Assembly: GCA_963706025.1 (NCBI GenBank)
Contig: CAVPLM010000005.1
Location: 992,001-1,056,000 of the forward strand
Direction of reading: 5' to 3'
DNA length: 64,000 nt
Origin: an uncultured Actinomycetes bacterium
GTDB lineage: Bacteria; Actinomycetota; Thermoleophilia; RBG-16-64-13
In this document: in pieces, positions 1-64,000 of the stretch
Numbering within the stretch: position 1 is the first letter of the stretch
How the letters are laid out: each line of letters opens with the position of its first letter
The notes under the pieces: model-generated
Databases searched by the model: none
The model's input: the letters and a program-made list of their open reading frames with translations, nothing else
Told to the model about the DNA's origin: nothing
Translations under genes and position numbers: made by a program

Positions 1-1128
1 CCCCTCGAACGGGAACGTGTACGGCAGCTTCAGCTCGTCGCGCAGGGTCACCAGCTCCTGCCGGAGACCGGCGTCGACGGGCACGCCCTTGTCTTTGCGT
101 TCCTGCCAGGCCAGGTACTCTTTCTCGCCGCAGGTGTAGATGCGCTCCTTGCCCGGAGCCCTGGTGGACGCGCGCAGGGCCCGCAGGATATCGCCGGTGG
201 TCTTCTTGAAGGCCTCGAGATCGGTGAAGCAGTCGATGTCGATGGCCATGAAGAAGTGGCCGAGCGGAATGGGGATGTCCCTACCCTGCTCGTCCTTGCC
301 CCCGAGTTGCTTCAGGAACGCTCCCTGTGACAGGGCCGCCGACAGGATCTCGACCACCGTGGCGAAGCCGTAGCCCTTGTACCCGCCGGTCTCCTCCGTC
401 AAGCCGCCGATGGGGGCCAGCGCGGCCGCTCCCCGGATGAGATCCTGAAGGATCTGCACGGAATCGGTGGCCGACCTGCCTTCCCGGTCGATGACCAGGC
501 CCTCCGGGCAGTCCTTGCCCTCGCGGGCCCACTGCTCGATCTTGCCCCGCTGGATGACCGAGGTGGCGTAGTCGTTGGTGAAGGGGAACGGCTCGTCGGT
601 GGGCATGGCGAAGACCAGGGGGTTGGTGCCGAGCATGTTGTCTACCCCGTGGGTGGGAGCGATCGAGGGACGGGCGTTGGTGCCGGTCAAGCCGATCATG
701 CCGGCGTCGACCGCCATAAGCGAGTAGTAGGCGGCGAAGCCGTAATGGGTGGAGTTGCGGGCCACCACCATGCCCAGACCGTGCTCGCGGGCCTTGTCGA
801 TGGCCATCTGCATGCAGCGTTTGCCGATGACCATGCCCATGCCGTCGTGGCCGTCCACAACGGCCGTCGCTTTGCAGTCGCGGACCACCTCGAACCGCGT
901 CACCGGGTTCTGGATCCCACCCTTGACGATGCGGTCGTAGTAGATGGGCTTGAGCCGGCCGACGCCGTGGGAATCGATGCCGCGCTTGTCGGCGCTGATG
1001 AGGACGTCGGCACAGACCCGAGCGTCCGCGTCGGGGACGCCCACCCCCTTGAAGACGTCCACCATGAACGCCTCCAAGACATCGAACGGCACCCAGGAAC
1101 GACCCGAAGATCTGTCCGTTGTCGCCAT
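1..1128 (-). CDS. Ldh_2 family oxidoreductase (malate/L-lactate/ureidoglycolate dehydrogenase-like), runs off the left edge
   Basis: Manual translation from ATG 1128 (RBS AAGGAGG): MATTDRSSGRSWVPFDVLEAFMVDVFKGVGVPDADARVCADVLISADKRGIDSHGVGRL. Later motifs are STHYGFAAYY, GTNPL and GGYKGYG. It is missing from the ORF track because it has no stop inside the window. Confidence 0.9.
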   Translation of the reverse strand, partial: MATTDRSSGRSWVPFDVLEAFMVDVFKGVGVPDADARVCADVLISADKRGIDSHGVGRLKPIYYDRIVKGGIQNPVTRFEVVRDCKATAVVDGHDGMGMVIGKRCMQMAIDKAREHGLGMVVARNSTHYGFAAYYSLMAVDAGMIGLTGTNARPSIAPTHGVDNMLGTNPLVFAMPTDEPFPFTNDYATSVIQRGKIEQWAREGKDCPEGLVIDREGRSATDSVQILQDLIRGAAALAPIGGLTEETGGYKGYGFATVVEILSAALSQGAFLKQLGGKDEQGRDIPIPLGHFFMAIDIDCFTDLEAFKKTTGDILRALRASTRAPGKERIYTCGEKEYLAWQERKDKGVPVDAGLRQELVTLRDELKLPYTFPFEG

Positions 1129-1239
1129 GTCGCCCTCCTTCCCGGCCCGGTGACGGCTCCACAGTAGCAGACCAGGACGCGATGCCGGCGGCGGTGGAAG
1201 CAGCCGTCCTCGCCCCATCCCGCCGACACAGACCCGGCG

Positions 1240-1740
1240 CTAGAGCTCGATCTCCGCCGGCGCCGGCATCGCGTCCGCGAACCACTCGGTCTCGCTGAAC
1301 TCAGCGCTCGCGATATCGTCGAGCGGCATCTTGAGATACTTCCCGCGGGCCTCCACCGCCACACTGCCGTCCTCCAGCACGATCTCACCGGTACCCTCGA
1401 ACAGCCGGGTCGAGTCGCGGGTGATGCGTCCGATCGCCTTGATCTCCCGGTCGATCGGTACCGGCTTACGGAACTTCACAGTCAGCTCGACGGTAACGCC
1501 CCAGGTGTGCGAATCGGCGATGTTGATGGCCCGGCCGATGGTCTCGTCGAGGATCGCCGAGGCCACGCCGCCGTGCAGGCGCCCGGGATAGCCCTGATGC
1601 TCCGCCTTGGGCTGAAAGACCCCGACCAATTCGCCGTTCTCGAGTTCGAAGAAGCGCGCCCCGAGGCCGGCCACGTTCTCGACTCCGCAGACCAAACACA
1701 TGCGGCTCACGTTCTGGACGGCGCGAACCTTGTGGTTCAT
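1240..1740 (-). CDS. PaaI family thioesterase (hotdog fold)
   Basis: CLVCGVENVAGL and HQGYPGRLHGGVASAILDETIG motifs. Confidence 0.9.
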   Translation of the reverse strand: MNHKVRAVQNVSRMCLVCGVENVAGLGARFFELENGELVGVFQPKAEHQGYPGRLHGGVASAILDETIGRAINIADSHTWGVTVELTVKFRKPVPIDREIKAIGRITRDSTRLFEGTGEIVLEDGSVAVEARGKYLKMPLDDIASAEFSETEWFADAMPAPAEIEL

Positions 1741-1818
1741 ACAGGATTCCCTTCGTGCTCGCGTGACTGCGCAGACAGACCCGGATGCGCAGCCCAGCCT
1801 ACCACCAGAAGGCGGCGG

Positions 1819-2382
1819 TCAGGAGCCGGTGGGCGTCGTGGTGTGCGCCGGCGCCCACAGGCCCAGGCTCTCGGCACGAGCCTTCCGCTGCGCTTCCCTC
1901 AACTGCGACTGGCGGGCGAGATTCGGAGGGTATTCATGGGCTCGAGCGTACCCATCGCGCACCAAGCGCTCGTTGACGAGCACCTCGCCCGCCCACACGT
2001 AGGCGAGCAGGCGCCCGAAGTCATCGCGCTCGTCCACATCCAGCTCCAGATACAGCGGACCCGACGCAAGCAGCTCCGCGTTGTGGATCGAGGCCTCCTC
2101 GCCCATGTACTCGGCCGCCGCATCAGTGTGGGCGATCTCCGGCGTGTCGATCCCGATGTACCGTACCCGCTCCTCGCTACCGTCGGGCATGCGCACCCAG
2201 ATGGTATCGCCGTCGACGACCTCGACCAATTCCACTTCGACGCGCCCCGGCGCGACGGTACCGCTTCCCTGGGACGGAGGCTGGGTCGCCGGCTCACCCC
2301 CACACCCGGCGGGCAGGATTACGGCCGGCGCCGTCAAGAGCACGGCCAGAACTAGGGCCGCGCCGGCCGGCCGCCGTTTCAC
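1819..2382 (-). CDS. Thermonuclease (SNase-like) lipoprotein
   Basis: Lipobox (LPAGC), VVDGDTI, RVRYIGIDTPE, DDFGRLLAYV, VNERLVRDGYA. Confidence 0.9.
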   Translation of the reverse strand: MKRRPAGAALVLAVLLTAPAVILPAGCGGEPATQPPSQGSGTVAPGRVEVELVEVVDGDTIWVRMPDGSEERVRYIGIDTPEIAHTDAAAEYMGEEASIHNAELLASGPLYLELDVDERDDFGRLLAYVWAGEVLVNERLVRDGYARAHEYPPNLARQSQLREAQRKARAESLGLWAPAHTTTPTGS

Positions 2383-2434
2383 GATCGCTCCAGCGCCGGC
2401 GCGGGCGCCGCTCTATGCCCGCGACGATACCCCA

Positions 2435-2930
2435 CTACCAGCCCAGGGTCCCCGGGTCTCCCTTGAAGGGTCCGACGATGTCGGAGGTCACCCAACCCCC
2501 ATAGAAGCCCCCCGGCTGCGGCTCCACCCGCTCGCCGTCCACAAGGCAGGCGTCCATGTCGTGCGCGTAGATGGCGATATGACCCCGGATGGACGCAAAG
2601 GGCTCGGTCGGTTCGGGGTAGCTCCAAGCGGCGTTCTCCGCCCTCCGGTCTCCGACGCACGATGGTGTAGTAGACCGCCTGGCCCTTCCACTCGCAGATG
2701 GTCCGCCGGGAAGAGGGTTGGAAGTGCTCCGTACGCACGTCTTCGCGGGGCAGATAGTATGTGGGAGGATGACTGGTCTCGAGCACCCGTTTGGCTCCCA
2801 GTGAGTCGGCGATCACCACTCCGTTGAAGATCACCTGGATATGCCGGCGGCTGTCCTCGACCCTCGGTGGCCGGGGGTAGTCCCACACCGACTCCCGGCC
2901 GGAGCCGGGCTCGTCACCATAGGTAGTCAC
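2435..2930 (-). CDS. DUF427 domain protein, one frameshift near 2655
   Basis: ESVWDYPRPP, RVLETSHPPTYY and CEWKGQA, continuing in another frame as NAAWSYPEP...QPGGFYGGWVTSDIVGPFKGDPGTLGW*. Confidence 0.85.
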
Positions 2931-2943
2931 GATCCCCTCCCAA

Positions 2944-3610
2944 TCACTCGAGCCCGACGACGGCCGCAGCAATCTCGGTCGCCGTCATCCCGCCCATGCG
3001 GACATCTCCGATACGGCCTTGAGGATCGATGAAGAAAGCCGTCGGAACCCCCTCCAAGCCGTAGCGAGCGCCTATCTCGTCGTTGGAGTCCATAAGAACC
3101 GGCAGTTCGCTCTCCGCTCCAAGTACGGCCCGAGGCGTCCTCCGTGGTGTCCCAGACCGCTACGATCAGCAACCCAGTGCTCTCCTTGTTGTCTCGATAG
3201 AACCTATCGAGTTCGGGAACTTCGTCCCGGCACGGGCCTCAGCCGCTCGACCAGAACACGAGAACCAGCGGCCGCCCGGCGAAGGAGTCGAGCGAGACCT
3301 CCATCCCGGAGAGTGTCACCCCGCTGAACTCGGGAGCCGGCGGCCGGTCCGAATGGGTCTGGGTAGTCGTCGTGGGCGCGGCAGTGGTCGTCGTAGGCGC
3401 CGCCGTGGTCGTGGGCGCGACCGTCGTCGTGGGCGCCAACGTGGTCGTAGGCGCCGCCGTGGCTGTCGTCTGCGCGTACGAGGTGCTCGAGCCGCCGTCG
3501 ATAGCCGTGGGCTGAGTGTCGCCGCAACCCAGGACAGCGGTCACCAGCGCAAGGGCGACGATGGCAAGTGAGGACCGCACAGAAACGTTCCCGACACTCC
3601 TAGGACTCAC
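2944..3610 (-). CDS. TlpA/ResA-like thiol:disulfide oxidoreductase lipoprotein, putative selenoprotein (in-frame TGA 3239-3241 giving UGPC), one frameshift near 3130
   Basis: Lipobox VLGC and a Thr-rich linker, then PAPEFSGVTLSGMEVSLDSFAGRPLVLVFWSSG-TGA-GPCRDEVPEL. After the indel it reads LPVLMDSNDEIGARYGLEGVPTAFFIDPQGRI, which completes the thioredoxin fold including the cis-Pro motif GVPT. Confidence 0.85.
3214..3229 (-). promoter_or_regulatory. Putative bacterial SECIS hairpin
   Basis: CGGGAC-GAA-GTTCCCG starts 10 nt after the in-frame TGA. The stem has a bulged U and the apical loop begins with G. Confidence 0.6.
3355..3475 (-). repeat. Degenerate ~18-bp coding repeats giving an APTTT(L/V/A) linker
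   Basis: TAAPTTTLAPTTTVAPTTTAAPTTTTAAPTTTT in the lipoprotein. Confidence 0.7.
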
Positions 3611-4866
3611 GAGACCCCCCTCTCCGGCGCCGGTTTCTTGCGAGTCACGACATATATTGTAGCCGCGATGGTACCCACCAAGGGGAACAGGGCCAGAAGC
3701 AGATAGCCGGATAGATAGCCCGAATCGCCGACAGAAGTGCCGTAGGCGTCCAGCAGCACCCCAAAGAGCCAGGGGGCAAAAAGCGTCCCCACCAGGTTCG
3801 TCAGATTCAGGAAACCGGTGGCCGGTCCCACCTGCTCGGGCCGAGCCACGATCTCGGGCACCGAGCCCATGATGGCCGGAAACACGGCCATCGTCAGAAA
3901 GCCCGCGATCACCACACCCGCGATCACCAGTCCCAGACCGGGCGCGACGGGAACCAGCGCGGTCGCGGCGAACATCACGGCCATTCCCGAAAGGAGGACG
4001 AACGGCTTTCCCCAGCGGGCCATGGCCGCTGCCCCGGCCACATTGCCGAGCATCTGCGCCACCCCGATCCCGGCGGTCAGGTAAGCGGCCACGGCCAGAC
4101 TGGCCCCCCGCTGATCGTTCAGGAACGCCGGGGTCCAGGCCAGCATGCCTACGACGATGGCCATCACCCCGATGTTGATCACTGCCAGGAGGATCAGACG
4201 GCGATTGACCGCCACGGCCCCCACTCCCCGGGCCAAGGCCGAGAACGAGATCATTCCTTCGGGGTGCCGAGGCTTGGCCCGGATCGCCTTCTGAGCCAGA
4301 GCCACCAAACCGATCACGATAGCGATGGCCGCTGCCGCCAGGAATACCCCTCTGTACCCACCGGCCTCATGGATGCCGGGCATGATCAGCAGGGCCGCGA
4401 CCACCCCCAGGCCATGGCCGGTGCCGAATACCCCCAGAGCGCGAGCGTGATAGCGCGGCCCGATGCTCTGTGCCATCAGAGGATTGCTCACCGGGATCAC
4501 GGTAGATCCGCCGGCCCCTTGTAGGAACCGGGCGACAAGGAACCAGGGGTACGAAGCGCTGAACGCGAAGAGGATCGATCCCAGCGCATAGACCCCGGCC
4601 CCCACGACCAGAGTCCGTCCGCCCCACCGCGCTCCGGCCAACCCCATGGGGATCGCGCCGATGGCAAAGGTGACCATGAAGATGGAAGTCAGAAACCCGA
4701 TCTGGGACGAGGAGAAGGAGAACTGTTCCTCCAGATCCTTGCCCACAATGGGCATCAGGGACAGCGCGATGCTGTTCATGGCCATGAACAGCATCAGCGA
4801 CAGAGACAGCGAATCGGCCCCCCGCCGGGTATCGAGGGAAACGCCGTAGACTGCGCCTTCCTGCAT
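3607..4866 (-). CDS. MFS transporter
   Basis: About 12 hydrophobic segments, motif A-like GLAGARWGGR, and ARFLQGAG. Confidence 0.9.
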   Translation of the reverse strand: MQEGAVYGVSLDTRRGADSLSLSLMLFMAMNSIALSLMPIVGKDLEEQFSFSSSQIGFLTSIFMVTFAIGAIPMGLAGARWGGRTLVVGAGVYALGSILFAFSASYPWFLVARFLQGAGGSTVIPVSNPLMAQSIGPRYHARALGVFGTGHGLGVVAALLIMPGIHEAGGYRGVFLAAAAIAIVIGLVALAQKAIRAKPRHPEGMISFSALARGVGAVAVNRRLILLAVINIGVMAIVVGMLAWTPAFLNDQRGASLAVAAYLTAGIGVAQMLGNVAGAAAMARWGKPFVLLSGMAVMFAATALVPVAPGLGLVIAGVVIAGFLTMAVFPAIMGSVPEIVARPEQVGPATGFLNLTNLVGTLFAPWLFGVLLDAYGTSVGDSGYLSGYLLLALFPLVGTIAATIYVVTRKKPAPERGVS

Positions 4867-5028
4867 AGTGCCCCTTCGCCTCTGTCCCCGACCGCCGGCC
4901 CCTGCGCACTTGGACCCAGGGGCACTTCAGCATATCAGGTGGCGATCAGTGCCTTCTTCGCGCAGGAGGGGAGCGCGTGGGGTAGCCACCGTGGCGGAGC
5001 AACTCAAGGCTCCGCGGTCGCTGCAGCG

Positions 5029-6187
5029 CTAGTCCAGCATCTGCGAGGCTTTCGCCATCTCCTGAGACACCGGGATCTGCTGGGGGCAGGCCTCTACACA
5101 TTGGCCGCACTCAGTGCACGCAGAAGCTGGAGCAGTGTGACCGGCGCCCAGCTCGAACTTGTAGGTCGCAAGCTCTGCCGCGAAATCGTCGAATAGCGCC
5201 GCATTGTTGACGCAACCCAGTATGAGAGGGATGTCGATACCCTCGGGGCAGGGCAGGCAGTAGCGGCACCCGGTGCAGTCGACCGCTATGCGCGCCTGGT
5301 ACGCTTCCCGGACCTGCCCGATCAAGGCATGCTCTCCCGGGCTCAGGGATCCCGCCTGGCCCTGCGCGGCGATCTGCACATTGGCGACGACCTGCTCCAT
5401 GGCCGACATCCCGCTCAGCAGCAGGCTCACCCGGGGATCGTCCCACACGAAGCGGAGCGCCCATTCCACCGGCGCGCGCGTCACCGCAGCCGAATCCCAC
5501 AGAGCCTGCACCTCCCCGGGGGCGCGGCCGGCCAGACGTCCCCCCTTGAGCGGCTCCATCACGATCACTCCAAGACCGCGGCCGGCCGCGTACTCGAGCC
5601 CCGCTCTACCCGCCTGGTAATCCACATCCATGTAGTTGTACTGGATCTGGCAGAAGTCCCAGTCGTACGCATCGACGATGGGCGCGAACGCCGGCGGGTC
5701 GTCGTGATAGGAGAAGCCGGCATAGCGGATCCTCCCGTCGGCCCTGGCGGCATCGAGGAACCCGAGCACGCCCAGGTCGACCATCTTGGCCCAGCTTCCC
5801 GCGCTCAGACCGTGGACCAGGTAGCAGTCGATCTGACTCGCTGCGCAGCCGCTCCAGTTGACCGGCGAGGATTCTGTCCATGTCCGCGCGGGAGCCGACC
5901 ACCCACGTGGGGAGTTTAGTGGCAAGCAGCACCTTCTCCCTATAGCCGCCGGCCAGCGCTCCACCGACGAAGGCCTCGCTCTCACCCGGACGTTCGAAGC
6001 TGGTCCCGTGATAGGGAAAAGCGGTGTCGACGTAGTTGACCCCGTGGTCGATGGCGTAGTGCAGCATCTCGGTGGCGAGGGGGACATCGATGCGCTCGCG
6101 GCGTCCATCGAGGACAGGCAGGCGCATGCAGCCAAAGCCGAGGATCGATACGCGCTCGCCGGTCTTCCCGAGATCACGGTACAGCAT
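5029..6187 (-). CDS. Aldo/keto reductase with C-terminal 4Fe-4S dicluster, frameshift near 5840
   Basis: MLYRDLGKTGERVSILGFGCMRLP, GVNYVDTAFPY, LATKLP, QIQYNY, IVMEPLKGG, CTGCRYCLPCP, CTECGQCVEACP. Confidence 0.9.
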
Positions 6188-6199
6188 GGCGCTCCCTTT

Positions 6200-6409
6200 G
6201 TGCGTCATTCGTGCAGACGTGTCGGGTTCCCCGGAGAAAGAATCCAGCTTCTGGACCAGACTCTCGATCAGGTCTTCGCGCTCTCTCAAGTGGTGCTTGA
6301 GTTCTCGGGAATCGGTGTTGGCGATCTCGAAGAGCATCGCCTTTCGATATCTCTCGATGACGAAGCGGATGACCTCGATCTCCTTCATGCTCAGCGGCAC
6401 GTCAATCAT
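6200..6409 (-). CDS. Small helical hypothetical protein (~66 aa), reading in frame into the aldo/keto reductase in this assembly
   Basis: RBS AAGGAGG, then MIDVPLSMKEIEVIRFVIERYRKAMLFEIANTDSRELKHHLREREDLIESL. The 3' end is approximate. Confidence 0.6.
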
Positions 6410-6481
6410 CTCAGCCTCCTTTTTGACGGGTCCCGCGTTGTTACGGCACTGAACCAGGAGCCGCTCCCCAGACCGCTCGGC

Positions 6482-7213
6482 CTACGATCCCACCCTCCTG
6501 CGGGGGAAACGCGACCTTCGCACCTCGTCCCGGACGAGTGCCGCCAACTCCTCGGGGTCATCCAACACCGGCGAGCGAACATCTCCTCCCATCGCGATGA
6601 GGACGAGGCAGCCGTCTTCCACCTTCACTTCATGGACGGCCTCGAGCGGCACCACATCGGGGCTATCGGTGTCCACGCCAAACAGCACCGCTTCCGTGGT
6701 CAACTGGATCTCACCGTTGTCCCAGACCACCCGCTCCATGCCCCGGAAGGCCCGCATGTCCTTCTCCCACAGGTCCCGGTGACTTCCGATCGCGCGGCCG
6801 TACCTTCGGGCGATGATCTCGCTGGTCCCCTTGGCGATGCTCCATCCGACATGATGGTTGGTCTCCGCGAGCCGGCGCAGATCTGCTCCGTCGATGACGA
6901 TCGCCTCCACGGGCTCCGTCGTCTCGCCGGTGGCGATGTAGCGGTAGGGCTTGGTCACGACAGCCCAACCAAGCTCCTCGCCGGCCGTTACCTCGTCCAG
7001 AACGCCGTCTGGGCCATCCAGCGTGTGCACCGTTACGATCACCTTGCCGGCCAAGAGCAAGTAGAGCCGGTCGGCCTCGGCACCCTCCTCGATGAGTCGG
7101 GTACCCGCCGGATAGTCCTCTACCCTGGAGATCTGTGCGACCGCCGCCAGCTCATCCGGACCGAGTCCGGCGAAGATGCTGAACTCCCGCAGTCGATCGA
7201 GTGGTTCGATCAT
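6482..7213 (-). CDS. Cyclic nucleotide-binding domain protein with an extra C-terminal domain
   Basis: IFAGL...LIEEGAEADRLYLLLAGKV...GEELGW...ATGETTEP, a Crp-type cNMP fold with no HTH. Confidence 0.8.
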   Translation of the reverse strand: MIEPLDRLREFSIFAGLGPDELAAVAQISRVEDYPAGTRLIEEGAEADRLYLLLAGKVIVTVHTLDGPDGVLDEVTAGEELGWAVVTKPYRYIATGETTEPVEAIVIDGADLRRLAETNHHVGWSIAKGTSEIIARRYGRAIGSHRDLWEKDMRAFRGMERVVWDNGEIQLTTEAVLFGVDTDSPDVVPLEAVHEVKVEDGCLVLIAMGGDVRSPVLDDPEELAALVRDEVRRSRFPRRRVGS

Positions 7214-7373
7214 GTCCCCTCCCAAAAGGTAGAAGGACTCCGATCGTGGATCGCGGGGACGAGCCCCTACTTTGTCACTCCCCCCAATGGCCCAACTCTA
7301 ATCCTCTGCCCCTCTGCCCGCGCCTGCGCGCGGTCTCGGCGGCCCCGGCGCGGTGCCCGCGCCCCGACGCGGT

Positions 7374-8174
7374 CTAGTGAGGAGTCAGGCCCCCATCGAC
7401 CAGAAGCGTCTGGCAGGTCATGAAGTCGCTGTCGGGCGAGGCCAGGAAGAGGGCGGGACCGGCAAGGTCCTCTGGGACCTCGTTCCGCTCCTTGAGGGCC
7501 TGCCTGTTGCGGTTGATCTCGTACCAGTCCAGGGCATCCTTGGTCAACTCCAGTTGCGCGTCGGAAAGGGTGAAACCCGGTGCGATCGCGTTGACCCGGA
7601 TGCCGAACTCCCCGATCTCTCTCCCCAGGGAGCGGGTGAAACCTATGACCCCACCCTTGCTGGTGGTGTAGTGGATGAAGCCCGGCACTCCCTCGAAGAA
7701 GGTGGAGGAACTCAGGTTGACGACCTTGCCGTAGCCTTGCGACTTCATGTAGGGGAAGACTGCTTGGACACAGAACCACATGCCCCGCACGTTCACGGCC
7801 TGCATCTGGTCCCACTCCTCCGTGGTCCACTCGTTGAACGGTCGCCAGGTTCCCATGGTCCCGAAGAAAGCGGCATTGTTGACCAGGATGTCGATGCGCC
7901 CTCCGAAGGTGTCCGCCACCCGCTTGGCGGCAGTCTCGCATTGGCGTAGGTCGGTGATATCGCACCCCACCGCGATGGCCGTGCCCCCCGCGGCCTCGAT
8001 CTCTTTCGCGACCCGAGCTGCTCCCTGGCTATTGACGTCCAGCACCGCGACTCGGGCGCCCTCCTGCCCGAAGCGCAGGCAGATCGCCCGCCCAATGCTG
8101 TTGGTGCCTCCCCCTCCGGTGACGATGGCGACCTTGTCTTGGAGACGACCCCGCGCCCTGCCTGCATCACTCAT
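7374..8174 (-). CDS. Short-chain dehydrogenase/reductase (SDR)
   Basis: VAIVTGGG..IG, ILVNNA, YTTSK (YxxxK), IRVNAIAPG, LVDGG. Confidence 0.92.
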   Translation of the reverse strand: MSDAGRARGRLQDKVAIVTGGGGTNSIGRAICLRFGQEGARVAVLDVNSQGAARVAKEIEAAGGTAIAVGCDITDLRQCETAAKRVADTFGGRIDILVNNAAFFGTMGTWRPFNEWTTEEWDQMQAVNVRGMWFCVQAVFPYMKSQGYGKVVNLSSSTFFEGVPGFIHYTTSKGGVIGFTRSLGREIGEFGIRVNAIAPGFTLSDAQLELTKDALDWYEINRNRQALKERNEVPEDLAGPALFLASPDSDFMTCQTLLVDGGLTPH

Positions 8175-8305
8175 GTTCTTCACCCATCTCCCGTTCCCGT
8201 GGAAAACTATAGACTGCCATGAGCATACTATGGTGGACACTTGGATTTGAAGACGCCCGCGGGTGGTAGCTCGGGCATCCGGTCAGCTGCAAGAGGAGAG
8301 AAAGC

Positions 8306-8753
8306 ATGAAACACACTCAAGGCGCCATCGGCCGGATCTTCGTGCTCCGGCTCGAAGATGGCGAGCTCTTGAACGACACCCTCGAGGTCTTCGCCCGCGA
8401 CCACGGCGTCCAGAGAGGACTGGCCTTCTACGTCGGAGGATCTGCCGAAGGGAGCAGGCTGGTGGTGGGTCCCGATGCCGGCCGTGACGATGCCATCATC
8501 CCGCTGGTCCACGTGCTGGCCGGGGCTCCAGGAGGCTTTCGCCGTGGGCACCATCTTCCCCAATGAGGCCGGCGAGCCCATGCTGCACATGCACGCCGCC
8601 TCCGGACGGGAGGGCGCCGCCACCGTGGGCTGCACCAGAGCCGGGCTGCAGACCTGGCTGGTGGGTGAAGTGGTCCTACTCGAGATAACCGGCACCGAGG
8701 CGCGTAGAGAGCTGGATGCCGGCACCGGCTTCCAGCTCCTTTCGGTGTCCTGA
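8306..8753 (+). CDS. PPC/DUF296 domain protein, frameshift near 8525
   Basis: GRIFVLRLEDGE...GTIFPNEAGEPMLHMHAASGR...GEVVLLE. Confidence 0.85.
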
Positions 8754-8803
8754 TCCGTGGCCCCATACTCCTTGCCGGGCGGACCGCCCGGCTAGAACAG
8801 CCC

Positions 8804-9175
8804 TCAGCCCGGGGAGGGCAGGGCGAAGGACAGCACGACCACGGCGAGACCCAGCACCACAAGGAGCGGCTGCGTCCAGTGACGGTAGCCGATCATGCTC
8901 AGTTGGGCGACCATCCAGGCCAGGAGCACTATGCCCGCTTCCAGAGACATCACCCGGGCGCCCGAAGCGCCCCCCAGCAGCAGGGCCGCTGCCGCGGCCA
9001 TGCTGCCGCCGACGAGGACTAGGAGCACCAATCCGGGCGCGAAGTAGGTCTTGAACGCCGTGGCCTGCAGCCACTCCTTGGGGACTCGCGGAGCGCCCAG
9101 AAGTGCATACACGCCGCCGGCCACGGCGGCGGCGCCGATCAGGATCTCCAGCACGATGAGCGTAGAGCGGACCAT
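8804..9175 (-). CDS. Four-TM hypothetical membrane protein
   Basis: GAAAVAGG...WLQATAFKTYFAPGLVLLVLVGG...WMVAQL. Confidence 0.7.
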   Translation of the reverse strand: MVRSTLIVLEILIGAAAVAGGVYALLGAPRVPKEWLQATAFKTYFAPGLVLLVLVGGSMAAAAALLLGGASGARVMSLEAGIVLLAWMVAQLSMIGYRHWTQPLLVVLGLAVVVLSFALPSPG

Positions 9176-9293
9176 GTTAGGTGCTATGCATACCACAACC
9201 AAGAGCTGACAGACGAATAGTCGCGTGAAGGAACGGCGGCGGCCGAGGATGACGTCGAACGTGCGTTGTATCGTTGAGAGAGGGGGACCAGCC

Positions 9294-10248
9294 ATGTCCG
9301 GCCATCTGGGCACCGACGAAAAACAGACCCGTCTGAAGAAACCATCCGGCAGCCCACGGCGTACGGCCACCCTCCCGTTGGCCGCCGCCTTGCTGCTCGC
9401 AGTTGTCCTGATATCCGCTGCCTGCGGCGCCGCGAACCCTGGAGACGGCAGCGGGAGCACCTCTACCACGGGCACCGACGGCGCTATTTCCCACCCCACC
9501 GGCGCGAACGAGATCGTGCTCCAGGTCACCCATGGCGGTGGGTTCGTTCCCGTCGAGTACAACTTGACCATGGTGCCCCAGTTCTCCCTCTACGGTGACG
9601 GCAGGGTGATCGTCTCCGGGCCGGTCATCGCGATCTATCCGCCACCGGCGCTGCCGAACCTGCAGACTACCGTCATCTCCGAGGAATCGGTGCAGGCCAT
9701 CTTGTCGGCCGCCCGGGAGGCCGGGCTCTTCGACCCCACCGTCGACTACGGCCAGCCCGGTATCACCGATGTGGGGACCACCACGATAGTGATAAACGCC
9801 GATGGCACCACCTATCGCTCGGACATCTACGCCCTGGGCATGGAGTCGGGAGCCGGCGGACTGACCCTGGAACAACAACAGGCCCGAGCCGCCATCGACG
9901 AGCTCCGCAACAAGTTGATCGACCTCAGCGCCTTCGAGACGGGAGAGCTCACGTGGACCCCCTATGAGTACTCCGCGCTCGCCGTCTACAGCCAAGCCGT
10001 GGATCCGGGCGCGACCACCGACCCCACCGACATCCAGCCGAATCAGCCTCCAGTGGCCGCTGGGGGATCTGAGCACTCTCGGAGAGCCGGTGCTGCCCGA
10101 TGGATTCAGGCGGTTCGTCGTCTCCGGCCAAGACCTGGCCACGCTCAAGCCTCTTGCGCAGCAGGCGACCACTATCACTCTCTGGAAGAGCGGGGACCAG
10201 GAATACCACCTGTCCTTCAGGCCTCTGCTCCCAGAAGAGACGGTCTAG
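9294..10248 (+). CDS. Hypothetical lipoprotein, frameshift near 10045
   Basis: Lipobox ISAAC, GGGFVPVEY..VPQFSLYGDGRVI and PGITDVGTT. The C-terminus FRPLLPEETV lies in the second frame. Confidence 0.75.
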
Positions 10249-10436
10249 CTGCTCCGGCGGCTCGAGGGGCGAAGGCGGCGTGATCGGGCGCCCGGGCACC
10301 CCGGGCCCAGCCCTGTGAGCGGGGCCGGCACTCCCACGATGCTCCGGCCGCGCGGCGGCGCGGACACAAGGCGCCCTCGGTGGAGTAGCGTGCTAGTCTG
10401 ATTCTCCGTCGACCAGAACGCTCCGGGAGTACGCTC

Positions 10437-11340
10437 ATGGCACCGGCCGTCCAGACGGAGGGACTCACCAAGAGGTACGGCCTCCGCGCTGGGCATCGAG
10501 AACCTCGACCTAGAAGTCCTGCAGGGGGAGATATTCGGATTCATAGGCCCCAACGGGGCCGGCAAGACGACTACCATCCGTCTGCTTCTGGACCTGCTTC
10601 ACCCCACCAGTGGGCGGGCCACCGTGCTGGGGCTGGATGCCCACCGCGACAGCGTGGCAGTGCGACGGGCGACCGGCTACCTCCCGGGTGAGTTCGGGCT
10701 GGATGTCCACATGACGGGGCGCCAGTTCCTCAAGTACTGCGGCCGGCTGCGCGGCCTCGACGATCTGGGAGCGGCGTCGCAGGTGGCCGACCGTCTGGAC
10801 CTCGATCTGGACGTGCCGATGGGCCGCCTCAGCCGGGGCAACCGCCAGAAGCTCGGCCTGGTCCAGGCTCTCTTCCATCATCCGCAGCTATTGATCCTCG
10901 ACGAACCCACCACCGGGCTGGATCCGCTGGTGCAAGACACCTTCCTGCAGATGATGCGAGAAGCCCGGAGCGAGGGTCGGACGGTCTTCCTGTCTTCGCA
11001 CATACTGAGCGAGGTGGAGCGGGTGTGTGATCGGGTTGCCATCGTGCGCGGTGGAAGGCTGGCTGCTCTGGAGACCACCGAGTCTCTCCTGGAGAGGCGG
11101 CGGAAGCGGGTCACGCTCGTGTTCAGCGAGCCGGTCGATGCTACGCCCTTCGCCCGCCTTCCCGGAGTGAGCGACGTGCGGGTCGACGGGAACACCATCT
11201 CACTCCGATTGCACGACGGCATAGACGCCGTGGTCAAGGTGGCGGCTCAGCACACGCTGCTCGACCTGAACGTCGAGCACCCCACCTTGGACGAGGTTTT
11301 CATGGGCTACTACGACGAGAGGCAGCCGTGGCCGGCCTGA
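10437..11340 (+). CDS. ABC transporter ATP-binding protein, frameshift near 10485
   Basis: Walker A GPNGAGKTT, signature LSRGN, Walker B LILDEPTTGLDP, SSH. Confidence 0.9.
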
Positions 11341-12128
11341 GACAGGTGTGGACCCTGATTGCGCACCAACTGCACAGACGGGTGCGCTCTATCGGCATCT
11401 GGGGAGTGGCCCTGGGCGGTTTGGGCGCGCTGTACGTGGCCCTCTACCCCAGCATGAGCAGCCTCCTCGAGCAGTACATGGAACAGGCGCCGGATCTGAT
11501 GCAGCAGTACATGGGCGAGATTCAAGGGTCAATCACCATCGAGCAGTGGCTGGGGATGGAACTCGTGAACGGTATCATCCCGATCGCGCTCCCCTTCATG
11601 GTCATGGTGATAGGGTCCCGGGCCATAGCCGGGAACGAAGAGCGCAAGACGCTCGACCTGTTGCTCAGCAATCCTTTGCCGCGCCAGAACGTAGTCGCAG
11701 GTTCGGTGGGTACAATGGCGCTTTCCCTGGCCGGCGTGTTGGCGATCACCTGGATACTGACCTACATCGCCGTGCCCGCTGCCGGGGTGGAGCTGTCGGC
11801 CGGTCGCCTGGCGGCCGGCCTGGCCGCGCTGTGGCCCATGTGTCTCTTTTTCGGAGCCCTCGCCCTACTGGCATCGGCCCTGGTCCGGCGCGCGTTCCTG
11901 GCCATAGTCATACCGGGAGTCGTCCTCGTGGCCATGTACGTGATCGACGGTCTCGCCCAGGCATCAAAGACCATCGAGCCGTTGCGGGTGCTCTCCCTCT
12001 TCTACCACCTGGGCCGGCCCTTGGAAGGGGACTTCCCCTGGACGGCGGTGCTTGTGACGCTGGTAGGGGTGTGCATTCTGGCCGGCGCGGCGATAGCCGC
12101 TTTCGCCCGCAGGGACATCTATACGTAG
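11328..12128 (+). CDS. ABC-2 type transporter permease
   Basis: AGNEERKTLDLLLSNP motif, 6 TM segments, overlaps the ATPase gene. Confidence 0.88.
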   Translation: MAGLRQVWTLIAHQLHRRVRSIGIWGVALGGLGALYVALYPSMSSLLEQYMEQAPDLMQQYMGEIQGSITIEQWLGMELVNGIIPIALPFMVMVIGSRAIAGNEERKTLDLLLSNPLPRQNVVAGSVGTMALSLAGVLAITWILTYIAVPAAGVELSAGRLAAGLAALWPMCLFFGALALLASALVRRAFLAIVIPGVVLVAMYVIDGLAQASKTIEPLRVLSLFYHLGRPLEGDFPWTAVLVTLVGVCILAGAAIAAFARRDIYT

Positions 12129-12304
12129 AGTCGGCTCCCCGGCCGGGGCCGATCCTTCGGCCGTTCGCGAGAACAGCAGGTGCGATGGGCACCGGGGCGT
12201 TGCGTTAGATCTTACGCGATCCCGAAAGCCCTAGTCTTTGGCTGTCATAGGGTTGCTCGCCTCGGACACGCCGTTGGGATCGAAGCTCCGCCGCACGGCC
12301 GTAT

Positions 12305-14575
12305 TCATGGAGTCGACCAGATCTTGTAGTTGTCGAAACCCAGTTGGAGCCCGCCCGAGGTGGTCGTTCCGCCTATGAATCCTAATCTGCCGGACGCAAG
12401 GGAAGCGCCCGTAAGCTCGCAAACATTCGTCCCGTTGACGTACATATTGACGGTGGCTCCCTTGGCCGTCACCTTCAGATGATTCCAGGCAGTGCCCTTG
12501 TTGATGGCGCTGGCCGGATTGTCCTGGACCTGGGTCAGAGAACTCCGACTCCCGCCGGCCACCCGCCACAATTGCCAGAAGCCCTCGCTGGAGACGACGA
12601 ACTGATACATGTCCTTGCCATCGGAGGATACCCTAAAGATGAGCCCGTAGAGCCCCTCCATTAGCGAGGGCAGAGAAAGGGCGTCAACTTCGACCGTGAA
12701 ATCGCTGTACGACTCGCCCAGCCAGGTCCAGGCGAGCCAATTGGGCTCGCTGATGGTGATGGTGTAGCGGGAGAGCGAAGTGTCGCACGCCAGTTGGTAG
12801 TTGCCGTCCCCGCCCTCCGACCACCCGCTGGCCCCAGTGGAAAAATCGTCGGAGAACAGCAGCTGAGGCTCCGACGGAGGCGGTCCGTTGCCCTCCAGGT
12901 TGTAGAGGTTCCACATGATCTGGGCCGATTCGCCCCGGCTGGCCTTGGCCTCGCAGCTCCATGAGGGGCCGACCCCGGCGACGCCGTCGAGCAGCCCGTT
13001 GAATTCGGCGACGCGCACGTTCTCGCCATGATAGGGATTCGAGTAGTAGTTAGTTAGCCCACCGCCGTTCCAGCCGGTGGGTGGAGTCTCGAGCGCCCCC
13101 TGTTTGAAGTTCTTGCCGGCACGCACCACCATGCTAATCACTTGCGCCCGGGTGATGTCCACGTACGGCGCGAAGGTGGTAGCCGTCTTGCCGTAGGTGA
13201 TCTGAAGGGCATAGGCCTTGCCTACATAGTCGTTCGGGTAGAGCTTGCCTGGGTCGTCGAGTTCGAGGTCCGTGAAGGGCTTGCTCGCGTCCTGCCAGTC
13301 GCTTTCGGAAACGGTGATCTTCAGCACACCCAGGATCATCTTGGCGAACTGGGCCCGGAGGATGTTGTTCTGGGGCCGAAACTCCTTTCCCCCGGGGACA
13401 TCATATCCGTCGATGACCCCGGCGTGACTCAGGCCCTCGATCGCGGTGTAGTAGGTGTGGCTCGGAGGCACGTCGAGGAAGCACTGGTGGCCGGGAGGCT
13501 GCGTGCCGCCGTAGCTCACTATCGTCCCCGCGTCACCGACAGCCCAGCCGCGCGGCGTGCCGCCCGTCTGGCTGGCAGGAAGGAAGAAGACCTGGTTCAG
13601 CTTCGCGGAGGTACCGGAGGACTGTGAAGACCAGGCGCCACCGCCGCTGGTGGTCTGCATGAGGGAGCCGTCGGCCAAGATGCCCCAGCCTTGAGTGGAA
13701 CTGGCGAATGCGAACCGCGCCGGCCACTGCGGAGAAGAGACGCTCACCACCTGCCAGGTGACCCCGCCGTTGGTGGTGTGGAGGAGCCGATTGACGCTCG
13801 TGAGGAGGTTGGTCATCCTCACCCAGCCCTCGAGCGGACTGGTGAAGAAGAGTGAATCGAAGGTGAGGATGCCCTCCTCCACCGGCAGGTTAGTGAATTC
13901 CGCCCTACTCCAGAGGGAGCCGCCGTTGGTCGTATAGAAGTGGACGTTCCCGGAGCCCGTGATGCAACCGTTGTTGGCGTCGCGAAAATGGACCCCGTTG
14001 ATGGTCTGCACGGTGGAGAGCACCCCACCTACATCCGTCTTGTCCTGCCGCTCCCAGATGCCGCCGCCGTTCGTCGTGCGGACGACGGTCCCCCAGGTGC
14101 CGCCCAACCAGATGTGGGTGGCATCGACGATGGCCACGTCGAGGTAACCGCCTGTGATGGCTGGCACAGCCACTGGGTTCCAGGTACCGCCGCCGTTGGA
14201 AGTCTTGAGCACGACTGGAGCGTTCGAGGCGTCGCGACCCAGGACCCAGCCGTTGTTCTGGTCGACGAACCTGACCTTGAACAGGCCGGCCGTACCCCCG
14301 GAAGTCTGCTTCGTCCAGGTTTGGCCACCATTGGTGGTACTGAGAATGACGCCGCCGTCGCCCGCCACCCAGCCGTAATTGCGATCGAGGAAGAAGACTG
14401 CGTTGAGCTTCGCGGTGGTGCCGGAGGCCTGAGCAGCCCAGCCGACGTCTGCCGCCAGAGCCACGCCCGGAGAGAAGGCACCGGAGGTCGCGAATGCGCC
14501 CACCGCCAACAGCAGCATGGTGGCAAAGGCGACCGTTGGCAGGTACTTGACCAAACGTCGCCGTGCGGCCAACAT
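12305..14575 (-). CDS. Secreted surface protein: YCF48/BNR beta-propeller, SLH domains and a C-terminal beta-sandwich (ConA/DUF1080-like)
   Basis: Signal peptide, repeated TTNGGxTW Asp-boxes, FLDVPPSHTYY..GVIDGY..FRP..ILRAQFAKM, ITRAQV and LFSDDFS...WNHLKV. Confidence 0.85.
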   Translation of the reverse strand: MLAARRRLVKYLPTVAFATMLLLAVGAFATSGAFSPGVALAADVGWAAQASGTTAKLNAVFFLDRNYGWVAGDGGVILSTTNGGQTWTKQTSGGTAGLFKVRFVDQNNGWVLGRDASNAPVVLKTSNGGGTWNPVAVPAITGGYLDVAIVDATHIWLGGTWGTVVRTTNGGGIWERQDKTDVGGVLSTVQTINGVHFRDANNGCITGSGNVHFYTTNGGSLWSRAEFTNLPVEEGILTFDSLFFTSPLEGWVRMTNLLTSVNRLLHTTNGGVTWQVVSVSSPQWPARFAFASSTQGWGILADGSLMQTTSGGGAWSSQSSGTSAKLNQVFFLPASQTGGTPRGWAVGDAGTIVSYGGTQPPGHQCFLDVPPSHTYYTAIEGLSHAGVIDGYDVPGGKEFRPQNNILRAQFAKMILGVLKITVSESDWQDASKPFTDLELDDPGKLYPNDYVGKAYALQITYGKTATTFAPYVDITRAQVISMVVRAGKNFKQGALETPPTGWNGGGLTNYYSNPYHGENVRVAEFNGLLDGVAGVGPSWSCEAKASRGESAQIMWNLYNLEGNGPPPSEPQLLFSDDFSTGASGWSEGGDGNYQLACDTSLSRYTITISEPNWLAWTWLGESYSDFTVEVDALSLPSLMEGLYGLIFRVSSDGKDMYQFVVSSEGFWQLWRVAGGSRSSLTQVQDNPASAINKGTAWNHLKVTAKGATVNMYVNGTNVCELTGASLASGRLGFIGGTTTSGGLQLGFDNYKIWSTP

Positions 14576-14684
14576 CTGACCCCCTTTCCGCTTTGTGAGA
14601 CCCAGGGATGGAGAGGCGGCGGATGCTGGGGATTCCGTCCCCGGAGCCCCGGCGCCCGCCGCCTCAGGCGGTAGCCTCACCCGA

Positions 14685-15511
14685 TTACCTTTCTACGAAG
14701 ATGACCCCCAGATTGAGGCTGTCGACGAGGTCGACCTGCTGCGCGACCGGCTTGTAGCCGGGCGCGCTCACGACCAGGTCGTAGCGACCGGGCGCCAGGC
14801 CGTCGAAGATGAAGTCGCCGTAGTTGTTCGTTGCGGTGTCGCCAATCTTGGTGCCCTCCGCCTGCAGGATGACGATCGCACCCTCGGCGCAGTCGTCGGT
14901 GTCTTTGTAGGCCACGGTTCCGCCCAGAAAGGCCTTGGTCCAACGGTGGAGGTTCTTGTACCAGACGCGCGGGTTGGTCCCCCAGTCCGCCTGATACGCC
15001 TCCAGACCCTCCGCACTGGCCTTCACCACCATCTCGTCCTCATCACCCAGGACGAGTTTGAGCGCCCCGGTGGGGCACACCTGGGTGCAGCGGGTCTCGG
15101 TCCACCCGCCGTCGATCAGGTGTGCGCAACCGGTGCACTTCTGGGGAAGGCCGGCCTCCTCGTTCCAGTAGATGACGTCGTAGGGGCAACTGCCAACGAT
15201 CTGCTTCTGACCCTTGGCTTTCTTGGGGTCGATGATCACGAGGCCGTCTTTGCGCTTGTGCACGGCGCCGTCGGGAGTGAGGCAGGGAGCATCGTCGCAA
15301 TGCTGGCAGGGGACGGGCAGGTAAGCCACCTGCACCATCGGGAACTGGCCTCTCTCCTTGCGCTCGATGTCCATCCAGCGCTGGCCGGACCAGGGCTGGG
15401 CGACCGAGTAGCCCTTGAAGTCGTTCCCTACATACTCGTCCTTGCAGGCCAGGAAGCAGTTGTTGCAGTCGTGGCAGAGGGCGACGTCGACACCATGTTC
15501 CACTTTTTCAT
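14685..15511 (-). CDS. bthL: Pyrogallol hydroxytransferase small (Fe-S) subunit-like, frameshift near 15490
   Basis: MKKWNMV.DVALCHDCNNCFLACKDEYVGNDF, CQHCDDAPC, CPYDVIYWNEE..QKCTGCAH, CTQVCPTGA and a C-terminal beta domain TNNYGDFIFD. Confidence 0.85.
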
Positions 15512-18100
15512 CTGCCGTCCTCCCACTTCTCGACTTGGATCAAACAGGAGTTGTTGGACATGCCCCCGGAGTAGGGAGTGATCAGCCGGATGTTGGTGAG
15601 GATGTTCACACAACCGCCGCGGTCCGGCGACTCACCGGGCGTGCCCAGGGGATCGTATTCCGCGCACGACTCGTACGAGTGGACGGTGCCGGACGGCACC
15701 CGCTCGGTGACCTGCGCCGCCAGGATGACCGAACCCCGGTCGTTGAAGGCCCGGATCAAGTCACCGCTCCTGAGGCCTCGAGCCGAAGCATCCTGAGTGT
15801 TGAGGCGCATGACCCAGTAGTAGTGGCCGTCCACCAACACCCGGTGGTCCTTGACCTCGTTCATCCAACTCTCTTTGCCGTCGCCCATGGTGTGGAAGCT
15901 GAAGCGCGGGTGCGGGGAGACCATCTGCAGGGGATACTTGCCGTAGAGCTCGGTGGTGTGGTGTCCCTCCCAGCTGGGGATGAACTGCGGGCCCATGGCC
16001 GGCCGCTCGGGATCGATGTTGCCCCCCGCCTCGAAGCGGGTGAGGCTCGACGAGACGAACTCGATCTTGCCGGATGCGGTCTGTAGCCCTTTGAGGCCGA
16101 CCGTGTCGGCTGGGAAAGCCCAGTCGGGCGTGTCGCGGACCCGGTCCTCGGCGAACCAGCGCATGGCCGGAGTGGACTTGTGGTCTTTGGGGAACGGGAC
16201 GACGACGTAGCCCTTCTTCTCGAAGTCTTTCCAGGAGATCAACTTGGGTAGGTCGGTGGCCTGGAAGTATTCCTTGACCCACTGATACTCGTCCTTGCCG
16301 CCCATGGTGAACAGGTGCCCGATCCCCAGTCGCTCGCACACAGCCGCGAAGATGTCGTAGTCGGACTTGCTCTCGCCCAGCGGCTCGATGCACTTCATCT
16401 GCAGGCTGATGACCCGGTTGTTGGTCTGGGTGTAGACGTCGGGGATATAGCCTGAGCAGCTGGCGAACTCGCTGATGTCCCAGCGCTCGAAGTTGGTGCA
16501 GGCCGGCAGGACGATATCGGCGAACTTGGCTTCCCCCTCCCACCAGATGGGCTGGCTCACCGCGAACTCCAGCTTCGGATTCCGATAGGCCTTCACGTAG
16601 CGGTTGGTCTGGGTCATGGTCCCGAAGAAGGACCCTCCGTAGCGCCAGTACATGTGGATGAACGGGTAGCCCGGAGCCGGATACTCGTATTTCTGCAGCT
16701 GGCTCTCGATGGAGGAACCGCAGAACCCCTTGCCCCTGAACTCCATCTTCTCGTTCTGGAGCGCTTCGGGGATGCGGAGGCGCGATATGATCTGACCCTC
16801 GGTGGAGTCGTGCGTGCACCGGGTGGCTCCCTGCCTGCCCGCGAACATGTGATAGACCCAGCGGAAGCCGGCGGCCGACTTGTCTACATCACCGGAGATG
16901 CCACCCTCGGCATAGCCGGGGAAGAGGAAGGACTCGTCGGCCGGGCAGCCCTGCGAGGTCCCCCATATGTTGCTCCCCGGCTTGCCCATGCCCTGCATCG
17001 CAGCCAGGGCGATCATGGTGCGGGCCCACTCGTTGCCGGTGGCAGAACGGCAGGCGCCGCCCCAGCCTCCGAGGCTGCCGGCGGCCAGCATCGTCTTCTT
17101 GGCGCCCCACTCCCGAGCCAACGCCCGGATGTCGCGGGCCGGGATCCTCGATTCACCCTCGGCCCATTCGGGGGTCTTGGGCACGCCGTCGCTCTCGCCC
17201 AGGACGTACGCTTTCCATTGATCGAAGCCCACGGTGCGATCGGCCACATATTCCTTGTCGTACGTGCCCTCGGTCAGCCACGTGTAGGCGATGCCGAGAC
17301 CCAGGGCCACGTCGGTGCCGAGCCGCGGCGAGAACCACTTGTCGGCGATAAGACCGGCGGTGTGGTTGTAGTAGGGGTCGATGAAGATCATCTTGACGCC
17401 CAGCTCCTTGAGCCAGAAGCGGCGGACGGTGCTCTCGAAGGCCGAGTAGATGCCGCCCCCGGTGCTCTCGGGGTCGGCCGACCAGAACACGATCATCTCG
17501 GTGTGCTTGAGGGCATCTTCCAGGAGGTCGTACTGCTCGGGTATGCCCAGGCGGTGGCTGTAGCCCCACATGTGCATGCCCCCCCAGTGCCAGCCTTCCC
17601 AGCTGTCCGGGTTGTGGGCGGCCTGGACCATCCCCACCAGGTTCGAGAAACGCAAGTAGGCGCTGTGGCGATAGCCCACGTTGCCCCACAGGTGGTGGGA
17701 CCCACAGGTGGTGAGGATCGCCCCCGGTCCAAACGTTCGCTTCACCCGGTTGATCTCGTTGCAGACGATACCCAGGGCCTCGTCCCAGCTGATGGGCTCG
17801 TAGTCTGACTCGCCCCGCTTTTCGCAGTTGCGCTCGCCGTTGGGGTCGAAATCCACCCGTTTGAGCGGGGTGAGCACCCGCTTGGGCGAGTAGATCATCG
17901 ACTTGTGACCGGCGGTGTAGGGCATCACGGTGGTGCGCCGGGGCGGGGCGAAGGTACGCCCTCTGCGCCTCGATCGACCAGGTGGGGTTGTCGGACTCCT
18001 CGAGGTCCATGGGCGTGATCCGCAAGATCTTCCCATCTCTCACATCGACGAAGACCGGCCCCCCGGTGGTGCTGTTTGTCATCCTCTGTACTTTGCCCAT
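15508..18100 (-). CDS. athL: Pyrogallol hydroxytransferase (transhydroxylase) large Mo-bisMGD subunit-like, frameshift near 17965
   Basis: MGKVQRMTNSTTGGPVFVDVRDGKILRITPMD, SHHLWGNVGYRHS, HNPDSWEGWHWGGMHMWG, FPGYAEGGISGD, CSGYIPD and SPHPRFSFHTMGDGK closely match my recollection of Pelobacter acidigallici AthL. Confidence 0.88.
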
Positions 18101-18212
18101 GCTTCGACCTCCGCTCGCGCTTTGATCCCGGGGCGGCCGCACGTGCCGCCCTACCCGTCAACTATGATTTACCGGGCCCGGAACTACAACCCTCGTGTGG
18201 GATACGTGTGAA

Positions 18213-18245
18213 GGTGGCGGAGCCGGTTCCACCGGCTCCGCCACC
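18213..18245. terminator. Perfect 15-bp hairpin between the SBP gene and athL
   Basis: GGTGGCGGAGCCGGT-TCC-ACCGGCTCCGCCACC. Confidence 0.6.
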
Positions 18246-18294
18246 CATGCAGGCCCCGATTCGCTTGTAAGAGGGCTCCGCGCCCGTGGGTACT

Positions 18295-19764
18295 CTAGGA
18301 GTACTCTATGGGCACCATCGCTGCCTCCTTCGCGATCGCTGGACCCATCTTGTTGTCGACAATGACCAGGTCGAAGTCCCACTTCCCGGTCCCCGGGACC
18401 CACTGCCCACCAACCAACGGCGTACGGTACACGTTCGGGACCGGGTGTAAGGAGTTCGGATCGACCGGCGAGGTGAAGTCGATCGGACCGCCGATGGTCT
18501 CCATCTTGGTGGTTCTAATCGCCGCGACGATGGCTTCTTTGTCGTCCACGTTTGGGCACCGTCTAAGGGCGTCGACCACGACTTCGAACACCCCATAGTG
18601 CAGCAGGGGTTGAGTCCATTGAAGTCCTGTGCGCTGCTCAAAGTCATCCGCAAACTGCTGGCACGTCTCCCCGGTTAACGACGACTTGAACGGATGTCTC
18701 GGCGTCCACCAGACCTCGGTCGACAGATAGTAGCCCGCGGGGCCGATAGCTTCGAGCGCTCCGGGGAAAAGGAGAGCCTTGCCCACCGTCGCCACGGGAG
18801 GCCTGAAACCCTGCTGGAGCATCTGATTCCACATGACCGGGAAGTCAGGCGGTAGGGGGACGCCGGTAAGGATCTCGCAACCTGATTTCTTGATATCGGT
18901 GATGATGGCCGTGTAGTCCTCGGTCCCACTGTTGTAGCCGCCCGCGTAGACGACCTCGTATCCGTTCTGCGGCAGGACTGCCGGGAATCCCAACTCTGGA
19001 TCCCGCCAGGCGTTACCGTCGGCGTCATTGGGCCACATGCCGGCGACCTTCTTGTTGGTCTGCATGCTGTCCCACATGCTCACGAACGTCCCAATGACGT
19101 CCTCGAGACCCCAGAACGCGTGCCACGTCCACTTGAAGCCCTCGGGCGGAGGATTCCGGCTCAGGTAGTAGGCCTGCCAGGGAGCATCATTCGAGAACAT
19201 GGGGCATTGTAGAGCCTCAGCCTGCCCGGCCACCGGGGTGACCGTATCGTTCGTGGAGGCCGCCATGATGACGTCGACCTGGTCGTTCGTGATGAGGTCG
19301 CCCCCTACCTGTGCTGCCCGGTTGCTGTCGGACTGGCTATCCCTGACCAAGATGTTGATGGGGTGATTCTTGCCGTCGCCACAGACAAGCCCGTCGGAGA
19401 CGGCTTCCTTCCAGCGCGAGGCGCAGTACTGGTCGGGCACTCCGAACAAGGCGATGGCGCCGGTAATCGGGGCCACAAACCCGATCTTGAGTTCCCGCCC
19501 GGTCTCCGGACCCGCGGAGACGGTCGTAGTGGCCCCCGCCGTGGTGGTGGTTGCGCCTGCTGTGGTGGTCGTTGATTCCGCGGCGGTGGTGGTGGTTTCC
19601 TCTTCGCCGCAGGCGGCGAGCAGTCCGCCCAGGCCAGCGCTGAGGCCGATCGCGGCACCCGAAACGCCCGCGATCCGAAGGAACTCGCGACGGCTCAGCG
19701 CCTTCGCGCCGGGAATAGCGGTTGCTCCCTTCCCGTCAGGAGCTTTCTCCTCCGAGTTCGGCAT
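18295..19764 (-). CDS. Tat-exported ABC substrate-binding lipoprotein (Peripla_BP_6/LivJ-like)
   Basis: SRREFLR Tat motif, LLAAC lipobox, Thr-rich linker, KIGFVAPITG, DSQSDSNRAAQV, TEVWWTPRHPFKSSLTG. Confidence 0.88.
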   Translation of the reverse strand: MPNSEEKAPDGKGATAIPGAKALSRREFLRIAGVSGAAIGLSAGLGGLLAACGEEETTTTAAESTTTTAGATTTTAGATTTVSAGPETGRELKIGFVAPITGAIALFGVPDQYCASRWKEAVSDGLVCGDGKNHPINILVRDSQSDSNRAAQVGGDLITNDQVDVIMAASTNDTVTPVAGQAEALQCPMFSNDAPWQAYYLSRNPPPEGFKWTWHAFWGLEDVIGTFVSMWDSMQTNKKVAGMWPNDADGNAWRDPELGFPAVLPQNGYEVVYAGGYNSGTEDYTAIITDIKKSGCEILTGVPLPPDFPVMWNQMLQQGFRPPVATVGKALLFPGALEAIGPAGYYLSTEVWWTPRHPFKSSLTGETCQQFADDFEQRTGLQWTQPLLHYGVFEVVVDALRRCPNVDDKEAIVAAIRTTKMETIGGPIDFTSPVDPNSLHPVPNVYRTPLVGGQWVPGTGKWDFDLVIVDNKMGPAIAKEAAMVPIEYS

Positions 19765-19913
19765 GGCCCCCCTTTGAGTGTTGCCGATGACTCAGCGATT
19801 CCCCGAGAAACGATCGATTTCGTCGTCAGTCCAAACGCTCGTTCTCCCCCATAAGCCTCCATTCCCCGGGCCGAAAAGACCTGAGAGCCGTCTGATGCTA
19901 TCTATCCAGTGAT

Positions 19914-19933
19914 ATTGTTTGTAAACATACAAT
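19914..19933. promoter_or_regulatory. AT-rich imperfect palindrome, candidate GntR/FadR-type operator between the divergent SBP and MFS genes
   Basis: ATTGTTTGTAAACATACAAT is self-complementary at 16 of 20 positions, in a GC-rich background. Confidence 0.45.
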
Positions 19934-20001
19934 GGCTCCAGGCAGGCCGGCAAGTTCTGCAGCTAATCCTCGCGGATCCCGGGCCTTAGGCATCCCACAG
20001 G

Positions 20002-21219
20002 GTGGTGGTTCTCTCCAGAATGGCCAAAGCATGTCCTACTCCTCGACCCTTCCGAGCGGTCGCCGGGACCGTCGTGTTCCTCACCCTGCTCTTCTTCGTC
20101 ACCTTTCTCGGCCGGCTCATCTTCTCGCCGCTTCTCCCTGCGATAGGAGAGGACATCTCCCTCACCTCTGGCCAGGCCGGGTCGATCTTCTTCGTTGGTT
20201 CCTTCGGCCTGCTGGCCGGCTCGATGGTGGCCGGGTTGCTATCTTCACGGCTGAACCACCGGCGGACGATGCTGTTATCCGTTTTCGGGATCGCAGCCGT
20301 TCTCGCGGTTCTCTTTTTCGTCGACTCGGTCTGGGGACTACGTGGAGCGATGTTCGTCCTGGCGTTCTTCGCCGGGATCCACCTGCCTTCGTCGGTGGCG
20401 ACCATCACAGCCACGGTGCGAGAGCAGGACTGGCCTCGAGCTCTCTCCGTCCAGCAACTCGGCCCCCCGCTGGGGCTGATTGCTGCTCCGCTGGTGGCCG
20501 TCGGACTGTCGCACTGGTTCAGTTGGCAGACCATCTTCGTGTGGGTGGCAGGCCTCGCCTTGGTGCTCAATCTGGGTTTCTTGTTCTTCTTTGGGGGGAT
20601 CGGCTCGTTCCCCGGTGACCCCCCCAGCCCCAGGTTCATCGGGCCTCTGTCCCGCACTCGGTCGTTCTGGCTGATGATCTTCCTGTTTGCCCTGGGCATG
20701 GGGTCTCAGGTGGGGGTCTACACGATGCTGCCCTTGTATCTCTCTGAAGAGCGGGGGATGACGGTCTCCTCGGCCAACACCCTGCTGGGCTTGGCCAACA
20801 TCGCCCCCCTGGTGATGGTGTTCGTCTCGGGCTATATCACCGCACGGATCGGACCGAAGCGCACCATGGCGCTCTTCCTCTTCCTCACCGGGATCGCGGC
20901 GATCCTGGTAGGGAGCCTCTCCGGTCCCGGGCTCATAGTGGCCATCTTCTTCATGCCGGCTTTCGCGGTCGGCTTCTTCCCACCGGCCTTCGCCGCCCTG
21001 TCGCGCATCGTACAGCCCACGCTGCGCAGCTTGGCCGCGGCGCTGGGCCCATCGATGGCCTTCATCCTCGGCGGGGGTCTGCTCCCGCAGGCTCTCGGCT
21101 ACATGGGGCAGGCCTACAGCTTCAGTCTCGGCATCGTCATCACAGGGGTGGTCGTCGCGGTCGGTTCGTGCGCGGCCTTCTTCGTCCACCTCTTGAAGGA
21201 ATTGGAACCCGGCTGCTAG
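20002..21219 (+). CDS. MFS transporter
   Basis: 12 TM segments, GRLIFSPLLP, GLLSSRLNHRR, GYITARIGPKR. Confidence 0.88.
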   Translation: MVVLSRMAKACPTPRPFRAVAGTVVFLTLLFFVTFLGRLIFSPLLPAIGEDISLTSGQAGSIFFVGSFGLLAGSMVAGLLSSRLNHRRTMLLSVFGIAAVLAVLFFVDSVWGLRGAMFVLAFFAGIHLPSSVATITATVREQDWPRALSVQQLGPPLGLIAAPLVAVGLSHWFSWQTIFVWVAGLALVLNLGFLFFFGGIGSFPGDPPSPRFIGPLSRTRSFWLMIFLFALGMGSQVGVYTMLPLYLSEERGMTVSSANTLLGLANIAPLVMVFVSGYITARIGPKRTMALFLFLTGIAAILVGSLSGPGLIVAIFFMPAFAVGFFPPAFAALSRIVQPTLRSLAAALGPSMAFILGGGLLPQALGYMGQAYSFSLGIVITGVVVAVGSCAAFFVHLLKELEPGC

Positions 21220-21319
21220 ACCACCCTCTGGAGCCGGCTCGGCAGCCGGCGGCGGTGGTCGCGCCCTCTCGTGGTAGATTGACTCCCGAACGCGAGACGA
21301 CAATAGCTATCGAGGAGAG

Positions 21320-21817
21320 ATGACATGGCCCAGATCGCACAAGAGCGGGCGAAGGCCGACTGCTCTGGCCCGTTTCGCCGCCACTGGTCCGGAGCACATC
21401 AACTGCGCGCAAGCCGTCGTCGCTTTCGCGCTCGACATGATGGGGGAAGACCCTGATCTGGTGGTGACCGCCGGCTATTTCGGAGGAGGGATAGCGGGGA
21501 TGGGAGAGGCCTGCGGCGCGGTCACGGGAGCGGCCCTGGCTCTGGGCCTGCGCGACTACTGCAGGAAGGGAATCGTCGTCGATGGCCCGAACCCGACTCC
21601 CGATCTCCTGAAAGGGCTGATGCGCGACTTCGCCGGTCAGTTTGGATCTCGGCGGTGTGGAGAACTCACCGGCCACGATCTGAGCACGCCCGAGGGATTC
21701 GAGTTGTTCCATAAGAGCGAGATCCGCGACAGGTGCCCGCTCTACGTCGGCTGGGTCTGCGACCGCTTGGCACCCCTTCTGGTCGAGCAGGAAACGCCCG
21801 CTCCACCCAGCGAGTAA
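21320..21817 (+). CDS. C-GCAxxG-C-C family putative redox protein
   Basis: NCAQAV, FGGG..GEACGAVTG, CGELTG, RC. Confidence 0.88.
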   Translation: MTWPRSHKSGRRPTALARFAATGPEHINCAQAVVAFALDMMGEDPDLVVTAGYFGGGIAGMGEACGAVTGAALALGLRDYCRKGIVVDGPNPTPDLLKGLMRDFAGQFGSRRCGELTGHDLSTPEGFELFHKSEIRDRCPLYVGWVCDRLAPLLVEQETPAPPSE

Positions 21818-21860
21818 TCGGGTAGGGGCCGGGCTCACCCCGGCACCTCCCACAACGCCG
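21817..21860 (-). mobile_element. 5'-truncated group IIC intron remnant (end of domain V plus domain VI)
   Basis: The minus strand reads GGCGTTGTGGGAGG-TGCCGGGGTGAGCCCGGC-CCCTACCCGAT, the canonical CCTAC(C/T)CGAT 3' end, directly after a terminator-like hairpin. Confidence 0.65.
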
Positions 21861-21889
21861 GAGGCCGCCCCGATAACGGGACGGCCTCC
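21860..21889 (-). terminator. 13-bp GC-rich hairpin
   Basis: GGAGGCCGTCCCG-TTAT-CGGGGCGGCCTCC on the minus strand, with one G-U pair. Confidence 0.65.
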
Positions 21890-22055
21890 ACAAGCTCTTA
21901 TGAAGCGCTGCGACCCCGAAGGCGCCGTCGGAAGGCGTCAGTCGGGAATCCAACGACTAAAGGCGAGCGCCACCTCCGGTCCAATGGCCGCTGCGCTTAC
22001 TAGGCATGCTGTCTATTGGGACCACCTCCTTTCCACGCTTGATGAGATTCTAGCA
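21890..22055 (-). other. Candidate small transcript (sRNA or 16-aa peptide mRNA) with an extended Shine-Dalgarno
   Basis: Extended -10 TGCTAGAAT (22047-22055), GAAAGGAGGTGGTCC (22019-22033), ORF 21957-22007 MPSKRSGHWTGGGARL*, and a downstream hairpin. Confidence 0.45.
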
Positions 22056-22131
22056 AACGGGACCGCGGCCTACCAGAGGTGTGTGGGCGGCGGGAGCCAA
22101 GTGACAGACGACGGCCCATACGCCGCGTACG

Positions 22132-23103
22132 CTATCCTCGACCGGGCGATGACTTTCGCGGCCAATCATCTTTCAGAAGGCGCGACAGAGCTCGATCGGC
22201 CAGGATACGGCCCTTGGTCTGGCAGCCGGGACAGTAGTCACATTCGTTTTCCGCGTACACGATGCGCTGGACGGCTGCTCCGCAGTCAGGGCATGGAGAG
22301 CCGAAGCGTCCGTGCACCGCCATCTCGGGGCGAAAGGCCGTGACCTTTTCGGGAAAGCCTTCCCGAGCCTCGGCCCGCAGCCGTTCGGTCCATTCCTCCA
22401 GCACCTCCACGGCTGCCGCATGGAGTCCGGCCACCTCTGCCGCCTCCAAGGCCTTGGTCTGCTTGAGGGGAGACATTCGAGCCCGATGAAGGATCTCGTC
22501 CGAATAGGCGTTGCCGATCCCGCTGATCGTGTGAGGATCGGTAAGGGCCCGCTTGACAGTCCGATTCTCACGCCGAAGGGCCGCCTCGAACTCCTCCAGA
22601 CTCGAGCCGATGATCTCCAGCCCGCCGGGGTCGAGATCCGCGAGAGCATCCCGGCCCTTGACCAGGCGAAGAGAGGCCCGTCGTTTCTTGCCGGCCTCGG
22701 TGAGGATCAAGCTGCCGGTGGCGAAGTCGAAGGCGGCCAGCCCCGAGCCCTTGGGAACCGGAGATCGCGCCTCTTTCCAGTGCAACCGGCCGGCGATCAT
22801 CAGGTGCAGCACGAGAAAGAGGGGGACGTCATGTTTGGGGTCTGCGGGCGCGGGGGCTACGGCGACGGTAGCCGTGGAGTCGGGCACGACGGTCGCCTGG
22901 CCGGGCGCGGCCGTCACCTCGAAGACGATGCGCTTGCCCAACCGTTCGATCGCCGCGACACGGCCCCCGGCCACGGCCTCCAGCGGAGGGTCGACCGTGC
23001 GCAGCAAGAAAGGATTGGCCAGTCGGATCCCCAGCAGAGTCTCGCCCAGGATCCGAGGCCTCAGGGCTTCGATGTAGGCTTCGATGTCGGGTATCTCGGG
23101 CAT
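22132..23103 (-). CDS. Fpg/Nei family DNA glycosylase
   Basis: N-terminal MPEIPD, RLGKR, HLMIAG, H2TH SGIGNAYSDEIL, zinc finger CPDC..CPGCQ. Confidence 0.92.
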   Translation of the reverse strand: MPEIPDIEAYIEALRPRILGETLLGIRLANPFLLRTVDPPLEAVAGGRVAAIERLGKRIVFEVTAAPGQATVVPDSTATVAVAPAPADPKHDVPLFLVLHLMIAGRLHWKEARSPVPKGSGLAAFDFATGSLILTEAGKKRRASLRLVKGRDALADLDPGGLEIIGSSLEEFEAALRRENRTVKRALTDPHTISGIGNAYSDEILHRARMSPLKQTKALEAAEVAGLHAAAVEVLEEWTERLRAEAREGFPEKVTAFRPEMAVHGRFGSPCPDCGAAVQRIVYAENECDYCPGCQTKGRILADRALSRLLKDDWPRKSSPGRG

Positions 23104-23153
23104 CGGAGATCGCGACCAGTATAGCCGCGCACCCGAGGCTGTATCCTGGCTGC

Positions 23154-24437
23154 ATGAAGCGATGCCTGACCACGTGGTGCATCATCGCCTGCCTTTGCGG
23201 CGCGGTGATGACGAGTTGCGACGGTCTCTCGGACGCCGGCCCGTCTGCCGCGGAGACACAGGCGAGCACCGCCCCGACGCCTGCGGCGACGGAGGCGGCG
23301 GCCGCGGCCACCTCGACCACCACGCTCCCGGCCACGACGACGACGTTGCCGTCTCCCGCGGAAGTGCTGTTGGCCGATATGACTCTGCGCCAGAAGGCGG
23401 CCCAGGTCCTGCTGCTCGCCATCGACGGGACCACCCTCTCCACGAGCACCCAGGAGCTGCTGGCCGAGGGTCCCCCGGGCGGGATCCTACTCCTGGGACG
23501 TAACGTGCAAGGAGCAGAGCAGACGCGCAGATTCACAGAAGATCTGCAGAAGGCAGCCGCGTCTGGCGGGTCGGGGATCGGGCTGTTCATCGCCGTGGAC
23601 CAAGAGGGTGGGCTCGTCCAACGTATCCACGAAGGCGTACCCGAAGTCCCACGGGCTCGAAAGCTCGGAGAGACCTCCTCCCCGGAGGAGGCAGCTCTCC
23701 TGGCGGTGGAGACGGCTCAAGGGCTCCTCGCTCTCGGGGTGAACATGAACCTGGCGCCCGTGGCGGATGTGGTCGCCGACCAGGGTTCGTTCCTGTACCA
23801 AAGGAGTTACGGAGGAGAGGTGGGACTCGTCTCCGGATTCGTCACCGCGGTCGCCGAAGCCTACGCCGACAACGGATTGATCTCGGTGGTGAAGCACTTC
23901 CCCGGTCACGGCAGCGCCTCCGGCAACACCCACGGGGAGGCGGTCATCTCGAACGCCACCCAGGCCGAGTTCGAGACCGTCCACCTGCCGCCGTTCCGGG
24001 CCGCCATCGACGCCGGAGCCGAGGGGGTCATGATGGCTCACATCATCGCCACCGCTTACGATGCCGAGGAACCCGCGTCTCGATCCGCCGCCGTCATCGA
24101 AGGGTTGCTGCGTGACGAGTTGGGCTTCACCGGCCTCGCGATATCGGACGACCTGGAGATGGCCGCAGCGACCGCGTCGGCAGCGGCCGGTTCGGGAGCC
24201 GAGGCCGAGGCAGGACAGGCGACTGCGCTCGGGAAGGCGGCGGTAGCCGCGCTCAACGCCGGCTGTGATCTCCTCATCTGCACTGGCACCCTTGCCCGGA
24301 ACTTGGAGTTGCTGGACGCCATCGTCGCCGCCGTCGAAACCAGCGCGGTGTCTTCGGCCAGGCTCGACGAAGCCGTTTTGAGGGTGCTCGAGCTCAAACT
24401 CCGCCACGAGATAGTGGGACCCCCGCTCGCGCCCTGA
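23154..24437 (+). CDS. GH3 beta-N-acetylhexosaminidase lipoprotein (NagZ-like)
   Basis: VDQEGGLVQR, NLAPVAD, KHFPGHG, MMAH, SDDLEM. Confidence 0.9.
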   Translation: MKRCLTTWCIIACLCGAVMTSCDGLSDAGPSAAETQASTAPTPAATEAAAAATSTTTLPATTTTLPSPAEVLLADMTLRQKAAQVLLLAIDGTTLSTSTQELLAEGPPGGILLLGRNVQGAEQTRRFTEDLQKAAASGGSGIGLFIAVDQEGGLVQRIHEGVPEVPRARKLGETSSPEEAALLAVETAQGLLALGVNMNLAPVADVVADQGSFLYQRSYGGEVGLVSGFVTAVAEAYADNGLISVVKHFPGHGSASGNTHGEAVISNATQAEFETVHLPPFRAAIDAGAEGVMMAHIIATAYDAEEPASRSAAVIEGLLRDELGFTGLAISDDLEMAAATASAAAGSGAEAEAGQATALGKAAVAALNAGCDLLICTGTLARNLELLDAIVAAVETSAVSSARLDEAVLRVLELKLRHEIVGPPLAP

Positions 24438-24497
24438 CCGTGAGCCCTGTTACCATGGGGCCGCTTGCCGGCCCGGTGCCAAGAGAAGGAGCTGGGT

Positions 24498-25094
24498 ATG
24501 GATGTGCGCTTCCTCAACGCTTCACGGACCAAGTCGACCCGACTGTTGAAGTCAGGCATGCTGATAGCCTGTGTTTCTTGCGCCTTCACCCTGCTGCTCT
24601 TGGCCGCATGCGGGGGTGACGACTCCAACTCCAGCACTGCCACCACCTCGGGCGGCGACTCCGCGTCGACCACAGTCCAGGCTGCGGAGATGACTCCGGA
24701 CGAATTGGGAGATGCCGCCGTCGCCACCTGGAGCGAAGCCATGCAGGAACTGGTCGCCCTCTTGGAGAGCAAGCCGGAGGCCGCGACCATCCAGAGCCAG
24801 GTGGAGCAGCTGAAAGAGACATACGTCGTCAAGTTGGTGGCGCTCGGACGGTTGAGAGAGGCGCTCTCCGACAGTGACAAAGCAAAGGTGAGTTCTGGCA
24901 TCACGGCGGGATTGGAGGCTACCGCAGACGAGCCCTGGTTCATGAGCTACATGGAGATCTACGACGGTTACTCGGACGGCGACCTGGGATTCGCGAACCT
25001 TCTGGCTTCCTTCAACATCCTCACCCAGTATGCCGACTTCGAGCTGCTGAAACAGCAGGCTCCGGAGGAGGCTGCCCGCCTAGGAATCGAGTAG
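24498..25094 (+). CDS. Hypothetical lipoprotein
   Basis: RBS AAGGAG, lipobox LLAAC, helical body ending SFNILTQYADFELLKQQAPEEAARLG. Confidence 0.75.
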   Translation: MDVRFLNASRTKSTRLLKSGMLIACVSCAFTLLLLAACGGDDSNSSTATTSGGDSASTTVQAAEMTPDELGDAAVATWSEAMQELVALLESKPEAATIQSQVEQLKETYVVKLVALGRLREALSDSDKAKVSSGITAGLEATADEPWFMSYMEIYDGYSDGDLGFANLLASFNILTQYADFELLKQQAPEEAARLGIE

Positions 25095-25162
25095 CGTCCG
25101 CGGCGAGCAGGCCTCTGTTCCGGTCAGGCCGAGCGTCGACCGGCCCAGCCGTCACCGAAAGG

Positions 25163-25202
25163 CGGCGGGGGCGCGCCCGTATGGGCGCGCCCCCGCCGTT
25201 TC
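25163..25202. terminator. Intrinsic terminator between convergent genes
   Basis: CGGCGGGGGCGCGCCC-GTAT-GGGCGCGCCCCCGCCG followed by TTT. Confidence 0.75.
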
Positions 25203-25291
25203 CCCCCGGTAGTCCACGCACGAGTCGCTGACAACGCCGGTTCACCGGCGAACTCCTCTTGGTCGAGCGCCTCTTGGTCAAGCGCCCTGGG

Positions 25292-26893
25292 TCAACTATC
25301 GAGTATCTTCTCGGCCTCTTCTTTGAAGGCGTCCATCACGTACTGGATGCCCGATACCTTGGCCGCATCTTCGGTAAGGGCGATCACGTCGCTCCGGTTC
25401 ATAGTGTCGAGGCGGAAGCTACGGGCGCCGGCCATGAACTGGGTCAGACCGGTGCGCAGTTTGTCCACGAAGGTGTAGATGGCTACGGCGCCCAGCGGGA
25501 TCTTGTCCATCCTGGCACCGTATTTGTCCTTGAGAGTCGAGTGTGTAACGAAGATCTCCTCAGGCGTCTGGCCATACTTCTTGACCGGCGTCGGCAGTTC
25601 GTTCCACAGGCCCTGACGACTTCCATCGCCCACCACGCCCTCGATGTTGCTGCCCACGAAACCGGGGATCATGAGGGCCCGGCCCATGCACACCGCTTTG
25701 AAGTAGGGGGCCCCCATGGCCAGCACCTTGAAGATGTGGTCCTCGGTAGAGAAACCGCCGGCCATGGCCAGGTCGGGAGTCCACTCGCCCCGGGTGGCCA
25801 GGCGTTTCGCGCACTCATAGGCCATGGCCTGCAGGTAGAAGGTGGGCACGCCCCACTCCTCCATCATGCGCCACGGGCTCATGCCGGTGCCGCCACCGGA
25901 GCCATCGATGGTGACCAGGTCGACCCGCGCCTTGGACGACCACTTGATAGCCCGCGCCAGCTCCGGATATCCGTAAGCTCCGGTCTTGAGTGTGACCCGT
26001 TTCACTCCCAGGCTCCGGCGCAGTTGCTCGACCGAGCGCAGGAACTGCTCCTCGTCGATGAAACCCAGCCGGGAATGACGTTCGAACTCCTTGATCCCTC
26101 CGCTCTCGAAGGCCCTGCGCACCGCCGGGAGGCTCGGATTGGGAGTGATGATGTAGCCGCGTTTCTGCAACTCGATCGCGCGGTCCAGATCGCGGATCTT
26201 GATCTCGCCACCGATGCACTTGGCTCCCTGGCCCCACTTGAGCTCGATGGTCTCCACTCCGAGCTTCTCGACCACGTATTCAGCCACGCCGAAAACGGTG
26301 TCTTCCACGTTGAGCTGGACGATGATGTCACCGAAATCCTCTTGCCACTGCTTGTAGATCTTGATCCGCCGCTCCATCTCGGGCGACCGCTTGATTCGAC
26401 CGTCTTTGTAGAATTCGGCCGCCGGATCAATACCACAGACGTTCTCGCCTACTACCAGGGAAATGCCTGAGATAGCCGCACCGATGGCGAACGTCTCCCA
26501 GTACTTCCGGGCAACGTCGGTCGAGCCGAGCGCACCGGTGAAGACAGGCATGCGCATGCGCACCGGGTGCATGTGACCGTAGACGGCGGTCGTGTCGACC
26601 ACGGGGAAGATCGCCTTGTTAGGGTTGGCTTCGTCGATAGCCTTTGCCCCCATCGCGAAGCCGAGGATATTGAGATGCGAGTAATCCACGGGGAACTGCT
26701 TGTCCCCACCGGCGGTCATCTCGCCGAAGGGACCCGGGTACACCACTTCGCGCCCGCGGAAGGACGACCTGAACACGTCGCAGTTGCCCTGACAGTCGGC
26801 CATGCAACGCGTGCAAACCCCGGAACTCGCCACGTCGCGCGAGCGGTTCCTGGTGTCGAGCGCCTCACTGGATCCGGTGTGTGAGAAGTTCAT
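25292..26893 (-). CDS. Stand-alone FMN-binding glutamate synthase family protein
   Basis: RBS AGGAGG, CTRC...C, TGALGST, VGENVCGID, ELKWGQGAKCIGGE, LKTGAY, DGSGGGTGMSP. Confidence 0.9.
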   Translation of the reverse strand: MNFSHTGSSEALDTRNRSRDVASSGVCTRCMADCQGNCDVFRSSFRGREVVYPGPFGEMTAGGDKQFPVDYSHLNILGFAMGAKAIDEANPNKAIFPVVDTTAVYGHMHPVRMRMPVFTGALGSTDVARKYWETFAIGAAISGISLVVGENVCGIDPAAEFYKDGRIKRSPEMERRIKIYKQWQEDFGDIIVQLNVEDTVFGVAEYVVEKLGVETIELKWGQGAKCIGGEIKIRDLDRAIELQKRGYIITPNPSLPAVRRAFESGGIKEFERHSRLGFIDEEQFLRSVEQLRRSLGVKRVTLKTGAYGYPELARAIKWSSKARVDLVTIDGSGGGTGMSPWRMMEEWGVPTFYLQAMAYECAKRLATRGEWTPDLAMAGGFSTEDHIFKVLAMGAPYFKAVCMGRALMIPGFVGSNIEGVVGDGSRQGLWNELPTPVKKYGQTPEEIFVTHSTLKDKYGARMDKIPLGAVAIYTFVDKLRTGLTQFMAGARSFRLDTMNRSDVIALTEDAAKVSGIQYVMDAFKEEAEKILDS

Positions 26894-27060
26894 TCGGCTA
26901 GACCTCCTGCCTGAGTTGCCACCCTGCCGGCACATGCCGCCCTCTGCCGGTACGAACCTGCCGCGTACAAGCAAGGCGGAAAGATTCTATTCTAGTGGCT
27001 GACTAATCATGCACAATCGCCAACTGTACAAAGACTGAGGCCATTTCCCTGGTCAAAAGT

Positions 27061-27813
27061 CTAGTTGCCCCGAGAATGCGCCGCTATGAACTCCAGGGTG
27101 CCTGCGAAGATGCGCTCCTTGTCATGGTCCATCGTGGCCACGTGATAGGAATCGCGCAGCTCGATCATCGTCTTGTCGGTGGACGAAATCGCCCCGTAGA
27201 GCTCGCGCTGGTTCGCCGGAGGAACCACGTGGTCGATGACCGACGAGAAGACAAGAGCCGGGCAGCGGACGAGGGGAATATCCCGACGAACTTCGGCAAG
27301 GAGCAGGGCGAGCTGCCGAGCAGAACGCGCGGGGATCCGGTCGTACGCCTTCTCGTCCACCCCCGCCAGCTTAGTGTCGTTGCCGATGGCTTTCACCCAC
27401 CGGGGTCGCCCGATCAAGCCCAGAAAGTGCATCGTGCGCTCCTGCGGGTGCCGCACTATTGCGTTCACCGTGATCAAGCCGGCCACCTCAGGATGACGCT
27501 CGACCAGCCATAGGGCCAGCGTACCTCCCATCGAGAGGCCGAACGCGAAGATCTCGTCCGATCGCTCTCGCAGCCAGGCGCATGCCTGTTCGACATCCGC
27601 GGTCCATTCCGTCCAACGGGAGCTCTCCATCGCCTCGGCCGTAAGACCGTGGCCGGCAAGGAGGGGCAGCGCCACCGTGTAGCCCGCCCCTACCAACCGG
27701 AGAGCCATCTCCTGGACCGAACGGGGCGATCCGCCGAAGCCATGGCAAACAAGCACCCCGACCCGACCCCTGTCGCCGGATCCCACCGTGAAGAGAGCCT
27801 CGTTCCATTCCAT
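27061..27813 (-). CDS. Alpha/beta hydrolase (carboxylesterase/monoacylglycerol lipase-like)
   Basis: HGFGGSP, GLSMGG, DHVV, SYHVATMD. Confidence 0.9.
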   Translation of the reverse strand: MEWNEALFTVGSGDRGRVGVLVCHGFGGSPRSVQEMALRLVGAGYTVALPLLAGHGLTAEAMESSRWTEWTADVEQACAWLRERSDEIFAFGLSMGGTLALWLVERHPEVAGLITVNAIVRHPQERTMHFLGLIGRPRWVKAIGNDTKLAGVDEKAYDRIPARSARQLALLLAEVRRDIPLVRCPALVFSSVIDHVVPPANQRELYGAISSTDKTMIELRDSYHVATMDHDKERIFAGTLEFIAAHSRGN

Positions 27814-27986
27814 CCCGAGCCGCCTCCAGCCCCGGCCGCGCCGGGCTTGCTCGATACGTGCTCACTGCCCTATTGTACGGGCATCAGCCTCGGGCCGCAG
27901 TCGCGCATAGCGCGAGCGGGTCGCACGATCTCGGGCGCAGGCGTCGCCGATACAAGGGAGGCCGGACGGCAGGCAGACCCAAAGCA

Positions 27987-29531
27987 GTGATGGCGCTAGA
28001 CCAGGGGACCACGAGTTCCCGGGCGATCGTCTTCGGCCATGACGGCACCATCTTGGGGGCCGCACAGGAGGCGTTTCCCCAGCACTATCCGGAGCCCGGT
28101 TGGGTAGAGCACGACCCCGAAGACATCTGGGGGACCCAGCTCCGCTCGTGCCGGGCCGCCCTCGAACGGGCGGGTATCGGCGCCGCAGATCTGGCAGCCA
28201 TCGGCATCGCCAACCAGCGGGAGACGGTCCTCCTCTGGGATGCAGAGAACGGCGCTCCCTTGGGAAACGCCATCGTGTGGCAGTGCCGCCGGACGGCGGA
28301 CCGCTGCGCGGAACTGAGGGAGGCGGGGCTCGAGCCGGTCATCGAAGCCCGGACGGGGCTCCGGCTCGACCCCTACTTCAGCGCCACCAAGATCGGGTGG
28401 CTACTCGCGAACAGGCCTGGCGCTTCCGACCTGCTGGCGCGCGGCCGTCTGCGGGCGGGGACGATCGACAGCTTCCTCCTCTGGCGACTCACCGCCGGTC
28501 GACACCACATGACCGACCACAGTAATGCTTCCCGGACCATGCTGCTCGACCTGCACGGCCTCGAGTGGGCGGAAGACCTGCTCGATCTGTTCGGTATCCC
28601 CCGTTCGATCCTGCCGAGTGTGTGCCCTTCGTCGGCCGTGATCGGAGCGACCGAGCCGGCGTGGCTGGGAGCCGCGGTGCCCATCGCCGGCGTAGTAGGG
28701 GATCAGCAGGCGGCCCTCTTCGGGCAGGGCGGCCTCGACACGGGCGACTGCAAGAACACTTACGGGACAGGCTGCTTCTTGCTCATGAACGTCGGCTCCC
28801 GTCCTGCCCGACCGGAGCACGGTTTGCTGTCCACAGTGGCGTGGAGCCTGGGTCCGGGCTTGCGCGACGCCGGAGAGGGGGGCGCCGCGCAGGCGGGCGC
28901 CGCGCAAGACGGCGCCGGCGGAGGCGCGGTCGCGTACGCGCTCGAAGGCTCCGTGTTCATGGCCGGCGGGGCGGTCCAATGGCTGCGCGACGCCTTGGGG
29001 ATCGTCGACTCGTCCGCCGACGTTGGGCCGCTCGCGGCGCAGGCGCTTGACAACGGCGGGGTCTACTTCGTGCCCGCCCTGACGGGACTCGGGGCCCCGT
29101 ATTGGGACCCTTATGCCCGGGGCCTGCTGATCGGTCTCACTCGCGGTAACAGGCCCGAGCACCTCGCCAGAGCTACCGAAGAGGCCATCTGCTTCCAGAC
29201 CCGGGCAGTGCTCGATGCCATGCGCGAGACCTCGGGGGCCGACGTCGCCGGATTGCGAGCCGACGGGGGGGCGGCCGGCGACGATTTCCTCCTGCAACTA
29301 CAGGCCGACGTACTGGGCATCCCCGTGAGCCGGCCGCGCATCCTCGAGACCACCGCGCTGGGAGCCGCGGCGCTGGCGGGCCTGGCGGTCGGTTTCTGGT
29401 CGGAGACCGACGTCGGCCGGCTGGCGGGCACCGACCTCGTCTTCACGCCCCGCATGGATCCCGGCGAGCGCGAACGCCTCTATCGAGAGTGGCAGAGGGC
29501 CGTCGAGAGAACGCTGGGCTGGACTCGGTAG
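27987..29531 (+). CDS. glpK: Glycerol kinase (start approximate)
   Basis: DQGTTSSRA, GIANQRET, IVWQCRRT, DPYFSATK, GDQQAALFG, KNTYGTGCF, GLGAPYWD. Confidence 0.95.
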   Translation: MMALDQGTTSSRAIVFGHDGTILGAAQEAFPQHYPEPGWVEHDPEDIWGTQLRSCRAALERAGIGAADLAAIGIANQRETVLLWDAENGAPLGNAIVWQCRRTADRCAELREAGLEPVIEARTGLRLDPYFSATKIGWLLANRPGASDLLARGRLRAGTIDSFLLWRLTAGRHHMTDHSNASRTMLLDLHGLEWAEDLLDLFGIPRSILPSVCPSSAVIGATEPAWLGAAVPIAGVVGDQQAALFGQGGLDTGDCKNTYGTGCFLLMNVGSRPARPEHGLLSTVAWSLGPGLRDAGEGGAAQAGAAQDGAGGGAVAYALEGSVFMAGGAVQWLRDALGIVDSSADVGPLAAQALDNGGVYFVPALTGLGAPYWDPYARGLLIGLTRGNRPEHLARATEEAICFQTRAVLDAMRETSGADVAGLRADGGAAGDDFLLQLQADVLGIPVSRPRILETTALGAAALAGLAVGFWSETDVGRLAGTDLVFTPRMDPGERERLYREWQRAVERTLGWTR

Positions 29532-29574
29532 GTGGGCGGCGGCAGGCGATCCGGGCCGGCCGCCACCGCCCCGG

Positions 29575-30684
29575 CTAGCGTACCGCCTCCACCATGGCTT
29601 TGACGTTCTCGTACTTGGCGTCGATAGGGACGTCGCAGCCCGACGACAGTATGAAGCCGCCGGGCCCGATCTCGCTGATGAGCCGCTTGCAGTACTCGGT
29701 GACTTCGTCCGGAGTGCCCAGGCTGAACATCCGCGGGGGCACATCCCCCATGATGCACATGTGGTCGCCCAGGATCTCCTTAGCTTTGAAGATGTCCGTC
29801 TTTCCGTCCAAGGAGAGAACGCACTTGCCTTTGGGGAACTCCCGCAGACGCTCGAGATCGCGGGTCCAATTCGCGTCGAAGTGAAGGACGACGATGGCCC
29901 CCTCCTCCACCGCTGCCTCCACCATCTGCTGGTAGTACGGGAAGACGAAGCGGTTCCACAGGCGGGGAGAGATGAATTCGCTGGCTGAGCGCCAGCCCCC
30001 GATCCACAGGCCCATGAGGCCCAAGCCGCGGATGACCCGGCGCATGTTCTCGATGAGGACCGGCAGGGCCGCGTCCATGGCGGCCTGGACCCTGTCTCCG
30101 TGGCGGAAGAGATCGAGCAGGAACTCCTTCATGGAGCGTCCGCCACAGAAGTACTCATAGGGGATTGTCGCGACCGCCGGCGTGAACGGGACCACGCCTT
30201 TGTCCCGGCAGGCCTGCAAAGCATCGGGGATGGTCTTCGCGAACGCGCCGAAAGCTTCCAGCGTCCCCGGCAGACGTTCTCGGTAGTAACGCTCGACCCA
30301 GGGTCCAAAGCCCTCTTCGACGATAGCGTCGTAGTCCGCCAGGGTCATGATCTCAGCCTCGTCGACCTGCCAGAGCTCGTCCTCCGGCAACTCGCGTCCG
30401 GGGACCTTCACCCGCGAGAGCCACTGGATGCTGAGGCTGCTGACGTGATAGGCGGGACTCTGAATGCCGTCGATCTCACCGAGACCTGTGTATGCGTCGA
30501 TGATCGTCCGGTAGCAGACTTCGGGATTGGTGGCTATCTCCGAGATCTTGACGCCCATGGCCCGGCCCGGCCACGCAGGACCGTTGGGTACCACCGGCAC
30601 CCGGTCGGGGGTCTTCAGAGCCACGGCGTCGCGGATGCGCTGCTCGTGCACCTCAAAAAGCCGCCGTGTGGTCGCATCGCCCAT
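29575..30684 (-). CDS. URO-D/MtaA-like family corrinoid-dependent methyltransferase (HxD variant)
   Basis: PDRVPV, FISPRLWNRF, LHFD, CIMGDVP, GGFILSSGCDVP. Confidence 0.85.
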   Translation of the reverse strand: MGDATTRRLFEVHEQRIRDAVALKTPDRVPVVPNGPAWPGRAMGVKISEIATNPEVCYRTIIDAYTGLGEIDGIQSPAYHVSSLSIQWLSRVKVPGRELPEDELWQVDEAEIMTLADYDAIVEEGFGPWVERYYRERLPGTLEAFGAFAKTIPDALQACRDKGVVPFTPAVATIPYEYFCGGRSMKEFLLDLFRHGDRVQAAMDAALPVLIENMRRVIRGLGLMGLWIGGWRSASEFISPRLWNRFVFPYYQQMVEAAVEEGAIVVLHFDANWTRDLERLREFPKGKCVLSLDGKTDIFKAKEILGDHMCIMGDVPPRMFSLGTPDEVTEYCKRLISEIGPGGFILSSGCDVPIDAKYENVKAMVEAVR

Positions 30685-31318
30685 CTAGCTCACCCCCAGT
30701 ACTCTCTTGGCGACGATGACCCCGTCTTGAGCGGTCCTACAGTAGACGTCGGCGCCCACGTAGTCGCAGGTGGCCTGATCCACCGGTCCGCCGCCAATCA
30801 AGATGGTGACCTGGTCTCTAAGGCCGGCGGCTTTGATGGCCCCGATGGTCTCTTTCATGTCGTCAAAGACGGTGGTCAGAAGACAGCTCAGGCCCACCAG
30901 CTCCGGACGGTGTTCTCGTATGGCCTGGACGAAGGCCTCGGTGCTCCACGCTCACCCCCAGGTCGATAACCCGGATGCCGTTAGAGGTCATGATGGTTCC
31001 CACGATGTCTTTCCCGAAGTCGTGAATGTCGTTTTTGACCGTACCTAAGACCAGGGTGCCCACCGTGCTCAGGGCGGCGCTCTTTAAGCCCTCCTGCAAG
31101 GGAGCTCCGGCTTTCTTAAAGATGTCGGCCGCGTAGATGAGCTCGGAGAGGAAGTACTCTTCACCTTCGAACCTCTCCCCTACGATGTTCATACCGGCCT
31201 GGAGCTCTTCTAAGATGGAAAGCGCCTCTTCCCCGGAAGAGAGCTTCTCCTCGACCAGCCTGATGGCGGTAGCTTCATCAAGATCGCCCAGGGCTTGGGC
31301 GAGGGGTGAGGTGGACAT
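30685..31318 (-). CDS. Corrinoid (B12-binding) protein, frameshift near 30940
   Basis: Cap domain GMNIVGERFE..YFLSEL, DIHDFGK (DxHxxG), GLSCLLT, IGGG. Confidence 0.9.
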
Positions 31319-31617
31319 GGCTTGCCACCTTTCGTGCTCCTGTGCCTACATCGCTAGGGCGGTCTGCTCCATGCAACTCCGAGGGGAGAGTATCAGATAT
31401 GAACACGGGTACGCAGTCAGACCACGGTAGAGGGCCATGACGCGCGTCGCACCGTCGGCGGGCAGCAAGGTTGCCCGTAACCTCCGGATCGAGTAGCCGG
31501 ACTTTGCGGGAGTACGTTGGCGGCTTTCCGGGAACAAACCGCACACCACCGCGCCGGATGCTCAGTCTGGTCGCTGACTGCGGAAAGGATGAAGTTCGTT
31601 TTCCCCGGAATGCCTAC

Positions 31618-31778
31618 AACTCGTTTCAAAATGAAGCCGCGGCCGCCTAGTGCACCCTGGACGGCACGACTGTACGTCCTCGGTCGCGCAAATAGCGCTG
31701 CTATTTACGCTCCCTGCGTTCTTCTCTCGCGCTCGCCCAGGGCGTCCCTGACGGCGGACCTTCATTTTGAAACGAGTT
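31618..31778. mobile_element. MITE-like element, 161 bp, with perfect 19-bp terminal inverted repeats
   Basis: AACTCGTTTCAAAATGAAG (31618-31636) and CTTCATTTTGAAACGAGTT (31760-31778). The interior is self-complementary and has no transposase. Confidence 0.75.
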
Positions 31779-31825
31779 CTTGGTCGCGATGGTGCTGCTG
31801 CATCAGTCCGAGAGAGGGAGAAGCC

Positions 31826-32247
31826 ATGAAAGGGAGCAACAGCGAGAGCCGAACGGGGCAGGGGACGGCATCGGCACGGTTGGTCGCCGGCAAAGAGGCC
31901 AGGAAACGAGTGCCCAGGGGAAGCCACGGCGAATGGAGCCCGGCGATCGCAACTGGTCCTTGATGCGTGGAACGATTATCTGGCCAGCCTCTTGCCGGGA
32001 CCGTCCGCTCTGGAGCGCTATCTTCCCAAGCGTAGAGTAGGGGCGCCGGCGACAAGGATAGTGACCGGACAGCGGCTGATGCAGGCAACGAACGACATAT
32101 TCCTCGGCCTACATCGGGACCGGCGACCGGTTCGCGCAGGCGATCGCGGACTTCGCCGTCATTTACGCCGACCAGACCGAGAAGGACCATCAGGCGCTCC
32201 AGAAAGCCATAGAATCGGGCCGGATCGCGGCCGAGACCGGGATCTGA
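31826..32247 (+). pseudogene. Internally deleted DUF2252 family gene
   Basis: N-terminal GKEARKRVPRGSHGEW, middle AGPSALERYL and IVTGQRLMQATNDIFLG, and C-terminal FAQAIADFAVIYADQTEKDHQALQKAIESGRIAAETGI*, all within ~420 bp and in different frames. Confidence 0.75.
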
Positions 32248-32358
32248 CCGGGCGCCGGGCTTGCAGGCGAAGGTTCACGTGCGTAAACTCGCGTCTTGCG
32301 GCAAGAATGCCGCCTTCCAGGCCTATCCCAGGCGTCCAGGAAGAAAAGGAGAGTCGAG

Positions 32359-34608
32359 TTGGAGACTACCGATCAGGTGAATCCTCAGACGGCGACTGAC
32401 CAGAACACCGAGCCCGAGCCGGATCGGCAGAGCCCGGCGGCGAGCGACACCGATGCCAAAGTGGTCGACCTGACCAGCCCATCACTGCTCGTCAACCGGG
32501 AGATAAGCCAGCTGCGCTTCTTCGACAGAGTGCTGGAAGAGGCGGAGGACGAATCGGTCCCTCTTCTTGAGCGGATCAAGTTCCTCAGCATCTTGGGCTC
32601 GATCATGTCCGAGTTCTTCATGGTGAGAGTGGCCGGCCTCAAGCAGCAGGTCGCGGCCGGCGTCACCTCACGCTCGCCCGATGGGCTGACTCCGAGCGAG
32701 CAACTGGCCGCCATCCGGCCCATGGTCCAACGCTTGATGGACGGCGCTCGCAGCTGCTTCCACCAGGTTCTTGACGAACTCGGCCAAGAGGGCATGTGCA
32801 TCGTCGACTACGAGATGTTGGATGAGGATCAGAAGGCCAGGGCACAGTCCTACTTCCAGGACAATATCTTCCCGGTCCTCACCCCCCTGGCCTACGATCC
32901 CTCGCGGCCCTTCCCCTTCATTTCGAACATGAGCCTGAACCTCGCCGTCATTGTGAAGGATGATGATGGGAACGAGAGGTTCGCCCGTGTGAAGGTGCCG
33001 AGCACCTTGCCGCGACTGATCCCGGTTTCGGCGCAGGCCGACGCTACCGGCCCAGGGCAGCGAGCCCGGCGACCGCGTTCGAACAAAGGAGACGGCGGAG
33101 TCCCCCGGGGGGAGAGTGAAGGCGCCTGCCTGGTCTGGCTCGAGCAGGTTGTTGCCGCTTACTTGGCCGAGCTGTTCCCGGGTCTGGAGATCGTCGACTC
33201 GCACCTCTTCCGCGTCACCCGCGATGCCGACATCGAGATCCAGGAGCTGGAAGCGTCGGATCTGCTCGAGACGGTGGAGTACTTCGTCCGCCGCAGACGT
33301 TTTGGTTCGGTGGTGAGGCTCGTCATCGACCAGCGGATGCCCGAGTACATCCAGTCCATCCTCACCAAGAACCTCCGGGTCGGCCCAGAGGATGTATATC
33401 AGGTCGATCTTCCACTCGCGATGAGCAACCTGGGTACCCTTTACGGCCACAACCGGCCCGATCTCAAGGATTTCTCGTTCGTCCCCAGGGACCCTGTCGG
33501 CCTGGAAGAAGTGGAGGGAACCGGTGTCTTCGCTTCCATCAGGCGACAGGACATCTTGTTGCATCATCCGTTCGAGTCGTTCGAGCCGGTCGTTGAGTTC
33601 CTGGAGACGGCCGCCTGCGACCCGGACGTGCTGGCGATCAAGCAGACCCTCTACAGGGTGGGACGCAACTCCCCCGTGGTCGCCGCTCTACTCGAAGCGG
33701 CTCGCAACGGGAAAGAGGTCGCGGTGCTGGTGGAACTCAAAGCGCGCTTTGACGAAGAGAGCAACATCGAGTGGGCCAGAGCGCTCGAGCGAGAAGGAGT
33801 GCACGTCGTCTACGGACCGCTGAAGATGAAGGTCCACTCCAAGACGACGCTTGTCGTGCGCCGGGAGGGAGATGAGATCCGCCGCTACGTCCACCTGTCG
33901 ACAGGGAACTACAACGCGGTGACCGCGCTGCAGTACACAGACCTGGGGTTCTTCACCTGCAAGGAGGAGTTCGGCGAGGACGCAAGCGACCTGTTCAACT
34001 ACCTGACCGGCTATTCGAAGCATCAGGAATACCGCAAGCTGATCGTCGCTCCTTTCAGCCTGCGTGGACGGATGGAAGCCCTCATCAGGAGAGAGATGGC
34101 GTTCGCGGAGCGGGGAGAAGAAGCCCGGCTGATCTTCAAGATCAATTCGTTGGTCGACAGGAGGATGATCGCCCTGCTTTACGAGGCTTCACGGGCAGGC
34201 GTGAAATGCGACCTTCTCGTGCGCGGGATCTGTTGCCTCCGCCCAGGAGTACCCGGGGTGAGCGACAACATCACGGTGAAAAGCATCGTCGGCCGGTTCC
34301 TGGAGCACAGCCGTATCTATCACTTCCTCAACGGCGGTGCTGAGGAGTGCTACCTGGGCAGCGCCGACCTCATGCCCAGGAATATCGAGCGCAGAGTCGA
34401 GGTCCTTTTCCCGGTCGAGGATCCGGCGCTCGTCCGCCGGCTGCGCCGCGAGATCCTCGAGACCTATATGCGGGACAACATGAAGGCGCGGATCATGCTG
34501 CCGGACGGACAATACGAACGCGCCTATCGTTCGCCGGACGAACAGGCTGTCGGTAGTCAGGAATGGTTCATCCTGAACGGGTCCCAGCAGAGCGGCCAGG
34601 TCTGGTAG
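32359..34608 (+). CDS. ppk1: Polyphosphate kinase 1
   Basis: NREISQLRF, EFFMVRVAGL, HHPFESF, KQTLYR, ELKARFDEE, KVHSK, STGNYN, GRFLEHSR, GSADLMPRN. Confidence 0.97.
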   Translation: METTDQVNPQTATDQNTEPEPDRQSPAASDTDAKVVDLTSPSLLVNREISQLRFFDRVLEEAEDESVPLLERIKFLSILGSIMSEFFMVRVAGLKQQVAAGVTSRSPDGLTPSEQLAAIRPMVQRLMDGARSCFHQVLDELGQEGMCIVDYEMLDEDQKARAQSYFQDNIFPVLTPLAYDPSRPFPFISNMSLNLAVIVKDDDGNERFARVKVPSTLPRLIPVSAQADATGPGQRARRPRSNKGDGGVPRGESEGACLVWLEQVVAAYLAELFPGLEIVDSHLFRVTRDADIEIQELEASDLLETVEYFVRRRRFGSVVRLVIDQRMPEYIQSILTKNLRVGPEDVYQVDLPLAMSNLGTLYGHNRPDLKDFSFVPRDPVGLEEVEGTGVFASIRRQDILLHHPFESFEPVVEFLETAACDPDVLAIKQTLYRVGRNSPVVAALLEAARNGKEVAVLVELKARFDEESNIEWARALEREGVHVVYGPLKMKVHSKTTLVVRREGDEIRRYVHLSTGNYNAVTALQYTDLGFFTCKEEFGEDASDLFNYLTGYSKHQEYRKLIVAPFSLRGRMEALIRREMAFAERGEEARLIFKINSLVDRRMIALLYEASRAGVKCDLLVRGICCLRPGVPGVSDNITVKSIVGRFLEHSRIYHFLNGGAEECYLGSADLMPRNIERRVEVLFPVEDPALVRRLRREILETYMRDNMKARIMLPDGQYERAYRSPDEQAVGSQEWFILNGSQQSGQVW

Positions 34609-34671
34609 TCGAGGTCCGACCAAGTCGGCCCACGCATCGGGAGCCGACCTTGGGGCTCAGAAAGGACAGCC

Positions 34672-35148
34672 GTGGAACTGTATTTCTTGAGACACGCGAA
34701 AGCCGTGTCACGCGCCGTCTGGGATCGTGACGACTCGGAGCGCCCGCTCACCGAACAAGGATGCGAGCAGGCGGCACGCGTGGCCGGCTTCATCGCCAGA
34801 CTCGGCCTCGCGATCGATGCTATCGTGAGCAGCCCGTACAAACGCGCCTACGAGACCGCCGACATCATGGCCCAGCACCTGAACATGCGGGACAGACTCG
34901 TCTCAGACGAACGCGTGGCTCCAGGCTTCCACCTGGAGGAGCTCGCCGACATCCTGCAAGACCATCCCGATGCAGGGGCAGCCATGTTCGTGGGCCATGA
35001 GCCCGACCTTTCCGACATCGTCGCCCAGCTTGTGGGGGGCCGGGTCGTTTTCAAGAAGGGGGGAATAGCGTACGTTGAATGTGCTGACGCGTCTCTCAAG
35101 AAGGCTACGCTCGTTTGGCTGGTTCAGCCGTCGGCCCTGGGGGTCTGA
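34672..35148 (+). CDS. sixA: Phosphohistidine phosphatase SixA family
   Basis: LRHAKA, RPLT..G, SSPYKRAYETA, VGHEP. Confidence 0.9.
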   Translation: MELYFLRHAKAVSRAVWDRDDSERPLTEQGCEQAARVAGFIARLGLAIDAIVSSPYKRAYETADIMAQHLNMRDRLVSDERVAPGFHLEELADILQDHPDAGAAMFVGHEPDLSDIVAQLVGGRVVFKKGGIAYVECADASLKKATLVWLVQPSALGV

Positions 35149-35149
35149 G

Positions 35150-36954
35150 ATGGAGATCGAAGCGAAATTCCGGGCTCCAGACGCAGACATGCTGGAGCGG
35201 TTGGGTGAAGCCACGCATCTGGCTGGATATCCGATCTTTGCCGGACGCACGGAGCAGTTGAGCGACACCTACTTGGACACAGAGCGTTGGCAGATGTTAA
35301 CGGCGGGTTACGCCTGCCGCCGACGCCTGGTCGAAGACCATATCCTCATCTCGGTGAAACAGGTCCTCAGCCCCGAAGACGTGGTGCATCGGCGCGAGGA
35401 ACTCCAGGTAGACCTTGCTGCGGATGTCCCTCCTTCGGAGTGGCCGGAGAGTGAGGCGCGGACCAGGGTCCTGGAGATCATAGGCGATCAGCCTCTGATC
35501 GAGATGCTCTCTCTCCGCCAGACCCGCTCGACCCGCTGGGTGGGCACGATCGACCGTCCGCTGGCCGAGATCAGCCTCGATGAAGTGAATCTGGAGCCGT
35601 CGGGGACTGTCTACCACGAGGTGGAAGTGGAGCTCATGCAGGCCGGCACGGAAGCCGACTTGGCCGCCCTGGTGGGCGAGCTGCGGACCGAGTGGTCGTT
35701 GGAGCCCGAGCCTCTGTCGAAATTCGAGAGGGCCTTCGCGGCCTCAGGGCACGGTCCTGTCCCCGAAGCCGCACAAGAAGCTCCGGAGGACGTCTCCGAG
35801 GTCGTCAGCGAGACGCCGCCCGCAGAGGTGGACGAGACGCCGCCCGTAGAGGTGGACGAGACGCCGCCCGCAGAGGTGGACAGACGCCGCCCGAAGAGGT
35901 CGCTGAACCGGCAACCGGGCGCACGCGCAGAAAGGACCGCCGCGGACGATTCCTTGGGGACGGCCTCGAAACCCTGACGAAACCCGGTCTCAGCGCCGAT
36001 GACGCCATGAGCGCGGCGGCCAACAAGCTCCTGCTCTTCCACCTCCAGCGGATGATGATGCACGAGCCGGGCACACGCGACGGGGAGGACGCGGAAGAAC
36101 TGCACGACATGAGGGTGGCGACCCGGCGGATGCGAGCGGCGTTGCGAGTGTTCGCCGACTATCTGGACTCCGCTGAATACAAGCCATTCCTGCGGCTCGT
36201 GCGCAAGACCGGCCGCGAGTTGGGCGCCGTCCGCGATCTCGATGTCTTCCGGATAAAGACACAGCTCTACATCGATTCCCTACCCCCTGAGGAGCAGTCG
36301 GGGCTCGACCCACTCATGCAAGCGTGGGCCGGGGAGCGGGAAAGGGCCCGCGGGGAATTGATCGAATACCTCGACAGCGATCGCTACCAGCGTTTCAAGG
36401 AGAAGTTCGAGCACTTTCTCCGTACCCCCGGCGCTGGTGCCGGGCCCGCCTTCGGAGCAGCCGGGGAGCCGCTTCCCACCCTGGTAGGCGACGTGCTCCC
36501 CGCGATCCTTTTCGAACGACTGTCCGGCGTGAGGGCTTTCGACCAGGTGATCACCCAGCCCGATGCCCCCCTGTCCCGTTTCCACGAGCTCCGCATAGCC
36601 AGCAAGGGACTCCGCTACACGCTGGAGTTCTTCCAGGAAGTGCTGGGGCCCGACAGCAAGCCGCTGATCGAGACGACGAAGGTCGTCCAGGACCACCTGG
36701 GAGACCTGCAAGATGCCGTGGTCACCTGCGACGTGTTGCTGGGTTTCCTTGGATCGGGCACCTGGGGACCGCCGCGTCTGACCAGGAAGGAGGGCCGCTC
36801 GCCGTTCCCGGTGAACGCTCCCGGGGTGGCCGCGTTTCTCGCCGTGAAGCAGACGGAGATCGAGACACTCATGGGGACCTTCGGACCGGTCTGGGACGAG
36901 ATCCGGTCCTCGAAGTTCAGCCAGCCGCTTTCCTCACTCCTCGGGGCTCTCTGA
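35150..36954 (+). CDS. CYTH-CHAD domain protein, frameshift at ~35882
   Basis: N-terminal EIEAKF, DTYLDT, EVEVEL and SKFER (CYTH), then LHDMRVATRRMR, LGAVRDLDV, HELRIASKGLRY and QDHLGDLQD (CHAD). Confidence 0.88.
35810..35902 (+). repeat. 24-bp tandem repeat, three full copies plus one degenerate (ETPPAEVD)
   Basis: GAGACGCCGCCCG(C/T)AGAGGTGGAC three times. The fourth copy lacks its first G. Confidence 0.9.
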
Positions 36955-38581
36955 CCGCGACCGGTAGGAACTCGATCGCCGAAGTGGACGGGCAAGGATG
37001 GGAGGATCCATCGACCTCGACCGTCAGCCTGCGGCCAAGAGCCTTCTCGACTGCTTTCGCCCGGGTTTCGATGCCCCAAAGTTCGAGCTGACCGTCCCCG
37101 CTCAGCTCTAACTGGAGAACCAGCCCCTTGGGGTCCAGGGCGCTCAGGCGCGCGTGTTTGACCACTCTCTGGTGGCTCCGGTCAAGGCCCTCCACCAAGC
37201 GGACGATCAAGCTGAGCCAGCCCACCAGCCTGCGCGCATCCTTGTCCAGCGAAGCATAGCCGGGTTTCTTGGCGCTGGGGAGTCCCTTGCGATGGAATAG
37301 TGCGGTCAGAGCCATGATCTCGATCTCCTGCTGATAGAAGCCGAGGAGATCGGCGTTACGGATCAGGTAATAGGAGTGCAGGTGGTGGTTGCCGTAAGAG
37401 AGGAAGGAACCGACGTCATGCAAAAGGGCGCCGTGGAAGAGGAGCTCGCGCTCCCACTCGCCATACTCGTGCAGACCGGCGTCACGAGCGCTGTCGAAGA
37501 GCTCGAGGGCGAGCCTTACTGCGTTACGCGCGTGCAACTCGTCGAAGTTGCAGGTCCGCCCCAGCTGAAGAACGCTTCGTTCTCGCACGGATAGCCGCTC
37601 CACATCATGGGAGCCCTGAGCCAGGTAATCCACCAGCATGCCTTCCCGGAGGCCCCCCTCGCGGATCACCCGGATCTCGGAAAAGCCCAATTCTTCGAGA
37701 AGCGTCTCCAGGATGGCCGCCCCACTGACGATGATGTCCGCTCGGTCCGGGTTGAGCCCGGAAACTCGACGGCGCTCGTCGAGAGTCATCGCGCAGAGCA
37801 TCGCCGATACCCGGCGAAGATCCGCTAGGGTGAGGAGATCCTCGCTTCCTTGAGCTCCGCGGGCCAGCGCGCGTGCCGCAACGGACGCCAGATTCTGGAT
37901 CGTCCCTGAACTGCCGAAGGCCATATCGGTGCCCAGCCGTCTCACGTGTTGCGTGGTGTGGATGGCCGCGTGACGAACGTGCTGCCGGAGCATCTGATAA
38001 CGCTCTGGAGAGACCGGCAGCGTCTCGTCCGCGCTCAGCAGTCTCGCCGTGAGTCTCACCGCACCTACACCGATCGAGTCCAGGTACTCGTACTGGTGCT
38101 GTCCACCGACGACGACCTCTGTGCTGCCGCCCCCGATATCCAGAAAGACAGCTTTCATGCTGCCAAGATGGACGAACTGGGTCAAACCCGAGTAGATCAA
38201 GCGCGCCTCCTCCCTACCCGAGATGACGTGCACCTGAAGACCCGCTTCCTCTCTCAACCGCCGTAGGAACTCCTCCTTATTGACGGCCTCCCTCGTCGCC
38301 GAGGTGGCTACGGCCACGATCTCCTCTGCCCCGTGGGATCTCGCCAGCTCGACGAAGCGACGGCAAACGAGCACGGCCCGGTCGATGGGGTGGGGCTGCA
38401 GCTTCCGGTCGACGAACTCACCCTCCCCCAGCCGCACCGCCTCCCGTTGGGCCGTCACGACCGAATAGGAGTGGTTGGGAACGAGCCGGGCGACCAACAG
38501 GCGGATCGCGTTGGTGCCGATGTCGATGAAGCCGACCGTCCGGCTCACGGCTGCTTTGGACGTGATTCCTTGCTTGTCCAC
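36917..38581 (-). CDS. ppx: Ppx/GppA exopolyphosphatase with HD-like C-terminal domain
   Basis: IDIGTNAIRL, ATSATREA, ISGREEA, DIGGGSTE, RADII, GLREG, ALLHDVG. Confidence 0.93.
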   Translation of the reverse strand: MDKQGITSKAAVSRTVGFIDIGTNAIRLLVARLVPNHSYSVVTAQREAVRLGEGEFVDRKLQPHPIDRAVLVCRRFVELARSHGAEEIVAVATSATREAVNKEEFLRRLREEAGLQVHVISGREEARLIYSGLTQFVHLGSMKAVFLDIGGGSTEVVVGGQHQYEYLDSIGVGAVRLTARLLSADETLPVSPERYQMLRQHVRHAAIHTTQHVRRLGTDMAFGSSGTIQNLASVAARALARGAQGSEDLLTLADLRRVSAMLCAMTLDERRRVSGLNPDRADIIVSGAAILETLLEELGFSEIRVIREGGLREGMLVDYLAQGSHDVERLSVRERSVLQLGRTCNFDELHARNAVRLALELFDSARDAGLHEYGEWERELLFHGALLHDVGSFLSYGNHHLHSYYLIRNADLLGFYQQEIEIMALTALFHRKGLPSAKKPGYASLDKDARRLVGWLSLIVRLVEGLDRSHQRVVKHARLSALDPKGLVLQLELSGDGQLELWGIETRAKAVEKALGRRLTVEVDGSSHPCPSTSAIEFLPVAVREPRGVRKAAG

Positions 38582-38801
38582 GTCTCCCCTTCCTCCCGAT
38601 ATCGGCAGAAGGGACTTTGCAGCAAAAGACGCATTCCTGTGTTACAAAAGGGAAAAAACCTTGGAAAGATGTAGTTAACCCGGGCGTAGGCCCCGGCGGT
38701 TTTCGGACCGGATGTCTGTTGTCGGCCCGGGGCTTCGTTTGAACCGGCGGCTCCGCTGGAACTTATGCAGAGAAAGGTCATCTGATCAGGGCGGAGGACG
38801 C

Positions 38802-39182
38802 ATGAGCGGCGAAAAGCACTTCACTGCAGCAGAGGCGGCTGCGATCGGTGAGGAATTGGGCATCGACTGGAAGCACTTCGATGTCGAGCAGTTCCGCATG
38901 GGGATGGACGTGGAGCTGGAGCATGGACTGGTCGATCCGGAGACAAACGTCTCGCAGGACGATTCACTCGTGACCGGCAAGATCGCGCTGGCCCATTTGC
39001 GGGAATTCCCGGACTACTACGACCGCCTGGAAGCGATGGAAGTGGAGGCTGACGCCTTCTGGGCAGACGCCCAAGGCTCAGAGGCCGGGCAGTCCGCGGT
39101 GTGTTCTGACGAACAGCGCGAGGAAGGCCCAGAACAAGAGAGTTGCCCTACTGAGAGCTCGAGCACGAAGGAGAACAAAGTC
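38802..39182 (+). CDS. DUF5661-like domain plus an acidic linker, in frame with the encapsulin (no stop codon)
   Basis: RBS GGAGG, IGEELGIDW..FDVEQFRMGMDVELEHG..DPETNV..DD..TGKIALAHLREFPDYYDRL..ME. Confidence 0.8.
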
Positions 39183-39989
39183 ATGTCCGACTACCTGCAG
39201 AGAGAGGACGCGCCCTTCGGCAGCGAGGTATGGGAGCTCCTCGACTCCACCGTGGCCGGGGTTGCGATGAGCCAGTTGGCGGTGCGCCGCATCGTGGAGA
39301 CCGTAGGTCCCTATGGCTACGGATTCAAGCAGCTCCCCGGGAGTGACGAAGTGGTGGCCCAACAGGACGGCGTGAGCATCGCGGCCAGCCGGGCGATACC
39401 CGTCGTCGAGTTGTCGGCGAGTTTCGTCCTTCCTCGACGAGATCTTGCTGCGTTCAAGGCCACCCGGGTCAATCCGGACCTGGGACCGGCCGTGAAGGCG
39501 GCGTTGGCCATGGCCGCTCAAGAGGACCGGATCCTGCTTGAAGGTTCGAAGAAGAACGCCGCCACGGGTCTGACCAATACGGAGGGCATCTGCAAGGTGC
39601 CGCTCAGCGACTGGACGAAGGTCGGAGCGGCTGCGGACAACCTTATCGAAGCCGTGTCCGCTCTCGACAAGGCCGGTTTCCACGGGCCGTACACCCTCGC
39701 CATTGCTCCCGACAAATACAATCTTCTGTTCCGGAGGTACCCGCAGGCTGACGGGACCGAGCTCGAACACATACGCCAGCTGGTGACGGGTGGCATCGTC
39801 AAGGCGCCGGCTTTGAACTCCGGAGCGCTGCTTGTGGCTTCCGGTCCCCAGTATGTGGCCATCTTGGTCGGGCAGGATCTCCGGGTCGGTTTTGTCGGAC
39901 CGACCGCCGACCTCGGTTACGAGTTCACCCTGTCCGAGAGCTTCGCTCTCCAGGTATATGCGCCGGGCGCCGTCTGTCTGCTCAAATAG
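39183..39989 (+). CDS. Family 1 encapsulin nanocompartment shell protein (Linocin M18, HK97 fold), 268 aa from the internal ATG
   Basis: Own RBS AAGGAG, MSDYLQREDAPF..VW, RRIVETVGPYG, AAQEDRILLEG, GFHGPYTLA, VGQDLRVGF, LSESF. Confidence 0.92.
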   Translation: MSDYLQREDAPFGSEVWELLDSTVAGVAMSQLAVRRIVETVGPYGYGFKQLPGSDEVVAQQDGVSIAASRAIPVVELSASFVLPRRDLAAFKATRVNPDLGPAVKAALAMAAQEDRILLEGSKKNAATGLTNTEGICKVPLSDWTKVGAAADNLIEAVSALDKAGFHGPYTLAIAPDKYNLLFRRYPQADGTELEHIRQLVTGGIVKAPALNSGALLVASGPQYVAILVGQDLRVGFVGPTADLGYEFTLSESFALQVYAPGAVCLLK

Positions 39990-40196
39990 GAGCTACACCC
40001 AGGGGCATACATCCGCGAGTGGATGCGCTCGAGCGGACGAGGCGAGGCTGAAGCTGACGAACTGGGTCTGGAACCCCGGCCGGCGCGCAGGTAGCGCCCG
40101 CCGGGGTCCGTTTCGGTTCCCCGGGAAGTCCGAGGTCTGGCGGACCAGAGTGACCCCCGCCCGGACGAAAGCGGAGACCCGGCCCTCGGAAACGCC

Positions 40197-40202
40197 TATA
40201 AT
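40197..40202 (+). promoter_or_regulatory. Consensus -10 box (TATAAT) upstream of the corrinoid operon
   Basis: TATAAT about 110 nt before the start codon. No clear -35 box. Confidence 0.45.
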
Positions 40203-40311
40203 CAAGCGAGTCGGTCTCCCGGCGTCACCGGCAAGGCGACATGGCGACGCCGCCTGACCCCGCGGACACCAGTCCATCGCTGACCTAAACAGAGCACAAG
40301 GAGGACTGATC

Positions 40312-41367
40312 GTGCGGTGTGACCAGATGTCGTCACAGGAACGTTGGGAAGCTTTGGTCCGGGGGGACCCGCTAGACCGCGTGCCTTGCCTGCAGTTCAT
40401 CCTAGGCCACACGGCTGTAGTCAATGGCAAGCCCATCGCGAAGGTCTATGACGACGCGGCGGCAAGTCTCACCTGTCAGCGCAATGCCATGCAGATGTAC
40501 GGCCATGACGGCTTGATCTTGCACGGCTGGGCCAACGCCGGCGGCGCGGAGTTCGGAGGCGAGATCGAGTTCCCCTACCGTAAGTACACGGGTGCGCCCA
40601 TGATGAAGCGCAACCCGGTGCAGAACGAGGACGACGCCTGGAATCTGAAGGTACCTGAGGATCTCACCGCGGTGGGGACCATCCCGGTGGCCCTCGAGTT
40701 CTCCCGGCTGCAGTACGAAGCGGGGATGCCGGTGACGGTCCAAGTGGGCTCCCCCCTCACCTGGGCGGGTTCGGTGTGCGGCGAGGAACGGCTCATGCTC
40801 TGGATCATCAGGAAACCCGACCTGGTGCACCATGTGCTGAGAGTGATCACCGATTTCATCCTCCAGAAGTCCGACTATTGGATCAAGGAGTTCGGGGCGG
40901 AGCGCATCATGGCGTTCGACCTCTGCATCGAGACCAACAAGCTCTATTCCCCCAAGCAGTTCGAGACCTTCGCCTTCCCCTATCTGAAGGAGATCCACGG
41001 CCACCTTACCCAGCAGGGAGTGGGCATCTTCTTGAGTCACATCTGTGGGGAACAGAACAAGAACCTGCCCCTATGGTCCCAGCTCGCGTACGGGAAACGG
41101 GGCATGATCAGTGTGGGCAAAGAGGTCGCTCTCTCCACGGCGAGTGAAGCCTTCCCCAAGAACGTGATCATGGGCAACGTCGATCCGGTGACCGTGCAGG
41201 AGGGCACGCCGGAAGAGGTGCTTGCCCTCTGCAAGGACTGTATCGAAGAAGGCAAAGGCCATCCCGGCGGATACGCCCTCATGACCGGGTGTGAGGTGCC
41301 CCCTCAGGCGCCGCCGGTCAACGTAGGTCAGATGGTCACAGCCTGTCGCGAGTACGGACGCTACTAA
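40312..41367 (+). CDS. MtaA/CmuA (URO-D fold) methylcobamide methyltransferase
   Basis: DRVP, SPKQFETF, Zn motif HICG...GCEVP, GNVDP. Confidence 0.88.
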   Translation: MRCDQMSSQERWEALVRGDPLDRVPCLQFILGHTAVVNGKPIAKVYDDAAASLTCQRNAMQMYGHDGLILHGWANAGGAEFGGEIEFPYRKYTGAPMMKRNPVQNEDDAWNLKVPEDLTAVGTIPVALEFSRLQYEAGMPVTVQVGSPLTWAGSVCGEERLMLWIIRKPDLVHHVLRVITDFILQKSDYWIKEFGAERIMAFDLCIETNKLYSPKQFETFAFPYLKEIHGHLTQQGVGIFLSHICGEQNKNLPLWSQLAYGKRGMISVGKEVALSTASEAFPKNVIMGNVDPVTVQEGTPEEVLALCKDCIEEGKGHPGGYALMTGCEVPPQAPPVNVGQMVTACREYGRY

Positions 41368-41412
41368 CTACCAGACTACGAGCCACCAGAAGCCAACAGG
41401 AGGTAGGGAATA

Positions 41413-42060
41413 ATGGCAGACGAGACCACCATCCTCGGGCAGCTCAAGCAGGCCGTCATGGACGGCGACGAGGAAGCGGCCGTGCGGGCGGCCGATGACG
41501 CGGTGGCCACCGGGATCGATCCCCAGAAAGCCATAATGGAGGGTCTGGCCGCCGGCATGGCCGAGATGGGCCGCCTCTACGAGGAGGGCGAGTGCTACGT
41601 GCCGGAGTTGATGGTGTCATCGGAGGCGCTCTACGCCGGCCTGGGCCTCCTGCGGCCACTGCTGGTGGGCTCCGCGGCCGGAGGTGAGAACAAGGGAGTG
41701 GTCGTGATCGGGGCGGTACAGGGTGACATCCACGACATCGGCAAGAACCTGGTCAAGATGATGCTGGAAGTGAACGGCTTCGAGATCCACGACCTGGGCA
41801 GGGACGTGCAGATGGAACTGTTCATCGAGGAGGCGCAACGGGTAGACGCCGACCTCTTATGCCTGTCGGCCCTGATGACCACCACCATCATCGCCATCAA
41901 GGACTTCATGCCGGAGTTCAAGACCAAGCTCCCCACCACCAAGATCATGATCGGGGGTGCGCCTCTCAACCAACAGTTGGCCGATGAATGGGGAGCCGAT
42001 GGCTACGGTGGCAACGCCATGGAGGCGGCCCGGGTCGCGCTCCGGCTGATGGGAACGTGA
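41413..42060 (+). CDS. Corrinoid protein (MtaC/MttC-like)
   Basis: GDIHDIGKNLV, DLGRDV, LSALMTTT, IGGAP. Confidence 0.93.
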   Translation: MADETTILGQLKQAVMDGDEEAAVRAADDAVATGIDPQKAIMEGLAAGMAEMGRLYEEGECYVPELMVSSEALYAGLGLLRPLLVGSAAGGENKGVVVIGAVQGDIHDIGKNLVKMMLEVNGFEIHDLGRDVQMELFIEEAQRVDADLLCLSALMTTTIIAIKDFMPEFKTKLPTTKIMIGGAPLNQQLADEWGADGYGGNAMEAARVALRLMGT

Positions 42061-42069
42061 GGAGGCTCC

Positions 42070-42390
42070 GTGGCCACGGTTGAGATACACGCCGGGGTCT
42101 GCGGCCACATCACAACGGTGAGGGCCACCGCCGGCGAAGGCTACAAGGTGCGGGTCACGTTGGAAAGCACGTGCCCCCACGTGTGGAAGATCTCTGGGGA
42201 TGTGGACGAGGTGGACGCCCTCCAGCAGATCGGCCTGCGGGATGGGCTGCCGCCCGCGCTCGAGGCCGCCTACACCCACTGCGTGCACGCCGCCTGTCCG
42301 GTGCCGTCCGGGTTGATCAAGTCGATCGAGGTGGCGGCCGGCCTGGCTTTGCCTGAGGACGTTTCCATGCGCATCAGCAAGGAGGAATGA
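42070..42390 (+). CDS. Small Cys/His-rich protein (DUF6951-like)
   Basis: GVCGHITTV, STCPHV, HCVHAACPVPSGLIKSIEVAAGLALP. Confidence 0.75.
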   Translation: MATVEIHAGVCGHITTVRATAGEGYKVRVTLESTCPHVWKISGDVDEVDALQQIGLRDGLPPALEAAYTHCVHAACPVPSGLIKSIEVAAGLALPEDVSMRISKEE

Positions 42391-42396
42391 CAGATC

Positions 42397-43455
42397 ATGT
42401 GGTGCGAGACGATGACAAGCGCGGAACGGATGGGCGCCCTCATGAAGGGCGAAAGACCCGACCGCGTCCCGGTGATCCCTTTCGTGTTCGGGCATTGCGC
42501 CGTAGTCTGCGGGGAGCCGATCGCCCGCGTGTTCGCGGACGCCGAACAGAGTTTCCGCTGCCAGCTGCTCGCAGCGGAGATGTACGGCTACGACGGCGGG
42601 CCTCTCTATGCCTATGCCTCAGCTGGAGGTTGGGAGTTTGGGGGCGACATCGAGTTCCCTGTCAAGAAGTACTCGGGCGCAACGATAGTCACGCGTACCC
42701 CCATACAGACCGAGGATGACGTCTATGCGCTCCAGGTCCCTGCCGACATCACGAAAGCGGGTGCTCTTCCCATCGCCCTGGGGGTCGCCCGCAGGCAGGC
42801 CGAGCACGGCATGCCGGTGAGCATGCAGATCGGCTCCCCCCTTACCTGGGCCGGCTCTGTCATCGGCGAAGAGCGCATGATGACCTGGCTCATCAAGAAG
42901 CCCGAGCTGGTACATCAGGTACTCGACAAGGTGGCGGAGTTCGTCATCAAGGTGGCCGAGCACTACGCCCGGGAGTTCGGGGCCGAGAAGCTCATGGCGT
43001 TCCACGGCGCGGCCACGGAATCAAACGCGCTCATCTCGCCCAAGCAGTTCGAGACGTTCGTGCTCCCCTATCTGCAGAGGATCAACACCCGAGTGCTGGA
43101 GATAGGTGTGGGCACTTTCTTCATCCACATCTGTGGGGAGCAGAACAAGAATCTCAAGTTCTGGCAGCAGGTCCCCGTGACCAAGCAGACTATCCTCAGC
43201 TTCGGCCGGGAGGTGGACCTGTCCACGGTCATGGAGATGTTCCCCGACCAGATCATCGCCGGGAACGTCGACCCGACCCTCATCCAAGAGGGCAAGCCGG
43301 AGGAAGTGCTGGCCCAAGCCAGGGAGTGCATCGAGACGGCCAAGGACCACAAAGGCGGGTACGTACTCATGGCCGGCTGCGACCTGCCCCCGCACGCGCC
43401 GCCGGTTAACGTCTTCCAGCTGGTCAAGGCCGCTCGCGAGTTCGGGAGATACTAG
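42397..43455 (+). CDS. MtaA/CmuA (URO-D fold) methyltransferase, paralog of 40312-41367
   Basis: PDRVPVIPF, QIGSPLTWAGS, HICGEQNKNL, GCDLPP. Confidence 0.88.
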   Translation: MWCETMTSAERMGALMKGERPDRVPVIPFVFGHCAVVCGEPIARVFADAEQSFRCQLLAAEMYGYDGGPLYAYASAGGWEFGGDIEFPVKKYSGATIVTRTPIQTEDDVYALQVPADITKAGALPIALGVARRQAEHGMPVSMQIGSPLTWAGSVIGEERMMTWLIKKPELVHQVLDKVAEFVIKVAEHYAREFGAEKLMAFHGAATESNALISPKQFETFVLPYLQRINTRVLEIGVGTFFIHICGEQNKNLKFWQQVPVTKQTILSFGREVDLSTVMEMFPDQIIAGNVDPTLIQEGKPEEVLAQARECIETAKDHKGGYVLMAGCDLPPHAPPVNVFQLVKAAREFGRY

Positions 43456-43456
43456 C

Positions 43457-45349
43457 GTGGCCGATCCCGCCGTCACCTTCCAGCCTTCGGGGAGGCGAGG
43501 GCCGGCGGCACCCGGACAGAGTCTACTGGAGGTGGCCCGGGGTCTGGGAGTGGAGATCGAGAGCGTCTGCGGCGGCAAGGGGACCTGCAAGAAATGTCGC
43601 GTTCGCATCGAGTCGGCGGCGAACGGCGTCTCGGCGCCCACGCCGGTCGAGGAGAGCGCCCTGAGTCCCGAGGCCATGGCTGCGGGGACGCGGCTGGCCT
43701 GCCAGGCGCGCGTCGCCGGTGACGTGCGGGTCTTCGTGCCCGAGGAGAGCCGTCGCACTCAGCAGATCGTGCGCAAGGAAGCCGGCGAGCGCACCGTGCC
43801 CGTCGATCCGGCCATCAGGTGCTACCACATCACTCTCGAGGCGCCGACCTTGGAAGACCCGGTCGCCGACGCCGAGCGGCTGTCGGCCGCACTCGAGCGG
43901 GAGCACGGAGTCGCCGGTCTGACGTTCGATCTGGAGCTGCTGCAGACGCTTCCCGGTGTCGTCCGCCGCGCCAAGTGGGACCTCGTCGCAGTCGTGTGGC
44001 GCGGTGAGAGGGTCGTGGACGTGCGGCCCGCGGCAGACCATCGCCGGATCCTCGGCCTCGCGCTCGATGTGGGCACCACCACTATCGCCGCGTATCTCAC
44101 CGACCTCAACAGCGGAGAGGTACTGGCTACCGAATCCGCCATGAACCCGCAGGTAGCGTTTGGCGATGACGTCATCGCCCGCCTCCATCATGTGGCCCAC
44201 GATCCCGACGGCCTCGCCGAGCTACAGGGAGTGGTGGTAGCGGAGGTGAATAGCCTGGCCGCAAAGGCCGTGGAGCGGAGCGGGGCTGCGCTCACCGACA
44301 TCCTCGATGTGGTGATGGTGGGGAACACTGCCATCCACCATCTCTTCCTGGGCCTCGATACTCGCTACCTGGGCGTGGCGCCCTTCGTTCCCGCGGTCCA
44401 AAACGCCGTCGACACCCGGGCCGCCTCCATCGGCCTCACCTTCCACCCCAATTGCCGCCTGCACGTGCTTCCCGTGGAGGCAGGTTTCGTAGGAGCCGAC
44501 AATGTGGGGGTGCTGATAGCCGAAGAGCCCTACAAGCAGGACGAGATCCTGCTCATCATCGACATCGGCACGAACGGCGAGCTGGTGCTCGGCAACCGGC
44601 AGCGCCTGCTCTCCACCTCCTGTGCCACCGGACCGGCCCTGGAAGGGTCCCACATCGAGTTCGGCATGCGGGCCGCCCCCGGGGCTATCGAGCGCATACG
44701 GATAGAGCCGGGCACCTTCGATGTACGCTTCAAGGTCATCGGCCTGGAGGACTGGCACACGAGCTACCCGGCCGACGAGGTGGGAGCCCGCGGGATCTGC
44801 GGATCGGGCATCGTCGAAGCCGCCGCCGAGATGCTCAAGGCGGGCGTGATCTTGCCCAACGGCAATCTCGATCCCGCCCTGCGCCATGAGCGGGTGATCT
44901 TGGAGGATGGCAGGCCGCGGAAGTTCGTGATCGCGTGGCCGAAGGAGACGGCCATCGGCCGCAGCATCACCGTGTCGCTCAAGGACATCCGAGCCATCCA
45001 ACTGGCCAAGGCCGCCCTCAGGGCGGGGGCCGAGATCCTGCTGCGTACCTATGGGGTCGAAAAACCGGACCGGGTGATCCTGGCCGGGGCTTTCGGCACC
45101 TTCATCGATAGACACCACGCGCTGGCCATCGGGATGTTGCCGGATTGTGCCCCGGAGGTGGTCACTTCTGTCGGCAACGCCGCCGGCGACGGAGCCCGCT
45201 TCGCCCTCCTCAACATGGGGAAACGCCGGGAGGCGGCCTGGGTGGCCGACAAGGTTGAGTACGTGGAGTTGGCCACCGACCCCGACTTCCAGCGGGAATA
45301 CGTCAAGGCGATGTACTTCAACCCCATCTCGGACATCCCGGAGGAATAG
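43457..45349 (+). CDS. RACo/RamA-type ATP-dependent corrinoid activator (2Fe-2S plus ASKHA)
   Basis: CGGKGTCKKC..RLACQ, DVGTTT, NPQVAFGDDVIAR, DIGTNGE, GICGSG, LAGAFG, GNAAG. Confidence 0.93.
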   Translation: MADPAVTFQPSGRRGPAAPGQSLLEVARGLGVEIESVCGGKGTCKKCRVRIESAANGVSAPTPVEESALSPEAMAAGTRLACQARVAGDVRVFVPEESRRTQQIVRKEAGERTVPVDPAIRCYHITLEAPTLEDPVADAERLSAALEREHGVAGLTFDLELLQTLPGVVRRAKWDLVAVVWRGERVVDVRPAADHRRILGLALDVGTTTIAAYLTDLNSGEVLATESAMNPQVAFGDDVIARLHHVAHDPDGLAELQGVVVAEVNSLAAKAVERSGAALTDILDVVMVGNTAIHHLFLGLDTRYLGVAPFVPAVQNAVDTRAASIGLTFHPNCRLHVLPVEAGFVGADNVGVLIAEEPYKQDEILLIIDIGTNGELVLGNRQRLLSTSCATGPALEGSHIEFGMRAAPGAIERIRIEPGTFDVRFKVIGLEDWHTSYPADEVGARGICGSGIVEAAAEMLKAGVILPNGNLDPALRHERVILEDGRPRKFVIAWPKETAIGRSITVSLKDIRAIQLAKAALRAGAEILLRTYGVEKPDRVILAGAFGTFIDRHHALAIGMLPDCAPEVVTSVGNAAGDGARFALLNMGKRREAAWVADKVEYVELATDPDFQREYVKAMYFNPISDIPEE

Positions 45350-45421
45350 GGCGAGCACCTCCGCGGCGCCCGGCGCCGCCACGCGGCAGCCGGGCGCGGG
45401 CGTCGTCCCCCGGATTCATCG

Positions 45422-45449
45422 TTGACAGGGCAAACCTGCCCTGTACTAT
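45422..45449 (+). promoter_or_regulatory. Sigma70-type promoter with an overlapping palindromic operator
   Basis: TTGACA-16 nt-TACTAT, with ACAGGGCA-AACC-TGCCCTGT at 45425-45444. Confidence 0.7.
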
Positions 45450-45475
45450 GGTTGTCCTCGTAGAAGGGAGGAGCT

Positions 45476-46831
45476 ATGACAGCCGGAATCGAGCATCTCA
45501 CCGCCAAAACGGTGGTGGTCGGTAGCGGGCCGGGAGGGGCCACGGTGGCGCGCGAACTTGCCCGCCGGGGACAAGATGTCCTCGTACTGGAGCGAGGCGC
45601 CGATCACCAACCGCTGGGAAGTTACGCCACCCTCTACCGCATAGTCAACCGCGATGGTCCTCTGACCCCCCACGCCGTTTCAGTGGAAGGCAATGCCTTC
45701 GGTAGCTTCCTGACGGTGGGGGGCTGCTCGATAGCGTTCTGCGGTACCGCAGCGCCCCCGCATCCGCTGCTCAAAGAACGGTACGGCATCGATCTGGCCC
45801 CCTATGTCGCGGAGGCGACGACGGAGCTCAATCTGGCTCCATTGCCCGAGCGCCTCATCGGAGAGGGGGCGAAGAGAATCCGGCGGGCGGCGCGCGCGGA
45901 GGGTCTCGACTGGCGTCCGTTCTCCAAGTTCATCGACCCGGACAAATGCGACCTCAGCATGCGGTGCTACGCGGGGTGTCGCACAGGAGCCAAATGGAGC
46001 GCGCGCGACTACATCGAGGAGATGACCGGCAACGGCGGTCGTTTGCGGACCCAGATGCGGGTGGAGCAGGTGCTCACCGACGGTGGGCGCGTGACCGGCG
46101 TACGTGGCATGGGGCGGTCGGGGCCCTTCGAGGTCGATGCCGAGACCGTCGTGCTCGCGGCGAACGGCATGGGTTCGGCGATGATCATGCAGGCGTCCGG
46201 GTTCCCCACCGCCGGCCAGGGAGTGTTCGTCGACCCGCTGATAACGACGTACGGCACCTATCCCGGGCCGGGTTCCACGCACGATATCCCCATGAGCTGC
46301 GGGACGTTCGACCTGCTGGAAGAGGGCATCTTCATGTGCGACGCCTGGGATCCCTGGCCGTTCTTGTTCGTCGGAATGCTCACGGCCGGCCGCCGGCACC
46401 TGGCCGGGAATCTGGGTCGGATGAGCCGCTATCCGCATTCCCTCGGGATCATGACCAAGATCAAGGACAGGCTGAACGGGTCTGTCGCAGCCGACGGCAG
46501 TGTCTCCAAACCCATCGAGGAGGAGGAGAAGCGCCTGTTCGCGCACGGCTCGGAGATCGCGACCCGCATCCTTACCCGGGCCGGCTGCGACCCTTCTTCG
46601 ATCTTCAGCACCCCGCCGATGGGGTCAAACCCGAGCGGGACCGTGCGCATCGGGAATCTGGTGGACAACGACCTGAGGACCGAGATCGCCGGTCTTTACG
46701 TGTGCGATACCAGCGTCCTCCCCGAGCCCGACGGCCTGCCGCCGGTGCTGACCATCATTGCTCTGGGCAAACGACTGGTGGCCGAGCAGTTGGCGCGGGG
46801 ACGAGCGGTGGTGGAATCACCGGTGGTCTGA
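45476..46831 (+). CDS. GMC family FAD oxidoreductase
   Basis: VVGSGPGG, VLERG, VGGCS, C..CYAGCRTGAKW, GLYVCDTSVLP, PPVLTIIAL. Confidence 0.87.
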   Translation: MTAGIEHLTAKTVVVGSGPGGATVARELARRGQDVLVLERGADHQPLGSYATLYRIVNRDGPLTPHAVSVEGNAFGSFLTVGGCSIAFCGTAAPPHPLLKERYGIDLAPYVAEATTELNLAPLPERLIGEGAKRIRRAARAEGLDWRPFSKFIDPDKCDLSMRCYAGCRTGAKWSARDYIEEMTGNGGRLRTQMRVEQVLTDGGRVTGVRGMGRSGPFEVDAETVVLAANGMGSAMIMQASGFPTAGQGVFVDPLITTYGTYPGPGSTHDIPMSCGTFDLLEEGIFMCDAWDPWPFLFVGMLTAGRRHLAGNLGRMSRYPHSLGIMTKIKDRLNGSVAADGSVSKPIEEEEKRLFAHGSEIATRILTRAGCDPSSIFSTPPMGSNPSGTVRIGNLVDNDLRTEIAGLYVCDTSVLPEPDGLPPVLTIIALGKRLVAEQLARGRAVVESPVV

Positions 46832-47743
46832 GGACGGCACCGAGCCGACCTTGACGAAGGTCCCGTCCTGGTACTCCTGGAATGCTCGACGGAGCTCGTC
46901 CTCGGTGTTCATGACGATGGGTCCCCGCCAAGCGACGGGCTCTTTGAGCGGCCGCCCCGACACCAGCAGGAACCGGACCGGTTCCTGACCCGCGGTCGCC
47001 ACCAACTCGTCGCCATCGCTGAAAAGGATCGCCTTCTCCCGGCCCACCGGCGCGCTCCCCGGGTCGAAGAAGCCGCTACCCTCGAACACGTAGGCGAAGA
47101 CGGCGCGCCCGCGGGGTGCGGGGTGCCCGAACCGCGAACCGGCAGGCACCGTGACGTCCAGATACTCGGGGTCGGTCATGATATCTCGGACCGGACCGGT
47201 GACGCCGTCCACTTCCCCACAGACCACGCGCACGCGGGCCCCCTCGGCCGACTCGACCACCGGGATATCGGCGCTTCTGACTTCCTGGTAGCGGGGATCC
47301 ATCATCTTGTGAGCCGCCGGTAGATTGGACCAGAGCTGAAAGCCCCGAAGCAGGGTCGCCGGACCGGTGGCAGGCGCGAGGCCGGCGTCTGAGGAGCCTT
47401 CCGCCGGGGTTTCGATCCGAGGCATCTCCTGATGTATGATCCCGCTCCCCGCCGTCATCCACTGCACGTCGCCCGGGCCGATGACCCCGGAGTTGCCAAG
47501 GCTGTCGCCGTGCTCCACCCGACCGTGCAGCATGTAGGTGATGGTCTCGATCCCCCGATGCGGGTGCCAGGGGAATCCGGGCAGGTAATCGGCTGGATCG
47601 CTAGAGCCGAAATGGTCCAGCATGAGGAAGGGGTCGAACGCCGGCACCTCGCCGAACCCGAATGCCCGCTTCAACCGTACACCCGCTCCCTCCAGCGTCG
47701 GTCGCGCGGAGAAGATCCTGCTCACCGTCCGTATTTCGTTCAC
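46817..47743 (-). CDS. Pirin family protein
   Basis: EGAGVRL, DPFLMLD, GFPWHPHRGIETITY, QWMTAGSGIIHQE, GPIVMN. Confidence 0.93.
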   Translation of the reverse strand: MNEIRTVSRIFSARPTLEGAGVRLKRAFGFGEVPAFDPFLMLDHFGSSDPADYLPGFPWHPHRGIETITYMLHGRVEHGDSLGNSGVIGPGDVQWMTAGSGIIHQEMPRIETPAEGSSDAGLAPATGPATLLRGFQLWSNLPAAHKMMDPRYQEVRSADIPVVESAEGARVRVVCGEVDGVTGPVRDIMTDPEYLDVTVPAGSRFGHPAPRGRAVFAYVFEGSGFFDPGSAPVGREKAILFSDGDELVATAGQEPVRFLLVSGRPLKEPVAWRGPIVMNTEDELRRAFQEYQDGTFVKVGSVPSSDHR

Positions 47744-48126
47744 GGCGCACCATCCTTCGCCACTCGTGCCTTCTTGGGCTTCGGCACCTTGGGCGGCAAC
47801 GAACCGACGAACTCCACGGACCGGCGGAGCCATTGCTCGAACGATTCCGGATCGCTCCACACCGCCTCGGGTACCACCACGTACTCCCTCATCACCCGGC
47901 CCGGCATGGGCTCAAAAGGCAGGGCTCCGGCCTCGTTCTGAGCCACTGTTCGATCATCCTCCAGCAGCCTGAGAACGATCTTCCGTCCGTGGACACCGGC
48001 GAACATATATCCGTTGAGGAACAGGCAGAGACCTCCGAACATCTTGCGCTTCTCTACAAGTGCGAAGGGCTCGGCCGCCTGTCCCAGGATCTCTTCCAAC
48101 TCGTGCGAGGCCTTCTCCCAGTCCAC
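47740..48126 (-). CDS. TfoX/Sxy family protein
   Basis: RKMFGG..LFLNGYMFAG, PFEPMPGRVMREY, LPPK. Confidence 0.85.
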   Translation of the reverse strand: MDWEKASHELEEILGQAAEPFALVEKRKMFGGLCLFLNGYMFAGVHGRKIVLRLLEDDRTVAQNEAGALPFEPMPGRVMREYVVVPEAVWSDPESFEQWLRRSVEFVGSLPPKVPKPKKARVAKDGAP

Positions 48127-48248
48127 TTCTCCTCCTTCGCCGCGGACGTTCCGAGGCACTTGCCAACAACGGTACCTTAAGTACTACCCATTCTGTACCG
48201 ACATTATTGACCAGAGGACCGACGATCGGAGGCTGTACCGAGCCCGTC

Positions 48249-49876
48249 ATGAGCATGACCTTCACGCCACATGTACTGCCCTTTGCCCTCGCGGCGCTGG
48301 TGCTGGCCGCTCTGATCCCCGTGGCTTGGAGCAACCGCCGGGACCCGGTGGCTCGTTGGTTCGCCTGGACCCTCGTGGCCTTCATCGTATGGGCTGTTGG
48401 CTACATCTTCGAGATCCTGTCGGTAGAGCTCGATAGCAAGCTCCTCTTCGCCAACATCCAGTTTCTGGGAGTGGCCACCGTTTCGGTGTGCTGGTGGGAG
48501 ATGACCCGCCGCTATCTTGGGCTCAGCAACATCCCCAGAGCTTTGACTGCCTTCCTGTGGCTCGTAGCCGGGGCGACCGTGGTGATCGCGTTCACGAACC
48601 CGGGGGGATTGTTCCGGGGACAACCTTTCATTGAGACCGGCACCGCTCCGATCCCCGTGCTGCACGCGGACTACGGGCCCTGGTACACGTACGCGCTCTT
48701 GCCGTTGAGCGCACTGCTGAACATGGCCGTGCTCGCGCTGCTCGGCTGGAGGGCATTCGGCGCGCACCGTTTCTACCGCAAGCAGTACGTGGTGCTGTTT
48801 ACGGCCCTTCTCCTGCCCTTGACCGCGACGGTGCTGTACATATCCGGCCTGCAGCCCTGGCGTGACTACAACCTTACCGCGGCGGTCGCCGGGGTCTCCG
48901 GATTGCTGCTCGCGGTGGGGCTGTTCCGCTGGCGATTGTTCGACATCGTCCCCTTTGCCCGCGATCTGGTGGTCGAAGACCTCGCCGACGGGGTGATCGT
49001 CGCCGACAAAGGCGGCCGGATAGTGGACCTGAACGCATCGGCCGAGCGCTTGACCCAACTCAAGCACGATCAGGTCGTCGGGAGGCCGGCGGAAGAGGTG
49101 TTGGCCAAGTATCCAGCGCTGAAGGAACTCCTCGCGGCGCCGGACGACGGCCCCTCACACACGATCAGCCGCCGGGAGATGGTGGTCAAACTGGGCGACG
49201 TCAACCGCTACTATGGCATCAGCTCCTCTCGAGTCATGACGCGCCGAGGTAGATTCCTGGGTAGGGCGGTGGTAATGCACGAGGTGACGGAGCGGGTCCG
49301 GTTGGTCGAGCAGGTAAGAGAGCTGGCCAACAGCGATGACCTGACCGGCCTAGTCAACCGCCGCCACTTCTTCGAGCTCGCCGGGCTGGAGTTCGAACGC
49401 GCCCGTCGCCACAACTATCCGGTGTCGCTCATAATGTTCGACGTGGACCGCTTCAAGCAGGTGAACGACACCCACGGACATCGCGCGGGCGACCTGGTGC
49501 TCCGTGAGTTGGCCAACCGGTGCCGGAGTGTCCTCCGCTCCACCGACATCGTCGGACGTCTTGGGGGGAAGAGTTCGCGGTGCTTCTCGCGTACGCGGAT
49601 CTCCAGGGGGCGGCTCAGACGGCCGACCGGATACGCCAGGCGGTGGAGTCGATGCGGGTGGGCAAGGGCCTTTACGGGGACGGGATCAAAGTCACGCTCA
49701 GCGCGGGCGTGACTCAGTTGGACGCCGACGCCGAAACGGCCTCCGACACCTTGGACACGGTGCTGGAGCGCGCGGACAACGCGCTTTATCAGGCGAAGGG
49801 TATGGGCCGGAACTCGGTGGTAACATCTGAAGGAGCGACAGTGCCGGCGGCCTCGACCCTGCGCGTCGTGGTCTGA
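48249..49876 (+). CDS. HisKA_7TM-PAS-GGDEF diguanylate cyclase, frameshift in the G-run at 49563-49568
   Basis: 7TM N-terminus, PAS (DGVIVAD..IVDLN), DDLTGLVNRR, DVDRFKQVNDTHGH, RLGG/EEF, ADNALYQAK..GRN. Confidence 0.9.
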
Positions 49877-49998
49877 TGGGACTGATGGGACTTTTGTAGG
49901 AGGCCCGGCTATTGACCCGGTCCGGCATGGAGCGGGACAATCGCACCACGAGGGGCTGAGGCGGAACAGCGGCCAGTAACGGCTTTTGGGGGTGTGCG

Positions 49999-51678
49999 GT
50001 GAAAAGGAGCATGAGAGTCCTGTTGTCGACCGTCACCTGCGCGCTTGTGCTTGCGTTCGGCATGACCGCGACGGCTTGGGCCGTTGACGAGGTACCGGCA
50101 GAGACCTGGCAGGTAAGGACCATCCCTACGCCGGTGTCAGGGGTGCAACCTTCCTTCATCGCCGCCGAAAGCGGGCGCTTGGCCTGGACGGGAGCGGGCG
50201 GAGGGAACTCCCGCATGTTCGTCTACAACCTTTCCGTCGGCGCCAACGCGACCATTCCGGTGAGACTGCCCGGCGCCTACTTCAACCCTTGCGCCGACGG
50301 TCCCTGGGTTGCCTTCCAGGGTCACACCACCGGAGCCTTCGACGACATCTACCTCTACGACACGGCGAACGGGGAGGTAAGCCGGATCACCAACAACGCG
50401 GACGCGGGAGACTGGAACGACTGGAATCCCCGCATGGACAGCGACCGTATCGTGTGGGAGAAGGACATGCTCGGCTCCAGTCCCAAGCCCGGGATCTATC
50501 TCTACGACATCGCTCTCGGCACTCGTTCGCTGATCATCCCCGGCGCCCAATACCGCAACCCGGACATCTGGGGCGACTTTGTGGTCTGCGTCAAGAACGA
50601 CCAGACCCTCGGGGTCAACGGTTCGGAGATAGTGCTCTACAACCTGGTGACCAAGACGGAGCAGTCCATACAGATAGCCACCGGTACCATGAACAACGAC
50701 GGTCCCTGCATCGATTCGGGCTGGGTCGTGTGGTCATCCGGTGACATCTGGCAGGCCGGGGGCACCGACCGTTCGTCCTCGTACCAGATATACGCGTACG
50801 AGATAGCCAGCGGTAGGACCATCCCTGTCACGAACAACGTGGCCGGCAACTTCAATCCCTCCATCGAAGGCAACACGGTGGCGTGGGAGACAAAGCAGCC
50901 CAACGCCATCATGACCTACGACATCCCCTCCGCGACCATCGTCCAGGTCTCGCAGGTGGCCCAGGCGGGCGAGACGGTGAGGTCTCCCGACGTGGACGGC
51001 TCCGCCATCGCCTGGTACGGCAACAAGGGTCTTTCCTACGCGGTCCGCGGTTCCCAGGCTACAACATTCCCCGACGTGCCGGCCGATCACCCCTACTTCA
51101 CCGCCATCGAAGGCATGGCGGCGCTCGAGATCATCGCGGGCTACCAGAACGGCAACTTCGGGCCGGCCGACCCGGTCATCCGCCAGCAGTTCGCCAAGAT
51201 GATCGTGCTCACCATGGCCGTGAACGACCCCGCGAACTTCACCGCCACAACGAACGACAGGTTCCTCTTCACCGACGCCCCGGCGATGATCGCCGAGACC
51301 AAGGCCGGCGAGCTCTATCCCTATCACTACGTGTCCAAAGCGGCCATCACCGGGCTGACAGTGGGCTACCCTGACGGCTCGTTCAGGCCTTTGAACAAGA
51401 TCACTCGAGCCCAGGTGATCACCATGATCGTCCGAGCGGGGAGCCGGGTGCTCCAGTCACCGCCGAGCACGTGGAGAGGCGTCCTGGACTACACCGACCC
51501 CACCCACGGCCAGAACATCAGGATCGCGGAGTTCAACGGCCTCCTGAACGGAATCGTGGGTAACCCCAGCGGGACCCTGAACGGTTGGAACACCAAAGGC
51601 GACGCCACCCGCGGAGAGGTGGCGCAGATGCTCTGGAACCTGTTGGGCAGGCTCACTCCCGCCGCCCCCGCGGGGTAG
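49999..51678 (+). CDS. Secreted beta-propeller plus SLH domain protein
   Basis: Signal peptide, repeated P.I.G..V.W...IY.YD blades, FPDVPADHPYF..IIAGY..FGP..IRQQFAKM, ITRAQV, ATRGEVAQM. Confidence 0.85.
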   Translation: MKRSMRVLLSTVTCALVLAFGMTATAWAVDEVPAETWQVRTIPTPVSGVQPSFIAAESGRLAWTGAGGGNSRMFVYNLSVGANATIPVRLPGAYFNPCADGPWVAFQGHTTGAFDDIYLYDTANGEVSRITNNADAGDWNDWNPRMDSDRIVWEKDMLGSSPKPGIYLYDIALGTRSLIIPGAQYRNPDIWGDFVVCVKNDQTLGVNGSEIVLYNLVTKTEQSIQIATGTMNNDGPCIDSGWVVWSSGDIWQAGGTDRSSSYQIYAYEIASGRTIPVTNNVAGNFNPSIEGNTVAWETKQPNAIMTYDIPSATIVQVSQVAQAGETVRSPDVDGSAIAWYGNKGLSYAVRGSQATTFPDVPADHPYFTAIEGMAALEIIAGYQNGNFGPADPVIRQQFAKMIVLTMAVNDPANFTATTNDRFLFTDAPAMIAETKAGELYPYHYVSKAAITGLTVGYPDGSFRPLNKITRAQVITMIVRAGSRVLQSPPSTWRGVLDYTDPTHGQNIRIAEFNGLLNGIVGNPSGTLNGWNTKGDATRGEVAQMLWNLLGRLTPAAPAG

Positions 51679-51724
51679 CGGGCGGGGTAGCCGGGCCCCT
51701 TCCGAGGCCCTGCGCCTCAGCGAC

Positions 51725-52180
51725 CTAGTAGCGGGGCCTGTCGAGCGACTCCCGGTAGAACTGCTCTACACCCACTTCGCGCATGCGATCGTTGTTGCCG
51801 CGCCAGCGGCGGTCCATGTTCTCCGGGTAGCTATTCCGCTCGCACGGGTATTCATCGCATTGGAAGCAGTAGTCGACACCCTTCTCTTGGTGACAGACGC
51901 GGGCGGCGCAGAACGGCAGTGGACAGCCCCCAGCGCGGCATCCCGCGCATGTCGCCTCTGTGAAGAACCCGAGGATCTCGACGAAACGGTCGTAGTCCTC
52001 AAGAACGGGGGCGCGATCGGCTACCTTGGGAGCCATGTTCTCGAAGCCCTCCAGTGATTCGGCCAGTTCCGTGGCCAGCCGCCTGATCCTCCCTCTCTCG
52101 TAGCGGACGCACCGTTCGCAGTCCAGACCGCAGGGCGCGACCCTCTCGAGGATCTCTTCGTATGTGGGGCCGGTCTCCAT
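51725..52180 (-). CDS. DUF3795 family Cys-rich protein
   Basis: APCGLDCERC, CAGCR..C..C..C, YCFQCDEYPC. Confidence 0.85.
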   Translation of the reverse strand: METGPTYEEILERVAPCGLDCERCVRYERGRIRRLATELAESLEGFENMAPKVADRAPVLEDYDRFVEILGFFTEATCAGCRAGGCPLPFCAARVCHQEKGVDYCFQCDEYPCERNSYPENMDRRWRGNNDRMREVGVEQFYRESLDRPRY

Positions 52181-52294
52181 GTGCTCTCTCTGTCGCTTCG
52201 AACGCCCGCCCCATTCTACGCCTCGGCGGCTCGTCGCGGCGCGGCGGCTCCCAGCACCGTGGCGGCTCGTCGCGGCGCGGCGTAGACTACCGCC

Positions 52295-52785
52295 ATGAGC
52301 TCTCTGCCTTTCGTCGATCCGGCCCGTTAGCGATGAGGACAGCGCCTGGGTCCTCAGCATGGTCCGCGAGTGGGGAGCCGACTTCGTCGTCTCCCGAGGG
52401 TCGAAAGATCTTTCCCGCCCGGCTCCCCGGTTTCTGTGCGGTCGGGCTTGAGGGGAAAAGGCTCGGTCTCGCCACCTACGAGATCATCAACGAGGAGTGT
52501 CAAATGGTGACTTTGCACGCCCTGAGGCCGCACGAGGGCATCGGTACCGCCCTGACGGTCGCCGTGCGCGATGCAGCCGTCGCCGCCGGCTGCCGCCGTC
52601 TGTGGCTTGTCACAACCAACGACAATCTCGACGCCCTTCGTTTCTACCAGCGGCGGGGTTTCGATTTGGTGGCCGTCCACCGCGACCTCCGCGAGGTGGC
52701 CCGGCGACTGAAACCATCGATCCCTCTGGTAGGGAACTTCGGGATACCGATCCGCGACGAGATCGAACTGGAGCTGGCGACTTGA
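52295..52785 (+). CDS. GNAT N-acetyltransferase, frameshifted near the 5' end
   Basis: EGIGTAL, LWLVTTNDNLDALRFYQRRGF, KPSIP..GIPIRDEIELE. Confidence 0.85.
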
Positions 52786-53480
52786 CACACCTTGAACCCG
52801 ATCGCGCCGTCGTCTTCGACCTCGATGGAGTAATCCTCGACTCCGAGCACGTCTGGGAGCGGGTGATGCAGGAGTTGTTCGCCACCCACGACCTTCGCTT
52901 CAGCGACCTCGATCAAGATTCGTTCCTGGGGGGTGACAACTCCCGGCAGTGGGCCGCCTACCTCCGCCACGTGGGCGGAATCCCGCTGACGGAGGATGAG
53001 ATCCTCGGATGGGTGACCGGGAGGCTGATCGGCTACTACACCGAGTCACTGCCGTTGGTGCCCGGCGCCCCGGAGGCAGTGGCAGGCCTCGCATCGAGCT
53101 ACCGTCTGGCGCTCGCCAGCTCTTCCCCACGAGAGATCATAGCGTTCGTGCTCGAGAGGTCGGGGTTGCAGCGGTTCTTCACTGCCTGGGCATCATCGGA
53201 CGACGTACCCCGGGGCAAGCCCGCGCCGGACGTGTACCAGAGGGCGTGCAGTCTGGTCGAGACCGACCCCACCTATTGTGTGGCGGTCGAGGACTCCCGC
53301 GTGGGAATCCGGGCGGCGAGGTCGGCAGGACTCAGGGTGATCGCCATCCCCCACCTCTCTCTCCCGCTCGACCCGGCTTCGCTCGAGCTGGTCGACCTCG
53401 CCCTTGCCTCCATCAGTCAGTTGAAAGTGGAGACGGTGCGATCCGTCTTCTTTTCCTGTCCGAGCCGACAGATACTCTGA
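52782..53480 (+). CDS. HAD family phosphatase (IA)
   Basis: FDLDGVILDSE, ASSS, GKPAPDVY, VEDS..G. Confidence 0.92.
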   Translation: MTHLEPDRAVVFDLDGVILDSEHVWERVMQELFATHDLRFSDLDQDSFLGGDNSRQWAAYLRHVGGIPLTEDEILGWVTGRLIGYYTESLPLVPGAPEAVAGLASSYRLALASSSPREIIAFVLERSGLQRFFTAWASSDDVPRGKPAPDVYQRACSLVETDPTYCVAVEDSRVGIRAARSAGLRVIAIPHLSLPLDPASLELVDLALASISQLKVETVRSVFFSCPSRQIL

Positions 53481-53484
53481 TCTC

Positions 53485-55026
53485 ATGAGCATCGATGCTA
53501 TCCAACGACCTATCCCGCGGCTCTCCAAGTCCCGCTACACCAGCTTCCTGAGTTGTCCGCGGCTGGGCTACCTTCGCGCCTATCCCGCCAGGTTCGGCTC
53601 GCTCTGCTCAGAGGACCCAGCTCGACAGGCCCGCCTCGACACGGGCACCCGGGTCGGAGAGCTCGCTCGTGAGTACTATCCGAGCGGTCTCTTGATCACC
53701 GCCGACCACCTCCACATACCGCAGGCACTGCGGCAGACCCGGGAGGCCCTGACAGCCGGGCGGGATGTGATCTACGAGGCGGCGATCGAGCACCAAGACA
53801 CCCTGGTGCGGGTCGATATCCTCAGGCGGCTGGAAGAGGGGTCCTTACGAGCTGATCGAGGTCAAGTCGAGCACCAAGGTCGACCCCGCGAGACACATAC
53901 CCGACGTGGCCATCCAGTTGCATGTGCTCGAATCGGCCGGTCTGCCGGTGCAGAGCGTCAACCTGATGCACATCGACCGCGACTATATCCACCAGGGGGG
54001 CGACACCTACCAGGCCCGCGATATCTTCGTTTCCGAGGACGTGACCGAGGCCGCGCGGCAGCATCTCGCCACCACCCTGCCCGCGGCGCTTCGCGACATC
54101 GCCGCCTGGCTCCGCGCCGACGAACCCCCGGAGGTCAGACCTCCGGAACTCCTGCCATGACTGCGAGTATTACGAGGGCTACTGCCGCCCCCGCGGTCCG
54201 GGATTCCCCGTGGGCGAGCTCGGCCGGGCCACTCAGGCGATCGCCCATCTCGAAGCCGCCGGCATCGCCGATCTTCGCGAGCTGAGCCCCGAGAGTATCG
54301 AATATGCGCGTTTGGTCGGTTTGTTGCGGGCGAGCACCTTGGGGCCACGCGTCATGCGGATGCTGGACGCCATACGCCACGGGGAACTGCGGGCCGGCCC
54401 CGGAGCGGCAGACGCCCTCGAGCAGGCTCCCCTTTCCCCTGCATTTCCTCGACTTCGAGTCCTGGAATCCGGCGCTGCCCGTCTTCGCCGGCACCAGGCC
54501 CTACGATCAGATCCCCTTTCAGTGGTCCGACCACCGCCTTTCGGCGGACGGCACCTTGGACCAAGCCGGCTATCTCGCGGAGGGGGAGGGGGATCCACGG
54601 GCCGGGTTGGCCGTAGAACTCGTGCGCCGACTGGCCGACGACGGCGCAGTCCTCGCCTACCACGCGGTCTTTGAACGGGATCGCCTGCAAGATCTAGCCT
54701 GCCTGTTTCCCCGTCTCGAGGGACCACTTCTCGGTATCGCCGCTCGTCTGGTCGATCTCAAGACCATAGTCGCCGATCACGTCTACCACCCAGGCTTTCA
54801 CGGCAGCTTCTCGCTCAAGGCCGTGTTGCCGGCGCTCGTGCCTGGCTGCGGCTATGGCGCGTTGGCGATCCAGGACGGCGGCAGCGCGGCCCTGGCCTAC
54901 GAGCGACTCCGGCTCCTGCCGCCCGGAACCGAGAGGGATCAGCTTCGCGCCGACATGCTCGCCTACTGCGCCCAGGATACCTGGGGCATGGTGGAGATCT
55001 ACAGGGTCTTGCGCCACCTGACCTAG
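53485..55026 (+). CDS. DUF2779 domain protein (PD-(D/E)xK/Cas4-like N-terminus plus RNase H-like domain), several frameshifts
   Basis: LSKSRY..CPR, GTRVGELAR, VRVDIL, LIEVKSST, DVAIQ, CHDCEYYEGYC, FLDFE, PYDQIPFQWS, YHAVFE, GSFSLKAVLP, YCAQDT. Confidence 0.8.
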
Positions 55027-56279
55027 GCTAGCCGGGGGGAGGTCCCCCGAGAGTCAGGCTGCCCGCCCGCGGGCGGCTCCGACGCGACATCAGAGCCGGG
55101 AGCCGGAGGCACATCCGCGGGCGCGCCTTCCTGAGGGACCGCCGGGCCGGGTGGCGCAGCAGCTGTCGCCTCCGGGTCGGCCGCGGGCCATGATCCGGTG
55201 GGGGCAGCCTGCGGTGGACCGGTCGAAGGACCGACCGGGACGACGGGCGGTCCGACGGGCGACGAGATGCCCCCCGGGCCTGTCGCCGCGGCCCATGCCG
55301 CCTGTTCTCTGGCAGCCGCCTCCCGTCTCCTCCGCCGCCTATCCCGCAGCCAGACGTAGATGGCCACGTAGGTGGCTCCGAAGCCCACCAGCCAGAGCAG
55401 ACCGATGATTATGATCCACGCCACCGGGATCCAGCGAGAGATGTTGATGATGATCACTCCCAGCACGGCGGCCAGCATCACGGTCTCGCGCTTGTCTTCC
55501 TTCGCTCCCAGTATCAACCGGCCCACCATCGCTCCCACGGCCACCAGGCCGAACAGGGACATGACCGGCAGGACTATCGCCAGCCAGGGCACCACCAGAA
55601 TGATCCCGATGATAGTGATGATCAGCGCTACGGTGATGATGGGGACGGCGATGATCGCTCCAAGGGCCCCCCAGCCGAGTGAGGAGAAGAAGTGATGTCT
55701 GACCCGTTCGCGGACCGCGGCGACCTGCCGAGGAGCGATGGCCGTTGCGATAACTGCCACCACGGCCAGGAAGACGGTGGACCAGATCCAGTTCAGGATC
55801 GAGCCTGTGCGCCAAGGCCGAAACACCGGGTCGGCGGCAGCGGACGTATCTACGCCGGGGACGCCGCCTCCCACATCGACCGTCCGGCCACGAACGGTGG
55901 CCCCCGGCTCGACCGTCACATCGCCAAATACCGAGACCACGGCCGCGTCGTCACGATTCAACCGCGCACCGACTTGGGCCCCGTCGGCGACCACCAAGTC
56001 CCCACCGACCACCACGACCACGTTCTCCACGGTCCCCCGGATCACCGCGTCCCCGCCCACGACCACGACGTTGTCCCAAATCTCGTCGGGCCCGACGACC
56101 ACATCCTCAAAGACCGCTACCTTCTGATCCCCGGACGTGTTGTCCGCGCGCGCGACTCCGGCCGCGCCGGGAGCCAGCCAGCCCACCACCGTCAACAGGA
56201 AGGCCAGCAAGAAGAGGGCGGTAGCAGCTGACGCGACCGCCGGCAGTCTCCCGCCGGTCCCAGTGCGGCGGCGCCGCAA
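55023..56279 (-). CDS. Membrane protein with an N-terminal beta-helix (bactofilin/polymer-forming-like) and multi-TM C-terminus
   Basis: Repeated VVVVGGD..I.G motifs, 5-6 TM segments, Pro/Ala-rich tail. Confidence 0.75.
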   Translation of the reverse strand: MRRRRTGTGGRLPAVASAATALFLLAFLLTVVGWLAPGAAGVARADNTSGDQKVAVFEDVVVGPDEIWDNVVVVGGDAVIRGTVENVVVVVGGDLVVADGAQVGARLNRDDAAVVSVFGDVTVEPGATVRGRTVDVGGGVPGVDTSAAADPVFRPWRTGSILNWIWSTVFLAVVAVIATAIAPRQVAAVRERVRHHFFSSLGWGALGAIIAVPIITVALIITIIGIILVVPWLAIVLPVMSLFGLVAVGAMVGRLILGAKEDKRETVMLAAVLGVIIINISRWIPVAWIIIIGLLWLVGFGATYVAIYVWLRDRRRRRREAAAREQAAWAAATGPGGISSPVGPPVVPVGPSTGPPQAAPTGSWPAADPEATAAAPPGPAVPQEGAPADVPPAPGSDVASEPPAGGQPDSRGTSPRLA

Positions 56280-56350
56280 GGGGCTCGCGTCGTCCGATGG
56301 TGCTGGATCGTGATCATCTCAACCTCCCGATCTGGTCTGCATACCCTGTC

Positions 56351-56686
56351 TCACCGCCTGTACGACTCCCAACGGAAGAAGCGCAGACTGATCAAGGCGG
56401 CGCCTACAGTTATTCCCACGACTATGATTGTCTCCATTACGTTCCATCCGAAACCCAACCAGGGGTCCTGCAACAGCCGGACCGTGTGCGTCAGGGGCAT
56501 GAATCGCGCCACCCAGACCATGGAGTCGCTCAGGACCTCGGGCGGCGGGCCGGCCCCCGATATGAATATCATGACGAACCACAGAAGCACACCCACCCCT
56601 TGAGCGGCCCGGGCCGTCGGCAGTATGGAGCCCAACATCACCCCTAGGGAGGCGAAGCAGAGCGTCCCCAGGATGACGGTCTTCAC
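56351..56686 (-). pseudogene. C-terminal fragment of an ABC-2 permease
   Basis: SLGVMLGS..PTARAAQ, FISG..PPEVL, PLTH, FFRWE. The N-terminal half and the partner ATPase are absent. Confidence 0.65.
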
Positions 56687-56995
56687 GCAGCGGTCCTTCT
56701 TCCCGTGATCCGGGTCTGCGGTCCCGTTCCTACGACCTCGATCGAATCGTTCGTAGGATTGTATCCCATGTCATCGGGGACCCGCTCGGGGCGCGCGGAG
56801 AGCACTCGGCTGAAGGCGCACCAGAGCACATCCCCGGCCGCGACGCCGGGTTTGACTTCTTCCTACCTGGGAAAGTACAAGCGGGCCGACCATGTCTGCT
56901 CGTCGGCATGGGTCCGGCTGCGCTTGCCGTCCGGTAAACGGGGGTAACGGCGGGTCTGTTCCGACCCCCGCCCGACAGAACTAGGAGATCAGCCG

Positions 56996-57394
56996 ATGAA
57001 GACACCTTACGGTATCTCGGTGGACGTCGACCTTCCCTACGAGCAAGCGGTTGCCCGGGCTACCGAGGCTCTCAAAGCCGAGGGCTTCGGAGTCCTCACG
57101 ACCATCGACGTCAAGGCGACCATGAAGGCCAAACTCGACGTGGATTTCCGCCGCTACGTCATTCTCGGCGCATGCAACCCCCCTCTTGCCCATCGGGCGC
57201 TCTCCGAGGAGCTCGAGCTGGGCTTGCTCCTGCCGTGCAACGTCATCGTATACGAACGCGATGGTGGAGGATCCACGGTATCGGCCATGAACGCCCTCGC
57301 AGCCATGAGCTTCACCGGCAACCCCGCGCTGGAACCCATCGCCGAGGAGGCCTCGGAGAGGCTGGAGAGGGCATTGTCCGCACTGGCCTCATAG
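56996..57394 (+). CDS. DUF302 domain protein
   Basis: EGFGVLTTIDV, YVILGACNP, GLLLPCNV. Confidence 0.93.
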   Translation: MKTPYGISVDVDLPYEQAVARATEALKAEGFGVLTTIDVKATMKAKLDVDFRRYVILGACNPPLAHRALSEELELGLLLPCNVIVYERDGGGSTVSAMNALAAMSFTGNPALEPIAEEASERLERALSALAS

Positions 57395-57560
57395 CGCCGG
57401 CCCACCATCCGCCTCCCGGCCTCCGGGCCGTTGAGCTGAAAGGTCGGCAACGCGATAACATCGGAGTCCGAGATCGGGGGTCGATACCCGAGTCTCGAGA
57501 CCGAAGTCCCAGAACCGCCCCCCTGCGGGCGATTCGTTTCACGGGGAGACGAAGGATTCA

Positions 57561-60230
57561 GTGACCGCGCTCCGCCAGACGCCCTTCTACGACAAGCATG
57601 TCGCGCTCGGCGCGAAGATGGTCGACTTCGCCGGCTGGCACATGCCCCTCATGTATCCCACGGGGGTGGTCGCCGAGCATCTGGCCACCCGGCGGGCGGC
57701 CGGGCTCTTCGACGTCTCCCACATGGGCCGCTTCGCCATAGGTGGCGCCGACGCTCTCCCCTTCCTGCAATACGTCCTCAGCAACAACGCGGCCGCTCTC
57801 GAAGTGGGTCAAGCTCAATACACGTTCATACCCGAGTGAGACCGGAGGCGCGGTCGACGACGCCTACCTCTACCGCTTCTTCGAGGACGAGTACCTCCTG
57901 GTGGTCAACGCCGCGAACCAGGAGAAAGACTGGGCTCACTTCCAGAGAATCCTCGCAGACACGACTCTCCGAACGCTGCAGGCGTCAGGCTGGAGGACCG
58001 CACCGAGCGACTGGCGATGCTGTCCCTCCAGGGGCCGCAGTCTCGCGCCATCGTCTCGAGGTCTGCTCGAGTCGGGCACTCTTCCGGAACCCCGTCGCAA
58101 CGAGCTTTCCCTCGTCACCATGGCCGGCGCGCGCGTGCTGCTCGCGCCGCACGGGATACACGGGGGAGCCCCTCTGCTTCGAGCTGCTCGTTCCCCGGGA
58201 GCAGGGACCCCTTGTCTGGGATCTTCTCGTGCAAGAAGGAGCCGTTCCCTGTGGCCTGGGGGCGCGGGACACCCTGCGCATGGAGGCGGCCTTGCCTCTT
58301 TACGGTAACGAGCTGGGGAGCGATCCCGGGGGCCGGGAGATCCCGATCATGTCTTCGCCGTTGGCCGCGTTCGCGGTCAGCTTCTCTCCAGTCAAGGGCG
58401 ACTTCGTCGGTCGGGAGGCGCTTCTCCGCCAGCAGGCAGCCTATCGCCGCATCCTGGCCCGCGACTACTCGCTCATCGCCGACCTCCCCCGCATGTCCCG
58501 CCCGCTCGCCGTCACCGGGCGGGGCGTGGCCCGGGCAGGTTCGCCGGTGACAAAGGCCGGCCGCCAGGTGGGCTGGGTCACGAGCGGCACCATGGTCCCC
58601 TACTGGAAGATGACCGGCGAGAAGCTTGGACTCGCGCCCCGAGCGAGGAGTACGAGCTACGCTCGATCTGTCTGGCGTTGCTGGACAGCGACATCGTGGA
58701 GGACGAGGAATTGACCGTCGACATCCGCGGCAAGGACGTCCTGGCCGTGGTGACGCCCTATCACCTGCGGGCGGACGCCCCACCCTACGCCAGGCCCATC
58801 GTCTACCCGTTCCAGCCCCCGCGACCTGCCCAGCGCCGGCGCCGGACATCCCCGGGGAGTTGCTACGCCTGCTCGAGAAGACGCTCGAGAACCACCGTCT
58901 GGCGGCAGGAGGAGTGCTTCAACCTCATCCCCTCCGAGATGACCACATCGCCGCTCGTGCGCCTGGTCTCGGTGATGGACCCGGCCTTCCGCTATGCCGA
59001 GCACCGCAAGCTCGAGGCCTTCTACGATTCCGACGTCTTCTACTACCAGGGCACCGGCTTCATCGACGAGGTGGAGCAGCTTGCTCGAGGCGGAGCTGTG
59101 CCGCTTCCTCGAGCTGCACCGAGGCCGAGACCCGGGTGGTGAGCGGCCAGATGGCCAACGCGGCGGTCTTCTCCGCCCTCGTCGATTACCTCAACCGCTG
59201 GAACCGCAAAGCCGAGCCCCGCCGCATCGGCATGGTCATGAACAACCACATCGGCAAGGGCGGCCACTTGAGCGCCCAACCCATGGGAGCGCTCAAGGAC
59301 TACGTGGCCATCGACCCGCGGACCGACCGGCCGGCGGTGGTCAACTTCCCCGTGCTTCCCGACAACCACTACCGCATCGACGTGCCTCGCACCCTGGATC
59401 TCATCGACCAGCACCGCCCCGAGCTCATCATCTTCGGCAAGAGCATGGTCCTGCACAAGGAGCCGGTGGCGGAGATCCGCCGCTTCCTCGACGACCAAGG
59501 CTTGGATGCGGTGATCATGTACGACATGGCCCACGTCCTCGGGCTGACGGGACCGCACTTCCAGCAGCCCTTCGCCGAAGGCGCCGATCTGGTCACCGGG
59601 TCGACCCACAAGACCTTCTTCGGCACCCAGCGGGGAGTGATAGGGAGCCGCATCCACGAGCAGGAGGAGCGATACGAGCTGTGGGAAGCCGTGCGCCGGC
59701 GTACCTTCCCAGGGTCGGTCTCCAATCACCACCTCGGTACCCTCCTCGGCCTGCTGGTGGCGGCCTACGAGATGAACCACTTCAAGGACGCCTACCAGAA
59801 AGCCGTCATCGCCAACGCCAAGGCCTTCGCCCGTGCGCTGGCGGACGCCGGACTGCACGTGGCCGGCGATCCGGCCATCGGCTTCACCGAGACCCACCAG
59901 GTGGTGGTGGAGGTGGGCTACGGGCGCGGGCCGGAGATCGCCCGCCGCTTGGAAGCGAACAACATCATCTGCAACTACCAGGCCAGCCCCGACGAGGAGG
60001 GCTTCACCGCAGCCGGCGCGCTGCGTCTGGGAGTGGCGGAGATGACCCGTTTCGGCATGTCGGCCGCCGACTTCTCCGCCTTGGCCCAACTCCTGGCCGC
60101 GGTCGTTCTCGAGAACGCGCCGGCCAAGGACGAGGTCCAACAGTTCCGCAAGGGCTTCATCGAGATGCAATACTGCTTCCGGGAGGCGGACTTTCCTGAA
60201 GTCGCAGCCCGGCTCCGCGACCTGCTCTGA
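57561..60230 (+). CDS. gcvT-glyA: Fused aminomethyltransferase (GcvT) and serine hydroxymethyltransferase, multiple frameshifts
   Basis: TPFY..H..GAKMVDFAGW, FDVSHMG, LVVNAAN, QGP, RTGYTGE, GARDTLRMEA, GWVTSG, then NLIPSE, YAE, SGQMAN, GGHLS, DMAHVLGL, STHKTFFGTQRG, FPG..SNHH. Confidence 0.85.
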
Positions 60231-60305
60231 CCCGGCGCTACTCGGAGCGATCCATCGTCCTGTCGCGCGACCGCACCTGTCGGCAGAGCGCCTTCTGAAA
60301 GAGCT

Positions 60306-60812
60306 CTAAGCCCCCGACCGCTGGATGGTGGCTTCCGCCTCCGGGCCGACGAAAGCCAGATCCTTGCCCAGTTCTATCGAGGCCGGGACGGGGAGGAACG
60401 AGCGACCGCCGAACGTGTCGGCGAAGAAGCCACCTGAGAGCTCGTACCCCTGCACCGCGCCGGTCTGGTCGTCGAATCGGAAGTCCTCGATCTTGCCCAG
60501 GTCCTTGCCCTCGGTCGTGTGCAGCCGAAGTCCGTGGATACGCAGGTCCAGGTCGAGAACGCTCTTGATGTCGGGCGCGTCATCAGCCTTGACCACGCTC
60601 TCGGCCGCGTTCAAGACCACGGAATCCGGCCCTATGGCCTGCAGAGCCGGCCACGGAGCGACCTTCGTGCTCCGCAGCGGACCCTCGGACACGACGAAGC
60701 CCAGGACCTGCTTGCCGATGGGGTCGACCACCAGGTCCTTGATCTTGCCCAGCTCTTTTCCACCTTCTCGCGCTACCACCGCCCGACCGATCACTTCACT
60801 CGCTTTGGCCAT
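60306..60812 (-). CDS. Tandem PRC-barrel domain protein
   Basis: GKELGKIKDLVVD and GKDLGKIEDFRFD repeats. Confidence 0.88.
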   Translation of the reverse strand: MAKASEVIGRAVVAREGGKELGKIKDLVVDPIGKQVLGFVVSEGPLRSTKVAPWPALQAIGPDSVVLNAAESVVKADDAPDIKSVLDLDLRIHGLRLHTTEGKDLGKIEDFRFDDQTGAVQGYELSGGFFADTFGGRSFLPVPASIELGKDLAFVGPEAEATIQRSGA

Positions 60813-60890
60813 CACTACCTCCTTCAAGGACGGGGAACAACAGCCACATGAGGGACTCCTCAGGCGCTCAGAACGGCACCGGTCGGTGCC

Positions 60891-61013
60891 CTAGTCGAAC
60901 ATGTGAGTCGTACCCGTCAGTTCCAGAACCAGGATCACCACCAACGCCAGAACGATCAGAGCGATGACATCCCAATAGAGGCTGTGCCTACTCTTTCCAA
61001 GAAACCTGGGCAT
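60891..61013 (-). CDS. 40-aa single-TM small protein
   Basis: RBS GGAGG, MPRFLGKSRHSLYWDVIALIVLALVVILVLELTGTTHMFD. Confidence 0.6.
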   Translation of the reverse strand: MPRFLGKSRHSLYWDVIALIVLALVVILVLELTGTTHMFD

Positions 61014-61150
61014 GAGCGCCTCCGTGAGCGGCCGAGGACGGGCGATCGTGGCTGTCCCCATTGTATACAAATCCCGCCGGCCGGGAACACTCTTGGAGGT
61101 CGCGTCAGCGGCCCAAGTGACCGCGATCCGGTCCAAGAAAGAGAGCGACG

Positions 61151-63379
61151 ATGCCCAACCTCCTTGCCAGAGAGACCAGCCCCTACCTACTCCAACATGC
61201 CGACAACCCGGTGGATTGGTACCCCTGGGGCCCCGAAGCCCTCGCGAGAGCCCGAGACGAAGACAAGCCCATCTTCCTGAGCATCGGCTATTCCTCCTGT
61301 CACTGGTGCCACGTGATGGAGCGGGAGTCGTTCACCGACCCCACCACCGCCGCGTTCCTCAACGAGCACTTCGTCAGTATCAAGGTCGACCGGGAGGAGC
61401 GGCCCGATCTGGACTCGATCTACATGAAGGCGGTGACCGCGCTCACCGGACGGGGGGGGTGGCCCCTCAGCGCCTGGCTGACTCCGGCGGGGGTCCCGTT
61501 CTACGGAGGGACCTACTTCCCCGACGCGCCGAGGTTCGGCATGCCCTCCTTCCGCCAGGTCCTCAAAGCGCTGGCAGAGATTTGGGAAGAACGCAGGCAG
61601 GAGCTCGACCAACCCGTGCAGAGAATGCTGCTACACCTCGATCGGGACGAGACCGAGTCCCTGGGTCCGACTCCGGCGCGGTCGTACGGCGAGACCGTCG
61701 TCCGCGCGCTCAGGGCCATCGATGCGGCCTACGATCCGGTCAACGCTAGCTGGGGTGGCGCACCCAAGTTCCCGCAGCCCCTCGTACTGGACGCACTGCT
61801 CGCCCATCACATCGCTAAGCCGCAACCTGAACTTAAGCTGCAGATTGAGTCCACTCTCGACGCTATGGCTGCCGGGGGTATGTATGACCATCTGGGCGGA
61901 GGATTCCACCGCTACTCCACCGACGACGCCTGGCTCGTCCCCCACTTCGAGAAGACGCTCTACGACAACGCCCAACTGGCCCGCTGCTATCTCCACGGCT
62001 GGCAGGTGACCGGACGACCTCGGTATCGCGCCGTCGTCGAGCGGACCCTCGACTACCTGCTGCGAGACATGCACCACCCCGCGGGTGGGTTCTTCAGCGC
62101 CGAGGACGCGGACTTCGAGGGACAGGAGGGCGGGTCATACGTATGGACTCCGGAGCAGCTACGAAGCGTCTTGACGGCCGAAGAGGCCGATCTCATCATC
62201 AAGACCTACGGGGTGACGGCGCAGGGTCACCTGGACGGAGCCAGCATCCTTCACCTGACCTGGGACCTGGGCGAGGACGACGCCCGGCTGACAGACACCC
62301 GTCTGAACGCTGCCCGGGCCGCGCTGCTCGCCGCCCGCGATAAACGGGGGCGGCCCCTTCGCGACGACAAGATCCTCGTCGCATGGAACGGCCTTGCCCT
62401 GGCTGCGTTGGCCGAGGCCGGCCGGGCTTTGGGGTCAGACCGCTACCGCGAGGCTGCCGAAGCCACGGGGGAGTTTCTTCTGCGCGAGCTTCTTCGGCCC
62501 GGCCACCGCCTCTATCACGCCTGGAAGGACGGCCGGCCCTCTGGCAACGGCTTCCTGGACGACTATGCCTTCCTGGTGGAAGGCCTACTCGCCCTCTACC
62601 AGACGAGCTTCCAGGAGAAGTGGTTCGTCGCCGCCCGGCGCCTGACGGACTCGATGGTCGACTACTTCCACCGGCCCGCGGGGGGCTTCTACGACACCAG
62701 CTCCGACCACGAGACCCTCATCACCCGGCCTCGGTCGCTTCAGGACAGCCCTACCCCTTGCGGCAACTCCATGGCGGCGACGGTCCTGCTCAAGATCGGC
62801 GCGTTCACCGGCGAGAGCCGCTATCTGGCTCTGGCCGAGGAGACCCTTTCACCTATGGGCCCGCTCCTGGAGCGCGCTCCCCTCGCCTTCGGCCAGTGGT
62901 TGGCGGCGTATCAAACGCTCGAGACCGGGATCACAGAGATCGCGATCGTAGGGCGCTTCGACCATCCCCGGACCAAAGCTCTGCTGAGTGTTATCAACAG
63001 CACCTTCCGCCCGGCAGCGGTGGTCGCCGCCCGCCCACCGGCGACGAGCTCGGTCGTGTCGTTGCTGGTCGAACGAGAGCCGCCCCCCGGCGCGGGGGCG
63101 GCGGCCTGGGTCTGTGAGCACTCCACCTGCGCGGCACCGACCACCGACCCGGACGAGCTCCGAGCCTTGCTGCACGACGGGGACACCCTAAGGGGTCCCG
63201 CTCCGGCTGCGCAGGTGCGACTCCTCCCCCGGGACCCCTTAGGGTGTCTGGCGCTGAGGCTGGGGGCGCTTCGCCCCGCACCCATTCCGGTGAGGCGATC
63301 ACCCTCGTGGAAGAGTCGCACCTGCGCAGCTGGAGCGAGGGTGGTCGCCTCACCCCATAGATGGTCTCGCCGAACATAA
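61151..63379 (+). CDS. YyaL/SSP411 thioredoxin-domain protein (true 3' end probably near 63190)
   Basis: [70 protein letters not shown]. Confidence 0.93.
63182..63354. repeat. Twin 19-bp hairpins whose loops are inverted copies of one ~28-nt core
   Basis: Stems are 63182-63200/63230-63248 (perfect) and 63289-63307/63336-63354 (one G-U pair). The loops match at 25 of 28 positions as reverse complements. Confidence 0.85.
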
Positions 63380-63425
63380 CCTCTCCTCGCCGCTCCTCGC
63401 CGCCCCTCGGCGTTCCTCGCTCGTC

Positions 63426-63920
63426 TCAGATGAACAGGGTGATGGTGGAGTGGCGCGCCTCTTCGATGTAGGTGCCGACGGAGCAGTACTCCTCGATGAG
63501 GTCCTGGCGCAGATCTTCGGCTTTGATGCCCATTATGGCCATGGTCATATCGCAGGCGAAGATCTTGCCGCCCAGTTCCTTGAAGTCCTGGGCCAGACGC
63601 TCGAGCGAGACTGCACCCGCCTTCTTCATCCTGCGCTTCACCATCCACTTGCCGAGACCGAGCATGTTCATCTTGGAGAGAGGACCGCTGTCCAGCCCCC
63701 CGTCCTTCTTCAGACGGATGAGGCCCCAGAAGGTGAAGTAGAGCGACACCTCCATACCCATGGCCAGGGCCCCGTTGCTTATGATGAACGCGCTTTGGAC
63801 CTTGTCGAAGTCTCCGCTCTGCACCACGATGGTGGCTTTCTCAAGCGCGGGCGGCTCGGCGGCCGTTGCCGCCGGAGCCGCCCCCGTCGCGGGCACCTGC
63901 GACAAGTCGACCGGGTTCAA
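63426..63920 (-). CDS. DsrE/DsrF/DrsH-like (DsrE2) sulfur-relay protein
   Basis: SGDFDK..AFIISNGA, YFTFWGL, ACDMTM, ITLFI. The probable TTG start overlaps the upstream TGA. Confidence 0.88.
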   Translation of the reverse strand: MNPVDLSQVPATGAAPAATAAEPPALEKATIVVQSGDFDKVQSAFIISNGALAMGMEVSLYFTFWGLIRLKKDGGLDSGPLSKMNMLGLGKWMVKRRMKKAGAVSLERLAQDFKELGGKIFACDMTMAIMGIKAEDLRQDLIEEYCSVGTYIEEARHSTITLFI

Positions 63921-64000
63921 CGCCGTATCCGGATGGTCCACGTGTCGCCCTCCTCTTCCACGCTCAGCAATTCCAACCCGAGGGCCTTCACCGCCATCGG
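63917..64000 (-). CDS. 3' end of a TusA/SirA-like sulfurtransferase (partial)
   Basis: Manual translation PMAVKALGLELLSVEEEGDTWTIRIRR*, directly upstream of DsrE2. Confidence 0.6.
   Translation of the reverse strand, partial: PMAVKALGLELLSVEEEGDTWTIRIRR

Follow-up and report, generated by a model that had tools for sequence, protein, structure and literature searches.

The window, by which we mean the whole 64,000-nucleotide stretch of DNA that was analysed, carries at positions 38802-39989 of the plus strand a single stop-free frame of 395 amino acids, in which a DUF5661 domain is joined through an acidic linker to an encapsulin shell protein. An earlier note on this DNA had described one 395-codon frame with a DUF5661-like domain, an acidic linker containing two cysteines and a complete encapsulin, and had read AAGGAG-N9-ATG at 39183 as the separate ribosome-binding site and start of the shell part. 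Translation and searches against Pfam and NCBIfam bore out the first description, a renewed reading of the sequence confirmed the second, and every checkable detail of that first observation was correct. The features of the locus, with the divergent neighbour given for context only, are as follows.

36917-38581, minus strand: ppx, encoding a Ppx/GppA phosphatase (Pfam), the divergent neighbour
38793-38797, plus strand: Shine-Dalgarno (SD)-like GGAGG, 4 nt 5' of the first start ATG at 38802
38802-39989, plus strand: the whole fusion gene, 395 codons plus stop, with a predicted product of 42.3 kDa
38802-39077, plus strand: DUF5661 domain, residues 1-92, with four predicted helices and all family-invariant residues present
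39078-39182, plus strand: acidic linker, residues 93-127, Pro/Ala/Gly-rich, with a sequence and length that vary among relatives
39168-39173, plus strand: internal SD-like AAGGAG, 9 nt 5' of the ATG at 39183
39183-39185, plus strand: internal ATG (Met128), the first residue of the encapsulin part and a candidate second start
39183-39989, plus strand: family 1 encapsulin shell part, residues 128-395 (268 aa; 28.3 kDa as a separate product)

Both domains were assigned with wide margins over the cut-offs. DUF5661 (PF18905) spans residues 13-80 (E = 4.9e-23; 81.7 bits against a cut-off of 27) and Linocin_M18 (PF04454) residues 130-382 (E = 8e-67; 225.6 bits against a cut-off of 24.3), the latter over positions 2-253 of a 253-position profile. 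The NCBIfam model encap_f1 (NF041155) matches residues 132-394 along all of its 261 positions (1-261; E = 3.3e-65; 220.1 bits against a cut-off of 100). The predicted shell part, which passes a curated cut-off over the full profile length, was therefore assigned to the family 1 encapsulins, and the N-terminal part to DUF5661 by its score above the gathering cut-off together with its family-invariant residues. Since a non-shell domain stands in frame at the shell N-terminus and this arrangement is conserved in relatives, the predicted product classifies as a cargo-fused family 1 encapsulin. The GGAGG-type motif before the first start is also found in three same-genus genomes, and the N-terminus M-S/D-G/E-E is common to all 17 fusion clusters in our alignment (see below). 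A scan of 38400-40400 returned no promoter-like sites and terminator-like sites at chance level; two 151-nt contigs from one metatranscriptome lie on 39204-39481, which is too little to speak for transcription or to place a transcript end.

Family 1 encapsulins adopt the HK97-type fold and assemble into icosahedral shells with T = 1, 3 or 4. The shell part matched 37 solved encapsulin chains at E <= 1e-10, which implies an HK97-type fold for it as well. The best of these were 9i8e (E = 4.9e-35), EncA and 6nj8, the three lying between 1e-31 and 5e-35; the T. maritima shell was more distant (E = 4.5e-25), and the P. furiosus chain 2e0z was the weakest of the 37 (E = 5.5e-13). EncA and 6nj8 form larger shells (T = 3/T = 4). 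An AF2 model of the full-length protein, built from 20 sequences, reached a mean pLDDT of 51.7, with the lowest confidence in the linker, and was too poor to use.

A fused frame in an indel-rich contig might be an assembly error in which separate DUF5661 and encapsulin genes were joined by an indel, and the earlier note had cautioned that a single indel would end DUF5661 at the TGA at 39107. Frame errors do occur nearby and in a relative: CYTH and CHAD overlap in two frames of the window where a same-genus genome has one 638-aa ORF, a probable frame error, and the fusion copy of locus L019, from a MAG with long-read-like frameshifts, is itself interrupted by them. However, a search of 5.8 billion protein clusters recovered 17 clusters with both Pfam domains (382-404 aa, 54-100% identity, that of the window included), so that sixteen others, from several sources, share the same open frame, and the fusion is open in all four species genomes of the window's genus. 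An independent assembly of the same species contributes a metagenome contig, L110, in which the linker is identical. The earlier note had proposed read mapping over 39050-39185, and contigs from public runs served this purpose: those of run X1, possibly the source sample itself, cover 38700-39779 ungapped and with 0-1 differences, and run X6, which belongs to another study, supplied a 4.1-kb contig that reaches over 38705-39996, hence over the whole gene, and departs from it by 41 substitutions but no gap. At the linker, run X2 has a diverged sequence of exactly equal length instead. Independent contigs and open frames in relatives thus settle the indel caveat, and the artefact reading, to which we assign next to no probability, is already refuted.

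In a tree of 70 encapsulin sequences, the 17 fused shells together with P0018 and P0019 form one clade (SH-aLRT 100), set apart from the other encapsulins on a long branch of length 0.4; the nearest unfused shell relatives include proteins labelled Brocadiaceae and Planctomycetota. The grouping of the fused shells in one clade points to a single origin of the fusion, and the occurrence in four of four genus genomes, 17 clusters and one clade answers the doubt, raised in the earlier note, as to whether the pairing is conserved in relatives. P0018 (268 aa) and P0019 (245 aa) are near-identical shorter gene calls inside the fused clade and might be true unfused forms.

When the 17 fusions are aligned, conservation extends over the shell and is high over DUF5661, but the linker varies. 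Counted from just after a conserved F/Y-W/H (residue 88 of the window protein), the linker comprises 27-49 residues, is rich in Pro, Ala and Gly, and contains 5-14 acidic residues (D+E) against 1-5 basic ones (K+R). The linker of the window protein (residues 93-127) has a pI of 4.1 and does contain the two cysteines to which the earlier note drew attention; they are, however, not conserved over the 17 fusions. As each fusion has 0-2 cysteines in this segment, we rejected a role for them.

The window's genome has a single DUF5661 domain and a single encapsulin, and both are the fusion gene. No encapsulin was found in the 20 other genomes of the same family that were searched. A second subclade is formed by L019, L101 and L106, whose proteins are 56-59% identical; its copy in L019 lies in the MAG with frameshifts mentioned above (G041), which is labelled as a delta-proteobacterium and whose 40 relatives in our comparison all lack the fusion. 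This patchy distribution suggests that the fusion may have spread horizontally.

Outside the fusion clade, DUF5661 is a widespread small protein. A full HMMER scan of 1.84 billion representatives yielded 2789 DUF5661 proteins at E <= 0.001. The best 150 of these are nearly all small (91-300 aa), with a few tandem duplicates and one protein of 697 aa, and they end just past the last helix with no targeting-peptide-like tail; a standalone DUF5661 protein typically measures about 91-200 aa. At least 585 DUF5661 loci occur in species genomes of bacteria and archaea, with labels that include Patescibacteria, Chloroflexota, Actinomycetota, Bacillota, methanogens, Thorarchaeota and Hadesarchaea. Among the best 80 of these, only L019 is fused; the other 79, all standalone, have no encapsulin within 6 kb. 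No neighbour family recurs at more than 9 of the 79, the most frequent being a generic ABC ATPase. Standalone DUF5661 is also present in eight related genomes, seven of the window's family and one of another family in the same class, and none of the eight has an encapsulin. DUF5661 is therefore not a general cargo family: with 0 of 79 standalone loci and 0 of 8 relatives showing a link, the wider pairing or adjacency with encapsulins envisaged earlier did not materialise, and the association is confined to the fusion clade.

Genes for polyphosphate metabolism next to the fusion had led the earlier note to consider metal or phosphate storage. Upstream lie ppk1, a truncated His-phosphatase gene, CYTH, CHAD and the divergent ppx; downstream lie genes for two MtaA-like methyltransferases, a corrinoid protein, DUF6951 and RACo. 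Only in the window's genus do ppk, CHAD and ppx accompany the fusion; in the second fusion subclade, an L,D-transpeptidase gene and a thioredoxin-reductase-like gene stand upstream and a convergent aquaporin gene downstream. Since the second subclade has different neighbours, we draw no connection between the system and polyphosphate, and we abandoned the storage hypothesis in this form.

A search for other cargo led back to the fused domain. The immediate flanks of the fusion gene are ppx and an MtaA-like gene, and no DyP, ferritin-like or hemerythrin gene is adjacent, as had been noted at the outset. The earlier failure to see an LxIGSL-type targeting peptide also held when extended genome-wide: a scan with a consensus of the motif gave 39 loosely matching C-termini where chance alone would give about 59, and the only strict match is an ordinary TPP enzyme, which leaves no convincing bearer. 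On these scans, the locus does not have the make-up of a targeting-peptide-dependent family 1 system. With no targeting-peptide cargo detected by the genome scan and no cargo gene adjacent, the fused DUF5661 domain is the only candidate cargo.

What this domain does has to be approached from its own conservation and predicted structure. An AF2 model from 87 sequences is of high confidence (pLDDT 93.6) and comprises four helices (residues 9-19, 28-44, 55-68 and 72-91). In 87 diverse family members, G34, E38, H41, Y72, Y73, R75 and L76 are invariant, and the nearly invariant positions include Q30, R32, E40, T48, D54, T58, K60, H65, E68, D71 and E80. The 17 fusions show no variation at any of these positions apart from Q30, where it is slight. 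This retention suggests that the fused domain probably keeps its native activity.

The earlier note had proposed that a Glu/His/Tyr motif might be a metal site. The conservation of these residues stands, but we found no relative in fold or sequence with a known metal site. Foldseek against the PDB gave nothing at E <= 0.001 and no ferritin-like chain; with VIA-align, none of 48,161 chains exceeded a Z of 4.5, which is within the noise for helical proteins, and again no ferritin-like chain appeared. The string E38-x-x-H41 resembles the ExxH of ferritin-like di-iron sites in sequence, without a ferritin-like fold match by either method. A DUF5661 profile run against PDB sequences retrieved only a chance EFPDYY string, PHROGs contained no family related to DUF5661, and the ESM Atlas returned DUF5661 clusters only, and nothing once those were skipped.

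The homodimer model scored 0.68 (three runs: 0.01, 0.71 and 0.68) against 0.05 for the best control, a mark that 20 of 30 solved homodimers attained, as did 1 of 23 proteins whose solved structure is a single chain. Contact agreement over the runs was at least 11% and partner pLDDT at least 56, with one of the three runs failing (0.01). The symmetric model interface is lined by conserved residues, namely E40, H41, T48-V50, K60, I61, A64, E68, D71, Y72, R75, L76 and E80. Standalone DUF5661 is thus probably a symmetric dimer, as predicted by the model. A site shared by the two subunits would fit this interface, although a model of this kind cannot itself show one, and the cluster of Glu, His, Asp, Tyr, Arg and Lys at the predicted interface suggests, as a guess, a metal- or anion-binding site.

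A second start may lie at the junction with the shell. The four genus genomes, which are not independent of one another, all have A(A/G)GGAG-N9-ATG there, between codons that vary on either side. GGAG-like purine motifs lie at the matching distance in L019, L101 and L106, and in run X2 a contig of a relative shows, in a loose end, GGGGAGG shortly 5' of the corresponding ATG, so that every fusion with readable DNA has an SD-like motif and an ATG at the shell start. The column of Met128 holds Met in 16 of 17 fusions and is shifted in P0017. In six fusions, duplex energies computed with a generic anti-SD range from -8.3 to -9.1 kcal/mol at the internal start, compared with -9.3 to -11.5 kcal/mol at the first start. 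The internal start has the best SD among the in-frame ATGs in all six genes, and only 3-8% of gene positions score equally. The conserved SD and ATG make the two-start idea plausible, and on this sequence evidence we put internal initiation at Met128 at roughly even odds.

A competing interpretation is that translation yields the full-length protein alone and that the internal SD and ATG are a relic of a two-gene operon whose stop codon was lost, so that all protomers would carry cargo. The layout of a small gene, a short spacer with a ribosome-binding site and a shell gene is indeed that of the two-gene systems at L111, L014 and L015. Moreover, Glu and Gly codons abound in the linker and make SD-like purine runs fairly common there; purine-rich Glu, Gly and Lys codons give such strings by composition, and within the linker a fraction of 0.04-0.25 of positions (4-25%) score as well as the internal SD. 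Yet the linker has diverged almost wholly, varying from 27 to 49 residues, while the SD-like motif and Met are kept between subclades at 56-60% identity, and the hexamer is invariant in the genus where flanking codons vary. We regard the relic as a serious contender whose chance falls somewhat short of one in two.

Taken together, the best explanation, and one that we consider likely, is that the product of the gene is a family 1 encapsulin that loads itself by means of a fused cargo. In shells of this family, the N-terminus faces the lumen. Each full-length protomer would carry an N-terminal DUF5661 domain on a flexible acidic linker of about 35-45 residues, and because of the luminal N-terminus, assembly would enclose one DUF5661 domain per full-length protomer with no need for a targeting peptide. 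Self-loading of a tethered, probably dimeric DUF5661 into the shell lumen is, in our assessment, the most likely mechanism, with a probability well above even. DUF5661 appears to be an ancient, strongly conserved small protein that is normally free in the cytoplasm, and in this lineage its only copy would have moved into the shell, so that its action would take place inside the compartment. The internal SD and ATG may in addition yield a shell-only protomer of 28 kDa; two starts would then give mixed shells, as the earlier note had supposed, with the cargo load set by the ratio of the starts. The fullest version of this model, in which DUF5661 is a dimeric metal- or anion-binding enzyme with its active site at the interface, enclosed in the shell, and two in-frame starts set the ratio of cargo-bearing to bare protomers, is tentative and, as a whole, rather unlikely to hold in every part.

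An alternative role for the N-terminal domain is that of an assembly or structural module, similar to the delta domain of HK97-type proteins, whose dimers would cross-link protomers and set the size of the shell or stabilise it, the true cargo lying elsewhere. The DUF5661 dimer model passes its controls, as such a role would want, and the long branch of the fused shells (0.4) indicates that the shell has changed since the fusion. There are also precedents in the available text of two sources, in which HK97-type capsids are described with N-terminal scaffolding fusions (PMC11664910) and a fusion domain altered both particle size and cargo loading in the anammox shell (10.1101/085266). Nevertheless, DUF5661 is free-standing in hundreds of genomes without encapsulins, the genome offers no other cargo candidate, and every invariant polar residue is kept in the fusion, which argues for a retained activity of its own. 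We therefore consider a purely structural role improbable and favour a self-loaded cargo domain.

N-terminal fusions in family 1 encapsulins have been described before, and a self-loading DUF5661 shell would be in keeping with them. The available text of the encapsulin surveys names two such types, Flp in Archaea and a dihaem cytochrome c in anammox bacteria, alongside 90 family 1 systems without assignment (PMC8346489; PMC11664910). There, N-terminal fusions are taken to be luminal, and the tethers of Flp and dihaem cytochrome c resemble the present linker, at about 35 residues (PMC8346489; PMC11664910; 10.1101/085266). Like the Flp-fusion shells of the Pyrococcus furiosus and Sulfolobus solfataricus type, the protein of the window has a small helical domain fused in frame at the N-terminus through a flexible tether; the same portions of the surveys presume that the Flp domain ends up inside as the shell assembles, without the help of a separate targeting peptide (PMC8346489; PMC11664910), and the Flp fusions form a separate shell group of their own (10.1101/085266, available text). 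Unlike them, the domain here is DUF5661 and not ferritin-like, its model has no solved-fold match (best Z 4.5), and the hosts are bacteria. With the dihaem cytochrome c-encapsulin (cEnc) of anammox Planctomycetes, it shares an N-terminal fusion, a bacterial family 1 shell and a Pro/Ala/Gly-rich linker, which is about 35 residues long in the anammox protein as described in the text available (10.1101/085266). In contrast to cEnc, the DUF5661 fusion belongs to another domain family and lacks both CxxCH motifs and a nearby NIR-HAO partner gene, nor was a signal peptide noted.

Two-gene systems of EncFtn or Flp with a shell are a further point of comparison, since they place a cargo gene of about 100 aa directly 5' of a shell start with its ribosome-binding site. 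Examples are L111, an unfused relative with a ferritin-like cargo that ends in an LSVGNIK tail, and L014 and L015, from genomes of the same class. Their separate cargos end in a targeting peptide (GSLGIGxLR, LSVGNIK), whereas the fusion has neither an intervening stop codon nor a targeting peptide. Standalone DUF5661 (PF18905), for its part, is the same domain with the same invariant residues, but it has varied neighbours and no encapsulin nearby.

The earlier note did not recognise DUF5661 as a cargo, and this agrees with the surveys, whose available text names only Flp and cytochrome c (PMC8346489; PMC11664910). A full-text literature search for DUF5661 found no mention, supplementary tables, where proteins could be listed, lying outside that search, and the accessible portions of the literature on fusion encapsulins do not mention a DUF5661 fusion. 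Judged from sequence and phylogeny, this is a real, conserved fusion of single origin with a putative cargo domain not described before. A third type of N-terminal family 1 fusion would widen the known range of enclosed cargo. It would also provide a compact one-gene system for study and engineering, with shell, tether and cargo in one frame and a second start that possibly controls loading; if true, this would be the first encapsulin with a cargo load programmed by alternative initiation. For DUF5661 itself, the move of the only copy into a shell hints at a reaction or ligand that gains from confinement, and would, if true, give a first functional handle on a domain that ranges from CPR bacteria to Asgard archaea.

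The source of the fused domain was considered by comparison with standalone copies. The window domain is 57-74% identical to the standalone copies of its relatives and reaches 79% identity with copies from other phyla, and these pairwise identities do not discriminate between an origin from a resident copy and arrival together with the shell; in a DUF5661 domain tree of 149 rows and 94 columns, 3 of 146 branches were supported. In five of the eight relatives with standalone DUF5661, the gene sits between a 113-aa ORF and the gene for a class II fructose-bisphosphate aldolase (fba). One named MAG shares this DUF5661-fba order, and together with the labels of the nearest DUF5661 clusters it makes a host within the Actinomycetota probable. 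The corresponding place in the window's genome is empty, with a gap of about 95 nt, and by its position this fba-side site is the putative ancestral slot of a standalone DUF5661 gene.

The linker between the DUF5661 domain and the encapsulin shell evolves quickly, yet the reading frame stays intact. A contig from a sediment metagenome (public sequencing run X2) is about 95% identical to the window outside the linker, and window positions 39063-39154 are replaced there by a diverged stretch of exactly equal length. The same contig carries a +1/-1 indel pair at 39744/39750.

A fused gene of the second fusion subclade, at L019 6001-7195 in a MAG labelled as a delta-proteobacterium (G041), is split over three frames, with one shift in the linker and two in the shell part. 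These frameshifts are most likely long-read assembly errors, since an intact, near-identical counterpart of the protein, the fused cluster P0012, exists from other sources. Two gene calls, P0018 (268 aa) and P0019 (245 aa), comprise the shell alone and are almost the same in sequence as the corresponding portions of the fused P0012 and P0017. Such calls could have been made from the internal start, could come from contigs that are truncated, or could be genuinely unfused variants.

The surroundings of the fusion gene in the window include the following features:

34672-35148, His_Phos_1 ORF, matching only positions 1-69 of the 194-position profile
35075-35977, CYTH frame
35692-36954, CHAD frame
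40312-45349, corrinoid methyltransferase set 3' of the fusion gene (two MtaA-like URO-D family genes, a B12-binding corrinoid protein, DUF6951 and a RACo reductive activator)

The window assembly probably carries indel errors in this region: CYTH and CHAD share about 285 nt that are read in two different frames, the match to His_Phos_1 is partial, and the CYTH-CHAD region forms a single 638-aa ORF in the same-genus genome G002 (L113 4503-6419). The corrinoid methyltransferase set is kept across the genus (L112-L114).

In sister genera (L005, L008, L010, L012 and L013), a standalone DUF5661 gene is flanked by a 113-aa ORF and a class II fructose-bisphosphate aldolase gene. The corresponding gap in the window's own genome, outside the window (contig C5 185123-187350), is only about 95 nt long and lacks DUF5661. 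Further copies of the locus lie on contigs C28 and C23 of the genome, which suggests strain mixture or contamination; the genome's own contamination figure is 7.3%.

Among unfused relatives, L111 (8791-9972), one of the nearest unfused shells, has a 119-aa rubrerythrin/ferritin-like gene immediately 5' of the encapsulin gene, whose product ends in a targeting-peptide-like LSVGNIK; this locus is an ordinary two-gene Flp-type system. Likewise, in two same-class, high-GC genomes (L014 in G030 and L015 in G038), the family 1 shell gene is unfused and is immediately preceded by a gene for ordinary EncFtn-like cargo, with the tails GSLGIGDLRG and GSLGIGSLRR.
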